NCBI RefSeq assembly: GCF_018977255.1 | Contig: NW_024704742.1 | Span: 5,706,001-5,770,000 of the forward strand | Reading direction: 5' to 3' | Source: Callorhinchus milii | Taxonomy: Eukaryota | Length of the DNA: 64,000 nt | Part shown: one piece after another, positions 1-64,000 of the stretch | Layout: each line of letters begins with the position of its first letter | Numbering within the stretch: the stretch's first letter is position 1 | Program-made: the position numbers and the translations under genes | The notes under the pieces: model-generated | Seen by the model: only the letters and a program-made list of their open reading frames with translations | Told to the model about the DNA's origin: nothing | Databases searched by the model: none

Positions 1-165
1 AGATCAAGGTGGAGGTAGATAAATATGTGTTAGGTCAGGGTATTAAGAGATATGGGGTAAGGGCGGGTAACTGGACTTGAGGTACAGATCAGCCATGATC
101 CTATAAAATGGTGGAACAGGCTCGAGGATCTGAATAACCTACTCCTGTTTCTATGTCTATGTATC
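1..165 (+). mobile_element. CR1 LINE 3' end fragment
   Basis: cagatcagccatgatc...aatggtggaacaggctcgagg...cctactcctgtttctatgtctatgt resembles a CR1 3' UTR and tail. Confidence 0.8.
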
Positions 166-480
166 TGAGGATTGATCTATTATTATTATTACAGTGCTGT
201 CCAGCTGCAGGTTTTGTAGCATGGTCAGGCAAGAGTCTGTATCCGGTTTTAGATCCACTGAGCTAATAAAACTCAATACGGACTGAAGATGAACTGTCTG
301 ACCCGAGCTCCATATAAAACCTTTGAGGGATGATACCCTTTTCCAAAATGAATGATCGTCACAACCTGAACTGCCTGACCCGAGGAGGCTGAAGAATAAT
401 TTTTAATGGGACTACAGAATAACTACAGGCACATAGACAGAAGTCAACACACCAGCTATGATCACAGTGTCAGTGTTTCA

Positions 481-1580
481 ACAACAACAACGAAATGATA
501 TTTATAAAGCGCCTTTCACGTCAGGAGGACATCCCAAAGCGCTGAACAGTCAGGCGTTCGGCCCCGAGCATAAGGGAGGGGTGGTGTAGGGTTGAGGGAA
601 GGCAGAGAGTTGGGAGGGCGACCAAAGGCACAATCGAAGAGAAAGGTCTTGAGACCGGCCTTGAGGGAGGCGAGGGAGGAAGCGAGGTGAAGGGACTGTG
701 GGATGGAGTTCCAGAGCGTGGGGGCAGAGAGGCTGAAAGCCCGGCCACCGATGGTAGGGCGGGTCGGGCGGGAGACATGGAGCAGACCGGAGCCCGATGA
801 ACGGAGGGAGTGGGCAGGTTGGTAGGGAGTCAGCAGGTCAGAGAGGAGGGGGCAAGGCCATGGATGGACTTAAAGGTGAGGACGAGGATCTTGAACTCGA
901 TCCTCTGGGGGATGGGGAGCCAGTGGGGTCGGGCGAGGGTGGGTGTGATGGGGTCACGGAGCCTGGTGCGTGAGAGTACACGAGCTGCAGAGTTTTGGAT
1001 GATCTGCAGCTTGTGAAGGGAGGAGTTGGGAAGGTCGATGAGGAGGGAGTTCCCGTAATCGAGCCTTGAGGTGACGAATGCGTGGGTGAGGGTTTCGGCA
1101 GCCTGAGGGGTGCGGCAGTGGCAGAGTCTGACAACATTGCGGAGGTGCTGGTAGGCAGTGCCGGTCATGGCGCGGATGTGGGAGAGAAAGGAAAGTTCAG
1201 GGTCAAAGAAGACCCCCAGGTTCCTGACTGGCTTAGTGAGGTTGAGTGTGCAGCCGTGGAGGCTGATGCTGCCAGCGCCCGAGGTGCGGAGGGGCTGGCA
1301 CGAGCCAATCAGGAGGGTCTCGGTCTTGCTGACGTTGAGTTGGAGAAAGTTGTCCCTCGTCCAGGACTTGATGTCCGACAGGCAGTTGGTCAGGACACCA
1401 GTAGTCTTGGAGTTGAGGGTGAGGCAGAAAGATAGAGTTGGGTGCCATCCGCATACATGTGGAAATTTACCCCATGTCTGCGGATAATGTCACCACAGGG
1501 GGAGCACGTAGAGGGTGAAGAGGAGGGGACCGAGGACAGAGCCCTGAGGAACACCGAACGAGACGGTGCGGGGGCTGGAG
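481..1580 (-). mobile_element. L2 LINE, 5'-truncated, decayed RT C-terminus plus 3' end
   Basis: Frameshifted peptides [51 protein letters not shown] and HWLPIPQRIEFKILVLTFK; (GTT)n tail at 481-492. Confidence 0.93.
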
Positions 1581-1751
1581 AAGCTGTTTGTTTCACCCTG
1601 CAGATTGAACTTTGGCATAAGGTGCAGAAGTCTGGGTGTGTGTGTGTGTGTGTGTGTGAGACGCACACAATTGATTCAGCAGAATTCACTTCACAAGCTG
1701 CATTTAGTCCCAGGATTTACATGCCTTTGATGCAGAGCCTGACGATGACGT

Positions 1752-1886
1752 GTGAAGTCCTGTAGCTCAGTGGTTAGAGCGTTTGCCTTGCAAGCAAGAG
1801 ACGTGCGTTTGATTCCTGACACCCAAAATGTTGGGCAAGTTCCTTAACCACCATATCAAATGTAAGGATATCAAATGTATTATTAT
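1752..1886 (+). mobile_element. tRNA-derived SINE head joined to a tail remnant
   Basis: gtcctgtagctcagtggttagagc (A box), then atatcaaatgtaagg tail motif. Confidence 0.8.
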
Positions 1887-2452
1887 ACTACACCTTTCAG
1901 GCCCCCATATGAAGAATGCCCACTGGGGCTGAGCAGAGGGCAGCCAAGCCCCACAATAACCTGTCTGAGGTAACAGGAAAGAAAAAACCAGGACAATATA
2001 TTCTGAAGGCTAAGTAAAAGCGTTTGAGTAGTTCTTGTAATACTGGTGCAACGTGTACAAACTGAAAATGTACTGAAACAGGAGCTGCTGCCAAAACACT
2101 GGTAACCAAAGCGTTAAATGGAATGAATGCTCAAGGATGTGTTCCGACAGATGTATGGGGTCGAGCACGTCATATGCAGTTACTTCTCCGATGGTTCTCG
2201 CCTCTTCTAGTCTCTCCTCATGACTCAGAGAAGGTATCCCTTAACCGATTAGACAATTACTTGCCTCCAGCGTTCACTGCTGCACGACCATCTCCTGCAC
2301 ATACACACAGCCAGACAGTATCTGCCCCAAAGCTACAGGGATCTATCTGCCTGTAACCAGTCGAAGCAAGACAAAATCTCATGCCCTTTGGTCATCAACA
2401 GCCAAAGATCTCTCACTGGATTCCATCCACAGCACTCAACACTCCCTCCTGC

Positions 2453-2650
2453 AGTCACACTATTCTCCATACCCGGCTGTAAATAAGTGAGCAGGGTGTA
2501 GCTGTCATAAAATACAAGAAACCTTGCCCGGTTAGTACAAAGTGGTGACAGATAAGACGTATGGGAGGAGAAAAAATTGGGCGAAGGTTTAACTGAAAGA
2601 ACGAACCTAGCACTGCTCGATGTAGGGATAAAAAGCATTCCCTTCACATT
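2453..2650 (+). repeat. ~200 bp segment duplicated at 3410-3607
   Basis: Direct alignment, e.g. ggctgtaaataagtgagcagggtgtag and aaattgggcgaaggtttaactgaaaga occur in both copies. Confidence 0.95.
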
Positions 2651-3034
2651 CTCAAATCATAGGAGAAGACAGAATAAATAGTTCAGTCTTTGCTGTCTGT
2701 TACGCACATTCACTGCGGTACTTAAAAATTAGAGGTGCACGTCAACTGGTTCTAAACCAAACACCCTGAACTCTTTCTGAAAGAAAGGGAGGGAGGGACA
2801 AGTCTGTAATGGGTGATGCACTTTCGAGAGGAGTTGTTTTAGGATAATGGGGCAGGTCAGGAACATGGTATTTATTAGGAGTCTATCAGGCAAGATTTAC
2901 TTCACAGATTTGCTTTCACACAGCTGCCAGATATGCCGATGACAAAATTACATCATTGTACTGAAATCAAGAGTGCTTGCTGAACCATCCTTTGACGAGC
3001 ATTTACCACACAAGGCTCTCCTTGCCCGCGGTTG

Positions 3035-3275
3035 GAAGGTGGGGCTGTCTTTCAGGCGAGACGTCTAAACCGAGACCCCGTTAATATTCACCTGACGCTA
3101 TTGAAAAGAGACACTGCTCCTGGTGTCCTGTCCAACAATCCCCTGGTTCATTGATCATTCACCTTCCAACTGTTTGGGGGGCACTGCACAAATAAGATGT
3201 CACGTTTATCTAGAAATACAGTCACTGCACTTTGAGGTAATTGCAGTGAAGTGCTTTAAGATGTTTCAGGCTAAG
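3035..3275 (+). mobile_element. Old Deu-domain SINE relic (AmnSINE/SacSINE-like); similar relics near 12650-12900 and 52400-52745
   Basis: gtctttcaggcgagacgtctaaaccgagacccc ... tggtgtcctgtccaac ... gtgaagtgctttaagatg. Confidence 0.65.
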
Positions 3276-3289
3276 GTGACATGTTTGAC

Positions 3290-4001
3290 CACAGAATGCT
3301 GAAATCAATTCATACCTCTGTGGTGGTCTTTAATCCAGTTACTGAGCCAGGCAGGTACACAGTACTGCTGATGACAGCACAGACCAGCCTGGCTGTTACG
3401 CACTTAAAGAGTCACTCCACTCTCCATACCCGGGCTGTAAATAAGTGAGCAGGGTGTAGTTATCATAAAATACAAGAAACCTTGCCCGGTTGGTAAAAAG
3501 TGGTGACGGATAATATGTATGGGAGGGGAAAAATTGGGCGAAGGTTTAACTGAAAGAGGGAACCGAGCACTGCTTGATTTAGGAATACAAAGCATTCCCT
3601 TCACATTGAAGCACTTGAGAGAGCCAGGAAAATCACTAGCGATTCTTCCTACTCAGCTTCTATTAACCCTGCAAGTCAATGCCCCTGATGGTTAGGGTGG
3701 TCCTAACTGTACTAGAAATGGGAAAGTTCACCAGATAGTCCTCTCAAGGGCAAGCTACGCGGTTTTAGCTGGTTAGACTCCAGCAGTTACCTCAACGCAC
3801 ATTTTGGGATACCGAAGCCTTGGCTCTTGCGAGCCTGCACCTAATACTCTCTGGAATTAAATGGGCTGTGTCCCTCCAGGGAGAGAATGTGCGCTCCGAG
3901 GCGGCATACGTGGAACTTTGTTTGGTTTGGATATTCTCTGAAGCAATGTGATGGGTTTCCGCATGCGTCAGAATGTGACTGACCCCCCCACCCAAAAAAA
4001 A
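3290..4001 (+). mobile_element. 3' UTR of a poly-A-tailed non-LTR element, interrupted at 3393-3607
   Basis: Shares ggttttagctggttagactccagcagt and gtgatgggtttccgcatg followed by poly-A with other copies in the window. Confidence 0.7.
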
Positions 4002-5038
4002 TTAGAGGAGCAGCATTCCCGCGAGTCAACTAGTTGCAAAACAGTTCCCATCGTCTACACTCTATTGACCCCTCAATGTCCCTCAATTCACAAACATGCA
4101 CATGTCCAATAGTTATCAACCTGTGAAATGTTCAGCAAGTTCATCACCTGGTGCAACGCAAGTAAGCACGGTCAAAAAGGAAGGTCTTTACGTGGGATAT
4201 GAAAGTGGGGAGGGGGGGGGAATGGGCAAGGGAGGGACTGAGGGAGGGAGGGAGTTCCAGAGTTTCGGGACTTCAGTACCTGGGGTTACGGGATACCAAA
4301 AATTTGTTCCACAGTATTTTTATATCAACTTTTTCCAGCACTAAAGACCAGATGGTTCAGCGCAGGACTTGGCAAAGACATGAGACTGGAAGCTGAGGGC
4401 TAGCTGGCATGCCCAATGCAGCAGACTAGTTAGTGCTGGATTTCATGAACTTTCTTCCTGGATATTCGTCGAACAGATGCTACTAAACTGAAGTATGTAC
4501 ACTCAGTAATTCTATCACCAGAAACTAACCCCGCAAAGCCTCTCGGCAGACATTACCACGGCTTCGACAAGGCTCTGGTGACTGGATATATGGTCAAACA
4601 CAACACTGCCCGTCAGCCATCTGTAGCGTACTCAGAAACTGAATTTCCTTCATCACCAGAAATTAAAACCTGTCCCCCCATCACTTATACAGAGCATCTC
4701 TTAGACAGTACGGACACAGGATTTCAAGTTCAGCAGCTAATTGAACCAGTTCTTGCGTGAACAATGGCACTTTTATGAGGTTGGACGTTTCATGTCTGTC
4801 CTTTGGATGAGACATTAAAACAAATGGATGGGAATAGGAAAACATACCTTAACCACAAGGAAACAGAAGGTTCCCTTTTTTAAGATTCTGGCTGTCAATT
4901 AATCAGATACGATTTTGCAACGGGGTCAAGCTGCTCTCGCAATTTGCCCTAACTGGCTGCTCTCCCATTTCTTGGGTGTGTGGTAGTTTTAGGCAGCACT
5001 TTGGAAGCAGGTTAGTGAGAGGTATCCAGTAGGATCCT

Positions 5039-5447
5039 GTGGAGTCCTGTAGCTCAGTGGTTAGAGCACTCGCTTTGCAAGCGAGACACCTGAGTTCAAT
5101 TCCAGGCAGAGGGCGAAACCTTGGGCAAGTTTCCTTACTCCACACAGAGCCTAATAATAATCCCTCTAACAAAAACAAAAGAATATTAAATTGGTCATTT
5201 TCAATCCACGACTGTTTGTGGGACATTGCTGTGCGCAATTGGCTGCCGCGTTCGCCCTCAAATATACAGTCAATTCACTTTACAGTATGTTCTGTGAAGC
5301 GCTCGAAGACATGAAAAGCGGTATATCAAATGCAAGGATTATTATTACTATTACTCTATGGTGTTCTACTCTTGAGGATAATAATAATAATAGTCCTCCC
5401 GACGTGAAAAGCGCTATATCAAATGCAAGGACTATTATTATTATTAT
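5039..5447 (+). mobile_element. Young short-form tRNA-Ala/Deu SINE with an internal inverted duplication
   Basis: A box TAGCTCAGTGG, B box GTTCAATTCC, anticodon arm CTCGC-TTTGCAA-GCGAG, Deu core gctgtgcgcaattggctgccgcg, ATT tail. Confidence 0.93.
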
Positions 5448-5535
5448 CCTCAAGAGTAGAACACCATAGAGTAATAGTAATAATAATCCTTGCATTTGAT
5501 ATACCGCTTTTCATGTCTTCGAGCGCTTCACAGAA
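5290..5535. repeat. Perfect 108-bp inverted repeat with a 30-nt spacer
   Basis: 5290-5397 is the exact reverse complement of 5428-5535. Confidence 0.95.
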
Positions 5536-5809
5536 TATACTGTAATGCGAATTGACTGTATATTTGTGGGTGAAACACGGCAGCCGATTGCATACAGCAG
5601 CGTCCCATACAGTCGTGGAATTGAGTGAACAAATTATTATCCCCGGAAAAGCGATCCTCCAATCGACTAACAACCGGGTTCCAACTTATTGCTGGGAAAA
5701 CAAAGGCGTGTGGAGTAAGGAAACTTGCCCAACGTTTCGCCCTGCTGGGAACAGAACCCAGGTCTCTCGCTTGCGAGGCGAGTGCTCTAACCACTGAGCT
5801 ACAGGACTC
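5478..5809 (-). mobile_element. Long-form tRNA-Ala/Deu SINE
   Basis: Reverse complement has the head gagtcctgtagctcagtggttagagc, anticodon loop CTCGCAA and the central ggaacccggttgttagtcgattgg segment. Confidence 0.92.
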
Positions 5810-7264
5810 AGATCCAGGCATCTGCAGCACGACGCTCGTCACACACGTTTTAACCCATAAAAGAAGAATGGTCAAAAGTAGACTACCGCAAACTCAGTGC
5901 TTTCCGGTGTCCCCTTCCTCGTATTGCAAATACTGTACATAAATCACTGGAAAGATCTCAGCAAAGCTGAGACAGCAAAGCTCATAGATAATAGCTCATT
6001 CAACAACAAATTGCACCTAGATAGCATCCTTCGCAGAGTATAGTCTTGGGAACACAGCGACAGACATTCAGCATTCGTAAAGAACAGAAATTTGGGGCAT
6101 GATTGATCGGCTAGATAAACTGAATAAACCTGAGAAACCCTCTCTATATAAAGCAACATACAAGACACACGCTTCATTTCACTTCTAATGGTTCACAGTT
6201 AGCTGTGCAATTAATCAGGAATGAGGTCCATCCCAGGTTTACTAGAAGGACCTGTGCACCCTCCCGACGTGAAAGGCACTATACAAATGTAATTTTGTAT
6301 TGCATCCGAATGTTCCCCAATCACACAGGCTACAAATCGGCCGATTTTCCATCCTGGAAGCAATTAGAAATTTGGGATGGATTTAAATTAACAGGTTTAA
6401 ACTAAACTTCATTTAAATAGAGAGTCTGGGAAGGGAAAAGGCAAGATTGTTTTTAATGGCAATCACTGAATTTGTCCACTTAAGATTAAAAAAAAAAGCT
6501 CAAACTCCAGAAAACGCCAGCCATTAGTAAAACTGCTTGTCAAACAAACGCTGTAGCTTTTATCAGCAGCCACCGTTTACTTCATGACAAATCAGTAAAT
6601 AAATCGGTAGCGATAATAAAGCCATGACATTGTCAACATGGAAACTGCTGTACGCCCAATAAAGCATAAACCAGGTTGGCGAGCATACAGGAAGCCTGTA
6701 TAGTCCAGGGGTGTATTCGTGTTTTTAGAAATATATAAAGCGATTTTCAATTCACTGCCACTCGTCTTCTGTGCAAGAGCTGCATCTTACAACTTTTGTT
6801 GTGACGCAAGTTGGCTGCAAGTGTGCTGGCAATCGGCAGCTCTGTCAGCTTCTGGCCCTCGCCTCCCTTTTTTGCAATAAAATTACAACACAATAAAAAT
6901 AAAGCACCTAAGTTAAGAAAACAACCGAGAGATGAAAGACTCAAAATCCACCACGCGAAGACAGCTCACAGAACAGCAGGTTCATGTTGACATACTACCA
7001 GAAAACAGCAAAACACTCAGTCTGTCCACTGAAAGGAGACACTTGTTCAGAGCGTTCAACACCAGATCTGATAAGAGCCAAAACCGTTTCAGTTTTTTTT
7101 TGCCCCAGGAGATTTTCACAACTGAATCTGACGATAGGTTATTTAGATGCTGCAGATGGATGCTAATAAATCAGTTCTATCCGAACTGAGCTGCTGTTAC
7201 CTGACCCGTCTAGTCTTTGCCCCACCGTTTTATTTCGCTCAAGTACATCTTAACTGATCAGAAT

Positions 7265-7625
7265 TGAAGATCTAAAGCAACTTCAGGAGGACATGGATTA
7301 GTTGGTTGGGCAGAGAAATGGCAAATAGTACTTAATGCAGACAAATGTGAGCTTACACATTTTGGGAAGAGAAAGAAAAAGGGTATGAGTTGTTTTGTTT
7401 TGATGCACAGAGTAGCTAAGATATGGAATTTCTTGCCGGGAATGAAAGCTGAGGCAGAATCCTACAGGGCCTTCAAGAGGGAACTAGACAAACCCTTTTT
7501 TTTTTTTAAAATTTACCTGCCCTTTCCCTCCAGGGGTATGGGGAAAGGGCAGATAAATAGGAATGAAAAGACTGCTTGAGGAAGCCAGCAAAATACGATG
7601 GGCAAAATAGCCTTCTCCTTTGCCA
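7265..7625 (+). mobile_element. CR1 LINE fragment (RT remnant and 3' end)
   Basis: aaatggcaaatag..ttaatgcagacaaatgtgag..cattttggga (decayed WQMxFNxxKC motif); 3' end gatgggcaaaatagccttct. Confidence 0.75.
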
Positions 7626-7722
7626 TGAGTTTCTGTGGTTGTCTGTTGGAATAGGTGCACAAGGCTGCCAATTGGTGACAGCACACATATTATTATTATT
7701 ATTATTATCACCATCCCTTGAC

Positions 7723-8320
7723 TTTTTTGGGTCAGCTGGGTGTCTTGACACATGCGGAAACCCATCACCCTGCTTAAGAGTATCCAAACCAAGCTGGGAT
7801 TTCCATGCATCCCATCTACACATGGAAATCCCAGAGTTAGATTGTTGGAAAGGAATGCGCATTCTTTCTCTGGAGACACATCCTGCTTTCCTAATTCCAG
7901 AAAGTATTAGGCTCAGGTTGGCATGAGCCAAGGCTTGGAGACCTCAGAGTGTGCGTTGAGGTACTGCTGGAATCTAACCAGCTAAAACTACATAGCTTGC
8001 CATTGATACTGCTGTCTCGCAAGCTTTCCCGCTGCTTGTCCAGCTAGGACCATGCTACCCGTTGGGGCTTTGGCTTGCAGGGTTAGCAGGAGCTGAATGG
8101 GAGGATTCCCTGGCCTTAGGGACTGGTCTGCCCTTGCAAGTCCCGCCGATGAGCCAGGCTGGGCTGTGCTATCATCAGCAGTGCCCTGGAATACTGTGGA
8201 CCCGCCTGGCAAAGGAACTGTACTACCGAGAGAGACTGCCACAGAGAACTGACTCAATTCCGTCTTTCCATTACGGAGTGTGTCACCTTGGAGCCGGTTC
8301 AGCCCTTGAGAGGGTCCAGA
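7723..8320 (-). mobile_element. Non-LTR element 3' UTR copy (same family as 3290-4001)
   Basis: Reverse complement of the shared motifs; T-run at 7723. Confidence 0.75.
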
Positions 8321-9139
8321 CTCGAGGACTGGATTTATTATTTCTGTTTGGATACAAATTCAAAATCAGTTTAGAGCTACCCTCCACAGATCTCTCCTCG
8401 GAGCAGAACAGTGATGATTTTGGAGTTAGAATTGATGTGGTAAATTTCAAGTCAGAAATACTTTCCACTGTTTTTTTGTGGCTATAGGCCATTAATGGAT
8501 CTTGAGGCATTTTTGCACATTCAAAACAAAGCTGCTGTGCTAAAAAGGCAGATGATGGGACTCCCAACAGCAAGATGCATTTAAATATGGCACATTCAAT
8601 GGAGAAAAAACATCAATTAAACAAAAACAAACTGACACAAGGTAAACAAAAGTAGGAGTAAGACCGCAGTAAAGACCAGTGGTTTACAATTCCAGTAGGT
8701 GGAATGCTTGTGAAAAACAAGGACATTTACCACATCCTAATGTGCGAAATATCCAACGTGGGAACAAGGTACAAATAACTTGCCAACAGACACTGTCTCG
8801 GCAACATCCACTGGTCCAGCTTATATAAAGAGCAACCACAAAGTTGAAGGGCACGGTGGTATACAATGTGCAAAACAGATTTTTTTTAAAATCTTTTCAA
8901 GCTTTAGACAAGGCTGGATAATGTGGAAGCTCGTAACCGAAATCTACCCTGGGAAAAGCGGATAGAGAAGGAGGAAGATTAAAATGGGGGTGTTCTTTGC
9001 AGCTCAACTGGCTCCAAAGTGACATAAACGGGAATCCAATATTGGAAATTGAGTCGATCTTCTGTGAGAGTCTTCCGATAATCTGAGCCAGATTACTTCA
9101 TGGTATTCAAAAGCACTGTTGACTGCACACTTAGCTCCT

Positions 9140-9459
9140 GCAAGCCAAAGCCCTAAAAGGTACATGACCTTATCAGGGCAAGCAACAGCAAGCTGGCTAC
9201 TGCTCGTAGTTACATACTGTGCTGCCTGAACTCTAGCACTTCCAATACAGTCTGAAATCACCAAGCCTTGCTCTCGCCAACCTCCATCTCAACTCTCCAG
9301 GATTAGATCGATAAACAGGGTGCATCCCTCAAGGAGAGTTTGCACTCCATCTCATTCAAACAGAAACCGTGGGAAATGGTCAATAGTTTGGTTTGGATAC
9401 TCCTAAGCACGGTGATGCATTTCCACGCATGTCCAGACACCCGGGTGTCCAAAAAAAAA
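9140..9459 (+). mobile_element. Degenerate copy of the same non-LTR 3' UTR
   Basis: caagccaaagcccta ... tttggtttggatactcctaagcacggtgatg ... poly-A. Confidence 0.65.
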
Positions 9460-10339
9460 TCATCTAGCAACTGGGACCTTTACTTCAAAATATCTTCCCA
9501 GATTGGAGTAAATTCTTCTGACTCCTTCATTCCAAGTTCTTAAATCAAACTACTGTACGCTGCGGGCAGTAATTGTGCTCAAATGAGTAAGGAAGTTTGA
9601 ACATTGAGTGCAGCACTGATACACTGCCAATATTCCTAAACCAACCCATGCAGTGGCACCAACAGCTAAACTCTAAAGTGCCAATCCTAAATTATATATG
9701 AAGACTTTAGGAGGGAGTCCCAGTCATGATGAAAATGTGAAGTCATAAACCAATACCAATTTACAAAAGGTCAGTAAACGACTGTGTTGGTCCTTTAATG
9801 TCCTCCTTAGTTTCAGGAAGTCGTGCAGTGTTTGAACTTTCAATGAGGTGAGTGGAGATATTTCAGGACAAATTTGCAACCTATGTGATCTTTATTAATT
9901 GGATGGGGCAGAATCAATCTTCCCACACACCAAATCTATCCTTCAGCCACCGTTCATTCGGCGGCACAAGTACAAAAAGGTTCTAAATTAGTTCGGATTT
10001 AGAATCCCTGAGGATACTTGGTCCTTCGAAGTTCAGCCATTGACTCTGAAATAGCAAGACATTCGATCGTCTAATTGCACAGGAACTTAACTCTAGTTTG
10101 TTATAGGTTTAAAGTCTGCAGAACTAGAAATGGATGCAATGCACAATGTTTACTCAGAACATATGGAATAGGGCTTTATCTTGGACTGGTCACTGGAGGT
10201 GCTCAGTGAACTCAATGGGGTAGGACACCCTCCTGTGGTGGAACTCTCGCATTGCCGCACTGGTCATTGTAGGCAGATTCAGATCCAAATAAGGCATGTC
10301 CAAAATCTCACGGCTGAAGATTCTTCCGGGCGACAAGGT

Positions 10340-10503
10340 CGCTCAATCTGCGATTGCTTGCGGGACGCTGCTGTGCGCAATTGGCTGCTGCATTTCGCCC
10401 ACAAAACACAGTCAATTCACTTTACAGCATATTCTGTGAAGCGCTTTGAGACCTCTCGACGACGTTAATAAGGCGCTATATCAAATGCAAGGATTATTAT
10501 TAT
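10340..10503 (+). mobile_element. SINE 3' half
   Basis: Deu core followed by aggcgctatatcaaatgcaaggattatt. Confidence 0.85.
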
Positions 10504-13079
10504 ACTATTTGTAGCATTGCTGTACACGTGGATTGGCTGCCATGTTTCGCCTGGAAATATACAGTCACTCCTGTGAAACACTTTGAAACGTTGACAACGG
10601 GATAAGAAACTAAATTAAATTTTTAAATTAAATTAAAAATACGATTACGTTGAACTACAGCCATCTACAACCAACTATCCAAACACTGCTCTATTGTTAC
10701 CCGAGCAAACCAGTTCTCAAGAACAAAGACCACTTTTGTTTTACTATATATAAAAAAACCACCACAAACACATAATTCATGCTTGTACAACAACAAAATT
10801 ACATTTGTATAGCGCCTTTCACGTCGGGAGGATGTCCCAAGGTGCTGGACAATCAGTGTTTCGGACCCGAGCTGGGGGTTACGTTAAAAACATAGTCCAT
10901 TACAGCCGAAAAAAATAGAATGGATCAAATGGCCTCCTCACGGGACAGACTTCCATGGTTCTATAAATTCTTGGGAGGACAAGTTTGCAGGGCTATGGGG
11001 AGAGAGCAGGGCAGTAGGATTGATTTGGATAGCTCCTTTAAAAGAACCAGCACAGGTACGATGGGCCGAATGGCTTCCCTCTGTGCTGTTTGATTCTATG
11101 AAACAAAAGTCCAGGGGTACATGCTTCTTTGTTAGCAACCACTTCTTATGTACAATGTCACTATATAAAGGTTAATATGGGCCTCAACTGTCTTCTCTCC
11201 CATGTTCAACTAGTTTGTCGACATCCAGGGTAGCCGTACACACAAATAATGGCTATTTGGGCAACATGTAGAAGCTAACAATATCCACAGAACCACACTC
11301 CACAGAACCACACCCCTGAATAAATCTCACCTCGAAACAGAAGGGAACAAAGTAAGCGAAGTGAGATTTCATAATACTGAGCATCTGAACAATTTGAAAA
11401 GTAAAATAATCCAAACAGAAACATTTGGGACTAATTGAGATCAGGCTCAACGCGGATTTGAAAACAGTGCAGATATCCAGTTTCCGTGTCTGTTGTGTAC
11501 GAGTCAGTCTGTCTCTATCCATGTGCTTACCTTGATCAGATTTCTCCACTGCTCATTGCTTGATTAAAATAGTCTATCTAGTAGCACCCAACTTCACACA
11601 CGTCTAAAACGAGGGAAGTAAGACAGACTTGAAGGGGTATGAGCCTTCAGCCTTTCTGCCCGGACTCAATGGAACACCATCCCGAAGTTCCTTCGCTCCC
11701 TCAAAGTCCGCCTCAAGACTTCCCTGTGCCAAATTGGGTACTGGGTTCCCTTACAAAACAACAACAACAAAATGACACTTGTAAAATGCCTTTCACGGCG
11801 AGAGGACGCCCGAAGGTGCTGGGATACTATTCAACATGAGTTTGTTAATTCCTAGCATTTAGAGAAAAGAAGCTTGAGACGTTTTGGAACAGTCAAAATA
11901 ACTTACAAAAGAACTTGCAGCTCGTCTACTGTATATGATAGTACTGTACAGTAAAAGAGTGAAGAACTTTGAGATGTTTCACTACTTGACAGAGCATTAA
12001 ATCAAAGGCAAGGATTATCATCATTACTCTAAGGAGAAGTTGAGTTTCTACCCGGTGTACCGGTCAACAATCCTACAGATATATTAGTCGTTCACTTGAT
12101 AGCCGTTTATTGTACTTTACTGTGCATAAATTGGCTGCCACGTTTGCCAACAAATAGACGCTTGAAAGCAATTCCTGGTGAAGGACTTTGCAATGGTTTA
12201 TATCAAATACAAGCGGATCAGACTTAGATCTTAGCTGAGTTTATTTCTCAATGATCTCAACAAGTTTAGCTCCAAAACGTCACATCCATTGCTTTGAAGC
12301 AAAGCACCCATAGTACAGGCACACAGGAAAACAGCTAACATACTATTTTAAGCATGTTAGCTGACCCACAATGTTAGTGGGAAAGAAAAATAATACAGTA
12401 GTTCTGATTATAATAGCCAATCAGAAGTGCACAAACCAACCGAGATATCCAAGCATTTACTTTAAAATAAGCCAATATGATTAGAAAGTTACAGCACAGA
12501 AACAAGCCATTCGGCCCATCAAATCTGTCCTGGCAATGTTTTTCGGATACTGACTGTCTTGCGATGATTGGACTTTCACACCCTGGCCCATGGCCATTCA
12601 GGCAAACTATTCTGTTCAAAGATCAAATTGGTTTGTGTATCATTTGATATCAGCTGGACTCAGTTGATAGCACTTTCATCTGGCAGCCTAGGTTACCTTT
12701 GAGCTCACAGTCCGGTGGGAGCGGTGGACCATTGTCAGAGATGGTCCCGTCTACATGTTCAGGTGGACATTGAACATCCCGTGGCATCATTCAAAAAAGG
12801 GAGTATCTCCCGGTGTCCCATCCAACAAACCTACACATACACAATTGAAAGCAATTTCCCGTGAAGTACTTTCCAATGGTTTCAGGGCAATATCAAATAC
12901 TTATTTAGACGTTGGAGTCAATCCAAATAATCTTGCATATTGGTTCCGTCACTCAAGTGGTGATATGCAAGTGACCAATGTGAAAAGACTGTCGAGGTTG
13001 CAATCCAAACACTAAACACTTAAGCCAACTGCAACAGCTTAAAGAAAAAACCTGTCATCAACTTCTCTGGGCAATCAGG

Positions 13080-13402
13080 GATAATATAGAGCCTCTTCTC
13101 ATTGTTACATATCTCAAAGCGCATCACAGAATACACTGTAAAGTGAATAGACTGTAAATTTTGTGGGCAAAACACGAACAGTAGTGGATTAAGTGGCCTT
13201 TTTTTTTTAAAAAAAAGGATTATTACCCCCAAAAGGCAATCCATCAATCGACTAACAAATGGGTTCCTTCTTACTGTTGAGTAAACAGAAGCGTGTGGAG
13301 GAAGGAAATTTGCCAAAGGTTTTGCCCTGCCCTGCCCGGGAATCAAACCGTGGTCCCCTCACTTGCGAGGTAAGTGTTCTAACCAATACGCTATAGGATT
13401 CC
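13080..13402 (-). mobile_element. Long-form SINE, diverged
   Basis: Head, central segment and tail are recognisable on the - strand. Confidence 0.85.
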
Positions 13403-14529
13403 AGGGATGAGCAATAAATGAGCCTTTGTCATACCAAAAACTGGTTGAAGCAGAATCTCTAATAGCTTTTAAAGGGAACTAGAAAAAATATTTCACAAAG
13501 AGTTTGGAGAAAGGGACTAAACTGATTGCCCTTCAAAGTCAACACAATGAGCCAAATGCTGTAAATTTTTAAGATTCTACGATCAAACAAGGACAAGCTT
13601 CTGCATGTGGTCAGAGAACTAAAGAGACTTCAGCAGTTTTAAGTTAATATTGCCAGAAAGGGATCAGAAATGTTCTTATGCTAAAGTTTAAACGTTATTA
13701 AAGACATGAAAGATTTCATGACACGATTTGGAAAGAGAAGGGAGTATCTGCCAGTGTCCAAGCCAACAATCCTCCAGATAAATTGGTTATTTACTGGACA
13801 CTGCTCCGCACAAACTGGCTGCCACGTTTGCCTACAAGTACACAGCGACTAGGTTTCAAAGAAATTATAATGTTATAGGTGCAAGGAGTATTATAATAAT
13901 TTCATGGAAGTGCAGGTGAGAAGTATGTTCAATTAAGATTTACAGCAAAGGTAAATCACGCACGTCAGCGTCCCCGGGGTCTGAAGCCGGCATTGTTACA
14001 ACTAACCGCTCAGCAAGCAAGATTATTTTTTTTAAATAAAAATCCTACTTCATCTGCAAACGGGTTTGCAAACGACTTGTAAGCTTGGATTGCTAAAAAC
14101 AAATTCTAGTGTGTATGATGGTTATTGTTCTCAAACAGCAACACTTTCTCTTTTGTATGGCAGCAAACACCAACCACGGGCCGGTTAGGAAATGGCAGCC
14201 ACACACTGTATCACGAAGCAACTCTACAATACCATCGGTTACTTCTGTGCCCTTGTACGAAACGGGAACTTCACAATCAGAGATCGACAGACGATTTCGT
14301 TCAATTTCCTACACGATCGGAGAAATTGTATAGCAATGGGGAAATCGCTGTATCCACATGTGACCAGCAGTACAATTTGTTTTAGTTGTAATAGTTTGGG
14401 CTAATGCAGAAAGAGCATTCTTTTAATTTCTAGGTTCTATCTACCACTATACAAATAGACCTCCTCCCAACACAGTAAACCCCCTCCTTCCCTCGACACA
14501 AACATTCTCTGTCAGACTCACGATTATGT

Positions 14530-14706
14530 TTTGGTCACTCAATCCACGACTGTTTGTGGGACACTGCTGTGCGCAATTGGCTGCCGCGTTTCACCCTCAA
14601 GATATACGGTCGATTCACTTTACAGTATATCCTGCGAAGCGTTTTCAGACGTCTCGAAGACCTGATAAGGCGCTATATCAAATGCAAGGGTTATTATTTT
14701 TATTAT
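14530..14706 (+). mobile_element. SINE 3' half
   Basis: Deu core and tail motif. Confidence 0.85.
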
Positions 14707-16084
14707 TAAGCAAACTACTTGAAAATATTGCAACAGGTGGATGAAAATGCTATTTATTTTTAAAATGAAAACGCCATCCCAAAGGCCCTTAAAAACTTTG
14801 GTGAAAAAAATTAAACACAGTCCTTGAACTAGTTTCTAATAATACCCCTTAGCGTGTTCCGCACCGGCAACGACATGGTTTGATTTTAAACTTCTAATCA
14901 TTATCCAAACCAGTCAATTAATAAAAAGACTGTTTTGTGGGTTGTGAGATGCTGCTGTGGTGAAGTATAAACACAAGCCCAAAGTAATGAAATCCTGTGT
15001 TTAAATCCCTGTGACAAGTCTTCAGGCAAAAATAGGCATCATCACATAGTAGCCCATCTCACTCAGTCTGTGGGATAACTGTGGCTCACAATAAAGAACA
15101 AAGCCTCACTCAAACGAAGGCAGAGTGAGTGACTCTTTCGCAATTCACCACACTTTTGCCCGCGAATATTACCCGATTTATAGCAGGAAGGAGCAGTCAA
15201 ATTAACACTGTTTTGCTCCATTTGTTGCTTTCCGAAAAAAAAATGTGCCAAGTCCAAAAGCCAATTTAAAAGCCTGTGTTTTTGATGTGTTTCCAAATGT
15301 CGAGAGGTGCTCGCCCAACCTCTGGCTGTGCTATAAACTGGAGGCTATAAACAAAAAGTGCCGGCCAAGAAATATGTTCACCGGCCCAACTATCCCAAGC
15401 TTCCCTCCTTACTGTCATTGAGGTATTTTTAAACCACTGATTACGAGGATCACTGCACCAAATTACACGTTTAAAACCTTGAGAACTGCGTGTTGCATAC
15501 ATTTTGATATTTTCTTCCTCCGCCCTGCCCTCTCCTTTAGATGCCAACAGTTTCACATGTGTATGGCAATAGAACTGAAGCGAGTTTGATAACGAGGACA
15601 ACCGTACTTGTACTTTTAAGACGTAGAGGCTCACACAACGGCACTGTCCTTGGCTCCAGTGTTCTCCCTTCAACGTAAAGAGCAGAAGAGTTCATTCAGT
15701 AAATAGTTCCTACAAGCTGGAAAGCAATCTTTTCAACTCTGCAGGGTTATAAAATTAAAATGTGGCCCAGTTGCATTTCCACATTCAGGTACTTGGACGC
15801 TAGACTCAGTAAGTAATTATAGAAATAGATTTATATTGCTCGAAATACACAAACACCACCACCTTCATTCAAAGAGGATTTGTGTCAGAATAGAGCCTTC
15901 CCAAATAAATAGTCATGGCTCCCAGGGCTAACCTGAAGAATGTTGATCCTGATCTTGTCTGCGGAGCCGTTTCCCACACAAATTTCACCTGGAACAAGAT
16001 CCCTTGCACCAGACATCCCCAATAAGAACTAAAGCGTACATTAATACTTCCATAAAACAGAATATTTTCTACCCCCTCCTCGCT

Positions 16085-16206
16085 CCCTCCCTTCCCTCCC
16101 GCTGACCATTTCCGCCCCAATGCTCGGGTCCCGACCCAACTGTCCAGCGCCTCGGGACGTCCTCCCGACGTGAGAGGCGCTCTCTAAATGAAATCTTGTT
16201 GTTGTA
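16085..16206 (+). mobile_element. L2 3' end
   Basis: ctgtccagcgcctcgggacgtcctcccgacgtgagaggcgct ... (GTT)n. Confidence 0.8.
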
Positions 16207-16499
16207 TTGTCTAACGCTAGGATTGAGCGCATGTGTAATTTATGCAGCAATAAAGAGCTACAGATTCAGAGTTTATCATGGCCTCATCCGAACCCGAGTG
16301 ATTTGTACGAACCTACATCTAGCAAATGGGTTTGAATTCTTGACTCCCTCACATGAAGGAAGGAATGCTTCACTTGGTGAACGCCTAGCCTGTCGCAGCA
16401 GCAACTATTTGCAAGACGGAACCAGAGTATGACCGCGACACTTCACGGGGGAGAGGACGATTATAAAGGCACCGTATCAACTGGAAGGACTTTCAGACT

Positions 16500-17220
16500 T
16501 GAACTCATGCCGAGGAGCTGGGTATCGGAGACCACAGAAACCGACAGACAGCCTTGCCCGCCCGCCCGCGCTGAAATTGTCGCACGCCGGCTGTTATGGG
16601 AAATGACGGTATCAGAAACCTCGGGGCTACACCCGAACGCAAGAGACGACTTTAATTCAGAATACTGTTACCGCAAGTCGATTCTGGTTCTTGCAATCGC
16701 GTTGCCACCCACGGCTCCGCCACTCGGCAGGTCGTAGCGCGCAAAGCACAAGCCGGGCGCTAAATAGAGAGCAGGTGGCAGAATGGAAGGCTCGGACCCG
16801 TAAACACGGACCTAAGCGCTGCTACCGACATTTCTTCGGACATGTACAGTAGGGGCCGCGAAAGCTATAAGCTATAAGCAAGCGCTCGGCAGAACAACAC
16901 CACGCAACACACGGCCCGCGCTCGCCGCGCACTACACTCGCCGCGCACTACACCCCCCCCCCCCGCCCCCCCCCCCCCCCCCCCCCCCCCCCCCGCGCAA
17001 GACACACACGCTGCTCACCACACACCACGCACCGCGTTCGCCAGGCGCTCGCCACGCAATACGCGGCCCACGCGCTCGCCACGCAATACACGGCCCACGC
17101 GCTCGCCACGCAATACACACCCTCCACGCAATACACACCCTCCACGCAATACACACCCTCCACGCAATACACACCCTCCACGCAATACACACCGCGCTCC
17201 CCACGCGCAACTGACTCCTT
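16500..17220. promoter_or_regulatory. CpG-rich segment (downstream shore of the - strand gene's CpG island)
   Basis: Dense CpG (e.g. cccgcccgcgc, cggcccgcgctcgccgcgc) compared with the flanks; poly-C run at ~16952-16994. Confidence 0.6.
17043..17192. repeat. Minisatellite: 27-bp units changing into 18-bp CCACGCAATACACACCCT units
   Basis: Direct tandem repeats visible in the sequence. Confidence 0.9.
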
Positions 17221-17329
17221 GCACTCTCTCTCTCTCTCTCTCTCTCTCAGGCTCTTCCACCACATTGTTCAGGGCTCACACTCACTTGTAAACACACTAT
17301 TATGATCACTGCCCAACCTCGGGCCACAC

Positions 17330-18125
17330 TCTCCCCTCCCTCTCTCCTCTCCCCTCAATCCCTCCCTCCCTCCCCCCTCACTCTCACTCCCTCCCTCCCT
17401 CCCCCTCACTCTCTCCCTCCCTCCCCCTCACTCTCTCCCTCCCTCCCCCTCACTCTCTCCCTCCCTCCCCCTCACTCTCTCTCCCTCCCTCCCCCTCACT
17501 CTCTCCCTCCCTCCCCCTCACTCTCTCTCTCCCCTCACTCTCACTCCCTCCCTCCCCCTCACTCTCTCCCTCCCCCTCACTCTCTCTCTCTCCCCCTCAC
17601 TCTCTCTCTCCCCTCACTCTCTCTCTCCCCCTCACTCTCTCTCTCCCTCTCCCCCCTCTCCCTCCCTCCCTCCCCCCCCTCGCCCCTCACTTTCTCCCCC
17701 TCACCCCTCACTCTCTCTCCCCCTCGCCCCCCCTCTCCCTTCCTCCCCCTCGCCCCTCACTCACTCTCTCCCTTCCTCCCTAACCCCTCACTCCCTCCCC
17801 CTCGCCCCCTCTCTCCCCCGCGCTCGCCCCCTCTCTCCCCCCTCGCCCCCTCGCTCTCCCCTCGCCCCCTCTCTCTCCCCCCTCGCCCCCTCTCTCTCCC
17901 CCTCGCCCCTCTCTCCCCCCTCACTCCCTCCCCCCTCACTCCCTCCCCCTCGCCCCTCACTCCCTCCCCCTCCCCCTCACTCCCTCCCCCTCCCCCCTCA
18001 CTCCCTCCCCCTCCCCCCTCACTCCCTCCGCGCTCTCCCCCCTCACTCCCTCCGCGCTCTCCCCCCTCACTCCCTCCCCCTCCCCCCTCGCACACTCCCT
18101 CCCTCTCCCCCCTCACTCCCCCCCA
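17330..18125. repeat. C/T-rich low-complexity tract (CCCT/CTCA units)
   Basis: Nearly pure C/T with ctcact units. Confidence 0.95.
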
Positions 18126-18126
18126 C

Positions 18127-18285
18127 CTCGAGGCCCAGAGCAGCCAAACACACACACACACAAAATGGAGAGAGAGAGAGAGACCGAGGGCCTGAGCCCC
18201 GCGTGGGGCAGTGCCGGCAATGGCACAGGAGGGCCATGTGGGGAGGGAGCGGCCACCAGGAGAGGCGCGGGGCCCCTCCTGCCCT
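18127..18285 (-). promoter_or_regulatory. Unique GC-rich island within repeat tracts; possible alternative exon or regulatory element
   Basis: On the - strand: a (CT)n run, CCATTTTG (YY1-like core), and a possible donor GAG|GTGGGG at 18127/18126. Confidence 0.35.
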
Positions 18286-19840
18286 CCCTCACACACTCAC
18301 TCACTCCCTCACACTCACTCACACTCACTCCCTCACACCTCCCCTCCCTCACACACTCCCTCACACTCACTCCCCTCCCCTCCCTCACACACTCACTCAC
18401 TCACTCCCTCACACTCACTCCTCCCCTCACACTCACTCCCCTCCCCTCCCTCACACACTCACTCACACACTCCCTCACACTCACTCCTCCCCTCACACTC
18501 ACTCCCCTCCCCTCCCTCACACACTCACTCACTCACTCCCTCACACTCACTCCTCCCTCACACTCACTCCCCTCCCTCACTCACACACTCACTCACTCAC
18601 TCACACTCACTCCTCCCCTCACACTCACTCCCCTCCCCTCCCTCACACACTCACTCACACACTCACTCACTCCCTCACACCTCCCCTCCCTCACACACTC
18701 ACTCACACTCACTCCTCTCCTCCCCTCACACTCACTCCCTCTCTCCCTCACACACTCACTCTCTTACTCACTCTGTCCCTCTCACTCACTCCTTCCCTCC
18801 TCTCCTCCCCTCACACTCCCTCACTCTCTCCCTCACACACTCCCTCACTCTCTCCCTCACACACTCCCTCACTCTCTCCCTCACACACTCCCTCACTCTC
18901 TCCCTCACACACTCCCTCACTCTCTCCCTCACACACTCACTCACTCTCTCCCTCACACACTCACTCACTCTCTCCCTCACACTCACTCTCTCCTCACACT
19001 CCCTCCCTCTCCTCACACTCCCTCCCTCTCCTCACACTCCCTCCCTCTCCTCACACTCCCTCCCTCTCCTCACACTCCCTCCCTCTCCTCACACTCCCTC
19101 CCTCTCCTCACACTCACTCCCTCTCCTCACACTCACTCCCTCTCCTCACACTCACTCCCTCTCCTCACACTCACTCCCTCTCCTCACACTCACTCCCTCT
19201 CCTCACACTCACTCCCTCTCCTCACACTCACTCCCTCTCCTCACACTCACTCCCTCTCCTCACACTCACTCCCTCTCCTCACACTCACTCCCTCTCCTCA
19301 CACTCACTCCCTCTCCTCACACTCACTCCCTCTCCTCACACTCACTCCCTCTCCTCACACTCACTCCCTCTCCTCACACTCACTCCCTCTCCTCACACTC
19401 ACTCCCTCTCCTCACACTCACTCCCTCTCCTCACACTCCCTCCCTCTCCTCACATTCCCTCCCTCTCCTCACACTCACTCCCTCTCCTCACACTCACTCC
19501 CTCTCCCTCACACTCACTCCCTCTCCCTCACACTCACTCCCTCACACTCCCTCACTCTCTCCCTCACACTCCCTCACACTCTCCCTCACACTCCCTCACT
19601 CTCTCCCTCACACTCCCCCTCACACTCCCTCACACTCCCTCACTCTCTCCCTCACTCTCTCCCTCACACTCCCTCTCTCCCTCACACTCCCTCTCTCCCT
19701 CACACTCACTCCCTCACACTCACTCTCTCCCTCACACTCCCTCTCTCCCTCACACTCCCTCTCTCCCTCACACTCACTCCCTCTCTCCCTCACACTCACT
19801 CTCTCCCTCCTCTCCTCACTCCCTCCCCTCCCCCTCACTC
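18286..19840. repeat. CTCACACT/CCCT low-complexity array including an 18-bp tandem unit (CTCCTCACACTCACTCCC-like)
   Basis: Homogeneous 18-bp repeats at ~19090-19500 with degenerate flanks. Confidence 0.95.
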
Positions 19841-19842
19841 AC

Positions 19843-20125
19843 CGGGAGCTGTGGCCGCTGTTCGGGTACAGGCGGTCCCGGTGCCGCGGGCGGTGTGAGC
19901 GGGAGTCCGCGGTCAGTGACTGACCGACGGCGGCGGCGTTCCTCTGAGAGCCGCTTCCACACCGCCTCCTCCTCCCCCCGAGCCCCGAGCAGCGGGTGTG
20001 TGAGTGTGACAGTGTGACAGTGTGTGTGTGTGACTGTGTGTGACAGTGTGTGTGTGTGTGTGTGTGTCACTGAGCCCCGGGGGGGGTCGGGGCGGCCATG
20101 TTACTCTGTGACTGAGAGGAGGACT
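19843..20125 (-). other. Putative first exon of an unidentified gene divergent from MFHAS1 (coding or 5' UTR)
   Basis: GC-rich unique island between repeat tracts. Strong donor CCG|GTGAGT at 19843/19842. ATG in strong Kozak context (aacATGG) at 20099. The frame ...GEEEAVWKRLSEERRRRRS...PEQRPQLP reaches the donor in phase 0. Confidence 0.7.
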
Positions 20126-20180
20126 GAGAGGAAGCGGCGACCGCACACTTTATACACACCGACAGCCCGGGGGGCGGGGC
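20109..20180 (-). promoter_or_regulatory. Core promoter: GC box, TATA box, Inr
   Basis: GGGGCGGGGC at ~20171-20180. TATAAAG on the - strand at 20154-20148. Inr-consensus TCAGTCC with its A at 20125, placing the TATA at -29. A second TCAGTCA has its A at 20113. ETS-like CTTCC at 20134-20130. Confidence 0.65.
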
Positions 20181-20197
20181 CACAGCTCGCCCCTCCC

Positions 20198-20198
20198 A

Positions 20199-20249
<51 letters not shown>

Positions 20250-20528
20250 ACACATACACACACACACACACACCCCCACACACATACACACATACACACA
20301 CACACACACACACATACACACACCAACACACACACACACATACATACACACACACATACACACATACATACACATACACACACCAACACACACACACACA
20401 TACACACACACACACATACACACATACATACACATACACACACCAACACACACACACACATACATACACACACACACACACACACATACATACACACACC
20501 AACACACACACCCCCCCCCACACACACA

Positions 20529-20559
<31 letters not shown>

Positions 20560-23500
20560 CTACACACACCAACACATACACACACATACACCTACACACA
20601 CACACATACACACACACCAACACACACACACACATACATACACACACACCAACACACACACACACATACATACACACACATACACCTACACACACACACA
20701 TACACACACACCAACACACACACACACATACATACACACACACCAACACACACACACACATACATACACACACATACACCTACACACACACACACACATA
20801 CACACACACACACCCCCACACACCAACACACACACACCCCACATACACATACACCAACACACACACACACACACCAACACACATACACCAACACACACAT
20901 ACACACACACACATACACCCACACACACACATACATACACACATACACACCCACACACACATACACCAACACACACACACACACACACACACATACATAC
21001 ACACATACACACCCACACACACACACACACACATACATACACACACACCCACACACACACATACACCTACACACACCAACACACACACACACATACATAC
21101 ACCCACACACACACATACACCCACACACACCAACACACACATACACATACACACATACATACACACACATACACCTACACACCAACACACACACCCCCCA
21201 CACACATACACACACACACACATACATACATACACATACACACACACACATACATACATACACATACACACACACACATACACCCACACACATACACACA
21301 CACACCCCCCACACACATACACACACACACACATACATACATACACATACACACACACACATACATACATACACATACACACACACACATACACCCACAC
21401 ACATACACACACACACCCCTCACACACATACACACACACCCCCCACACACATACACACACACACCCCCCACACACATATACACACACACACACACATACA
21501 CCTACACACACCAACACACACACACACATACATACACACACATACACCTACACACACACACACACCCACACATACACCCACACACACACATACATACACA
21601 CACACACACACTAACACACCAACACACACCCCCCCCCCACACACACACACACCAACACACCCCACACACACACCAACACCCACACACACACACCCCACAT
21701 ACACATACACCCACACACACCAACACACACACACACACCCACATACACCAACACACCCCACACACACACACACACCAACACACACACCCCCCACCCACAC
21801 CAACACACACCAACACACCCCACACACACACACACCAACACACCCCCCCCACACACACACACACACACCAACACACTAACACACACACACCCCACATACA
21901 CATACACCCACACCCACACACACACATACACACCCACACACACACACATACACACCCACACACACACACCAACATACACACACACACACACACACCAACA
22001 CACACACACACACCCCACATACACATACACCCACACACACCAACACACACACACACATATATACACACACACACCCCACACACATACATACACACTCATA
22101 CACACACCCCCACACACACACATACACACACCCACACATACACCAACACACACACCCCACACACCCACACACACATACACACCCACACACACACATACAC
22201 ACATACACACCAACACACACATACACCCACCCACACACACACCAACACACACACATACACACCCACACACACCAACACACACACACACCAACACACACAC
22301 ACACACATACACATACATACACACACACACACCAACACACACACCCCCACACACACAACCACACATCCCCCACACACACAGCAACACACACACACATACA
22401 CACACACACACCAACACACACATACACACCCACACACACACACCAACACACACACACACCAACACACACACACACCAACACATCCCCCACACACACACCA
22501 ACACACACACCCCCACACCCCACACCCCCCACCCACACCAACACACACCAACACACCCCCCCCACACACACACACCAACACACCCCACACACACCAACAC
22601 ACACACACACCAACACACCCCACACCCCCCCACACCAACACACACACACACACACAGCGCACCCCACATACACACCAACACACACACACACACCCCAACA
22701 CACACACACCAACACCCCCCCCCCACACACACACCAACACACCAACACACACACCAACACACACACCCCCACACACACACCAACACCCCCCCACATCCCC
22801 CCCCACACACACACCAACACACACACACCCCCAACACACACCTCCACCCCCACACACACCAACACACACACCCCCACTACACACACCTCCACCCCCACAC
22901 ACCAACACTAACACACATACCACCCACCCTCCCCACCCAACACCAACACTAACACACACCCCCACCCCCCCAACACCAACACTGACACACACCCCCACCC
23001 CCCCAACACCAACACTGACACACACACACCCTCCCCCCAACACCAATACACACACCCCCACCCCCTTCCCCCCAACACCAATACACACACCCCCACCCCC
23101 TTCCCCCCAACACCAATACATACACCCACACCCCCTTCCCCCCAACACCAACACACACACCCCCTCCCCCCCAACACCAACACACACACCCCCTCCCCCC
23201 CAACACCAACACACACACACCCACCACACACACCTCCACCCCAACACCCCCCACCAAAATCAACACACCCTCCCCCCCCACACCAACACACCACCCCCCC
23301 ACCCCCAACACCCCCCCACCAACACTAACACACTCTCCCCTCCAACACCAACACATGTCCCCACTCCCCCCAACACCAACACACATCCCCCATCTCCCCA
23401 ACACCCCCCCCATACCAACACCCACCCCCCAACACTAACACACCCACTAACACACACCCCCACCGCCCCCAACATCAACACCAACACACCCCCCCACCAC

Positions 23501-23995
23501 CAACACTAACACACACCCCACAGCCCCAACACCAATACCCCCCCACCCGCAACACCCTCCACCCCCAACACCAGCACACCCCCAACACCCTCCACCCCCA
23601 ACACCCTCCACCCCCAACACCCTCCACCCCCAACACCAGCACACCCCCAACACCCTCCATCCCCAACACCCTCCACCCCCAACACCCTCCACCCCCAACA
23701 CCAGCACACCCCCAACACCCTCCATCCCCAACACCAGCACACCCCCACCACCAACACTAACACACACCCCACAGCCCCAACACCAATACCCCCTCACCCG
23801 CAACACCCTCCACCCCCAACACCCTCCACCCTCAACACTCTCCACCCCCAACACCAGCACACCCCCAACACCAACACTAACACACACCCCACAGCCCTAA
23901 CACCAATACCCCCCCACCCGCACACCCCCACCCTCCAACACGAACACACCCCCAACACTAACACCAACACATCCCACAACACTAACACACACCCC
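20198..23995. repeat. ~3.8 kb degenerate (CA)n array grading into CCA/CCC-rich units (CCAACACCCTCCACC-like)
   Basis: CACA with CATA and CCAA interruptions; C content rises toward 23995. Confidence 0.97.
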
Positions 23996-24029
23996 GGCAT
24001 TGAGGAGGCACTTCAACTGCCACCCGCTC

Positions 24030-24730
24030 ACTGGTTCATTCACTCACACACACTGCTCATTTACACACACACTGCTCATTTACACACACACTGCTCATTC
24101 ACACACACACACACACTGCTCATTCACACACACACTCTGCTCATTCACACATACTGCTCATTCACACACACACACACTGCTCATTCACACACACACACAA
24201 ACTGCTCATTCACACACAAACTGCTCATTCACACACACACACAAACTGCTCATTCACACACACACTGCTCATTTACACACACACACACTGCTCATTCACA
24301 CACACACACTGCTCATTCACACACACACACACACACACTGCTCATTTACACACACACACTCTGCTCATTTACACACACACACTCTGCTCATTCACACACA
24401 CACACTGCTCATTCACACACACACATACTACTCATTCACACACGCACTCTGCTCATTCACACACACTGCTCATTCACACACACTCTGCTCATTCACACAC
24501 ACACTCTGCTCATTCACACACACACACATTGCTCATTTACACACACACACACTGCTCATTTACACACACACACTGCTCATTCACACATAAACTGCTCATT
24601 CACACACACCCACTACTCCTTCACACACACACGCACTCTGCTCCTTCACACACACAGCTCATTTACACACACTGCTCATACACACACACTCTGCTCACAC
24701 ACATTGCGCACTCTGCTCACTCACTCACAC
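24030..24730. repeat. Satellite of CTGCTCATT(C/T)A(CA)n units
   Basis: The ctgctcatt core recurs many times, separated by variable CA runs. Confidence 0.95.
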
Positions 24731-24829
24731 ACATGGCAGAGCAAATGCCTCCAACAACAACACACTCAGAGCACCTCCACTGTACGCAGACACACAGCCT
24801 CCTCTCACGCACAGTACACACCATGTGCA

Positions 24830-25040
24830 TTGGGGTAACTGCTGAAGTCTAACCAGCTGAAACCGCACAGCTTGTCATTGATATCACTGTCAGGCAAGCT
24901 TTCCCGCTGCTTGTCCAGCTAGGACCACCCACCCCTGTTAGGGCTTTGGCCTGCAGGGTTAACAGGAGCTGAGTGGGATGATTCCCTGCCCCCAGTGACT
25001 GGTCTGCCCTTCCAGGTCCCGTCGATGAGCCAGGAACCTC
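24830..25040 (-). mobile_element. Internal piece of the non-LTR 3' UTR family
   Basis: Aligns with ~7960-8160 (gcaagctttcccgctgcttgtccagctaggacca is shared). Confidence 0.8.
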
Positions 25041-26145
25041 AGTGCACGGCAGCAGAGAGTTAACCTCAGCATCCAGCAAGTCACCAACACCAGCCCTGCA
25101 TTGCTAACGGGTGTGTGCGGGAAAGTCACGCATTGCTTTTAAGCACCTAATCAGCAATCCAAAAGGGGAAGAAAGCTGGTTTGTTTATATTATACAGAGA
25201 GTTTACCTGTGACAAGAGATAAAATAGCCGAGAATCGATAACAGAATATGGATTCAGCAGCATGAAGCCTTTCGAGTATATTGCTTCCGCAAACTCTGCC
25301 CTCTCCCTCTACACCCTGTCGTTTATCATGGTCTTTCATAGTGCTTTTAGTCTGCAATATGTATATTTGCAGTGAGAAATCTGATTTATACCGACTGGTC
25401 TGGCTCGCTCTTGTTTTGGACGGGGGTAGTGACTCTACACACGAGCAAGAAGGGCACAGAAGCTCGGTGGCACACTGGTTAACTGTGTAATGCAATCAAA
25501 AAACCAGGAGTATACTCTTTATTTCATAATTTTCTTTTGGAGAAAAAGCACTAAGCGTGAAACCCAATAACCTTTGAACATAAGATTTTAAGTTTAAAAT
25601 GTTATTTGCAATCAGAAGCGGTCAAACTCCAATCGCATTTGATGGTGAAGCTCGCAGCATTCTTGCAGGATGAGTCCGAAGAGAACGGCTGTGATATCAA
25701 TATATATATATGAGCATTAATCTGAGAGATGAATAAACACAGGCAAAACTAAGAAGTTAAAGTTCTGTGTAATGTCTCTTTGGCCTGAGGTAATCGATAA
25801 CGCTCTAGGATGTCAATTTAACATTTGCAACCCACGTTATTGAACTCTGTCTGACCAGTTGACATTTAGATGGGCGTAGGAGCATCATGTTCTGTTAAAA
25901 AAAAATCCGATCATTTAAGGCTGTACTTATCCTTACATAATCTTCAATCCTGATCCCATCTAAATAGATTTCCCTCTAATCTTCACATTTAAATTTATTT
26001 CCTTCAGTAAGCTCGGCCTTAATCACCTGGGGTTATTGCCTCTTCGGATGAAAATATACAGTGCTGTAAAGCAAAATACAGCAATAACTGGAAAGATAAC
26101 TAATCTAAATCTTCTTGGACCAAGGTTGTACCATCTTTTAAAACG

Positions 26146-26445
26146 TTGGAATCCTGTAGCTTAGTGGTTAGAGGACTCGCCTCGCAGGCGAGAGGACCTG
26201 GGTTCGATTCCCGGGCAGAGCGAAACGTGTGGTAAGTTTCCTGACCTCTGTTCACCAGCAGTCAGTAGTAAGGTAGTCGATCTGCAGATCACTTTTCCGA
26301 GAGTAATAACTGCTGTGTGCAATTGGCTGCTGCGTTTCGTCCACAAAATTTACAGTCAATTCACTTCACAGTATATTCCGTGTAGCGCTTTGAGAAGTCT
26401 GGAAGACATGGTAAGGCCCTATATCAAATGCAAGGATTATTATTA
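26146..26445 (+). mobile_element. Long-form SINE with an internal deletion
   Basis: ggaatcctgtagcttagtggttagagg, B box GGTTCGATTCC, tail. Confidence 0.88.
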
Positions 26446-26599
26446 ATATTCCCTCCCATGTAGTGCTTTCCATATGCAAATTTCCTGTCTCAATATTTTC
26501 TTGAAGAATGAGGAATTATTTCCCTCCTAAAAGTCATCATGAGCCTGCCAATGGAAGCCTTGCCTTTCACCCCATCCCAATTTCCTCAGGCTTGAGTTT

Positions 26600-27560
26600 G
26601 CACAGCAAAGGAATTGTGTACATGCGTGGGCTGGAGGATACTGCAGAGGTAGAGTAACAAAAGTGAGAATCTTGCAGTCAATCCACTGTGGCAAAGGAAG
26701 CCAGTGGAGTCTGGTGATGATGGGCGCACAGAGCCTAATGGATGATACGATATGAACGCGTTCTGGATGAGCTGGAGCAAGTGGAAAGTCAGAAGGCTTG
26801 AAAGGAGAGCTTTCGAGAAATCAAGTTTAGAGGCGACAAAGGATAAGGGTTCCGACTATGTTGGATGTTGGAGTGAAATAGGGATGGAGACACATGATAT
26901 TTCACAGAGAAATGCCGTCTTGGTAAGACTGGTAAGATCTGATAAAACTGGAGAATATAGAGTTTGGAAGAACTGAGGGTAAGACACTGAATTCAGCACC
27001 TTGGGACGTCCTCCCGACGTGGAAGATGCTATACAAATGTAACTTTGTATTATATTGTAAATGCCAAGGTTGTGCAATGGCACAGTAAGCTAGAATGAGC
27101 TACCAGGAAAGTTATATATGGAGTCAAGAAAAAGGAGGTGCTGATGAGAGCTGAGTTGAATTACTTTGGTTTTGCTGATATTTAGCTGAAGGAAGCTTTG
27201 GCTCTTTGGGACTTGATGTCTGACGGAACAAAACTGGTCCTGGAATCGAGGATGGAGCTGGAAAGATAGAGTTGGATGTTATTGACATACATGTGGAAGG
27301 CAATCCAATTCCTGCAGAAGATGCCATGAAGAGGGAGCATATAAATGAGAGAAAAGTGAAGACTGAGGATCGAGTCATGGGTACTTCGCAGGTGACCACA
27401 TGAGGCGAAGGGAAGCTACTAGACGAGACATAATGGAGAATCTGGACATAAATTAAACCAGGAAAAAGTAGCTTCAATGGACTGGATCAGAGAGGAGAGA
27501 TGTGGGATGGAGAGGTTATCAATATTAGTGGAGACATTGAGGAGGACAAGGAAACCTGGT
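26600..27560 (-). mobile_element. Decayed L2 fragments (including a + strand L2 tail at ~26990-27050)
   Basis: Peptide-like LQLIQNAF..; gatagagttggatgttattgacatacatgtggaa matches the YADD region of the L2 at ~1431-1465. Confidence 0.65.
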
Positions 27561-28499
27561 TAGACCCTGCGGGATGGTATTAGTAAACATATTTGTCCCC
27601 CAAAACATTCTACTCTATAATACATTTGGGATAACAGCGGCAGTTCTCTCTTTACATGTTCTCAGTTTGATCATTTAAAATCCTACCTTGGCCAACTATT
27701 TTGTTGTTGTTCTGTTAAATACAAACCTGATTGAAATTTAAAAATAAACGTTACGACTCTATTGCATTCTGAAATACTTTCAAAATCCCCCAACTTTGGG
27801 GATAAAGTACTTTGTATTTAATTTAAGTACTGAGCTACAATTAAAGAAAGTTTATTGTATTTCACCTTGAGAGCCATCAATTAATCTTTTTAAGGGTACG
27901 TATGACTAACACCACAGGCTTCAAGTATGACGGCACCTTGTGGTCATCGTCAAACCCTGAATTGCTCCAGAGGCAAATAATATTATAACACCAGTTTTCT
28001 ATGATGACAGCTGAGCATTTAATAATAGTGGAGATAGACCTGCATCATCAAGGAGTCATGCCCAGGCTGACAAGATTATAACTATAACAGTAGCACAACA
28101 GCTGCTAGCATTTAAGGCAGAGCAACATTTTGATGTCTGCAACACAAGAGGTACTCTCATCAATTCAAAGAGTCTCTGAACAATGTCAGTAAGAAAACTA
28201 TACATACTCTTGTTTAGGGGACTTCCCTCCGAAAAATTTTCATCACCTAGAACTGCATCGCTTTCTATCCAGAAGTTTAAACAGAAAGTTAACAATCGCT
28301 TGTTTGAAAAAGAGAAACATTAAAAGGTATGAGGAGAAGACTGGGTCTCGGTAACCCAGTAATCACAAGTTGTTGTTCGTTGGGACTGAATATCGTGTGT
28401 TCCCAGCAATCGGCAGGTTCAAACCCATGAGATCTCCATCCCTCGTCAAATCTCTCTCCGGCATTCCGCCAAAGAATTTCATGTCCAAACACTCTGTGC

Positions 28500-29100
28500 G
28501 TTGTCACTGAGTCACCAACCAGTGGAAATGATGTCTCCCCTAATGACCCTATCAAAACCCTTCATAATTTAAAATCAGGTTACCCTCAACCTTCTTTGTT
28601 CCAATTGAAAAAAAACTCTCTGTTCCTCCAGGTACTGCTCATTGGCCAAACCACTCACGCCCGGTATCATCCTAGTACATCTCCTCTCCATCCCCTCTGT
28701 TGTCTTGACGTCTTTCCTAAACTGGGTGACCAATATTGGGCACAATATTCAAATTGGGGTGTAAGGAACGATTTACATAAGTTTAACATTACCTCTTTGT
28801 TTTTATACTCTATACCCCTATTTTTAATACACCAGATCCCAACTTACTTTTTGGACAGCTCCGCCCACTTGCCTTCCTCCTTTAATGTTAATCTCTAAGT
28901 CCCTCTGCTCTTTCGCTCCTTTTAAAATTGTACGACACAACATTATTCTTCTTTCAAGATTTAATCAGCTTGTCTAACCGTGGCTCATGCTTCAATCCTC
29001 ACCGAGGATCATCCTCATTGCTCTCCCCTGCACTGCCTCTGAGGTCTGGATAGCCCCTTTCTGTCTTGGCAACTGGAACTCGATATTCAGGCTGATGAGA
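28500..29100 (-). mobile_element. CR1 fragments
   Basis: ctatcaaaacccttcataattt; gggtgaccaatattgggcacaatattc (reverse reads EYCAQYWSP). Confidence 0.75.
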
Positions 29101-29114
29101 ACACTATAGATGCA

Positions 29115-29345
29115 TCCCACAGCCACTTCCCCTCGTTCCCTCCTTTGCCTCCTTCAAGGCACATCTCAAAACCCTAGTCTTCGACCACGCCTTCGGCCAT
29201 CCTCCTACCCTCGAGGCTCTCCACCCCTCTTGAACCCAATCCCCTGCTCGGGTCCAAATCCCTGATTGTCCAGCACCTTGGGACGTCCTCCCGATGTGCA
29301 AGATGCTATACAAATTTGTGGTGGTGGTGGTTGTTGTTGTTGTTG
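29115..29345 (+). mobile_element. L2 3' end with GGT/GTT tail
   Basis: tccttcaaggcacatctcaaaaccc ... gggacgtcctcccgatgtgcaagatgctatacaaat. Confidence 0.85.
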
Positions 29346-29498
29346 TATCTGATCTAAGATCATATTCAAGATTTGGGTTTTAACACTAGTGCAATCTAGA
29401 TACTGCTATATCAACAGCAGATACTGCCCATTAACCTTATTTAATTGCAGTTAAATGCCCTGTAAAATCCACAGCCAAATTATCCCTGAATGTTTACA
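29345..29498 (+). repeat. ~150 bp segment duplicated at ~30249-30401
   Basis: Both copies contain tatatcaacagcagatactg, ccttatttaattg and attatccctgaatgtttaca. Confidence 0.9.
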
Positions 29499-30840
29499 CA
29501 ATTCTGTGAAGTGCTTTGAGATATCCTCCCAATGTGAAAGCTACAATATCAGATACAAGGATTAGTTTATTATTATTTGCTTTTGGCTCAGGACACTTTT
29601 ACACAGAGTGAGGGGTGAGTCCATTCTTGCAGTCTGTGCAACTCTTGCTACACGTTTGTAATGTGATTGACTGAAGTTCACTATCATTTCCTCCTTGAGG
29701 CAGTTATGAAAATTATGATTAGCAAATCACCTCGTTACTCGTGTTTTTTTTTAATAATTTTGAAAAAAAAAGGAATGGGCAGTTTAAAATTACAGTTTGA
29801 AGGAAAATATGCTGCAGGAGGTACAGTTTGACAATGTGACGAAGTCTGATTGGCATCAGACGGCAAAGTTAATCCATCTTCTGGACTGACAAGATTCCAA
29901 ATTCTCAGCCAGATACTGTGAGCTTTCACTGTTTAAACAAAAAACGTTCAGAAATGAGTTGACAAAAATAGGGAAATGACGAGTGAAAATAAGGTGCAGG
30001 CAGCAGACTGTGGGAAGAGGCTTCCTGTGCCAAGGGAGAAATGTGGCCACTAGCCCCAGAATAGGTCGTTGGCCTCAGAGCTGGTCAAACCCACCCACTC
30101 TTAACCACTGCTCTGTAATCCTGAAGGCTATTTTGGTGCATCTACAGAAGTCAAAACATATAGCAGCAAATACATAGCACTACAAAATCAGGTGCATAAC
30201 TCGTACTTTTGCAAAAGTGTTTATTCCTCTTAAATGAAGGGATATGATATATCCGACCTAGGATGATATATATGATTTGGGCTTCAACACAAGTGCAATC
30301 GAGACACTGTTATATCAACAGCAGATACTGTCCATTCACCTTATTTAATTGGATTTAAATTCACAATAAAATCCACGACTAGATTATCCCTGAATGTTTA
30401 CAGTATTAGCAAACAAACAAACGCTTATTTATAGCGATCCACATTAAATGATCAGGATTAACCGACATTATGGCGAAAATTGCAATGTTTCTTAATAGAT
30501 TCAACATGTCGATTCTCACATTGAAGGGGAAAAGTTCTGCCTGGATATAGATTTACTCTGTGTAGTATTTTAATGCGTCCAGAGTTTGGCAAATTCTTAA
30601 ATATGGTCTTTGATTTTTGAACCCAGTTTTCTGCAAGTTTCTTTGAAGGACTACAGGAAACAGAATTCAAAGTTATGATTGAATTCAACAATTTGCCATA
30701 TTCACGATTTTCTAAAATGCGAAGTTAATTGAGTAAATCTAGGTCCAGACGAAATTTCTCCCCAGATCCTTTCTCCCCATTGATGTTAAGGAACATCATT
30801 ATTTTTACATTAGCCGCTGGGAACACTGAGCAGGTCAAGC

Positions 30841-31400
30841 AACAACAATCACAACTTGTATTTATTGTGGTGGAGGAGACAGTGGTGGAGTCTGACCCCG
30901 AGTCAGGGGTAGAGGGAGGGTGGAGGTGGCCATAAGGAAGGTCTTTAGGAAGCATTTGAAAGTGGGGAGGCAGGGGGACAAGGTGGAGGGATTGAGGTAG
31001 GGAGTTCCAGAGCTTTGAGGCGTAGTGGAAGGCACAGTCACTGATGGTGGAGGGTGGAGGGCAAGGGTCCAACAGGAGGCTGTAGCCAGCCAAGCAGGTG
31101 GAGGTGTAGGGGGTAAGCAAATTGGATAGGTAGGTGCGAAGGCATGAAGGGATTTGAAAACGAGTGAGAGGATCTTGAAGTCGATCCACTCGGTGATTGG
31201 GAGCCAGTGGAGCCTGGCAAGGACTAGTGTGATGGGGTGGGGTGGGGGGGGGGGCGGAGTTTTGTGCAGGTCAGTATCTGGACGGCGGAGTTCTGAGTTA
31301 ATTGAATTTTGTGTATGATGGAACTGGGAAGACCAGAGAGGAGGGCATTTGAAAAGCGCAGCCGGGAAGTGATTAAGGCGTGGACGAGGGCACGGGAGGG
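30841..31400 (-). mobile_element. L2 3' fragment
   Basis: [51 protein letters not shown]. Confidence 0.88.
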
Positions 31401-31424
31401 AGAAGCCATAGCCAGCGTTTATGA

Positions 31425-31497
31425 AGGGAGGAAAGTGAGTTAAAGTTTCAGGTCGATGACAGTTCTGACTGAAGGTCATTGACCTGAAACGTTAATT
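31425..31497. mobile_element. Core of a palindromic Penelope-type terminus
   Basis: gagttaaagtttcaggtcgatgac ... gtcattgacctgaaacgttaa inverted arms; same family as 32735-32958. Confidence 0.65.
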
Positions 31498-31640
31498 GTT
31501 TGTGGGACACTGCTGTGCACAATTGGCTGCCGTGTTTCGCCCGCACAATATACAGTCAATTCTGAAGCGCTTTGGGACGCCTCGAAGACATGATAAGGCG
31601 CTCTATCAAATGCAAGGATTATTATTATATTATTATTATA
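31496..31640 (+). mobile_element. SINE 3' half
   Basis: Deu core and ATT tail. Confidence 0.85.
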
Positions 31641-32734
31641 GGTATTCAATACAGCGGAGTGTGCCTTTACTGGTGAAGGACTTTCGATTGCCATGTCTCA
31701 CTGCATTATTTGTCCACGTTGAACAACAGGCTACTGTGTAAAATCGCTGCTGTGTGGTGCTTGCTGTAACGTATCGTGATCAAAGTTCCTCTTGAATTAC
31801 GGAGCCCTGCACTCTGCCGAGTGACAAGCTCACCTGGAGGTGATCGAACTCTGACCCGACATTATTAGCAAGCAGATCTGGGGAGCGCAGAGCAGCCAGT
31901 AAAATATTATGGGAATCATGAGCAAATTCTGAAAATTCAGCAAATACTGTTCAAGAACACAAGGATCACTGACTAAAGAGACTCAGACTCTTTCGAGTTT
32001 CATTGAGCGGAATCAGAGGAAACATGGTTAAAGTGTAACAAGCAACTCTTCTGTCAGTTCTGCACCTTCTGCACAATTCCTATATTAAAATTCCTCTCAA
32101 TGATGTGCACGAGGAAGGCTTGTGAACTGAATTCCATGAATCCTTTCAGCCAAATTATATTATTGGAAAACTTGCACACTGATTGCGATGCTATTACGAT
32201 GATAGTGGATATAAATAACTGTAGCATTTAACGTGATTTGTTTGTTTTAAACAAGGACGTCATATGCATCTGAACCTTGTGTAATGTAATTGTAGTGATT
32301 TATTAACCGTCTGTAGTACAGTAACAATATGGTTAAATGTTATGTAATGTCACAGTTATATATTTACTGACATTCACCCATTAATACTTCAAAAGTATTC
32401 TCTCTGGGCACTAATCTCTATTGTCATAAAACATATTGCAATTTCAATTAGATATTATATTGTGGTAAAACTGAGCCAGAAATGTCCCAGGTTCCATTCC
32501 TGGTCTGCACTGAATTTGCTGATCAAGACCAGGCCACAGGGAGAGAAAATTGATCTACTCAACTCTGGACTTAGCAAGAGAAATGAACAAAATTGTCCAG
32601 AGATCCTGCTCCTGATAGTAAATGATGACCACTGAGAGATCAAGACCAGTTTGGACTCAGATGCCTTCCATGGAGAACATAGCCTGTGACTTTTCTGTAT
32701 TCATACTGAAAGAATAATAATAACCTTTGCTATT

Positions 32735-32958
32735 AAAACAGAAGTCGCTGGAAACACTCAGCAGGTCAGGCAGCATCGATGGAGAGAGAAAAGTGAGTTA
32801 ATGTTTCAGGTCGATGAACTTTCTTCTCTGACAAAGATCATCAACCCGAAATGTTAACTCGCTTTCCGCTCTCCATAGATGCTGCCTGACCTGCTGAGTG
32901 TTCCCAGCGACTTCTGCTTTTATTTCAGATTTCCAGCATCTGCAGTATTTTGCCTTTT
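32735..32958. mobile_element. Palindromic (hairpin) Penelope-type element end
   Basis: Arms cagaagtcgctggaaacactcagcaggtcaggcagcatc and gatgctgcctgacctgctgagtgttcccagcgacttctg; followed by atttcagatttccagcatctgcagtatttt. Family assignment is from recall of shark repeats. Confidence 0.7.
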
Positions 32959-34847
32959 GATAATAATCCTTGCATTTGATACAGCTCCTTATCATGTCAT
33001 TGAGACCTCTCAAAACATCTCACAGGATTTTACCGTAAAGAACAACCGTGAAGTGTAGTGACTGTGTACTTGTAAGCAGCAGAATGATCACTTGGGCTAA
33101 GGTTGACGAAACAATATCCCAGCACAAGTCAGTGCCTTCAGAATGACACTTTGAGATGTTTCGAAGACGTGATGAGGTGCTATATCAAATGCAAGAATTA
33201 TTATTATTATTCAGTACACAACACTCGCAATGATAGAGGCAAAACAACACGATTGACATATTGCCCTCAGAGTATTAGCAATCAAGTACAATTGATAGAG
33301 TGTAAGAGTACAGTTCTTAAATCATACTGTAAATAGTAGCCAGAATATATACATCTGAACACAGAGTGCAGTCTCAAGTATTATGTTCGGGAAAGCAGTG
33401 AAAACTTGTATGAAACCTTTATGAACTCAAAGGAACACGATTTGTCTTAGAATGATTTACTCTGCGTAAACTGGGATTTGTAATAGTGTTCGCGAGGGAG
33501 ATCTGTGCGTGGTGGAGACTGCTGAAACCTCTCTTGCTCTCTCTGTGCTTCATCTCGTCTTGGCTCCTGACATCCGTGCAGTGCAATCAGACACTCCAAC
33601 GATATGCGCACGTGTGTGTGTGTGTGGGGGGGGTGTATGTGTTAGACTCAGATATAAAGGAGAAGACACACACAAGCGTGTCTTTACGTGGTGATTGGGT
33701 TTCCCTTTCTGTGTCCTATCCGTGAGATCCATGTCCTCTTTAATGATCCCTGTTTTCACTCGGTTGAAGCAGGACTGTGCTCATGCAGCTCGACGGTGAA
33801 CCTGACAAGGGCACGTCTTAACCAAATATTACACAGGTCACTTTAGCTCGTGCTTGTGACTCAGAAACATTCTCTTCAGCCGCTCTCAGACGATTCTATC
33901 CCCTGATAAATAAATGCGGTCACTTTTTCGAATCCCGAGGCTCAATTCTTTGGTGTTTGCCCACATGTATTTTCCTTAATAACCAGCAGGAAGCTGATTC
34001 CAGTACCAACTCAGTCTGTTTTCTGAGAGTTACTAAACAGCAGATGCTTTAGTGGGGTCATACTGACCTAGCAGAGAGAGAGATGGAGAGAGAGAGAAAA
34101 TAAATAAAAATGATCCAAGTGACCTACAGCTGCGGGAGGAGAGAGAATCGCTCTCCAACGGACATTAATGCCATGTGTGTCAGGGTGTGTGTGTGTGTGT
34201 GAGGGTTATTTTCGGGGGTGAGTGAGGAAGGGAGTATTTGTGTGTGGGTGGTGGTACGTGGAGGGGTATGTGGGTATATGTATGGTGCATTTGTGGGGAG
34301 GTGTAAGCGGGGTGTGTTTGTGCAGTGTGTTTGTGGGGGTGTATGCGCGTGTGTGTGTGTGTGTGTGGGGGGGGGGGAGGGGGGGGTACATGGGTCTGTG
34401 TGTGGCTCCACAGTGAGTGACCGGGTTGAGGCCTGTTTTGGTAAGAGAGCGGAAGATCGCTATATTTAACGTACAGTATATTTGCACGTTTAAGAAGTCC
34501 CAGAAATTGCCTGGAAATGCATAACCAATAGTAATTACGCTTAGCTGGAATTTCTGGCTCGGTAGACCGGACTTCCTACCCATTAGTCCAGCTAGCTGGG
34601 GCTTTAGTGTATTGTGTTATAATGAGGCTCACACTTCCCCTGCAATAACATTTAAATATTATTTGCTCGAGATTTCTCAGGCCTATACTGTCTATATTCA
34701 GTATTATCTCTTTGACGTGCCTATTACCATCTCTGTCTCCCGCCACCCCAACCCTCCACCTCCCCCCACCCACCCTATCAGTCGCTGTGAAACAGTCTAC
34801 ATCAAAAGTGCTATATAAATGCGAGTTGCAGTTGGCGTTCTATGTTA

Positions 34848-35065
34848 ATAATAACAATCCCTCCAAAACCAAAAGCAATAATAAAAATTGGTCATTTTCA
34901 ATCTATGACTGTTTGTGGGACATTGCTGTGCGCAATTGGCTGCCGCGTTCGCCCACAAATATACAGTCAATTCACTTTACAGTGTGTTCTGTGAAGCGCT
35001 TTGGGACGTCCTCCTGACGTGAAAAGCACTATATCAAATGCAAGGATTATTATTATTATTATTAT
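34848..35065 (+). mobile_element. Short-form SINE, 5'-truncated
   Basis: aatccctccaaaacc ... gggacgtcctcctgacgtgaaaagcact ... (ATT)n. Confidence 0.9.
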
Positions 35066-35439
35066 GTTCTAGGCATGTGAAATTGTAAGTGAATTATCTC
35101 TCAGAAAAGCCTCTTTGTTTTTAATAGGAGGGGTTTCCTCATGTTAGGTATCCAGGAAGAGAAATCATTCATTCAGGTCCGTTGAGCCTGTTCCACCAGT
35201 TTGTTGGATCAGGTGATTTGTGCCATGCCTTAATGTTTCACAAGTACTGTCTTTCTTTTAAGAATGTTATGAGCGAACTGTTTGATAGTAGAGATCGGGA
35301 TAGTACAGTATTTATAGACCTTATTTTATAAACCTCTACCTTTGTAAAATCTTAACTCTTCTGAAAACAAGGATGATAAAAACATACTTTTAAAATCACT
35401 CACATAAAATTAGTATGAAATCGTCTCCTCTGTAACATC

Positions 35440-36330
35440 TAGATGCTCCCGCTCAGCAATGTTATCTGCAGGAGTGGTGCTCACTTCCACATGTATGGCA
35501 GATGACACCCAACTCGATCTCTCTGCCTCCACTCTCGATTCCAAGACCATTGTTGTTCTGACCGATCGCCTGTTAGACGCCATTGACTCATTGGTTTCCC
35601 ATCCCTCAGCAGATCGAGTTCCACATCCTCGCACTAACGTTTAATTCCCTCTATGGCCTTGGCCCATCTTAACTCTGTGACTTCAACTTAGAAACCCAAT
35701 CATTCCCTCCGCTCAATGGTCACCTGCCTGCTTCACATCCCCCGCCTCACCCACTCTACCGTTGGCGGTTAAGCTTTCAGCATCTGCCTCGCAAGCGAGA
35801 GGATCTGGGTTCGATTCCCAGCAGGGCGAAACGTTGGACAAGTTTCATTACTCCACACGCCTCTGTTTACCTAGCAGTAAGTAGGAACCTGGTTGTTAGT
35901 CGATTGGCAGATCGCTTTTCCGGGTGTAATAATTCCTTCATAAAAAAACACTCAATCCATGACTGTTCGTGGGACGCTGCTGTGTGCAATTGGCTGCCCC
36001 GTTTCGCCCACAAAATATACAGTCAATTCACTTCACAGTGTATCCTGTGAAGCTCTTTGAGACGTCTCGAAGATGCCATAATGTGCTATATCAAATGCAA
36101 CGGTTATTATTATTATTATCTGTACTGACTCTCGGGAACTCCATTCTGGAGTCCATTCAACTCACCCCTTAACTCGTCTCCTTCAAGGTCCATCTCGAGA
36201 CCTTATCCTTTGACTGTGCTTTTGGCCATCTTCTAACTCCTCCTCCTTGGCTCCTGTGCAAACCTTAGACTGTCCAGCACCTTGAGACATTCCCGATATT
36301 AAAGGAGTTATATATACATGTAAATTTGTA
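35440..36330 (+). mobile_element. L2 fragment split by a long-form SINE (35786-36119)
   Basis: ttccacatgtatggcagatgacacccaactc (YADDTQL region); SINE from ctcgcaagcgagagg to the ATT tail; L2 3' end resumes afterwards. Confidence 0.8.
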
Positions 36331-37317
36331 TTTTTTCATGGTTGTTTGTGGAATATTGTTCTGTGCAAATTGGCTTCCATGATAGCTTACAAATACAGTC
36401 ACTCCACTTGTACAGTAAATCCTGTGAAACACTTTGAGATGCCCTCATGCTGTAAAAGGCACTATATCAAACGTAAAGATTATTATTATTTTATCCAGAA
36501 ATCCAAATCAATTCACAGGTCATGTACAATTCACCCTACCTGTCACTGTCTCTCTCTCCCCACCTAATTAATCGCACAAGGTACGGTTTGGTTTATGACC
36601 GAGTGATAAAGCTGTGGCGAAACAATAATACAAATCTGTCAAGTATTGTAGCCGCTACAGGCAGTTTTATAGAGATATTGATTGCGTATGACAGGCCAAA
36701 GGAACAGTGAACACTTTCACTACTTGGCTGCCTAGGAGGAAAACAATAATAATTCATGCACAGACACAACAGTGGTAAATAAAAGTGGTGTCTTGGGATG
36801 ACACTGAATAAGAATTGGGAGCTTAGAAAGAATAAAATGAAAAGTGACGGCAAAAGAAATGCATTCACAGCATTTTAAATGCCTTCCTCATTTTTACAAA
36901 ACCAACATCCAATACAAAACAAATCCCCCAGGGAGTTTGCTGGTAAAGGACGATAATGATTTATGAAGCCACCACTGAATTATTTTGCTGTAGGTATTCC
37001 AACGCTGTTATTCAAATTGACACCGTTATCTTAGATCAACTCAGTCCTCTGAGTTAAGAAGCTTTTCTTACAATAGTTTACAAATATAACAGGGATTGGT
37101 GTTCAGGCCTAATGTTTGCCTGACCTTTCTTTAGAGTTTAAATGGGTTGGGAGGAGCCCAAAGTAAAACAAACTCTGCTTGTTTTGTGCAAAGAGCAGGT
37201 TTGTTAAATCAAATGGTTGATTTCACATTTTCTGGTGCCGCTGCTTAAGCTCCACATGTCCAATTGGTGGAACCATTGCTCAATGGGTAAAGATACGTGC
37301 TTGACCTTTGGAATGGA

Positions 37318-37480
37318 ATATAATAATAATAATAATCATTGCATTTGATATAGCGCCTTTTCACATCTTCGAGACGTCTCAAAGCGCTTCATAGAATATA
37401 CTGTAAAGTGAACTGACTGTATATTTTGTGGGCGTAACGCGGCAGCCAATTGCGCACAGCAGCGTCCCCACAAACAGTTA
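37318..37480 (-). mobile_element. SINE 3' half
   Basis: (AAT)n-cattgcatttgatatagcgcc ... gcagccaattgcgcacagc. Confidence 0.88.
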
Positions 37481-37519
37481 TTATTATAGTGTTTCAAAGC
37501 ACACTACATGTAGTTGCTA

Positions 37520-37795
37520 TTGTGGTTTTAGTTCGTTAGATTCCAGCAGTTACCCCAACGCACACTCTGGGGTTCCCAAGCCTTGGCTCTTGCCAACCTG
37601 CGCCTGATGCTCTCCGGAAGCAGGATGCGTCCCTCCAGGGAGAGAGTGCACATTCCATTCCAACAACCTATCTCTGGGATTTCCATGTGTAGGTGGGCTG
37701 CGTGGAAATCTCAGCTTGGTTTGGATAACCTTAAGCACGGTGATGGATTTCCGCATGTGTCAGACACCCGACTGACCTCCCCCACCCAAAAAATA
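37520..37795 (+). mobile_element. Non-LTR 3' UTR copy
   Basis: Shared motifs ending gacacccgactgacctcccccacccaaaaaa. Confidence 0.8.
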
Positions 37796-39344
37796 ATTGC
37801 TATTAAGTGTGGCTGTTGTATTTGTAGACAAATTTGGGAGCCATTTGCACACAAGAGATTCTACAAGCATTTCTAAAGTGAATGACCAATTAAAGATTAT
37901 TGGCCTGGACACTAACAGAAACTCAAAGAAGCTAAGTAGGGGATTGAACCTTTGGCTTTAGGGGCATGTGCAGCTCAATCTAGCAATGGGAAATAGCTTT
38001 TCCACTGATCCATTGGGAGAGCGCTTTCTAGCAAATGCCTTAACATGTTTCACTTTATTCACTGTCTGTTTTGTGTTGACTGCTTGTACCCCATTCCATT
38101 TCTCACCCTCGGGACTTCTGCAAGTCTCTTGACTCATCTACTCTACCATCGGCAGCCGTGCCTGAAACCACTGGAACTCCCTGCCTCCATCCTTCTGCTC
38201 CTTTGCCCATCTTCGGATCACACCTGAAGACTTTCCTTTTTGACCGTGCCTACGGTTATCTCCACCTTCTCCCTGGCTGGATGTCAAACAGCGTCAAAAT
38301 TAAATGTTCACCGCATGTAAAGGGGAATATACACATGAAAATTGTTGTTGACTGTGAGAGTGGTTTAGCAGGACACTGCTGACCATTTCCCTCTCTGTAA
38401 ACAAAAATAAACAACACACAGCTGTCCTCTAAACTACACAGAGGATATAATCTTTCATCTCTAACAATGGGATGGAATGTCCTATTTGGGCCAACAAACC
38501 TCGATTTAGATGATGCAAAAAGCTGTGGTATTTTGGGTGCTGATTTCTGTTGTAACCACACACTAGTATCACTCTGCAGTTTACAGCCATTTCTCAGTAC
38601 ACCTGTGGCTCCGTGGTTCCTTTGCACAAAGCAACACCTTGCACCATCACCAGGGAGGGTAGGATTCAATCCAGAATTGGACATTTATGAATAAGGACTC
38701 TGTACCAGAAAATTATAGATATTTGTTGAATGACATGCTGCTTTCTCATCGTTCTGAAGGACAGCATATGAGCTGAGTGACGAAGGATACTGGGGCCAAT
38801 TTTCAAAAGTTTGGTGAGGTCAAGTCTAGGCAAGGACCAGGTATATGTGTACTCTTCTCATTGGTCTTGCAAACACGGTGAATGCGGGTTCCTAAAGAGC
38901 TTTCATTACTTCAAGGTCAGGACAAAAGTGAACAAAGCATCCCAATGGCAACCAATTTTCAACCCAATGAAAGTGCCCATTGAATGTCCTGCTACAGATT
39001 GAACCCATACTAAAAACTCCATGTGGTGTCTCAGTGGCTAAAGGCACCATCGGAAAATGCTGAAGATTATTGAACCGTTTCAGTCTTCGTATTTGAAACT
39101 TAGTGTAAAATGTGTGACTGGATAAGAACTTGGTAAAAAGATATATCTGAAGCAGGATATTCGTGAGAAGACCAATGTCCATCTAATCCACTCCATAGAA
39201 ATGAAATGATCACAGGACAAATATTTTGCATATTCTGAGCCTTCAATCCATTGTTTTAAAATTTAAGGTCATGCAGTAATTTGGAAAATTGTTAAATTCC
39301 ATTCTTAATTTGGGTATTGGTATTTCATTATTCTTTTTAAGATA

Positions 39345-39712
39345 ATAATAATAATCATAATCCTTGCATTTGATATAGTGCCTTATCAGGTCTCAAAACG
39401 CTTCACAGAATATACTGTAAAGTGAATTGATTGTATATTTTATGGGCGAAACCCAGCAGCCAATTGCCCACAGTAGTGTCCCACAAACAGTCATGGATTG
39501 AAGTGACCAAATTATTTTTATTTATCTTTGAAGGAATTATTAACCCCGGAAAAGCGATCGGCCAATTGACTATCAACCAGGTTCCTACATACTGTTAGGT
39601 AAATAGAGGAGTGTGGAGTAAGGAAACTTGCCCAACATTTCGCCCTACTGGGAATCCAACCCAGGTCCTCTCGCTTGCAAGGGGATTACTCTAACCATTG
39701 AGCTATAGGGCT
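39345..39712 (-). mobile_element. Full long-form SINE
   Basis: Head, central segment, Deu core and tail all present. Confidence 0.9.
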
Positions 39713-41099
39713 CTACTACAAGCTACAGGATCACAATAAATGGAAATAGAGGTGAGATTTATCTTCTTTATTGTATTGACATCAATTTAAAAACACTGAC
39801 ACTTGCCACGTGGATTCTCTCGTGGCCAGGCCAATACTGTACCTTTCCAGATTGTTTTCCTAGACAGTTGCCAGGAGGTTTATGCATCTTGTGACAGAGG
39901 GAACCACATTAATGGATTTAAATGAATATTAGGGAACAAAATGAAAGATAATCAAGTGTTACAGTCATGAAATGAAATCCAGAACACTAGTAACAGTAAT
40001 AGTGAGAAGTAATTGTTATAATTTCATGTCATCTTGTTGATTTTGTAACATCAGGGTCTTCTGATATCAAACCATGATGTTTTATGTTTCAAATCCTTGT
40101 GCTCCTTTCTGTTTTTTTTTGCTGAATGCATTAATGTATCTATCAACAGCAAGACCAACAACGACTTGCATTTATACAGCGCCCTTCACACTTGGTGGCA
40201 TCCCGGAACGATATCAATACCACATTGAAACAACCTCACGAATAAACATGTTTAAAAACTGGACTCTGCTTAAAATTCATAATAATTTTTGATCAATTTA
40301 AAAGTTGGATTTTCAGTATATTTTGCAACTCTGTCCTCACCGCCCAAAAATACAACGGGAAAAATCGTTTTTTTTAAAAAAAATCAGTAAATGTTACTCG
40401 TAAACTGAACAAGCTTCTTAGAAAAACAACAACAGGATATGTCCTTGGACACATCATATCCGTCTCCGTGAATGGCTGGATTATGATATTATGACGTGTC
40501 TTTTGTACCATTTAACCGCTTCGGACGTGTTTCCACATGAAATTATCCACAAAAACATCCCAGTATGCAATACCCCTATGAATTTAATGGGAGAACAATA
40601 ATTTGAATACATCACCTTGGTATTTTTAGTGCCTTGGTGACGGACCTTTCTTTCAATGTTGGCTATAATTACAGTCAACAGCAACTTTGGAGTGTAATTT
40701 GGGGCTAAATTAAGAGATTACTTAAGTATTGAATGAATTACCCAAATAAGATGCTCATCACCTCAACACTGTTCTCAATGTCCTCGCTGTCCTGAGGTCA
40801 AATCACCCATTTGTCCTCGGGTTTGCAAATCAACTTATACTTCAATAGCATCTCTCGCAAAGGAGGAACATTTCAAAGTACTTTCCGAAAACGAAGGAGA
40901 TCACCAAACAGAGTTTGAGAACGTTACCCAAAAACATGGTCAAGAAAATACGTTTTTAGAAGGTATTAAGGAGGCAAGGTTCATGGGAAAGGGATTTGGG
41001 GAATTTCAGGGTTAGAACATAGTGGCCGAAGGCTCAACCATTGTCGGTGGGACAGATAGAGTGAGGAATGGAATGAGTGACCAGAATGTTTCCACTATA

Positions 41100-41425
41100 A
41101 TAATATAATAATAATAATCCTTGCATTTGATATAGTGCTTTTCACATCGGGAGAACGTCCCAAAGCGCTTCACAGAACACACTGTAAAATGAACTGACTG
41201 TATATTTGTGGGCGAACGCGGCAGCCAATTGCGCACAGCAATGTCCCACAAACAGTCGTAGATTGAAAATGACCAATTTATTATTGTTTTGTTTTGGAGG
41301 GATTATTATTAGGGCTCTGTGTGGAGTAAGGAAACTTGCCCAAGGTTTCGCCCTCTGCCTGGAATTGAACTCAGGTCTCTCACTTGCAAAGCGAGTGCTC
41401 TAACCACTGAGCTACAGGACTCCAC
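41100..41425 (-). mobile_element. Full young short-form SINE
   Basis: Nearly identical to 56400-56724 and 58187-58523. Confidence 0.93.
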
Positions 41426-43849
41426 GAGGTTGAACAGTCCCAGCTTCTCCAGGCTCGCCACATTACCAGCCACACTACCAGCCAGCAGCAACACAGCGTG
41501 ACTAAAATTTAGAGTAATGAGGATTGAAGCCTCTTTAATCATTCATTGGAGAGTGTGTAAAGCTGAGTGAAGTTCTAGAGTTGCGATGGCTGTCTCCTGC
41601 TGTTTAACTATTTCGACATAGATTTACATAGTGATACAGCACAGAAATAGGCCATTCGACCCAACTAATCCGTGCCAGTGTTTATGCTCCACACAGGTCT
41701 TCACCTCTCCAAAACACTTCTTACATGCTGCTCTATTCCTTTCCCTATAATGCATGCATTTAATGCATTCAACTTAATCCAATTTATTAAGTTACATGCA
41801 GTAAATTCATGTGTCCTTGAAGGAGGTTGCAGAGAAGATTTACGAGAATGGTACGGGGGACGATGGAGTTTAGTTATGACGAGAGATTGGAGAAGTTGAG
41901 TCTGTTTTCATTGGAGTAGAGCAGGTTGAGAGAGGTCTTCAAACAGTCTTCTTTTGTGCCATAAATTTCCACGGTTCAATAAAGATTCAGCATCAGGGAT
42001 ATGGGGAAACGGCAGGTAAATGGTCCTTAAAGGAGCCAGCACAAACATAATAGGCCAAATGCTGGGAGCTCCAAAAGGTGTCTCTTCCACTGCAATTCCG
42101 TATTCTTCAATATAAAAGAAGAATAAGACTTCTCAAGAGATGGGTTTGTCACAGTGTGTCTGTTACAGCTATTCATTTAACACAGAAGCTGTTGTGTAGC
42201 TTCAGCCTCACAAACTCTGCCTGAGGCAAACAAGATTATATAACAGTTAACTTTGCTTATAAATGTCTGAGACTGAGAGCAGGACTGTTCCCCTGAAGGA
42301 GTAATTTTTTTTAATCAATGTCTTTTTATTGATTTGCCTTTGTATGGACCGTACTGTCTGTTTTTTTTATATTTGCACTTATGTAGGCTGTTTTGAAATG
42401 TGGATAATTAAACAAGTAATTATTTTTAGTTCCTGTTTCCAGATACACTGGTGTTGTGAGACAAGTTCACACCAATCCCCATGCAAAGTACTGTCAGTGC
42501 AGTAAATAACAGCCTTCAGCTACTCAGCAAAGAGGTTTGTGCCTGAATGGCAGAGGATAAAGATTGATTAATAGGATCATCGAAGGTGAACACAGCTCAA
42601 TGGTTGTAACATTCGTCCTTTTCCAGCCTCTTTGAATGACAGGAGACTATTCTGTAATGATGACATGAATAGAACGTCTGTCATCTCCCGGCGTTACATT
42701 AACAGGGCTTTAATTGTGTTAAGATCATAACACAGATTAGAAAAGAAAGAATTCGAAGGGGTAAGAAAATAGCTGTAATTATAATCGCGAAGTCGAGAAG
42801 ATACCAGAACAAAATATGTGTGGCGTGATCTCACTCTGGCTTTTGGATATAAGCATCTAAATCCAGACTGTGACTGAGGTTATTTTTGTTTTACCTCCTA
42901 AGGGCATTAATCACACCGGACGTAGAAAAATCATTCAAAGGAGTAAATTCATATTTCCCTTTCATTGTACATCGAGTTTACACTGCCGCTAGCGTTGAAA
43001 AACATTGTCAATGGATCCTGAAAAAGTCTTTCCATCATAGGCCTGAGTACTGGATTGTGCTTAAGGAAGCTTTTAATATAATAACATTACAACTGATAGA
43101 ATATGGCTGGCTGTGAATCTCAGATACATTCTCTCATAGTCTTGTGGACCCACCAGAACTTAATTGCATGGCCCTGCTTTAGAACGTCTCCTGAAACCTC
43201 TCAATTAGGTTGCAATCCTGTGACTCATTTCCAGCCATCCCTAACTCCAATAATATACTTTGTTTTTTAAATGATGAACCACCAAAAGCAATCAAAGGGA
43301 AACGTCATTCAGGGGTGGGATTGGAAGTACGTTCAATTTGATGTACTCGCCCCAAAAAGAGTTAAAATAATCATTTACTTCATGTCCAGCCTTATTGCCA
43401 GCATTATATCCAGCCTTTTTCAAAACAATGTTCCAATTTAAACCCTTGTTGTAACATATTCAATGCATTATCTTTGCAACTCATTCTTTCCCAGGATCTC
43501 CAGACTTTGGAATCCTTACCTTCTTCAGTCTTCCGCTCCTCTGACACTTTTAAAACTAATTTAAACCCAAGACTGCGGTGCCACTTCTTTGATTTACTTT
43601 ACGGAAAAATACATAGAACGTTACAGCACGGAAACAGGCCATTTGGCCGAACTAGTTTACTCTGGTGGTTATGCTCCACAATAAATCTGTTCCTGCGGCC
43701 ACCACGTCTACTATATCTGTGGCATCTCAAACCATTTTCTTGTAATATTAGCCATTTGAGCCTGGAGTGATGTTACAGTCACTGTTTGTCCAGTGTGTGG
43801 ATAGTGATAAAAATACCTTGTCTCGTTCAAAGGCTTAACGAAGAGAAGA

Positions 43850-44745
43850 AAGCTGGGTGTCTGACACTGCGGAAACCCATCACCATGCTTAAGAATATCC
43901 AAACCAAACCGAGAATTCCACGCCTGACGCAGGAACTAGACTACAATGACTGCCGCAAAGGGTGGGCTCCAGTCTGACATTCTCAAGCCAAACAGTCACC
44001 TTGGAGCCAGTTCAACTCGATGGAGACCCCACTTACCTCCCCCTCAAGGAAGATAGTCGCTAGTTAGTCGCTAGTTAGTCATTTGATATCTGACAAGCGT
44101 GGGTTTGAGCCCTCACTAGGTGAGAGCATTGCCACCATCTTCCTGTCCGCAGCTAGGACACACATCCCTTCCCACTGAGCGATGGTTCTACCGATTGGAG
44201 GCGTGGAGCTTGAGCAGCAGCTGCTTCCCTCTCTGCAAACCCTTCAAGGTGGATTCCAAGAGTTGGATGTGTGAACGCATATTCATAAACCTGGACCCCG
44301 GGTAGCACCTTCCAACAGTTGTCACCGCAAGCCTCAGAGTTTCTTCATCTGACAGACATCTGTATTCAGCGTGGTAGGAAGACCTTTACAGAACAGCTTG
44401 TGACGTGCAATCACCTTGATGTTCTTGAGGTCCAAGTCCGCACTCAGCACTAGCTGCTTAATCCAGGTCCTCATACGAGGGGCCTTGGCAAATAGACGTG
44501 CCCGCTGTGAAGCCACCTCCGCCTATAGGGTGCTCAGAGACAGGACGGTGTAGGCTGGAGCCCTCCCTCCCAGCAGCTGTTTCCATTTTCTTCCAGGAGC
44601 CTGGTTTATTGCTTCTCCTGTGATGTCGCTGTACTTCAAGTCCATGGATGTTATTCCTTTCCACCTATGGAGTCTGGCTGCAGCTTCCAGACATAAGAGA
44701 TGCTCTCCTGCTCCAGTCACCAGGTGAAACAAATTATTCACAGTG
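43850..44745 (-). mobile_element. Decayed ORF end plus partly deleted 3' UTR of a non-LTR retrotransposon (RTE-X-like, clade unresolved)
   Basis: - strand peptides ..STL*AEVASQRARLFAKAPRMRTWIKQLV.. and GKQLLLKLHASNR*NHRSVGRDVCPSCGQED (zinc-knuckle-like), followed by 3' UTR family motifs. Confidence 0.55.
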
Positions 44746-45619
44746 CACCTGTGATGGGAATCCTAAAATACACACAAGCAGCAGAGTTGGCAATCAGGAT
44801 TGGGAAAGCAAACTCACCACTGACATGAACGCAACTGAAAATTTATCATTCCAAACGTGGAACAAAAAGCTAGCTCATGTTGTCAAGCAGCACGTGTGAG
44901 TCTGCAAAAATAACACAAAATAACGTGAATGAAAGGCAGAACTTCTATCGTGGGATTTAGATAATATTCAAAAACTGCTGGAGTGGATATCTTCTGAACG
45001 TGCCAACGTCCAAGAGCCTTCTGCTCATGTGCCAAGGTTGAGCAGGGATCGGGAGATGCATCACCACAAATCGTTAAGATTTCATCTTAGGTAATAAACA
45101 GATCGGAACATTTATTCAAAATATAGGTCTACTTATCTATATATCTCTATATATATATATATATATACAAGTGCTCCGGGATGCTACCCCGCGTGAAGTT
45201 ATATAAATGCAAGTTGTTGTTATAGTTATATCTGAAGATTATAAATTATTGTGATATTATCTTATATGCATACTTTGGAATTCCCCACAGTAATAGTATT
45301 CCATTTTAGGTTATGTCAATCAAGCGCCAGTATTATTCTATAGCGCTGAGATCACAATAGTCTGTACACTCCTTAATTAAGGTAATTTTAGCTGTAACTG
45401 TCGTCAGCACAGATTTTTTTCTATTGAACCATAATGTGTATTATTGTAAAAATAATTGGTAAGGAGCGAGTAAACAGCTGTAATTTAATCGGGGGGTGGG
45501 GGGGTGGTGAGGAGGGAAGGGGGCGAGGGGTACAAATGACGTAGAGAAACCATTCGAGATTCATACTCGTAGTGTATAGCCTGAATTCTATAAATACTTT
45601 GTTTTGTTCAGCCGGAACA

Positions 45620-47040
45620 CTGGAAAACAGGAACAGGAGGAGGCCATTCAGCCCATCGAGGCTGCTTCACCATTATTTTTAGATCTCATCAGATTTTGCA
45701 AAACCAATTTCCTGCACTTTTGCCACAAAACCTCAAACCTCAACTACCAAACTCTTTGTCTATTTCTCTATTAAACGACCCTATTGATTCCACGTCTATA
45801 GTTTTCCAGGACAGAGCATTCCACATCTTCACAACCCTCTGTGTGAAGAAATGCTTCCTGACTTCAGTTCAAACTCTCTCTCTCCCTCTCGGCTCTTTTG
45901 TAGATGGTGTTCCAATGCTTGATTACCCTCTGTGTAAAGAAAAACTTCTTGGTGTCGGTCCCGAAATTGCCCTTTATAACTCTAAACTCACGTTCTCTTG
46001 TTCTACTGTCTTGATGCATCTGAACTGGGTTTACCTTTTCAATCCCATTTAAAAATGATATGCACCTCTATGAGGTCCCCTCTGAAATTGTCTTCTGTCA
46101 AGGCTGAAGAAGTCCCAGCTTCTCTAATCGTCACTCAAAGCTCAATCCTCTAAAACTGGGATGGTCCTCGTTGCTCTCCTCTGCACTGCCTCTAGGGTCT
46201 GGACAGCCTTCTTTGTCCTTGCAATTTTTATCCTTGCATTTGAAATACAGCGCCTTATCATGTTGTTGAGACGTCTGAAAGCGCTTCACAGAATATACAT
46301 GTAAAATGGATTGACCGTTTATTTTGTAGGCGAAGCGCGGCAGCCAATTTTGCACAGCAGTGACCCACAAACAGTCGTGGATTGAGAGAGCAAATTTTTG
46401 CTTTTTGTTTGCTTTTTTTTTGGAGGGATTATTACCTGCAGAAAGCGATCCGCCAATCGACCAACAACTGGGTTCCTACCTACTGCTAGGTAAACAGAAG
46501 GGTGTGGAGTAAGGAAATTTGCCTAAGGTTTCGTCCCGCCTGGAAATCGAACCCGGATTCTTTTGTTTGTTAGTGCGTTCGCCTCACAAACAAAAGAACT
46601 ATTTTATGGGGATCCCTTATATCGCAGTGACCAGAACAATACACAGTATTCAAGGTGCAATCTGATCAGATCACTGTATAGCCTGAGTATGACATCTGGG
46701 CATCTAAACTCGACTGATTTAGCAAGATAGCCCCTCACTGCTTTGACATAGTAAGCGACACATCAAATAACACACCAGATCTCTTTCAACTTCCCCCTTG
46801 GTAAATTCAATCACATCCATGGAGTACTTCTGTTTCCTATTCTTGGATGCTATGATAATACCTGTCCATTCATCAGTACGTCAGTTGCCAGTTAGCAGCT
46901 CATGTGCATATCTATTCAACCTCTCTTTGTAGGACCTTTGCTACTTTCTCTGATTCCACGGTTCACCCCAACTTGGAATCGTCTGCAGAATTCTTATATC
47001 ATACACTGGGTCTGCGAATCCAGGTCATTGATATGAGGAA
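45620..47040 (-). mobile_element. CR1 fragments interrupted by a long-form SINE (46225-46598)
   Basis: ggaacaggaggaggccattcagcccatcgag; cacaaccctctgtgtgaagaaatgcttcc; aacttggaatcgtctgcagaa (reverse of an FADDxKL-like motif). Confidence 0.8.
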
Positions 47041-47900
47041 GAGGAGAAAAGTATTACATTACTTTTCATATAATGTAATACTTTACATGTGTCACATTTG
47101 TTAAATTGCATCTACCTCAAAGCTGATCTGAGATGATTTTATTTTCCTGTTGTTTGTAACACGTTGCAGTGAATCCAAGTTGCAGTGAGTCCAAGCTGCA
47201 CCCTGCTAAGTATCACATTGCTAATAAATGTGGTCAGTCAGTAATTTTATTTTGTCATTGGGGATCCTAGAGCTTTATACTTCAAGCATCTACCTAACTT
47301 CCATTTAATTACATAACTGAACTGACTTGAACTGCCACCTCCAAAAGCCACAGTAACAGTCTGATTTGCAGATAATGCAAAATAATGCTAAACTGTGTTC
47401 CTCGGGAGCCAAGTGACATTTGTGTCACTAATTTTGTTCGAGGCACGAGTCGTGTATAGTTATTTCAGGGTGATGTTAGGCCAGTGGCGTTAGGTACAGC
47501 TACCTTTTGGTAGTTATACATCGCATCAAGGGTTTCCTCCCTGTTTAATAATGGGTTTCATGTTTTCAATTGACAACAGCTAAAATCCAGTCATAAATAC
47601 GGAACTGCATAAAATGAATGGCTGAATGCCATGTCGAGAGGCATTTTTATAAGATCTGGATTAATGGATGTTAAAAATAAATTGAAAGCCAAGTTTTGCT
47701 ATGTGGAGCACTTGTAAAACATTCAATACTCTGGAACGAAAGGAATTAAGATTATAAAACACGATAATATAGTCAAATGGTTGGTATTAGTGTCAAATTA
47801 CAGTGTAAGAGGCTTTCTATAACAATAGACACTGCGGTCTAATTTGTGGGCTGTGCAAACCATGTGTAATGGGAATTAGTGTGTCTGATAGAAATTAATG

Positions 47901-48140
47901 ATAATAATCCTTGCATTTGATAGAGCGCCTCATCACATCTTCGAGACGTCTCAAAGCGCTTCACAGGATACACTGTAAAGGTGAATTGACTGTATATTTT
48001 GTGGGCAAAACGCGACAGCCAATTGTGCACAGCGGCGTCCCCACAAACAGCCCCGGATTGAATGTCCAAATTTATAATTTTTTTTTAAGGAATTACCCAC
48101 CAACAAAGCGATCGGTCCAATCGACTAACAACCGGGTTCC
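47901..48140 (-). mobile_element. Long-form SINE, 5'-truncated
   Basis: Tail, Deu core and the cgactaacaaccgggttcct segment. Confidence 0.88.
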
Positions 48141-48564
48141 TGAACTAGCTCCAAGGTGACATGCTGGCAACAGAACGCTGGAATCAAGCCAGTCCTCTGT
48201 GGACTGAGCCAGGCAGGTCCTATGTAACATGGGACACTGTGACGCAGATGCAGTCCATGTTGGGCTCCAGTTGCTTGTTCCTCTCAGCAATGCCATCACC
48301 GCCCCCCGCTGGTGGCTTTTACGTTAACAGTGCTCGTTGAGTCCTTTGCCGAACGTAAACCCGTTCGGAGCATTTTTATTAACGACTAATATTTAGTCTT
48401 TTGACAGAGTGGGTCAAGTGACAGTCTCTGTCACACAGTGTGTCACCTAACAACATGGTTGTGTCACGTAATTTGTCACCAGTGCTCCGTCACATAGAGC
48501 TCTCACCCTGCAATCCTCACACGAGGACACTGAAGTTGCAGTGGATTTGGGGAGAAGCAATTGG

Positions 48565-49060
48565 GGGCTCATATAAACTGTTAGTTAGACCACAGTTAGA
48601 ATATGGACTGCTGTTTTTGCCACCCCACTTTAGAAAAGACGTCAAAACAATAGAGAGGGTGCAGAGGAGATTTACGAGGATGATACAGGGGACCTAACTG
48701 TCCTATGTCATACAATTATTTCTGGATAACTTTATTTCTGGATGAATAATAGGTTTAACTTATGAGCAGTGACTGGGGGGAACTGAGACTTTTTTCCACT
48801 GGAACAAAGGAGGTTGAGGAGTGACTTGATTGAGGTCTTTAAAATGATGATGGGTTTCGAAATTAGTCATTTGGGCGTATCAGTCAGAGTTGAGCCAGAA
48901 TCCATATTAAAAGGGAACTAGATACTTGTCTTTTGGAAAAAAAAGTGAAGTACAGGGAATTGGGGAAAGGGCAGGTAAACAGGGCTGAAAAGATTGCTCT
49001 TAAAAGAGCCAGCACAGATATGATGGCCTTCTTTTGTGCTGTATATCTCTATGGTTCCAT
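48565..49060 (+). mobile_element. CR1 3' fragment
   Basis: YKLLVRPQLEYGLLFLPPHFRKDVKTIERVQRRFTRMI, then a CR1 3' end. Confidence 0.88.
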
Positions 49061-51498
49061 GAATCTCTGAATCACGAAGGGAAGAATTAAACAGAAGGCC
49101 TGAGAATGCAATGAGTAAGACACAAACAGAACGAGAATGCCTGCCAAGAAGGACTAGTGGTTAAAATAAATATATTTTCCCCCCAGCAGTAGAGTTGGGA
49201 AAAGTCTCATTGAAAACCATGTGATGCTGTTTGATCAATGACTTCAGAAGAACTGTATGGATATTTCTAAGAATGGGATGTATATCTGTGAGGATTAGAT
49301 GGATTGGAAAGGAATGCGCACTCTCTCTCTCTAGAGGGATGCTCCTTGCTTACCTAATTCCAGAGAAAGTATTAGGTGCGGGTTGGCAAGAACCTCAAGG
49401 CTGTTTGTGAAACACACAACTGGCTGCCGTGTTCCACGCACAAAATATACAGTCAATCCACTTTACGTGTGAAGCGCTTTGAGACGTCTCAACAACGTGA
49501 AAAGGCGCTATATCAAGTGCAAGAATTATTATTTATTGTTGGTAAATGTGCATTCACAGAAAACACCCTTAATTATGTATTCTTGGCCCCTGGCATATTG
49601 AGTGAATAGAAGCCTTTGAGGTTGATATGGATCATGTCATTGACAATGCGCACGTTATCCTTGTGCGTACACAGTCACTCACATTCAAGACTACAAGAAC
49701 ACAACTGCTGTTAAACAATAATCCAGCAACTAAAATTATAAAACTCAATCCATCTGATTAGATGTTACAATACTGTAACTTTAAGCAGTATCGGAATTGC
49801 AAAATTACATCTGATGTCCAGAATTTTGGTAAAGTGTTGAATTCAGTCTTTAAAGCTTTTTTATATAGCTCAGTTGTGTAAGAATTTACAGAAACATGAC
49901 TTCAAAATTAAAGCTGTATATAATAGTAAATAATAATAATCCTTGCATTTGATACAGCACCTTATTTACGTCTTCTAGATGTCTCAAAGCGCTGCACGGA
50001 ATCTACTGTAAAGTGAATTGACTGTATAGTTTGTGGGTGAAAAATGCGTTGAATTCTGAAGTTCCAAAATGTTACGTGAATAGAATAAACTCCCTGAGAA
50101 GTCCTGTCACCGTTACAGCTGTCACCCTAAATATGGCTGAGCTAAGCAGCTGCTTCTTTCAGTGAGTGTTGCTGGTAACAGATATAACACTCACTGTAGT
50201 ATCTGCCGCTCCAGATAACCTGGAATGGGGCATCACTGGAGCAAGACTGCTGCTTCCTCAGAATAGTTTAATCTGGAGTTAATTCTGACAACTATAACAC
50301 GACAACTTTTGTACAATGTCTCATGTCGGGAGGACGCCCCAAGGCTCTGGACCGTCAAGGATTTGAACCCGGGTGGGGGAAAGCTGAATGAGGTCAGAGC
50401 ACAGATGAGGGGTTAAAAGGACAGAGTCAAACAAATCGATATCGAAACAAGACAACAGGGTTCTGCACTGACTCAGTGACGTGGAGAGGGCATCCATGTA
50501 GATTGATGCTGTGAGCGTCTGAGGTGAGAAGGCGCGGACGGGAGCCTCAGCTTTGTTGACATTTAACTGGAGAAATTTAGCTCTCATCCAGGACTTGATA
50601 TCTGACAGTGGTCCTGGAGTCGAGGATAGAGACAGAGAGATAGATAGTGTCAGCTTATTAAGGGCAATAAAATTCTGCTCTTTGCTGACTTTTCCAACTT
50701 GTAAATTCCACCTGGTTTCATTAGCAACATTTCAGAGCATCAAGAATTTGATAAATTCTTAAAAACTGGAAGCAATACTCCAGTTGCGGCCTAACCAATG
50801 ATTTGTACATTAATATTATTGCTTTGCTTTATGTACTCTGTTCCCCTGTGTAAAAAAAATCCAACATGCTCTTAGATTGTCAACCAATTGCAACGGCTAG
50901 CAAGAAATACCTTATATTTCTCAATTCGCTTAAGTGTTTGCCCACAAAATACAGTCACTACACTGTACAGTAAATCCTGTGAAGCGCTTTGAGGCAGGCA
51001 TCCTCTGGACTTGAAAGGTGCTGTATTAAATGCAGAGATTATTTTTATTACTATTCGTTTGTTGACACGAATGATAATAAAAAAAACAATCTTTGCATTT
51101 GATATAGCGCCTTCCACTTGGGAGGTTGCCTTGTTTATGGGTCTGAGGTCCTGGGGATGCAATGGAGAGGTTTCCTCCAGCACATGTGTAAAGTCCAGGA
51201 TCAAGCGGAGAGGTGGAATTGCGGTCAACAGGCGAAATGGCTACAGGGAGGAAGTACTCTGGCCTTCACTGACCTGTTGCTGAGCGCCCTGGAGACGGAG
51301 ATGACTTGCCTCCTCTGATTCCACAGTTCCCCGCGACTTGGCGTCATCTGCAAAGTAACTATTTTATACCTAGTCTGCAAAATCCAGGTCATGAATATAC
51401 ATAAGGAAGCGTAGACACCTCTCCCCGTTTTAACTTCGCTCCACTGACAAATACCCTCTGCTTCCTTCCCTTCAGCTGATACTTGGACTATCCTACAT

Positions 51499-51555
51499 CA
51501 GTGTGGTCCAACAGGGGTCCCGAGAGCCACATCCGGCCCGGCGGGTGATTTTTCA
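51499..51555 (+). mobile_element. Possible hAT (Charlie-like) transposon terminus
   Basis: cagtgtggtccaac...gagccacatccggcccg resembles Charlie-type ends. Confidence 0.4.
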
Positions 51556-51705
51556 GGCTAGACCATCAGTGCTGCCTGCTAAGCTTTAGACACTGGGTGG
51601 CGTTGTTCACCAGACCATGCAACACAGTGGTCAGGAAAACTGTCAGCGCAGTGTCAGGACCAGAACTAGACAGAAAAATTTTCTTTTCACCTGTTTTCCT
51701 GGAGC

Positions 51706-52060
51706 TTTTTTTTTTGGTCAGCCGGTTGTGTGGCACATGCAAAAGCCCGTCACCATGTTTAAGGGTATCAAAACCAAGTAGAGTTCGATGCACCTCACCT
51801 ACACATGGAAATTCCTGTGAAATGGTATGCGCGTTCTCTCCCTGGAGGGACTCAACCTGCTTACCTAATTCCAAAGAGTATTTAGACACAGGTTGGCAAG
51901 AGCCAAGGCTTGGGGTACTGCTGGAGTCTAACCAGCTAAAAGCGCGTAGCTTGCCATTGAAAGCACTGTCTGGCAAGCTTTCTCATTACTTCTCCAGCTA
52001 TGGTTACCCTACCCATTAGGGCTTTGACTTGCAGGGTTAACAGGAGACCCCGCTTACTGA
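51706..52060 (-). mobile_element. Non-LTR 3' UTR copy
   Basis: T-run at 51706, then the reverse of the shared motifs. Confidence 0.8.
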
Positions 52061-52889
52061 TGGACATCTGCCTTCAGGATGGGGGCAGGACCTTTACAGG
52101 ACAACTTGTGTCAGGTCAGTTATGTTGATGCTCTCAAGGTCCAAGTTGTGTGTGTATGAGTGTGTGGCAGCAATGAGTTGTACATGCACAGCGCAGCTAT
52201 TTTGGACAGCAGGTGTTTTGCCTCATCAGATTAAACCAACATCATTAAACCATGATCTGGTAAACAGAGCCAACCCAATGTAAAACAAAGCAGGCAGCGT
52301 TGTTGTTCCACTATCAAGTGTTCCCTGGAATTTACTTTTCATTTGGTGTTAGTTCACAGCCTTCTTGCCACTGAGTCAATCTCTACATTGGAATCAAAGT
52401 CGAGGCTGACACTCCAATGCAGTGCTGGGTGTGTACTAGGTTGTTAGAGGTGACATCCGTCAGATGAGACATTAAACCTAGGTCCGATTTATCTGTTCAG
52501 GTTCATGTTCATGTTGCCATGCTATTATTAGACAAGGGAAAGGAGTTTTTCTCAGTATCACAGCCAGCAACTGCCCAATAAAATTGGTCATTCACTTCAT
52601 GGCTGTTTGTGGGACATTACTGTGCGCAAGTTGTCTCCTGCATTTGCGTACAAATACAGTCACTACACTTTACTGTATGCCCTGTGAAGCTCTTTGAAGC
52701 TTCAAAGTGACAAGGGGCTATATCAAATGTAAGGATTGTCGTTATTGTCTGGATTTAAGCACATCTTTAAGTAGCGACCGGCTTATTCTGTGCATTGCAA
52801 ATAGTTGTGCTTTACCAAAGACTTGTGTGGGTGTTGGGATGTGTGTTGTCAGTCAGCATCTGCCTTGAGTCGCTGGCCAAATAATCTCA

Positions 52890-53250
52890 GCTGTGAAGCG
52901 CTTTGAGACGACTCGAAGACGTGGTAAGGCGCTATGTGGAGTCCTGTAGCTTAGTGGTTAGAGCACTCGCTTTGCAAGTGAGAGACCTGAGTTCAATTCC
53001 ATGTAGGGCGAAACCTTGGGCAAGTTTCCTTACTCCACACGCCTAATAATAATCCCTCCAAAAAAAATACTAAATTGGTCATTTTCAATCCATGACTGTT
53101 TGTGGACATTGTTGTGCGCAATTGGCTGCCGCGTTCGCCCACAAATATAGTCAATTCACTTTACAGTATATTCTAGAAGACGTGAAAAGCGCGATATCAA
53201 ATGCAAGGATTATTATTATTATTATAAGAAATGCAAGTATTATTATTATT
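52890..53250 (+). mobile_element. Short-form SINE (52936-53225) nested in the tail of an older SINE
   Basis: Host tail ...gtaaggcgctat|gtggagtcc...(ATT)n|aagaaatgcaagtatt. Confidence 0.85.
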
Positions 53251-54584
53251 GCACAGCACTGTTCAGGAAACGAGGGGAGAAAAGGAAGATGAGTTTAACA
53301 TTTCTAGTAGTAGGTTTTATGAGCACATGGTCGCACCCCTCACTTACCATCACATTAATTTTCTAGATCAAAGGTCAGCTTCACAAGCATATTTAATCCA
53401 CAAGGTATTTCCAGTGCAATTCTCAAAACTTGTTTGACCCATCATGTTATTTTCCTGCCATGTAATTTACATTTTACATTTAAACAGAACTTCCTGTGCT
53501 CTGGCATCCGTTTTCTCAGGCATTTACACTGATTTACAGCATCAAATGCTGTCACTGGAATCGATGAATAGGAAGATCTTGCGCAGCCTTTCTGCAGCAT
53601 TGCCACGCAATTGGGAGTGGGTGTCAGGTTTTCTTCTCCAGAGCTGTCCTAACAACCTTTCCAGCTGCTGCTGATTAGAACATCATTTTTGCCAGTGTTT
53701 TAAACTCTCACACAAGCCACAACATAAGAGTTGGCTGCTGACAGCAGCAGCGGTATGCAGACAACGATGCCCTCAGAATGCTAACACAGAATTTGTACAT
53801 ATTTGGTTCAGACATTGTCTGAGGAAAGGCAGGGTCCAATTGCATGCTATCCTGGTGGAAGGAATTTGATAAAGTCCTGCATTCGAGCCTTTTTAATGGT
53901 GGTAAATGTCACTGGAATTAACGACAAATTAGTTGCTGGATTGACCAAAACACGATGACTGAGAAACAGTACAGATTGTGGACATCCATAGTGGCTGATT
54001 ATCCTCTGCCCTTTAATGATACTTGCATTTCATACCGCGCCTATTGTTTTAAGGCAAATCACAGAGTTTTGTAAAGTGTAGGCACAGTGTATGTGTGGCA
54101 GCCAATTTCCTCACAGCAACATCCCATTTGGGTCTTTAAAATCCCGAAATCCTGGGATTCCGAAAGAGCAAACCCTAAGCACCGCACTGAATGCCATCTT
54201 ATAATGTGAGCTCAAACAACCACCATGTGGCTGGAAGCCACAAGCTTCTGTCCCAGAGGCAAGTGTGCAATGGATGCCAGGGTTACACCTAAAAGTTGAG
54301 TATCCATTGGTCAGAGTGGTGTACTTCTCGATACGGCCAGAAGTTGCATTTGTGCAACTAAAATTCTTGTGCAACTAAAATTCTTGTTCGAAACATCACA
54401 GGTTTAGACCCCCATCGCATTATCCTATTATTTGTTAAGAACTCAGTCGTATAGATGTGTCCAATCAATATGAAGCCTTTTTCACCAAGGTTAATCCGCT
54501 ACAGTGATGTATGGCTGGTGGATTTCATTACAAGTCCAAACATGTTGGTAACTTAGTATGAGTAATTTTATAATAATAGATCAG

Positions 54585-55270
54585 AGATTGGAAGAATTGG
54601 GCCTATTTACCTTGAAAAGGAGAAGATTGAAATCTGTAAAATTGTAAGGAGTTTTGATAGTCAATAGGGAGAAACTATCTCCACTGGAATATGAGTGAGT
54701 GACAAGAGGGCATCAATTTTGCAAAGGGGATATTAGGAAAATAGTTTTTTTACACACAGTTATTAGGATATGGAATGCCCTGCCACATGCGGTGGTTGAG
54801 GTAAGGTCTATATTATAATAATAATAATCCTTGTATTTGATATAGCACCTTGTAATGTCTTCGAGATGTCTCACAGTGCTTCACAGAATGTACTGTAAAG
54901 TGAATTGACTGTATATTTTGTAGGTGAAATGTGGCAGCCAATCGCACACAGCAGCGTCCCACAAACAGTCCAAACCAAATAAAAAAATATTTTTGGAGGT
55001 ATTATTACCCCTGGAATAGCAATCCACCAGTCGACTAACAACCGGGTCACTTACTGCTCGGTAAACAGAGTATATATTCTCAAAGACCCTGCATTGGTCC
55101 AGGCAACGTTCTGATGCAGAAACGTGGTTGCAACCAATTGAGCCAGCAAACACCTAGCTTTTAAGGCATTAGATAGACATCTAAAACTAATTTGCAGGGG
55201 TAGGGGCAAAACAGCAGGTAAATGGGATTGAAATGATGGCTCTTTCAATGAGCCCGGCTGTGTTTGCCTG
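54585..55270 (+). mobile_element. CR1 3' fragment split by a - strand SINE (54812-55070)
   Basis: agagattggaagaattgggcctatttaccttgaaaaggagaagattga; CR1 end resumes at ~55155. Confidence 0.8.
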
Positions 55271-56399
55271 CTCTGTAATATTTCTGTCATTCATCTCCCT
55301 CAGGAGTTTGGTCACTGCTGTCTGTAAGGGTGAGAATTGCATGAGATAGATGGCCTGTTGTGTTTTTGCTGTACAGTTGGCAACACAAACCATGGTTGCT
55401 ATAGCATTAACAGAGAGATCTAAACATAGGACCCATCTATCTGCCTGTTAAATATGCCACATTAATTGAAAATGGAATTGGTGTCCAGCCAACAATAACT
55501 GAAATCAATTGATCTCACGTCTGTGTGCGGGACTTTGTTATGTGCAAATGGCTACTGTATTTGTTAAAAAAAAATGTATAAATCTGCCACAACAGAGAAA
55601 TACTATGCTTAGCAATAACTAACTGTAAGGCATTCAAGACACGATGATGTGATAAGGCACTACAAAAGTACAAGTGCATATTATCAAATGAAAACATATT
55701 AGGTTATGGAAGGAGCTAGCAAAAAACCATGGCTAGAGCCGAATTTATAATAACTTTTAAAAGGAAATTAGAGAAATACTTGAAAAAGATCAAAATCGAG
55801 GTCCATGGAGAAAACGACAGAGTCAGTGTGCACACAATAGGCTCAATGGCCTTCTTCCGTGCTGTAAAACTCGATATCTGATTCTCTTTGCCAGTGTGTG
55901 AACCTTCTTTTATCAGTAATGTTTGAACGTCACCATCTGCAGCATTTCCTGAAGCGACATACACACCAGATCTCTGCGTTGCCAATTTCTCCTCTCATGC
56001 AAATGTAATGTTAAGTAATGACTGAGCGCTCCCTCGTGACAAGGGGTTGAAGCCAGCGATTAATAACTTTCTGGTCACGTAAAGCAAGAACTGCCCTCAT
56101 CACAGTGTGAACCAATAATGATGTCAACCGAATTAAATTCTAACAAAAGGATATGAAACATTTACTTGAATACAAACAATACGATGTGCAGTCTACCTTC
56201 AGTCACATATTTGTGGTGTGTTGTGTTACAGGAACACAGACTTGTCATCATTCAACCAATAAGCAATACAGTAAAACATGAGTGCGCGTCAGATGGCAAT
56301 GGTTTGGTGCTCAAGCTTACATCCAAAACAAGTTCTGACGTGGCAAAACCTTACTTGAAGATTTGTCACTTTTACAGTATGCTTCCAGTAGGATGAGTT

Positions 56400-56724
56400 T
56401 TAATAATAATAATAATCCTTGCATTTGATATAGCGCTTTTCACGTCGGGAGGACGTCCCAAAGCGCTTCACAGAACACACTGTAAAGTGAATTGACTGTG
56501 TATTTGTGGGCGAACGCGACAGCCAATTGCACACAGCAATGTCCCACAAACAGTCGTAGATTGAAAATGACCAATTTATTATTGTTTGTGGTTTTGGAGG
56601 GATTATTATTAGGCTCTGTGTGGAGTAAGGAAACTTGCCCAAGGTTTCGCCCTCTGCCTGGAATTGAACTCAGGTCTCTCACTTGCAAAGCGAGTGCTCT
56701 AACCACTGAGCTACAGGACTCCAC
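56400..56724 (-). mobile_element. Full young short-form SINE
   Basis: Complete from head to tail, near-identical to other young copies. Confidence 0.94.
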
Positions 56725-57564
56725 TTTTGGATGCAATGTGGGCGATTCTCTGCCACTTTGTACAGCCATCAATCTCAGTTTAGTTATCCAACATCATTAG
56801 AGGTTTGGTTATCATCACACAGCCAGGATTCAGTATTTACAAATCATTACAAACAAAACCGACTTGCGTTTATATTGGACCCTTTCACGTGGTTTAGGTC
56901 TCGGAGAGCTGAAAACAAGACATCCAATGTTCAATATTACCTATGCTTAATGTCTTCAGTATATTCACTTTAACAACAGAATATTAATATTTGCATTATG
57001 GGTCTGGTCAAGAGCTTATAGGGAAAACAACTGTGAATCTTCTATACATTGAAGAGGAATATTTAAGATGTTTTCACACTTTAATTATTCATGTATTCAA
57101 CCACACTTTCTGTCATTGTTAATACACACTGACTTTTGAGTTATTAATATCACCTAGTGTATTGCAAGAGAAACCTATCAAGGCTTGGGCTAATACATCA
57201 ACACAACAACAACTTGCATTTATATAGCACCCTTCACACCCGATGGTGTCTCGGAGGCTTAATAGCGGCAGAGTCTGATAATAGCTCATTAACCATCAAT
57301 GGAAGGCATTAAATGTGATTCTAATTACATAATTGAGGGCGTTTGTGTATGTTTAAGAAATGGTTAGCCCATGGGCAATCAGCTTAGTGATGTCCAATAC
57401 AGATACCAATGTGGTCAATGAAGTAACGGATTAGCCACTCGAGATAAAACCTGACGCCTGTTTTCGGACAGTGATTCGGCTAATTCACACAAATTTCGGG
57501 ACATCAAATTGGAATGCATCTCTCGGAAACTGGAAATCGATAGCAAATCCACGACCGCAGAGAA

Positions 57565-57700
57565 ATCTTTCCACGGAACTGCCGTTTGATTCAGAGCTTT
57601 TGAACGAATGTAATTGACTATTTTAATCTCTGTGTTCATCACACCTTTCGTGTGAGTCATTAGGGGATGTTTGAGTGCACACTTTTTGCTGCTGATGTTG
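57565..57700 (-). mobile_element. hAT (Charlie/SPIN/GTF2IRD2-like) transposase fossil
   Basis: VMNTEIKIVNYIRSKALN, then RQFR after a frameshift; preceded by a HQQ..C motif. Confidence 0.7.
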
Positions 57701-58117
57701 CGTGAACCTCAGTTGGCCAGACTTTTTATGTGGAATTGGTCACCTGTGACTAACTTATTGGATACCTCCACATTTGCAACCACTCATTGTCAATTGGGTA
57801 ACATTTCTCTCTTTCAAGGATATCTTGTTAAAAACCTAAAGATCACGCTCTCTCATAGTTTGTTACAATACGTGTATGTGTGCGACGATATCCACGCAAT
57901 ATGTGCAGGTACATATATTTCAGGTTCACAGTGTTCAGTGTAAACAATGTGACTGATTGTGCGGATTCTCTGATTGGTGTAGTGACTGTATTTTATGGAT
58001 GAATGCGGCGACCAATTTGTGCGCAGCAGTATCTCACAAACAGCCATGAAGTGAACGGGGGATGCGTTTTTTTCTTTGGCAGATCTGTGGGGATTGTCAT
58101 CAAGTCCACTCAATGCA

Positions 58118-58605
58118 AATAATAATAATAATAATAATAATCCTTGCATTCGATATAGCGCCTTGTGGAGTCCTGTAGCTCAGTGGGTGGAGTCCTGTAG
58201 CTCAGTGGTTAGAGCACTCGCTTTGCAAGTGAGAGACCTGAGTTCAATTCCAGGCAGAGGGCGAAACCTCGGGCAAGTTTCCTTACTCCACACACAGCCT
58301 AATAATAATCCCTCCAAAACCCAAAACAATAATAAATTGGTCATTTTCAATCCACGACTGTTTGTGGGACATCGCTGTGCGCAATTGGCTGTCGCGTTCG
58401 CCCACAAATATACAGTCAATTCACTTTACAGTGTGTTCTGTGAAGCGCTTTGGGACGTCCTCCCGACGTGAAAAGCGCTATATCAAATGCAAGGATTATT
58501 ATTATTATTATTATTATTATTATCACGTCTTCGAGACGTCTCCAAGCGCTTCGCAGGATAAACTCCAAAGTGAATTGGCTGTATATTTTGCGGGCAAAAT
58601 GCAGG
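58118..58605. mobile_element. Young + strand SINE (58165-58523, duplicated 5' end) inserted in an older - strand SINE
   Basis: Host ...atatagcgcctt|insert|(tat)cacgtcttcgagacgtc... Confidence 0.9.
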
Positions 58606-59009
58606 CTGTTGGGGAAAATATTTTTGTATTATAAAAGGCCAGAGAACCTGGCATTTTCCCAACAAGGCAATCTGGTGTTGCTTCTCATTGGGAGAGGCCC
58701 TGGTAAAGAATTTCTAATTCAATGATTACATTTACACAAGATCCTCCTCCAGCTAAAGTCTCCCCCCCCACCCGCTCCCCCCTCCCCCCCACACCTCCCC
58801 CAGCTCTCCGTGTCTGCTTTTCCCCCAATCGATTGCAGTCGGCCGATTGATTGCCTTGTGCCCGAGGGCAGAACATCATCGTCAACAGCCCGTCTCGCTC
58901 TGTAACGGCCGCAGCCACTCGCCGCTGAGCGCAACGAGTCATTTGAGGAGGAACCGACCGGCTGTGCGTATCGCGGACGGGCTTCGTTGTCGCGGTGCAG
59001 CCCGGGCGC

Positions 59010-59427
59010 GCGGAGTCCCCTTGTAGCTCAGCGGTCGGTCAGCAAGGCGAGAGGACCCGGGTTCGATTCCCGGGCGGGCGGGCGGGCGGGGGGGCGCTGA
59101 ACGCTGGGCGAGTTTCCTTACGCCCGCACCTCCCCCCGTTTGCCCAGCAGTGAGCAGGAGCCCGGTTCGTCAGTCGATTGGCGGGATCGCTTTTCCGGGG
59201 GCGGGGAGGGGGGGGGGGGCGGGGTGGAGGGGGGTAATAACTCCTTCCAAAAATAATAATAATAATAATAATAACAATAATCCCGTCACCGGTTGCGGCC
59301 GCCTACAGTCGATGGACTTCACAGTGTATTCCGTGGAGCGCTTTGAGACGTCGTGAAGAACGACTCGGATCAAATGGAAGGGTTATTACGACGATGATGA
59401 CGACGATGATGATGGTGGTGGTGGTGG
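59010..59427 (+). mobile_element. Long-form SINE, strongly GC-shifted, in the MFHAS1 CpG island
   Basis: gcggagtcc..tgtagctcagcgg, GGTTCGATTCCC, gtcgattggcgggatcgcttttccggg, gcgctttgagacgtc and atcaaatggaagggttatt are in SINE order. Confidence 0.85.
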
Positions 59428-59574
59428 ACAGGGGTCTGGGGGCTTGGGCAGAGGCTGGACAGTGGGTGGGGGGGGGGGGGGCAAGGCATGAGGGGGGTGT
59501 CCCTCCCTCCCTCCCTCCCTCCTCCCCACCCCTGGGGGTGGGGTTGGTCGGTGCTATTGGCTGGTGCGGCTCCA

Positions 59575-60005
59575 GGGAGGAGGAGAGAGTGAGAGAGAGA
59601 GGGAGAGAGAAAGAGAATGAGTGAATAAGAGAGAGAGAGAGAAAGAAAGAGAGTGAGTGAGAGAGAGCGAATGAGTGAATGAGAGAGAAAGAAAGAGAGT
59701 GAGTGAGAGGGAGAGAATGAGTGAATGAGAGAGAGAGAGAGAAAGAAAGAGAGTGAGAGGGAGAGAATGAGTCAATGAGAAAGGGAATGAGTGAATAAGA
59801 GAGAGAGAGAAAAAGAAAGAGAGTGAGAGAGAGGAATGAGTGAATGAGAGAGAGAGAGAAAGAGAGTGAGTGAATGAGAGAGAGAGAGAGAGAAAAAGAA
59901 AGAGAGAGAGAGAGAGAGACAGAGAGTGAGTGAATGAGAGAGAGAGAGAGAGAGAGAAAGAAAGAAACAGAGAGTGAGAGATAAAGAGCTGAAGGGGAGA
60001 GGGTG
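59575..60005 (+). repeat. Polypurine GA/GAGT low-complexity tract upstream of MFHAS1
   Basis: Degenerate repeats of gagtgaatgagagagagagaaaga, with almost no C. Confidence 0.95.
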
Positions 60006-60263
60006 AGAAGTCAGAAGGACAACCGAGTGGGAGAAGCTGCCGCATCCCTCCCCCTCCCTCCCTCCTTCCCTCCCTCCCTCCTTCCCTTCTCTCCCTTTAT
60101 TCCTTCATTCCCCCCCTCTCCCCCCTCCTCCTCCTTCTCCCCCTCTTCCTCCTCGAGCACTGGCGTCGAGCACTGAAGGCCGAGTCGGCGGCGGCGGCGG
60201 CGGTGAGAGCGGGAGGGGACTGAGGGGATGTAGTCTGTGAGGGGGAGAGGGAGAGGGGGCGCC

Positions 60264-63200
60264 ATGACAGAGGAGGGCGGCGGCGGGAGGGAGAGGGAGG
60301 GGGAGGGGGACAGGGCCGGGGACAGGGCCGGGGACAGGGCCGGGGCGGCCAGGCTGTGGCGAGCCTCGGCTCTGCGCTCCAGGAAACTGCGGACCAACCT
60401 GCGGCAGCTGACGCTGACCGGTCTGAGCCCGAGCCCGAGCCCGGGGCCGGGGCTGGGCCTGAGCCTGAGCCCGGGGCTGGGCCTGAGCCTGAGCCCGGGG
60501 CTGGGGCTGGGCCCGGGGCCGCCCGGCGGCCTGGCCGAGGTGGAGGTGCTGAACCTCGCCAACAACCACCTGGAGGAGCTGCCCGAGGGGCTGGGGCTGG
60601 GGGGGGGGAGGGGGAGGGGGGAGGTGGGGGGGAGGGAGGAGAAGAAGGAGGAGGAGGAGGAGGTGTAGGAGGGGGAGGAGGTGTAGGAGGGGGAGGAGGT
60701 GAAGGAGGGGGAGGAGGAGGAGGAGGGAGGAGGGGGAGGAGGGGGAGGAGGAGGAGGGAGGAGGGGGAGGAGGAGGGGAGGAGGGAGGGAGGAGGTGAAG
60801 GGAGGAGGAGGGAAGGAGGAGAGGGGAGGGAGGGAGGGGGGAGGAGGAGGAGGGAGGAAGAGGGGGAGGAGGTGAAGGAGGAGGAGGGGGAGGAAGAGGA
60901 GGTGAAGGAGGGGGAGGAGGAGGAGGAGAAGAAGGAGGAGGAGGAAGAGGGGGAGGAGGTGAAGGAGGAGGAGGGGGAGGAAGTGAAGCAGGAGGGGGAG
61001 GAGGAGGTGGAGGAGGAGGAAGAGGAGGGGGAGGGCGAGGCCTCCTGACCAACCTGACCGTCCTGATCCTGAGGAGGAACCGTTTCCACCGCCTGCCCCC
61101 GGCCCTCCAGCAGCTGCGGCACTTGACCGAGCTGGACCTCAGCCACAACTGCCTGTCCTGGCTGCCCGACGAGACGGCCACCTGCCTGCGGCGCCTGAAG
61201 AAGCTGAGCGTCAGCCACAACCGGCTCCAGAGGCTCCCGGCCGCCATGGGCTGCCTGACCAGCCTGGAGGAGCTGGACCTCAGCTTCAACGAGCTGCGCC
61301 GCCTGCCCGAGACCTTCGGCCACCTGCGGACGCTGCGCATGCTGGACGTGGACCACAACAAGCTGGCCCATTTCCCCCGGCAGATCTTGGACCTGAGGGA
61401 CCTGGAGGAGCTGGACTTCTCGGGCAACAAGGTGGACAGCTTGCCCGGCGAGATCGTCATGTTGCGGTCCATCAAGATCCTCTGGCTGAGCAACACCAAG
61501 CTGGCCAGCCTGCCCGACGGTTTCGGCCGCTTGACCACCCTGGAGAGCCTGATGCTGGACGGCAACGGGCTGAGCTCCTTGCCCGAAAGCTTCCGCAATC
61601 TGGAGCGGCTCAAAATGATCAACCTGTCGTCGAACGGGTTCGAAAGGTTCCCCAACGCTGTGGCGGAGCTGGTCAGTTTGGAAGAGCTGTACCTGAGCCG
61701 AAACCGACTCACCGTCATTCCGGAGAAGATTTCCAACATGTCCAAGCTCGCCACCCTTTGGCTGGATAACAACAGGATAAGGTACCTGCCCGATTCGATC
61801 GTGAGCCTGTGCTGTCTGGAAGAGCTGGTGCTGCAAGGGAACCAGATTGCTATTCTGCCCGACGCATTCGGAAAGCTTTCGAAGGTCAACATTTGGAAGA
61901 TTAAAGACAATCCCCTAATACAGCCTCCCTACGAGGTCTGTATGAAGGGAATACCCTACATAGCAGCGTACCAGAAGGAGCTGGCTTTGTCTCAGCCCGC
62001 AGTGAAGCCCAGGTTGAAGCTCGTGCTGATGGGACTCAAAGGTGCCGGCAAATCTGTCCTGAGGCAGTGCCTGGTTGGCCAAACGCACGGTCTTCCTGTG
62101 TCACACGGGAAAGGAATCGAAGTCACTCAGTGGGTTGCTGATGTTGAGAAGAATCTGACTTTTATCGTCTACGACTTAGCGGGAGATCAAAACTATGATC
62201 TCATTCAGCCATTCTTCCTCTCGCCCGGTGCTTTTTACCTCTTGTTAGTCAATCTGAAAGCGTACGTTTCCGGTCGCTTTTATGATTTTGTTGGCTATTT
62301 CCTACATCTTCTTGGCGCCAGGGTGCCTCATGGTGTTGTGTGTATGGTGGGGACCCACGTAGATCTCTGCAGTGAAAAAGAGATCGAAGAAAAATGCCTT
62401 GGGATTCATCACCAGATTGCTCTCCAAGAGAAACGAGATGTTGAGTTCATGAACGCTGTAGCTCAAAAGGTAGACAAAGCCCTGAGCCAAGAGTTTGATC
62501 TGCGAGCTACAAGTCCACACGCATCGTTCTACGGAGTGTCGGATAAAAACCTAAGGAGGAAGAAAGCACAGCTGCAGTACATGTTGAATAATCGCCTCCA
62601 AATATTGTCTCCTGTCATCCCCGTGAGCTGCCAAGGCCAGTATCTGGGCATCCAACGTTTGAAGGAGAAACTGCTGTCAATTGCTGAACACAGGGAGATT
62701 TTTCCAAATCTCCATAGAGTCTTGCCAAAATCATGGCAGAGGTTGGAAGAATTGCACTTTAAGCCACAGGAACTTTGGCTCTCCTGGTGGGACTCGGCCA
62801 GGTTGGGATTGCAAGCCGGCCTCACAGAAGACCGACTTCAAAGTGCCCTGTCTTACTTGCACGAGAGTGGCAAGTTGCTGTATTTTGAAGATAGTCTGAC
62901 TCTTAAAGAGTACGTATTTCATAACTTAACCAAACTCATTGACATTCTAAATATCTTCTTCCAACGTGACGCTTCGGTTCTTCTTCAGAAACTCTTGGCT
63001 GACGCCGATATTGATGAACTGAGAGCAACGCAACTGCATCACTACGTGGAAGGGTTCCTGCTTCACGGACTTCTTCCGGTGCACATCATTCGCCTTCTTT
63101 TGAAGCCACACATCAAGACCCAGCAGGATCTGAATCTAATTCTAGAATTGCTGGAGAAAATGGGTCTCTGTTATTGCCTCAATAAACCGAAAATCAAGCC

Positions 63201-63679
63201 ACTGAACGGCGCGGCAGTCTGGTTCAAGTTCCCCTGTTACGTGAAGAATGAGGTTCCACATGCAGAAGCCTGGATAAATGGCTCAAATCTCTCTGGACAA
63301 CCATTTGCCATCGAACAGCTTCAAGTTGAATATAGTTTTCCCTTTTTGTTGCCTCCAGGGCTTTTTGCCAGGTATAGTGTCCAGATCAACACACATGTTG
63401 TACATCGATCGGATGGCAAATATCAGATTTTTGCCCACAGGGGAAAGGTTCCTGTGGTGGTCAGTTACAGACCTTCCCGAAGCAGTCTGCGGGCAGACAC
63501 TTTATCTATTACCAGCCATGCTTCGTTGCCAAATATTTGGACAGCATGGCAAGCCATAATTCCTCTGGTGGAAGAACTGAATATGCTTCTCCAGGAATGG
63601 CCAGGATTGTACTTCACTGTGCATATCCTCTGTTCAAAGTGCCTTAAGAGAGGGTCCCCAAACCCGCACACCTTTCCAG
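60264..63679 (+). CDS. MFHAS1: MFHAS1/MASL1 first coding exon (LRR array, Roc GTPase, COR); frame broken in the GGA-rich insert as assembled; remaining exons lie beyond the window
   Basis: ATG in gccATGa at 60264. N-terminus ARLWRASALRSRKLRTNLRQLTL and EVLNLANNHLEELPEGLG, then LTNLTVLILRRNRFHRLP. ORF 61123-63693 has LRRs, KDNPLIQPPYEVCMKGIPYIAAYQKEL, P-loop GLKGAGKS, YDLAG, GTHVD and WLSWWDSARLGLQAGLTEDRLQSALSYLHESGKLLYF, all matching vertebrate MFHAS1 as I recall it. Ends PNPHTFP-G|GTAAG (phase-1 donor at 63680). Confidence 0.96.
60600..61038 (+). repeat. GGA-rich trinucleotide tract inside MFHAS1 exon 1 (Gly-rich when read in frame)
   Basis: Units such as gga gga ggt gaa gga ggg gga; 60853-61041 is open and in frame with the downstream LRRs. 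Confidence 0.9.
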
Positions 63680-64000
63680 GTAAGGTCATATAAGTTTTTC
63701 CTTACCTACTGTCCTCAAGCTCAGAGCAACCCACTGAACCGGTCTAGTCAGTACATTGAATCATTACAGTGAAGCCTATTCCTGAATATTTCTTTATAAT
63801 AATTAAATACATCAATTATTAATTGAAAGGGATCGAAACTCAGACATTCTATATAAACCTGAAACAATTATCTGTATTCATAACTTTAAAAGTAAAACAT
63901 AAAGGAGGGATTGTTGGGCAAAGTTGAGCTCATTTATTTTGTATAACGCAACAGCGTCATTGTTTGGAAACGTGCTCTCCTGAGAGGTAGGTTGAATAAT

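What the first reader, a model, noticed from the sequence alone, without database searches (positions are those of the whole stretch)
59010..59427. SINE copy in the MFHAS1 promoter rewritten toward GC
Seen: compared with sister long-form copies (35786-36119, 39345-39712), the aligned differences are mostly A/T->G/C: GTGGAG->GCGGAG, cagtgg->cagcgg, tttacctagcagtaagtaggaacc->tttgcccagcagtgagcaggagcc, gttagtcg->gtcagtcg, ctgtgaagcg->ccgtggagcg. The (ATT)n tail drifts through ACG/ATG to GTG, and GGGC/G-run expansions appear. Copies elsewhere instead show CpG decay. Inference: a neutral reporter of strong GC-biased gene conversion at a promoter-localised recombination hotspot; protection from methylation alone would not create new G/C.
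Basis: partly seen in the sequence, partly recalled or inferred. Interest (0 to 1): 0.7.

Follow-up and report, generated by a model that had tools for sequence, protein, structure and literature searches.

The report
GC-rewritten SINE beside MFHAS1 start
One dead copy of a very common elephant-shark jumping element, lying just before the MFHAS1 gene, has changed almost only from A/T to G/C, as has the start of the gene itself; this is the expected footprint of a known process, recombination-linked GC-biased gene conversion at a CpG island, though recombination was not measured here.

Summary
The window is Callorhinchus milii. The long-form tRNA-Ala SINE at 59010-59427 ends 837 bases before the MFHAS1 ATG. 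With one automatic mask for all copies, it shows 19 A/T>G/C versus 2 G/C>A/T changes; eight long-form sisters pool to 55:99 (Fisher p=1.6e-6). Leaving out CpG transitions gives 15:1 versus 39:61. GC-conserving changes are at the normal rate, and transitions fall on both strands. So lost methylation, general hypermutation and RNA editing do not explain it. The 5' part of MFHAS1 exon 1 has G/C at 176 of 180 third codon positions, falling to 261 of 517 downstream. Best reading: GC-biased gene conversion (B about 3) at a CpG-island hotspot, as in dogs. Not shown: recombination, allele-frequency skew, the transcription start, or PRDM9 independence (published status in this species is split). Against: an L2 tail near a second island is unbiased (6:5), and an AT-rich (AAT)10 expansion lies inside the copy. 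The scan already noted the same pattern at CAMK2D in this genome. Known process, new lineage.

The parts
59010..59427 (+). Long-form tRNA-Ala-headed SINE copy (CmiSINE type), GC-shifted; 61% GC and 43 CpG versus 39-47% GC and 6-18 CpG in eight long-form sisters (padded slices)
59012..59075 (+). tRNA-Ala-derived head. A-box-like (59024-59034) and B-box-like (59060-59070) motifs still readable (motif consensus recalled); about 10 bases of the anticodon arm lost; not called a tRNA
   Evidence: ARAGORN sister heads tRNA-Ala but not this one; Rfam tRNA hit only at 58195-58257
59071..59096 (+). (CGGG)6.5 expansion, giving four overlapping GGGCGG words
59100..59196 (+). SINE body (CORE-like by recall); carries W>S changes at 59104, 59110, 59122, 59142, 59152, 59155, 59160, 59171 and no S>W change
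59197..59234 (+). G-run expansion grown from the GGGG of the consensus; matches a G-quadruplex pattern
59252..59281 (+). (AAT)10 expansion in the A-rich linker: AT-rich, against the trend
59282..59303 (+). Remodelled GC-rich remnant where roughly 50-70 bases of the shared 3' body are missing; not alignable, left out of masked counts
59304..59387 (+). 3' part shared with L2-like LINE ends; W>S at 59311, 59314, 59320, 59332, 59336, 59382
59384..59427 (+). Former (ATT)n tail drifting TAT>TAC>GAC>GAT>GGT
58751..59009 (.). Unique CpG-rich flank (GC 0.64, CpG observed/expected 0.99 in 58751-59000) with a C-run and a CCAAT word
60264..60602 (+). MFHAS1 N-terminal coding part, GC3 0.96 over 113 codons, with GC-rich in-frame repeat expansions absent from shark and coelacanth orthologues
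61048..63680 (+). Rest of MFHAS1 exon 1; G/C at 176 of 180 third positions in 61048-61587, 261 of 517 in 62128-63680

Best explanation
An ordinary CmiSINE copy inserted at the upstream edge of the MFHAS1 CpG island. Meiotic breaks are repaired often in this roughly 3-kb island (about 58750-62000). Mismatch repair in heteroduplex DNA favours G/C, so new A/T>G/C alleles fixed about 3.7 times faster than in sister copies and G/C>A/T alleles were held back, while GC-conserving changes ran at the normal rate. The same pressure saturated third codon positions at the 5' end of the gene, and slippage then expanded the new G-rich seeds. SHOWN: the spectrum, its both-strand transitions, the local peak. 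INFERRED: recombination as the cause, germline hypomethylation, neutrality of the copy, duration of the hotspot, independence from PRDM9.
For: W>S:S>W 19:2 versus 55:99 (p=1.6e-6); non-CpG 15:1 versus 39:61 (p=4.8e-5); per-site non-CpG W>S 0.179 versus 0.048, S>W 0.015 versus 0.092, GC-conserving 0.016 versus 0.018; fitted B 3.3 (support 1.7-6.0), age scale 1.07, 2dLL 21.8 over no bias (A). T>C 6 and A>G 9 (42 A), 8 and 8 (42 C): no strand bias in transitions. GC3 0.97-0.98 falling to about 0.5 within one exon, while GC at positions 1-2 stays 0.38-0.52. Loose-end consensuses from 75-389 paralogous contigs per row in runs X1 and X2 match the A/T states of the window consensus at 59110, 59122 and 59311, so the inferred ancestral states are not a quirk of 24 copies. 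Dog CpG islands show a 4-fold W>S rise, 0.26 versus 0.06 (PMC4350167 section 17). Elephant-shark starts of expressed genes are hypomethylated in a methylated genome (PMC5437953 passages).
Against: One locus, picked as the most extreme: the non-CpG test survives correction for 25 copies (0.0012) but not for about 4000 (0.19); against the most GC-leaning single long-form sister (11:5) p=0.20. An L2-like tail at 16074-16205, at the edge of a second CpG island, is unbiased (6:5, D). The SINE fragment at 58526-58604 (7:4, p=0.36) and the young copy at 58187-58525 (2:1) give no significant support. An AT-rich (AAT)10 expansion lies inside the copy. Transversions all give G on the + strand (6:0 versus 19:31, p=0.005 in 42 C; 6:1 versus 9:15, p=0.04 in 42 A, noticed after the fact), which gBGC does not predict. 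Amino-acid changes in the GC-rich zone are not clearly GC-ward (6 up, 4 down). PRDM9 is counted as complete in this species by one paper.
Confidence: 0.7

Rival explanations
1. Selection: the SINE was taken into the MFHAS1 promoter or 5' UTR, and changes that made CpGs, GC boxes and G-runs were favoured.
For: New overlapping GGGCGG words at 59072-59089, 59199 and 59217, and G-quadruplex-pattern runs; CpG observed/expected about 0.9-1.0 across the copy; CmiSINEs are enriched in gene flanks (PMC5499810 passages).
Against: 11 of the 15 core changes are not CpG-making transitions and are scattered over head, body and tail; 176 of 180 third codon positions 1.6-2.2 kb downstream moved the same way; the copy has deletions and an AT-rich expansion, as expected without constraint.
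Confidence: 0.1
2. Inherited: the copy came from a GC-rich source element or subfamily, so the G/C states predate the insertion.
For: In one search, 59152 is not listed as a difference and 59142 differs in only 36.5 of 448.8 depth in X1, so the few contigs laid there seem to share those two G states. The consensus comes from only 8-24 copies, some of other subfamilies. GC-rich relatives could be missing from short-read contigs.
Against: Those contigs are chosen for likeness, and they keep T at 59155 (432 of 498.7 depth, X1) and A at 59160 (507.6 of 528.4). The longest paralogous pieces over 59105-59200 carry 13-14 differences and 5 gaps in about 95 bases. In the window most focal states occur in 0-2 of 7-22 sisters. 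A source element does not explain the exon's GC3 peak.
Confidence: 0.06
3. Local mutation bias rather than fixation bias: a transcription- or R-loop-linked process at this promoter produces more G/C, especially G on the sense strand.
For: All transversions C give G on the + strand (p=0.005); G-runs and the GGT tail are on that strand; G/C skew flips near 58900 and near 60200.
Against: Transitions, the bulk of the signal, are symmetric (T>C 8, A>G 8); S>W changes are depleted, which a mutagen would not do; third positions in the exon are C 96, G 80. A-to-I editing of the SINE RNA before insertion would give only A>G on the sense strand.
Confidence: 0.08
4. Lack of methylation alone, plus a consensus that under-calls ancestral CpGs.
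For: 4 of 19 (42 A) to 7 of 20 (42 C) W>S changes are transitions that restore a CpG at a consensus TG/CA; C at 59332 is also in 2 of 21 sisters.
Against: With all such sites removed the excess remains: 15:1 versus 39:61 and 13:0 versus 112:116.
Confidence: 0.03
5. Assembly error in a GC-rich, G-run-rich stretch.
For: The MFHAS1 frame is broken across a nearby purine tract, so local errors are possible.
Against: Changes are mostly single-base transitions in one direction, in non-repetitive blocks. The exon from 61048 reads open for 881 codons, and its product is 100% identical over 92% of its length to the C. milii record. Read errors have no reason to favour G/C at synonymous sites. Lengths of the G-runs may still be wrong.
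Confidence: 0.03

Closest known systems
gBGC at CpG-island recombination hotspots of dogs (Berglund et al., PMC4350167; abstract and section 17 read)
   Same: About 4-fold rise in W>S substitution in islands, low CpG decay, accelerated evolution of the island.
   Different: Dog result is genome-wide, polarised with outgroups and tied to a recombination map and a dead PRDM9; here it is one locus, polarised by a repeat consensus, with PRDM9 status unsettled.
GC peak at gene 5' ends reaching into GC4 (Qiu et al., PMC11323403; passages read)
   Same: GC highest at the 5' end, extending into synonymous positions; growing in canids; a peak is reported for a shark.
   Different: For its shark that paper reports flanks near the genome average; here the upstream non-coding flank and an inserted repeat are also GC-shifted. 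The passages read do not contain the word Callorhinchus.
PRDM9-independent ('default') hotspots in placental mammals (Joseph et al., PMC11161765; abstract and section 12 read)
   Same: Substitution bias used as a record of past recombination at hypomethylated promoters; such hotspots coexist with PRDM9.
   Different: Mammals only, using whole-genome alignments; it states that the link to hypomethylation is untested even in non-mammalian amniotes.
CmiSINEs SINE2-1_CM and SINE2B-1_CM (Luchetti et al., PMC5499810; parts 1-2 of 6 and passages read)
   Same: tRNA-Ala head with A and B boxes, 3' end shared with an L2 LINE, very high copy number (302,861), enrichment in gene flanks.
   Different: The parts read report no GC-shifted copies. 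Which of the two consensuses this long form matches could not be checked (figure and supplement alignments not seen).

Membership tests
CmiSINE (SINE2-1_CM / SINE2B-1_CM) | tRNA-Ala-derived head | tested here: met
   Focal head aligns to sister heads, 7 of which ARAGORN calls tRNA-Ala; the focal head itself is too decayed to be called.
CmiSINE (SINE2-1_CM / SINE2B-1_CM) | Pol III A and B boxes | tested here: met
   Read by eye at 59024-59034 and 59060-59070; motif consensus recalled, not from a call.
CmiSINE (SINE2-1_CM / SINE2B-1_CM) | CORE domain in the body | not testable with these tools
   No CORE or Repbase consensus on hand; resemblance of 59100-59160 is recalled only.
CmiSINE (SINE2-1_CM / SINE2B-1_CM) | 3' end shared with an L2 LINE | tested here: inconclusive
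   The 3' end of the LINE-like element at 476-1580 matches sister SINE tails (85.7% over 49 bases at 58438-58486); that this element is L2-2_CM was not tested.
gBGC hotspot footprint | Excess of W>S outside CpG context | tested here: met
   15 observed, 4.0 expected, p=2e-5.
gBGC hotspot footprint | Deficit of S>W outside CpG context | tested here: met
   1 observed, 6.1 expected, p=0.017.
gBGC hotspot footprint | GC-conserving changes at background rate | tested here: met
   3 of 185 versus 35 of 1911 sites (A); small numbers.
gBGC hotspot footprint | No strand asymmetry | tested here: inconclusive
   Transitions symmetric (p=0.61); transversions skewed to G on the + strand (p=0.005-0.04).
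gBGC hotspot footprint | Kilobase-scale peak that ignores function (coding and non-coding alike) | tested here: met
   GC 0.54-0.78 in most 250-base windows over 58751-61750 (0.43 in the GA repeat) against 0.42 background; GC3 gradient in the exon.
gBGC hotspot footprint | W>S alleles segregate at higher frequency than S>W alleles | not testable with these tools
   Only contigs were available; no allele frequencies.
PRDM9-independent promoter hotspot | Recombination peak at the island | not testable with these tools
   No map for a shark-like fish found (0 papers).
PRDM9-independent promoter hotspot | Germline hypomethylation of the site | not testable with these tools
   Proxy only: CpG observed/expected 0.9-1.0 versus 0.49 background.
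PRDM9-independent promoter hotspot | Long-lived rather than transient | tested here: inconclusive
   Bias over the whole life of the copy fits only 1.2 log-likelihood units better than a 1% burst.
PRDM9-independent promoter hotspot | PRDM9 absent, partial or not directing breaks | not tested
   Literature only: KRAB-SET without SSXRD, zinc fingers not fast-evolving, expression not detected (PMC5519329); counted as complete in PMC8892340.

The most novel reading that the evidence does not exclude
Chimaeras, despite carrying a KRAB-bearing PRDM9, have aimed meiotic recombination at CpG-island promoters for much of the last 100 million years or more. The resulting conversion is strong enough to rewrite inserted repeats, saturate 5' codons and seed G-rich expansions. 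Their roughly 300,000 CmiSINE copies would then be a built-in, dated ruler for mapping historical recombination from a single genome, in the sister group of bony vertebrates, and would help decide whether promoter hotspots are the ancestral gnathostome default.
Probability: 0.4. Interest if true: 0.62.

Novelty: new member of a known kind. Interest (0 to 1): 0.36.

Why it matters
The process is well known in dogs, birds and many mammals. My searches found no paper showing it at promoters of a cartilaginous fish, where PRDM9's role is unsettled. A repeat copy gives its own ancestral sequence, so this case points to a cheap genome-wide test that needs only one assembly. By itself it is one clean example, not a discovery of mechanism.

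Tried and rejected
Laying contigs of four runs on 58530-59580 at 80% likeness (4 of 24 listed runs, all DNA-like or unlabelled): no listed piece of the locus itself covers the SINE; the only long own-locus piece is one X2 contig over 58651-59009. This lack of cover says nothing for or against the sequence, and gave no polymorphism or orthologue test. No RNA holder is on record. Internal replicates gave nothing: L2-like tail at 16074-16205, 6:5 against a pool of 17:26 from 7 tails (one further candidate, L11959, was dropped as non-homologous; D); fragment 58526-58604, 7:4; fragment near 57977, 26 differences in 78 sites, too poorly aligned to use; young copy 58187-58525, 2:1. Protein-level test: 6 GC-ward, 4 AT-ward in the first 190 residues, while three sharks or relatives (P0004-P0006) show 7:0, 9:0 and 10:1; not informative for this lineage. 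Hand-set blocks flatter the result, so the automatic mask is the headline. The unmasked count 27:7 includes non-homologous sequence. Rfam hits around the copy are low-complexity noise below gathering scores. Pfam on 98 of 429 candidate frames upstream found no match reaching a curated cut-off, so the gene at the second island is unnamed. RNA editing before insertion was rejected because T>C is as common as A>G. Searching the one held supplement of PMC8892340 for this species gave 0 hits; its Table S4, and the figure and supplement alignments of PMC5499810, were not seen and may bear on PRDM9 status and subfamily name.

Full report
Setting. The long exon at 61048-63693 encodes a protein 100% identical over 92% of its length to the UniRef MFHAS1 record of Callorhinchus milii, and 83% to a shark, so the window is elephant shark. 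The ATG is at 60264. The repeat at 59010-59427 lies on the same strand and ends 837 bases before it. No transcription start was mapped. G/C skew flips from C-rich to G-rich near 58900 and again near 60200, so the copy may lie upstream of the start or inside a 5' UTR. No whole genome was held.

The family. BLAST of the window against itself gave 24 sister copies or fragments that I aligned with the focal copy; 8 are long-form. ARAGORN sister heads tRNA-Ala, and sister tails match the 3' end of a LINE-like element at 476-1580. This fits the CmiSINEs of Luchetti et al. (PMC5499810; parts 1-2 of 6 and passages): tRNA-Ala head, CORE body, L2 tail, 302,861 copies, mean divergence 12.6% and 17.2%. 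I could not test the CORE domain or say which of the two consensuses applies. A third family, SacSINE1-CM, shares the tail, so tail-only fragments may be mixed; the headline count therefore uses long-form copies only. The family is abundant in the runs of organisms B and C as well.

Is the bias real? Each copy was scored against a leave-one-out majority of the others, at columns with at least 70% agreement, under one automatic mask. With the 8 long-form references the focal copy has 19 W>S and 2 S>W in 185 sites; the sisters pool to 55 and 99 in 1911 sites (p=1.6e-6). Removing transitions at CpG or at TG/CA that may be decayed CpG leaves 15:1 versus 39:61 (p=4.8e-5). With all 24 references the counts are 20:0 versus 144:169, and 13:0 versus 112:116. 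Hand-set blocks give 21:0 or 24:0, and an unmasked alignment that runs through the non-homologous middle gives 27:7 versus 213:276. Fifteen W>S sites recur in all three masked counts at the 70% threshold. The copy was picked as an extreme: both tests survive correction for 25 copies, and only the all-sites test survives correction for about 4000 (0.006 versus 0.19). Against the single most GC-leaning long-form sister (11:5), p is 0.20.

What kind of bias? Three rates separate the candidates (A, 53). Non-CpG W>S is 0.179 per site against 0.048 (15 observed, 4.0 expected). Non-CpG S>W is 0.015 against 0.092 (1 observed, 6.1 expected, p=0.017). GC-conserving change is 0.016 against 0.018. More W>S, fewer S>W and unchanged GC-conserving change is what a transmission bias predicts; a one-parameter fit gives B=3.3 (support 1.7-6.0) at an age equal to the sisters' (scale 1.07). 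Lack of methylation affects only CpG sites, and CpG retention alone is not significant here (1 of 17 versus 38 of 192, p=0.12). Transitions are symmetric (T>C 8, A>G 8 in 42 C; 6 and 9 in 42 A), which excludes A-to-I editing of the SINE RNA. One feature does not fit: transversions give G on the + strand (6:0 versus 19:31, p=0.005; 6:1 versus 9:15, p=0.04, noticed after the fact), like the G-runs and the GGT tail. A strand-linked process may act on top. The data cannot tell a lasting hotspot from a burst (log-likelihood -4.85 for lifelong bias, -6.03 for 1% of the time with B near 800).

The neighbourhood. GC rises from a background of 0.42 to 0.64-0.72 at 58751-59250, with CpG observed/expected 0.9-1.0 against 0.49. 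In MFHAS1, GC3 is 0.96 over the first 113 codons and 176 of 180 third positions are G or C in 61048-61587 (C 96, G 80). It falls through 0.80, 0.68 and 0.63 to 261 of 517 beyond 62128, inside the same exon, while positions 1-2 barely move. So the SINE is one marker in a peak about 3 kb wide that crosses coding and non-coding DNA. Nearby replicates are weak or negative: fragment 58526-58604 gives 7:4 (p=0.36), the young copy at 58187-58525 gives 2:1, and an L2-like tail at 16074-16205 at the edge of a second island gives 6:5 (D, 53, 61). An (AAT)10 expansion inside the copy goes toward AT. Amino-acid changes give no clear signal.

A GC-rich subfamily? Contigs of four runs were laid on 58530-59580 at 80% likeness. 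Loose-end consensuses from 75-389 contigs per row in X1 and X2 match the window consensus at 59110, 59122 and 59311. Paralogues keep T at 59155 (432 of 498.7 depth in X1, 324.6 of 432 in X2) and A at 59160 (507.6 of 528.4; 421.8 of 456.1). The longest paralogous pieces over the body carry 13-14 differences and 5 gaps in about 95 bases. Against this, 59152 is not listed as a difference and 59142 differs in only 36.5 of 448.8 depth in X1, so some copies seem to share those two states. They are selected for likeness, so this may be ascertainment. GC-rich relatives could also be missing from short-read contigs, so the test weakens the subfamily idea without closing it.

Mechanism and what is known. 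The best reading is GC-biased gene conversion at a hypomethylated island (0.70). The size matches dog islands, where W>S is 0.26 against 0.06 (PMC4350167, abstract and section 17). In canids the gain reaches GC4 at the start of coding sequences (PMC11323403, passages). Such hotspots coexist with PRDM9 in most mammals (PMC11161765, abstract and section 12), so PRDM9 status would not decide the matter. For this species one paper finds KRAB-SET without SSXRD, zinc fingers not evolving fast and no detected expression (PMC5519329, passages and section 22); another counts the gene as complete (PMC8892340, passages). Starts of expressed genes are hypomethylated and SINEs generally methylated in this species (PMC5437953, passages). 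The silver chimaera genome paper does not contain the terms PRDM9, recombination or gene conversion in its main text (PMC12952989, passages). PMC7980453 and PMC13712754 were seen only as search listings.

Novelty. The process is known. Eight searches of the open library listed no paper that shows promoter gBGC or a recombination map in a cartilaginous fish; most subscription papers are not covered and I read only the papers named above. The scan has already noted a GC-shifted SINE tail at CAMK2D in this genome and GC-driven retrocopies in other genomes; these are unchecked notes, not support. Verdict: a real, clean local example, a new member of a known kind, of most value as a pointer to a genome-wide test.

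Noticed in passing
window 60603-61038: A 436-base GGA-rich purine tract interrupts MFHAS1 exon 1 between two stretches that are adjacent in sharks. It shifts the frame by 1 and has stops in all three frames (6, 2, 1). It has GT words near its start but no pyrimidine tract at its end. New intron, coding poly-Glu/Gly with assembly errors, or a break with restart at the downstream Met used by the UniRef model: not resolved.
   Followed up: partly
window 60264-60602: The MFHAS1 N-terminus has in-frame GC-rich repeat expansions (GDRA repeats; Ser-Pro-Gly-Leu repeats) that are absent from the shark, ray and coelacanth orthologues aligned.
   Followed up: partly
window 16250-24800: A second CpG island (observed/expected 1.05-1.21 at 16251-17500) is followed by about 7.5 kb of C-rich and CA-rich locus-specific repeats, with a short CpG-rich unique stretch at about 19840-20190 that looks like a minus-strand first exon or promoter. 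The gene was not identified.
   Followed up: partly
window 58646-58761: A 116-base unique stretch upstream of the SINE is held at about 84% identity by one contig of organism C: a possible conserved promoter-proximal element.
   Followed up: no
window 58716, 58722, 58733: One low-depth contig (5.08) of run X2 differs from the window at three listed places within 18 bases, all A/T in the window and G/C in X2; organism C also has G at 58716. One contig only, possibly error or a clustered haplotype difference.
   Followed up: no
window 58118-58604: A cluster of nested SINE pieces: a young short-form copy with a duplicated 22-base head (58165-58208), an inverted tail at 58118-58164 and an older inverted fragment at 58526-58604.
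   Followed up: partly
window 59583-59988: A 400-base GA-rich imperfect repeat separates the SINE from the MFHAS1 5' end and holds almost no CpG, splitting the island in two.
   Followed up: no
P0004, P0005, P0006 (MFHAS1 of three elasmobranchs): Their first LRRs show lineage-specific amino-acid changes mostly toward GC-rich codons (7:0, 9:0, 10:1), a hint that the 5' GC pressure on this gene is not confined to chimaeras.
   Followed up: no
window 5393-5447 and 5039-5353: The short-form copy at 5039-5353 shares a distinctive 3' end with the adjoining long-form copy at 5472-5809 and a third tail at 5393-5447: possible local duplication or conversion between neighbours.
   Followed up: no

What the first reader, a model, noticed from the sequence alone, without database searches (positions are those of the whole stretch)
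60598..61041. ~150-codon glycine-rich insertion between the first two LRRs of MFHAS1
Seen: LEELPEGLG and LLTNLTVLILRRN are separated by ~440 bp of GGA repeat; in human MFHAS1 (from recall) they are only a few residues apart. 60853-61041 is open in the downstream frame as GGRGGGGEGGGGGGRGGEGG...SEAGGG...GRG. It uses GGA/GGG/GGT with occasional GAA/GTA/AGA, which fits a poly-Gly protein tract. The upstream part slips frame several times in G runs (upstream frame stops at 60666; downstream frame stops at 60700 and 60796). There is no polypyrimidine acceptor, so a normal intron is unlikely. Inference: a lineage-specific disordered Gly loop in a ROCO LRR solenoid, with homopolymer assembly errors. 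Alternatives are a real frameshifted allele or an unusual splice.
Basis: partly seen in the sequence, partly recalled or inferred. Interest (0 to 1): 0.75.

Follow-up and report, generated by a model that had tools for sequence, protein, structure and literature searches.

The report
GGA microsatellite inside elephant-shark MFHAS1 exon
The elephant shark's MFHAS1 gene carries a 445-base G/A-only simple repeat exactly between its first two leucine-rich repeats; no other vertebrate examined has it, and as assembled it breaks the reading frame, so whether it is translated as a floppy glycine-rich loop remains open.

Summary
Window 60597-61041 (445 nt; G302 A126 T13 C3 over 60598-61041) is an impure (GGA)n microsatellite in exon 1 of Callorhinchus milii MFHAS1. 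It lies between 'LEELPEGLG' and 'LLTNLTVLILRRN'. In 123 of 123 other vertebrate MFHAS1 proteins examined, this linker is short (7-11 residues in the 109 measured).

Both flanks are as conserved as in sharks and rays, so both still look like coding sequence. As assembled they cannot be joined. 445 = 1 mod 3, the upstream frame stops at 60666, and the downstream frame stops at 60700 and 60796. Only the third frame is open. At least two one-base changes are needed to connect the flanks. The resulting path reads both clean blocks of the tract as Gly codons.

All 66 formal in-frame GT/GC-AG introns lack a pyrimidine tract. The read tool masked the tract, so expression and splicing across it were not tested. 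There is one weak hint: an RNA-like contig carries 52 more letters on the tract side.

Best reading (about 0.45): a real, lineage-specific coding microsatellite, translated as a ~150-residue Gly/Glu/Arg-rich loop, with G-run errors in the assembly. Rivals: a truly broken frame with an N-truncated protein starting at Met 61246, an odd intron, or a mis-assembled tract. Modest interest.

The parts
60264..60596 (+). N-terminal coding part of MFHAS1 exon 1, from the start ATG (60264) to '...NNHLEELPEGLG' (LRR1); frame = 0 mod 3
   Evidence: ORF 60234-60668. The only in-frame ATG is at 60264. It hits N-termini of fish MFHAS1 at E 2.1e-8. Identity is 55-67% over 56-68 aligned residues to orthologs, ending at their residues 67-69.
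60306..60517 (+). In-frame coding minisatellites in the N-terminus: a 12-nt unit x3.3 at 60306-60345 (GDRA repeats) and 24/30-nt units at 60423-60517 (LSLSPGLG-type repeats)
   Evidence: TRF and the translation. Unit lengths are multiples of 3 and the frame stays open.
60597..61041 (+). The tract: 445 nt of impure (GGA)n, almost only G and A, lying between LRR1 and LRR2
   Evidence: G4Hunter-type score is 1.86, against -0.22 and 0.76 for the flanks.
60599..60634 (+). 5' edge of the tract with the longest G runs (G10 at 60599, G5, G6, G7 at 60626). This is where the upstream frame would have to shift to the open frame.
   Evidence: Run lengths.
60635..60726 (+). 5' clean block: 31 codons in register, Gly-rich only in the frame = 2 mod 3 (GGEEGGGGGGVGGGGGVGGGGGEGGGGGGGG). 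The other two frames carry stops (60666, 60684; 60700).
   Evidence: Motif copies are spaced by multiples of 3.
60727..60852 (+). Scrambled middle: many G3/G4/G6 runs that change the repeat phase several times. The net offset between the two clean blocks is 2 mod 3. The last stop of the downstream frame is at 60796.
   Evidence: block-to-block spacing 173 or 182 nt.
60853..61041 (+). 3' clean block: 63 codons in register, read as Gly-rich in the same frame as LRR2 and everything downstream
61042..63679 (+). Rest of exon 1: LRR2 onwards, Roc and COR; frame = 1 mod 3. The exon ends at a CAG|GTAAGG donor.
   Evidence: Pfam LRR_8 4.9e-42 and Roc 28.7 bits. 100% identity over residues 1-815 of the public C. 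milii protein P0125. Donor sequence. P0125 continues 'GELLSQ', which the window does not encode.
61246..61248 (+). First in-frame ATG after the tract (context GCCGCCATGG). Both public C. milii MFHAS1 proteins start here.
   Evidence: P0001 and P0125 begin MGCLTSLEELD.

Best explanation
A GGA-type microsatellite expanded inside the coding sequence of exon 1 of Callorhinchus milii MFHAS1, a ROCO protein made of LRR, Roc and COR. The site is the short linker that leads from the 'LPEGLG' turn of LRR1 into the beta-strand of LRR2. In the animal the tract is most likely transcribed with the exon and kept in frame. The protein would then carry a roughly 150-residue Gly/Glu/Arg-rich, presumably disordered loop bulging out of the LRR solenoid between repeats 1 and 2.

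On this reading the frame breaks in the assembly are at least two single-base miscounts in G runs. One lies at the 5' edge (60599-60665; G10, G6 and G7 runs). The other lies in 60799-60852 (G6, G4 and G3 runs).

Shown: the tract, its position, its uniqueness among the orthologs examined, the frame arithmetic, the constraint on both flanks, and the lack of normal intron signals. Inferred: translation, disorder, and that the breaks are errors.
For: 1. Both flanks look like live coding sequence. Against five bony-fish outgroups, the C. milii N-terminal part is 0.63 identical (five elasmobranchs average 0.58) and LRR2-3 is 0.54 (elasmobranchs 0.50). There is no excess divergence.
2. LRR2-3 (61042-61245) has no ATG of its own. 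The only ATGs in 60001-61300 are at 60228, 60264 and 61246. These 68 conserved codons can therefore only be translated by ribosomes arriving from upstream through the tract.
3. Only one translation path connects the flanks: frame 0, then frame 2 before 60666, then frame 1 after 60798. That path reads both clean blocks in their Gly phase. Both shifts have the same sign, as one missing base each would give.
4. The shift zones hold the longest G runs (G10, G7, G6).
5. None of the T's in the tract makes a stop in the local Gly phase. Deviations from GGA fall mostly on codon position 3 in the 3' block (6, 7 and 14 at positions 1, 2 and 3). This is suggestive but not significant.
6. Any G/A-only tract encodes only G, E, R and K in all three frames, so local frame wobble is tolerable.
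7. Normal intron signals are absent.
8. The 3' junction of the tract is not an assembly chimera. Contigs of two DNA-like runs from different samples and of one RNA-like run reach the mask edge at 61045 and carry 46, 55 and 52 further letters on the tract side. None was flagged as running on unlike the stretch. Those letters were not shown.
9. If the assembly is the PacBio CLR/Falcon one listed for this species in Table 1 of PMC12952989 (identity not established), G-run miscounts would be expected where short reads cannot polish. That expectation is recalled general knowledge.
Against: 1. As assembled, the tract behaves like neutral DNA. Its length is not a multiple of 3, stops lie in both needed frames, and its two clean blocks are out of register by 2 nt.
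2. Two independent errors are needed, not one.
3. This assembly renders a perfect 177-nt (GGA)n elsewhere (C22:6902375-6902551), and the remaining 2.4 kb of the exon is 100% identical to the transcript-derived protein. Base errors are therefore not rampant.
4. No public C. milii protein in the searched collection contains the N-terminus or the tract. Both public proteins start at Met 61246.
5. That Met sits in a full GCCGCCATGG context (the Kozak consensus is recalled). This would suit an internal start.
6. No cDNA or read evidence across the tract was obtained.
Confidence: 0.45

Rival explanations
1. The frame breaks are real in this haplotype or species. Translation from ATG 60264 ends at 60666, giving a 134-residue product. 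The working MFHAS1 is made from Met 61246, or from transcripts that start after the tract. It lacks the N-terminal motif and LRR1-3. This would be a recent event or a segregating allele of a hypermutable coding microsatellite.
For: The sequence as assembled says exactly this. Both public C. milii proteins (P0001 of 834 aa, P0125 of 854 aa) start at Met 61246. Met 61246 lies in GCCGCCATGG, whereas orthologs have Ile or Leu at that position. Perfect GGA arrays elsewhere in the assembly argue against frequent G-run errors.
Against: The N-terminal part and LRR2-3 show no relaxed constraint relative to elasmobranchs, so any disruption must be very recent. The public proteins probably just start at the first ATG of 5'-incomplete transcripts (inference). 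RNA-like contigs run upstream of 61246, to 61079 in X8 and to the mask edge at 61045 with 52 further letters in X4. The mRNA would carry a leader of about 1 kb with a 134-codon upstream ORF.
Confidence: 0.22
2. All or the 5' two-thirds of the tract is removed from the mRNA by unusual splicing. One example is GT at 60624 or 60663 joined to an AG before 60853. That would leave the clean 3' block of 63 Gly-rich codons as coding sequence.
For: 66 in-frame, stop-free GT/GC-AG combinations exist formally: 7 donor positions and 18 acceptor positions. A neutral, intron-like history would explain the scrambled phases, the length = 1 mod 3 and the stops. It would also explain why only the 3' block is clean and in frame with LRR2.
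Against: Every candidate acceptor has only 0-3 pyrimidines in -42..-3, so there is no pyrimidine tract or branch-site context. The GT donors (GTGGGG, GTGTAG, GTAGGA) are poor matches to the recalled GTRAGT consensus. Purine-rich GGA/GAA runs are recalled to act as exonic splicing enhancers. The read-laying run reported no joints, although the region was masked. The X4 contig carries 52 more letters on the tract side of 61045, which argues against an acceptor at the very 3' edge.
Confidence: 0.12
3. The tract as written is largely an assembly product. A real but much shorter or different G-rich repeat was inflated or garbled by noisy long reads, so the details (length, phases, stops) carry no biological meaning.
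For: TRF finds 6% indels in the array. G/A-only sequence with a G4Hunter-type score of 1.86 is hard for sequencers. GA-rich sequence is a documented cause of HiFi coverage loss in the human T2T work (passages read in PMC9186530). The only long-read C. milii assembly I found described is PacBio CLR (PMC12952989 Table 1).
Against: The 3' junction, with 46-55 letters on the tract side, is present in contigs of two other DNA-like samples. The tract has orderly internal structure: motif copies in register and higher-order units. Other simple arrays in the assembly are clean.
Confidence: 0.1

Closest known systems
MFHAS1 (MASL1) orthologs of sharks, rays and bony vertebrates (for example Heterodontus P0002, Mustelus P0003, Latimeria P0007)
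   Same: Same gene. It is single copy in the genome. The architecture is LRR-Roc-COR (review PMC6337361, passages read). The first 400 residues after the tract are 75% identical to Heterodontus and Mustelus. By segment, identity to six orthologs is 63-74% in LRR4-13 and 77-90% in the rest of exon 1. The N-terminal motif RLWR..ALRSRKLR.NLRQLTL is conserved.
   Different: All 123 orthologs examined have a short LRR1-LRR2 linker: 7-11 residues in the 109 measured, exactly 9 in 100 of them, and visibly short in the other 14. C. milii has 445 nt there. It also has extra in-frame minisatellites in the N-terminus.
Public C. milii MFHAS1 proteins (UniRef100_V9K9S7 of 854 aa; UniRef100_A0A4W3I3B4 of 834 aa)
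   Same: P0125 is 100% identical to the window over its residues 1-815.
   Different: They start at Met 61246. They lack the 111-residue N-terminal part, the tract and LRR2-3, all of which the genome encodes upstream.
Coding triplet-repeat and low-complexity expansions (poly-Gly tracts, Gly/Arg-rich RGG or GAR regions). Recalled, not tested.
   Same: A period-3 array inside an exon that would read as Gly with Arg and Glu. It grows by slippage in multiples of 3 within each block.
   Different: It is unusually long (about 148 codons) and impure. As assembled it is out of frame. It sits inside a folded repeat domain rather than at a terminus.
Loop-outs between LRRs: the island domain of plant BRI1 and the Z-loop of TLR7/8/9. 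Recalled; BRI1 appears only as an LRR match.
   Same: Extra sequence inserted between two consecutive LRRs of an otherwise regular solenoid.
   Different: Those inserts are folded or functional and conserved. This one is simple sequence found in one lineage, with no evidence of function.
GA-rich and G-quadruplex-prone microsatellites that sequencers handle badly
   Same: The tract is G/A-only with a G4Hunter-type score of 1.86. GA-rich sequence caused HiFi coverage loss in T2T-CHM13 (PMC9186530, passages read).
   Different: Those cases are non-coding. This one interrupts a conserved open reading frame.

Membership tests
MFHAS1 (ROCO group with LRR + Roc-COR only) | N-terminal leucine-rich repeat domain | tested here: met
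   LRR_8 at E 4.9e-42, LRR_4 at 1.5e-33, LRR_14 at 4.4e-32, all above curated cut-offs.
MFHAS1 (ROCO group with LRR + Roc-COR only) | Roc GTPase domain | tested here: met
   PF08477 Roc scores 28.7 bits against a cut-off of 27, at residues 407-522 of the downstream ORF.
MFHAS1 (ROCO group with LRR + Roc-COR only) | COR domain after Roc | tested here: inconclusive
   COR-A scores 29.7 bits (cut-off 35.3) and COR-B 20.6 bits (cut-off 27), both below threshold. However, this part is 77-90% identical to named MFHAS1 proteins that carry PF16095 and PF25497.
MFHAS1 (ROCO group with LRR + Roc-COR only) | Orthology: best hits are MFHAS1, and the gene is single copy | tested here: met
   100% identity to C. 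milii MFHAS1 entries and 75% to shark MFHAS1. There is one genomic match for the N-terminus. The next LRR paralogs are 40% identical or less.
MFHAS1 (ROCO group with LRR + Roc-COR only) | One continuous reading frame from the N-terminus through LRR1 into LRR2 | tested here: not met
   The flanks are in frames 0 and 1. Stops lie at 60666 (frame 0) and at 60700 and 60796 (frame 1). This holds for the assembly as it stands.
In-frame coding repeat insertion | Length a multiple of 3 and open in the flanking frame | tested here: not met
   445 nt = 1 mod 3. At least two shifts are needed. Only the last 189 nt are open and in register with the downstream frame.
In-frame coding repeat insertion | Flanking codons under purifying selection on both sides | tested here: met
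   A relative-rate comparison shows no excess divergence of either flank.
In-frame coding repeat insertion | Present in mature mRNA | tested here: inconclusive
   Read laying masked 60000-61044. One RNA-like contig has 52 unlaid letters on the tract side of 61045.
U2-type spliceosomal intron | GT (or GC) and AG ends that join the flanks in frame | tested here: met
   There are 66 formal combinations. In G/A-rich DNA, AG is everywhere, so this is weak evidence.
U2-type spliceosomal intron | Pyrimidine tract and branch-site context before the acceptor | tested here: not met
   0-3 pyrimidines in -42..-3 at all 18 candidate acceptors.
U2-type spliceosomal intron | Joined form seen in RNA | tested here: inconclusive
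   No joints were reported, but the region was masked by the tool.
LRR loop-out / island domain (works-like comparison only) | Insert lies between two consecutive LRRs of a regular solenoid | tested here: met
   The upstream flank aligns to ortholog residues up to 67-69. The downstream flank aligns from residues 70-74. Linker alignment.
LRR loop-out / island domain (works-like comparison only) | Insert is structured or has a function | not testable with these tools
No functional data exist.

The most novel reading that the evidence does not exclude
The frames are truly as assembled, yet the animal still makes full-length MFHAS1. It would do so either by removing a pyrimidine-free, purine-only GT-AG segment from the exon, or by slippage or recoding at the long G runs. 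Either would be an unusual way for a vertebrate gene to live with a hypermutable microsatellite in its coding sequence.
Probability: 0.1. Interest if true: 0.7.

Novelty: new member of a known kind. Interest (0 to 1): 0.28.

Why it matters
If the tract is translated, it would be a natural case of a roughly 150-residue Gly/Glu/Arg-rich loop tolerated inside the LRR solenoid of a ROCO GTPase. That would show how much insertion an LRR linker can bear. It would also give MFHAS1 in one lineage a low-complexity region of the kind that often binds RNA or drives condensation (recalled).

There is also a practical point. The public C. milii MFHAS1 proteins are N-truncated. The conserved start, LRR1 and LRR2-3 lie upstream of their first Met, on either side of the tract. 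The locus is also a useful test case for base accuracy of assemblies in G/A-only repeats. If the frame breaks are simply errors, the finding is an ordinary coding microsatellite plus an annotation fix.

Tried and rejected
- Reads across the tract. The single read-laying run skipped 60000-61044 as repeat. There is therefore no cover, no joints and no letters for the tract or for the upstream exon in any of the 4 runs. This says nothing for or against expression, splicing or the G-run lengths. The tool also dropped 3 loose ends at the repeat, which are probably the unlaid 46-, 55- and 52-letter contig ends.
- Share of sampled words. The best holder has 0.62 and the RNA-like runs have 0.40-0.50. 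I could not tell which words are held, so I do not use this as evidence about the tract.
- A contig break with a depth change at 61234-61242 in X4 is not seen in X8. I dropped it as a possible splice or start site.
- Looking for a C. milii or other holocephalan protein or fragment that spans the junction. One search listed the best 120 of 1708 hits. One search searched longer proteins with the N-terminus and gave 20 hits, none from C. milii. One search searched proteins of 176-560 aa and gave 87 hits, none above 68% identity and none holocephalan. No comparison within chimaeras was therefore possible.
- Structure prediction of an ortholog, to map the insertion site on the solenoid. I placed the site from the LRR sequence pattern only.
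- PDB search. No MFHAS1 structure exists. The best matches are LRR-only similarities (LRRD1, Leptospira LIC11098, SHOC2, LRRK1/2).
- Rfam on 58500-64000: 0 matches.
- Earlier scan notes: nothing on this locus or on assembly errors.
- (GGA)15 genome count: 58 + 195 overlapping matches. The tool's 'control' is the same repeat read backwards (54 + 196), so it is not a control. I use only the existence of perfect long arrays.
- Codon-position bias of deviations (6, 7, 14) and the phase of the T's: suggestive of a Gly frame but not significant, and the copies are not independent.
- Identity of the assembly. Table 1 of PMC12952989 gives 941 Mb for IMCB_Cmil_1.0, whereas G000 has 991.5 Mb. I could not establish that they are the same. 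PMC12241362 (passages) added nothing.
Full report
WHAT IS THERE. Tandem Repeats Finder calls 60607-61034 a period-3 GGA array of 142.7 copies, with 75% matches and 6% indels. The stretch 60598-61041 is G302 A126 T13 C3, and GC skew is 1.00 over 60600-60899. Upstream, the frame whose codons start at positions = 0 mod 3 runs from ATG 60264 to '...NNHLEELPEGLG' ending at 60596. It goes on into the tract and stops at 60666. Downstream, 'LLTNLTVLILRRN...' starts at 61042 in the frame = 1 mod 3. That frame is open from 60799 to 63693 and has stops at 60700 and 60796. The third frame is open from 60224 to 61048. The tract is 445 nt, which is 1 mod 3.

WHICH GENE. The downstream ORF has LRR families far above threshold and Roc just above (28.7 bits against 27). 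COR-A and COR-B fall below their cut-offs. Its first 400 residues after the tract are 100% identical to a UniRef entry of Callorhinchus milii named 'Multifunctional ROCO family signaling regulator 1'. They are 75% identical to MFHAS1 of Heterodontus and Mustelus (1708 hits at E <= 1e-20, best 120 listed). The upstream 111 residues hit only the N-termini of fish MFHAS1-type proteins (20 hits, best E 2.1e-8) and no C. milii protein. The window is G000:C1:5706001-5770000 of a 991.5-Mb genome. The N-terminal piece occurs there once. The public protein P0125 matches exon 1 at 100% over residues 1-815, and its last 44 residues match 21.4 kb beyond the window's end. Other LRR genes are 40% identical or less. 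The two public C. milii proteins (834 and 854 aa) both begin at Met 61246, 'MGCLTSLEELD'. They therefore lack everything upstream: the N-terminus, LRR1, the tract and LRR2-3. MFHAS1 is described as LRR plus Roc-COR in the review PMC6337361 (passages read). No solved structure of it turned up.

THE INSERT IS UNIQUE AMONG WHAT COULD BE COMPARED. I had 123 non-C. milii MFHAS1 proteins in hand. In 109 of them a regular expression found both anchors, 'N..L..LP.GL' and 'L.LRRN.F'. The linker between the anchors was 7, 8, 9, 10 or 11 residues in 1, 1, 100, 6 and 1 proteins. The two C. milii entries gave spurious matches further along and are set aside. The 14 proteins that the expression missed were printed, and all have the same short linker by eye. 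Local alignments place the end of the C. milii upstream piece at ortholog residues 67-69 and the start of the downstream piece at residues 70-74. The 445 nt therefore stand where other vertebrates have essentially nothing extra. In the LRR pattern (recalled) this point lies after the 'LP..L' turn of repeat 1 and before the beta-strand 'L.L' of repeat 2. No chimaera relative could be found for comparison.

ANATOMY OF THE TRACT. G-run lengths and phase counts and the repeat families divide it into four parts.
- 60599-60634: the longest G runs (G10, G5, G6, G7).
- 60635-60726: a clean block of 31 codons in register. It is Gly-rich only in frame 2 (GGEEGGGGGGVGGGGGVGGGGGEGGGGGGGG). In this block frame 0 meets TAG at 60666 and 60684, and frame 1 meets TGA at 60700.
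- 60727-60852: a scrambled stretch with many G3, G4 and G6 runs that shift the repeat phase several times.
- 60853-61041: a second clean block of 63 codons in register. It is Gly-rich in frame 1, the frame of LRR2 (GGA 37, GGG 8, GAA 6, AGA 4, GGT 4 and four singletons).

Copies of the motif AGGAGGGGGAGGAGGTGAAGGAGG are spaced by multiples of 3 within each block, but the two blocks lie 173 or 182 nt apart, which is 2 mod 3. All T's sit at the third position of a local GGT, or at the second position of GTA, so none makes a stop in the local Gly phase. This pattern is not statistically significant, and the copies are not independent. The tract scores 1.86 on a G4Hunter-type measure, against -0.22 and 0.76 for the flanks.

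WHAT IT WOULD TAKE TO READ THROUGH. No single shift connects frame 0 to frame 1, because frame 0 closes at 60666 and frame 1 opens only after 60798. The only path is frame 0 to frame 2 before 60666, then frame 2 to frame 1 after 60798. Both shifts are what one missing base in the assembly would produce. On that path both clean blocks are read as Gly codons. The product would be about 149 residues of G, E and R with a few V, K, S and A.

INTRON TEST. There are 7 GT or GC positions before the frame-0 stop and 18 AG-preceded positions after 60798. Together they give 66 in-frame, stop-free joins. Every acceptor has only 0-3 pyrimidines in the 40 bases before it, so the signals of a normal intron are missing.

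ARE THE FLANKS STILL CODING? I compared C. milii and five elasmobranchs against five bony-fish outgroups on alignment A1.
- N-terminal piece: C. milii 0.63 identical, elasmobranch mean 0.58.
- LRR2-3: C. milii 0.54, elasmobranch mean 0.50.
- LRR4-13: 0.67 and 0.67.
- Rest of exon 1: 0.81 and 0.78.

There is no sign of relaxed constraint on either side of the tract. LRR2-3 has no ATG of its own, since the only ATGs in 60001-61300 are at 60228, 60264 and 61246. These 68 conserved codons can therefore be translated only from upstream. Either the flanks are joined in the animal, or the break is very recent.

READS. Of 24 runs listed, 20 hold part of the stretch and 3 hold half or more of its sampled words. 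I laid two DNA-like runs from different samples (X1, X2) and two RNA-like runs from two studies (X4, X8). All are contigs, and their kinds are guesses by the tool. The tool skipped 60000-61044 as repeat, so nothing can be said about the tract itself or the upstream exon. What can be said is limited.
- The contigs of X1, X2 and X4 reach the mask edge at 61045 and have 46, 55 and 52 further letters on the tract side.
- None was flagged as running on unlike the stretch.
- X8's contig ends at 61079.
- No joints were reported.

The 3' junction of the tract is therefore present in other samples. An RNA-like contig seems to continue into the tract much as the DNA contigs do. This is a weak hint against an acceptor at the very 3' edge and against transcripts that start only at 61246.

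ASSEMBLY CONTEXT. Table 1 of PMC12952989 (passages read) lists the long-read C. milii assembly as PacBio CLR assembled with Falcon, at 941 Mb. G000 has 991.5 Mb, and I could not establish that they are the same assembly. GA-rich sequence is a documented cause of coverage loss for HiFi reads (PMC9186530, passages read). That noisy long reads miscount long homopolymers where short reads cannot polish is recalled general knowledge. Two results point the other way. This assembly holds a perfect 177-nt (GGA)n at C22:6902375-6902551, and the rest of the exon has no indel against the transcript-derived protein. Errors are therefore not frequent, and most odd G3/G4 runs are probably real.

The window itself is rich in large strand-asymmetric simple repeats. 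There is a 7.4-kb C/A/T-only block at 17333-24733 and a GA-rich array at 59583-59988 just before the gene. The N-terminus of the gene has two further in-frame minisatellites. The locus is evidently prone to repeat growth.

VERDICT. The tract is real sequence of the locus, at least at its 3' junction. It is lineage-specific as far as can be compared, and it sits in a conserved coding exon. How the gene copes with it is not settled.
- Translated Gly/Glu/Arg-rich loop, with at least two G-run errors in the assembly: about 0.45. It is the only reading that fits the constraint on both flanks without an exotic mechanism, and the one available path reads both clean blocks as Gly.
- Truly broken frame with a protein starting at Met 61246, which sits in a full GCCGCCATGG context (consensus recalled): about 0.22.
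- Unusual splice of all or the 5' two-thirds: about 0.12.
- Garbled or inflated tract: about 0.10.

COMPARISON AND NOVELTY. Membership in MFHAS1 is secure by domains and orthology. Only the continuous frame fails, and only in the assembly. The tract behaves like other coding triplet-repeat expansions. If translated, it would resemble loop-outs between LRRs, such as the BRI1 island domain and the TLR Z-loop (recalled). It is simple sequence with no evidence of function. I rate it a new member of a known kind, of modest interest. Its practical value is a corrected N-terminus for C. milii MFHAS1 and a test case for assembly accuracy in G/A-only repeats.

Noticed in passing
window 17333-24733: A block of about 7.4 kb of C/A/T-only simple repeats: (CCCT)n, 76/114-nt CACT-type units, a 2.7-kb (CA)n at 20197-22886, and CACACCCC-type units. 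It gives stop-free frames of up to 1163 codons on both strands. It lies about 36-43 kb upstream of MFHAS1.
   Followed up: partly
window 59583-59988 and 60052-60096: A GA-rich microsatellite of about 400 nt and a (CCCT)n tract lie directly upstream of the MFHAS1 start codon. The promoter region is thus flanked by purine-only and pyrimidine-only runs on the same strand.
   Followed up: no
window 60306-60345 and 60423-60517: In-frame coding minisatellites in the MFHAS1 N-terminus: a 12-nt unit giving GDRA x3, and 24/30-nt units giving LSLSPGLG-type repeats. They make the segment between 'LRQLTLT' and LRR1 visibly longer than in the shark and coelacanth sequences read.
   Followed up: partly
window 60228-60233: A one-codon upstream ORF (ATG TAG) lies 31 nt before the MFHAS1 start codon.
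   Followed up: no
window 61240-61249: Met 61246, where the public C. milii MFHAS1 proteins start, sits in GCCGCCATGG. Orthologs have Ile or Leu at this LRR position. This may be chance, or a sign that an internal start is used.
   Followed up: partly
protein P0011 (Rhinoraja longicauda MFHAS1), residues about 410-470: A tandem 'KGSPP.LQGQSQS'-type insertion sits in a loop of the Roc domain of a skate MFHAS1. It is another lineage-specific repeat insert in this protein among cartilaginous fishes.
   Followed up: no
G000:C22:6902375-6902763 and five other places (C1:43675370, C3:77889120, C9:642202, C12:3497439, C17:6212974): Long, nearly perfect (GGA)n arrays exist elsewhere in the genome. The first 100 listed matches of (GGA)15 fall at these six places. 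I did not look at whether any lies in a gene.
   Followed up: no
window 60011-61928, minus strand: Stop-free antisense frames of 375-607 codons run across the GC-rich exon and the (TCC)n complement of the tract. They are most likely a by-product of composition rather than genes.
   Followed up: no
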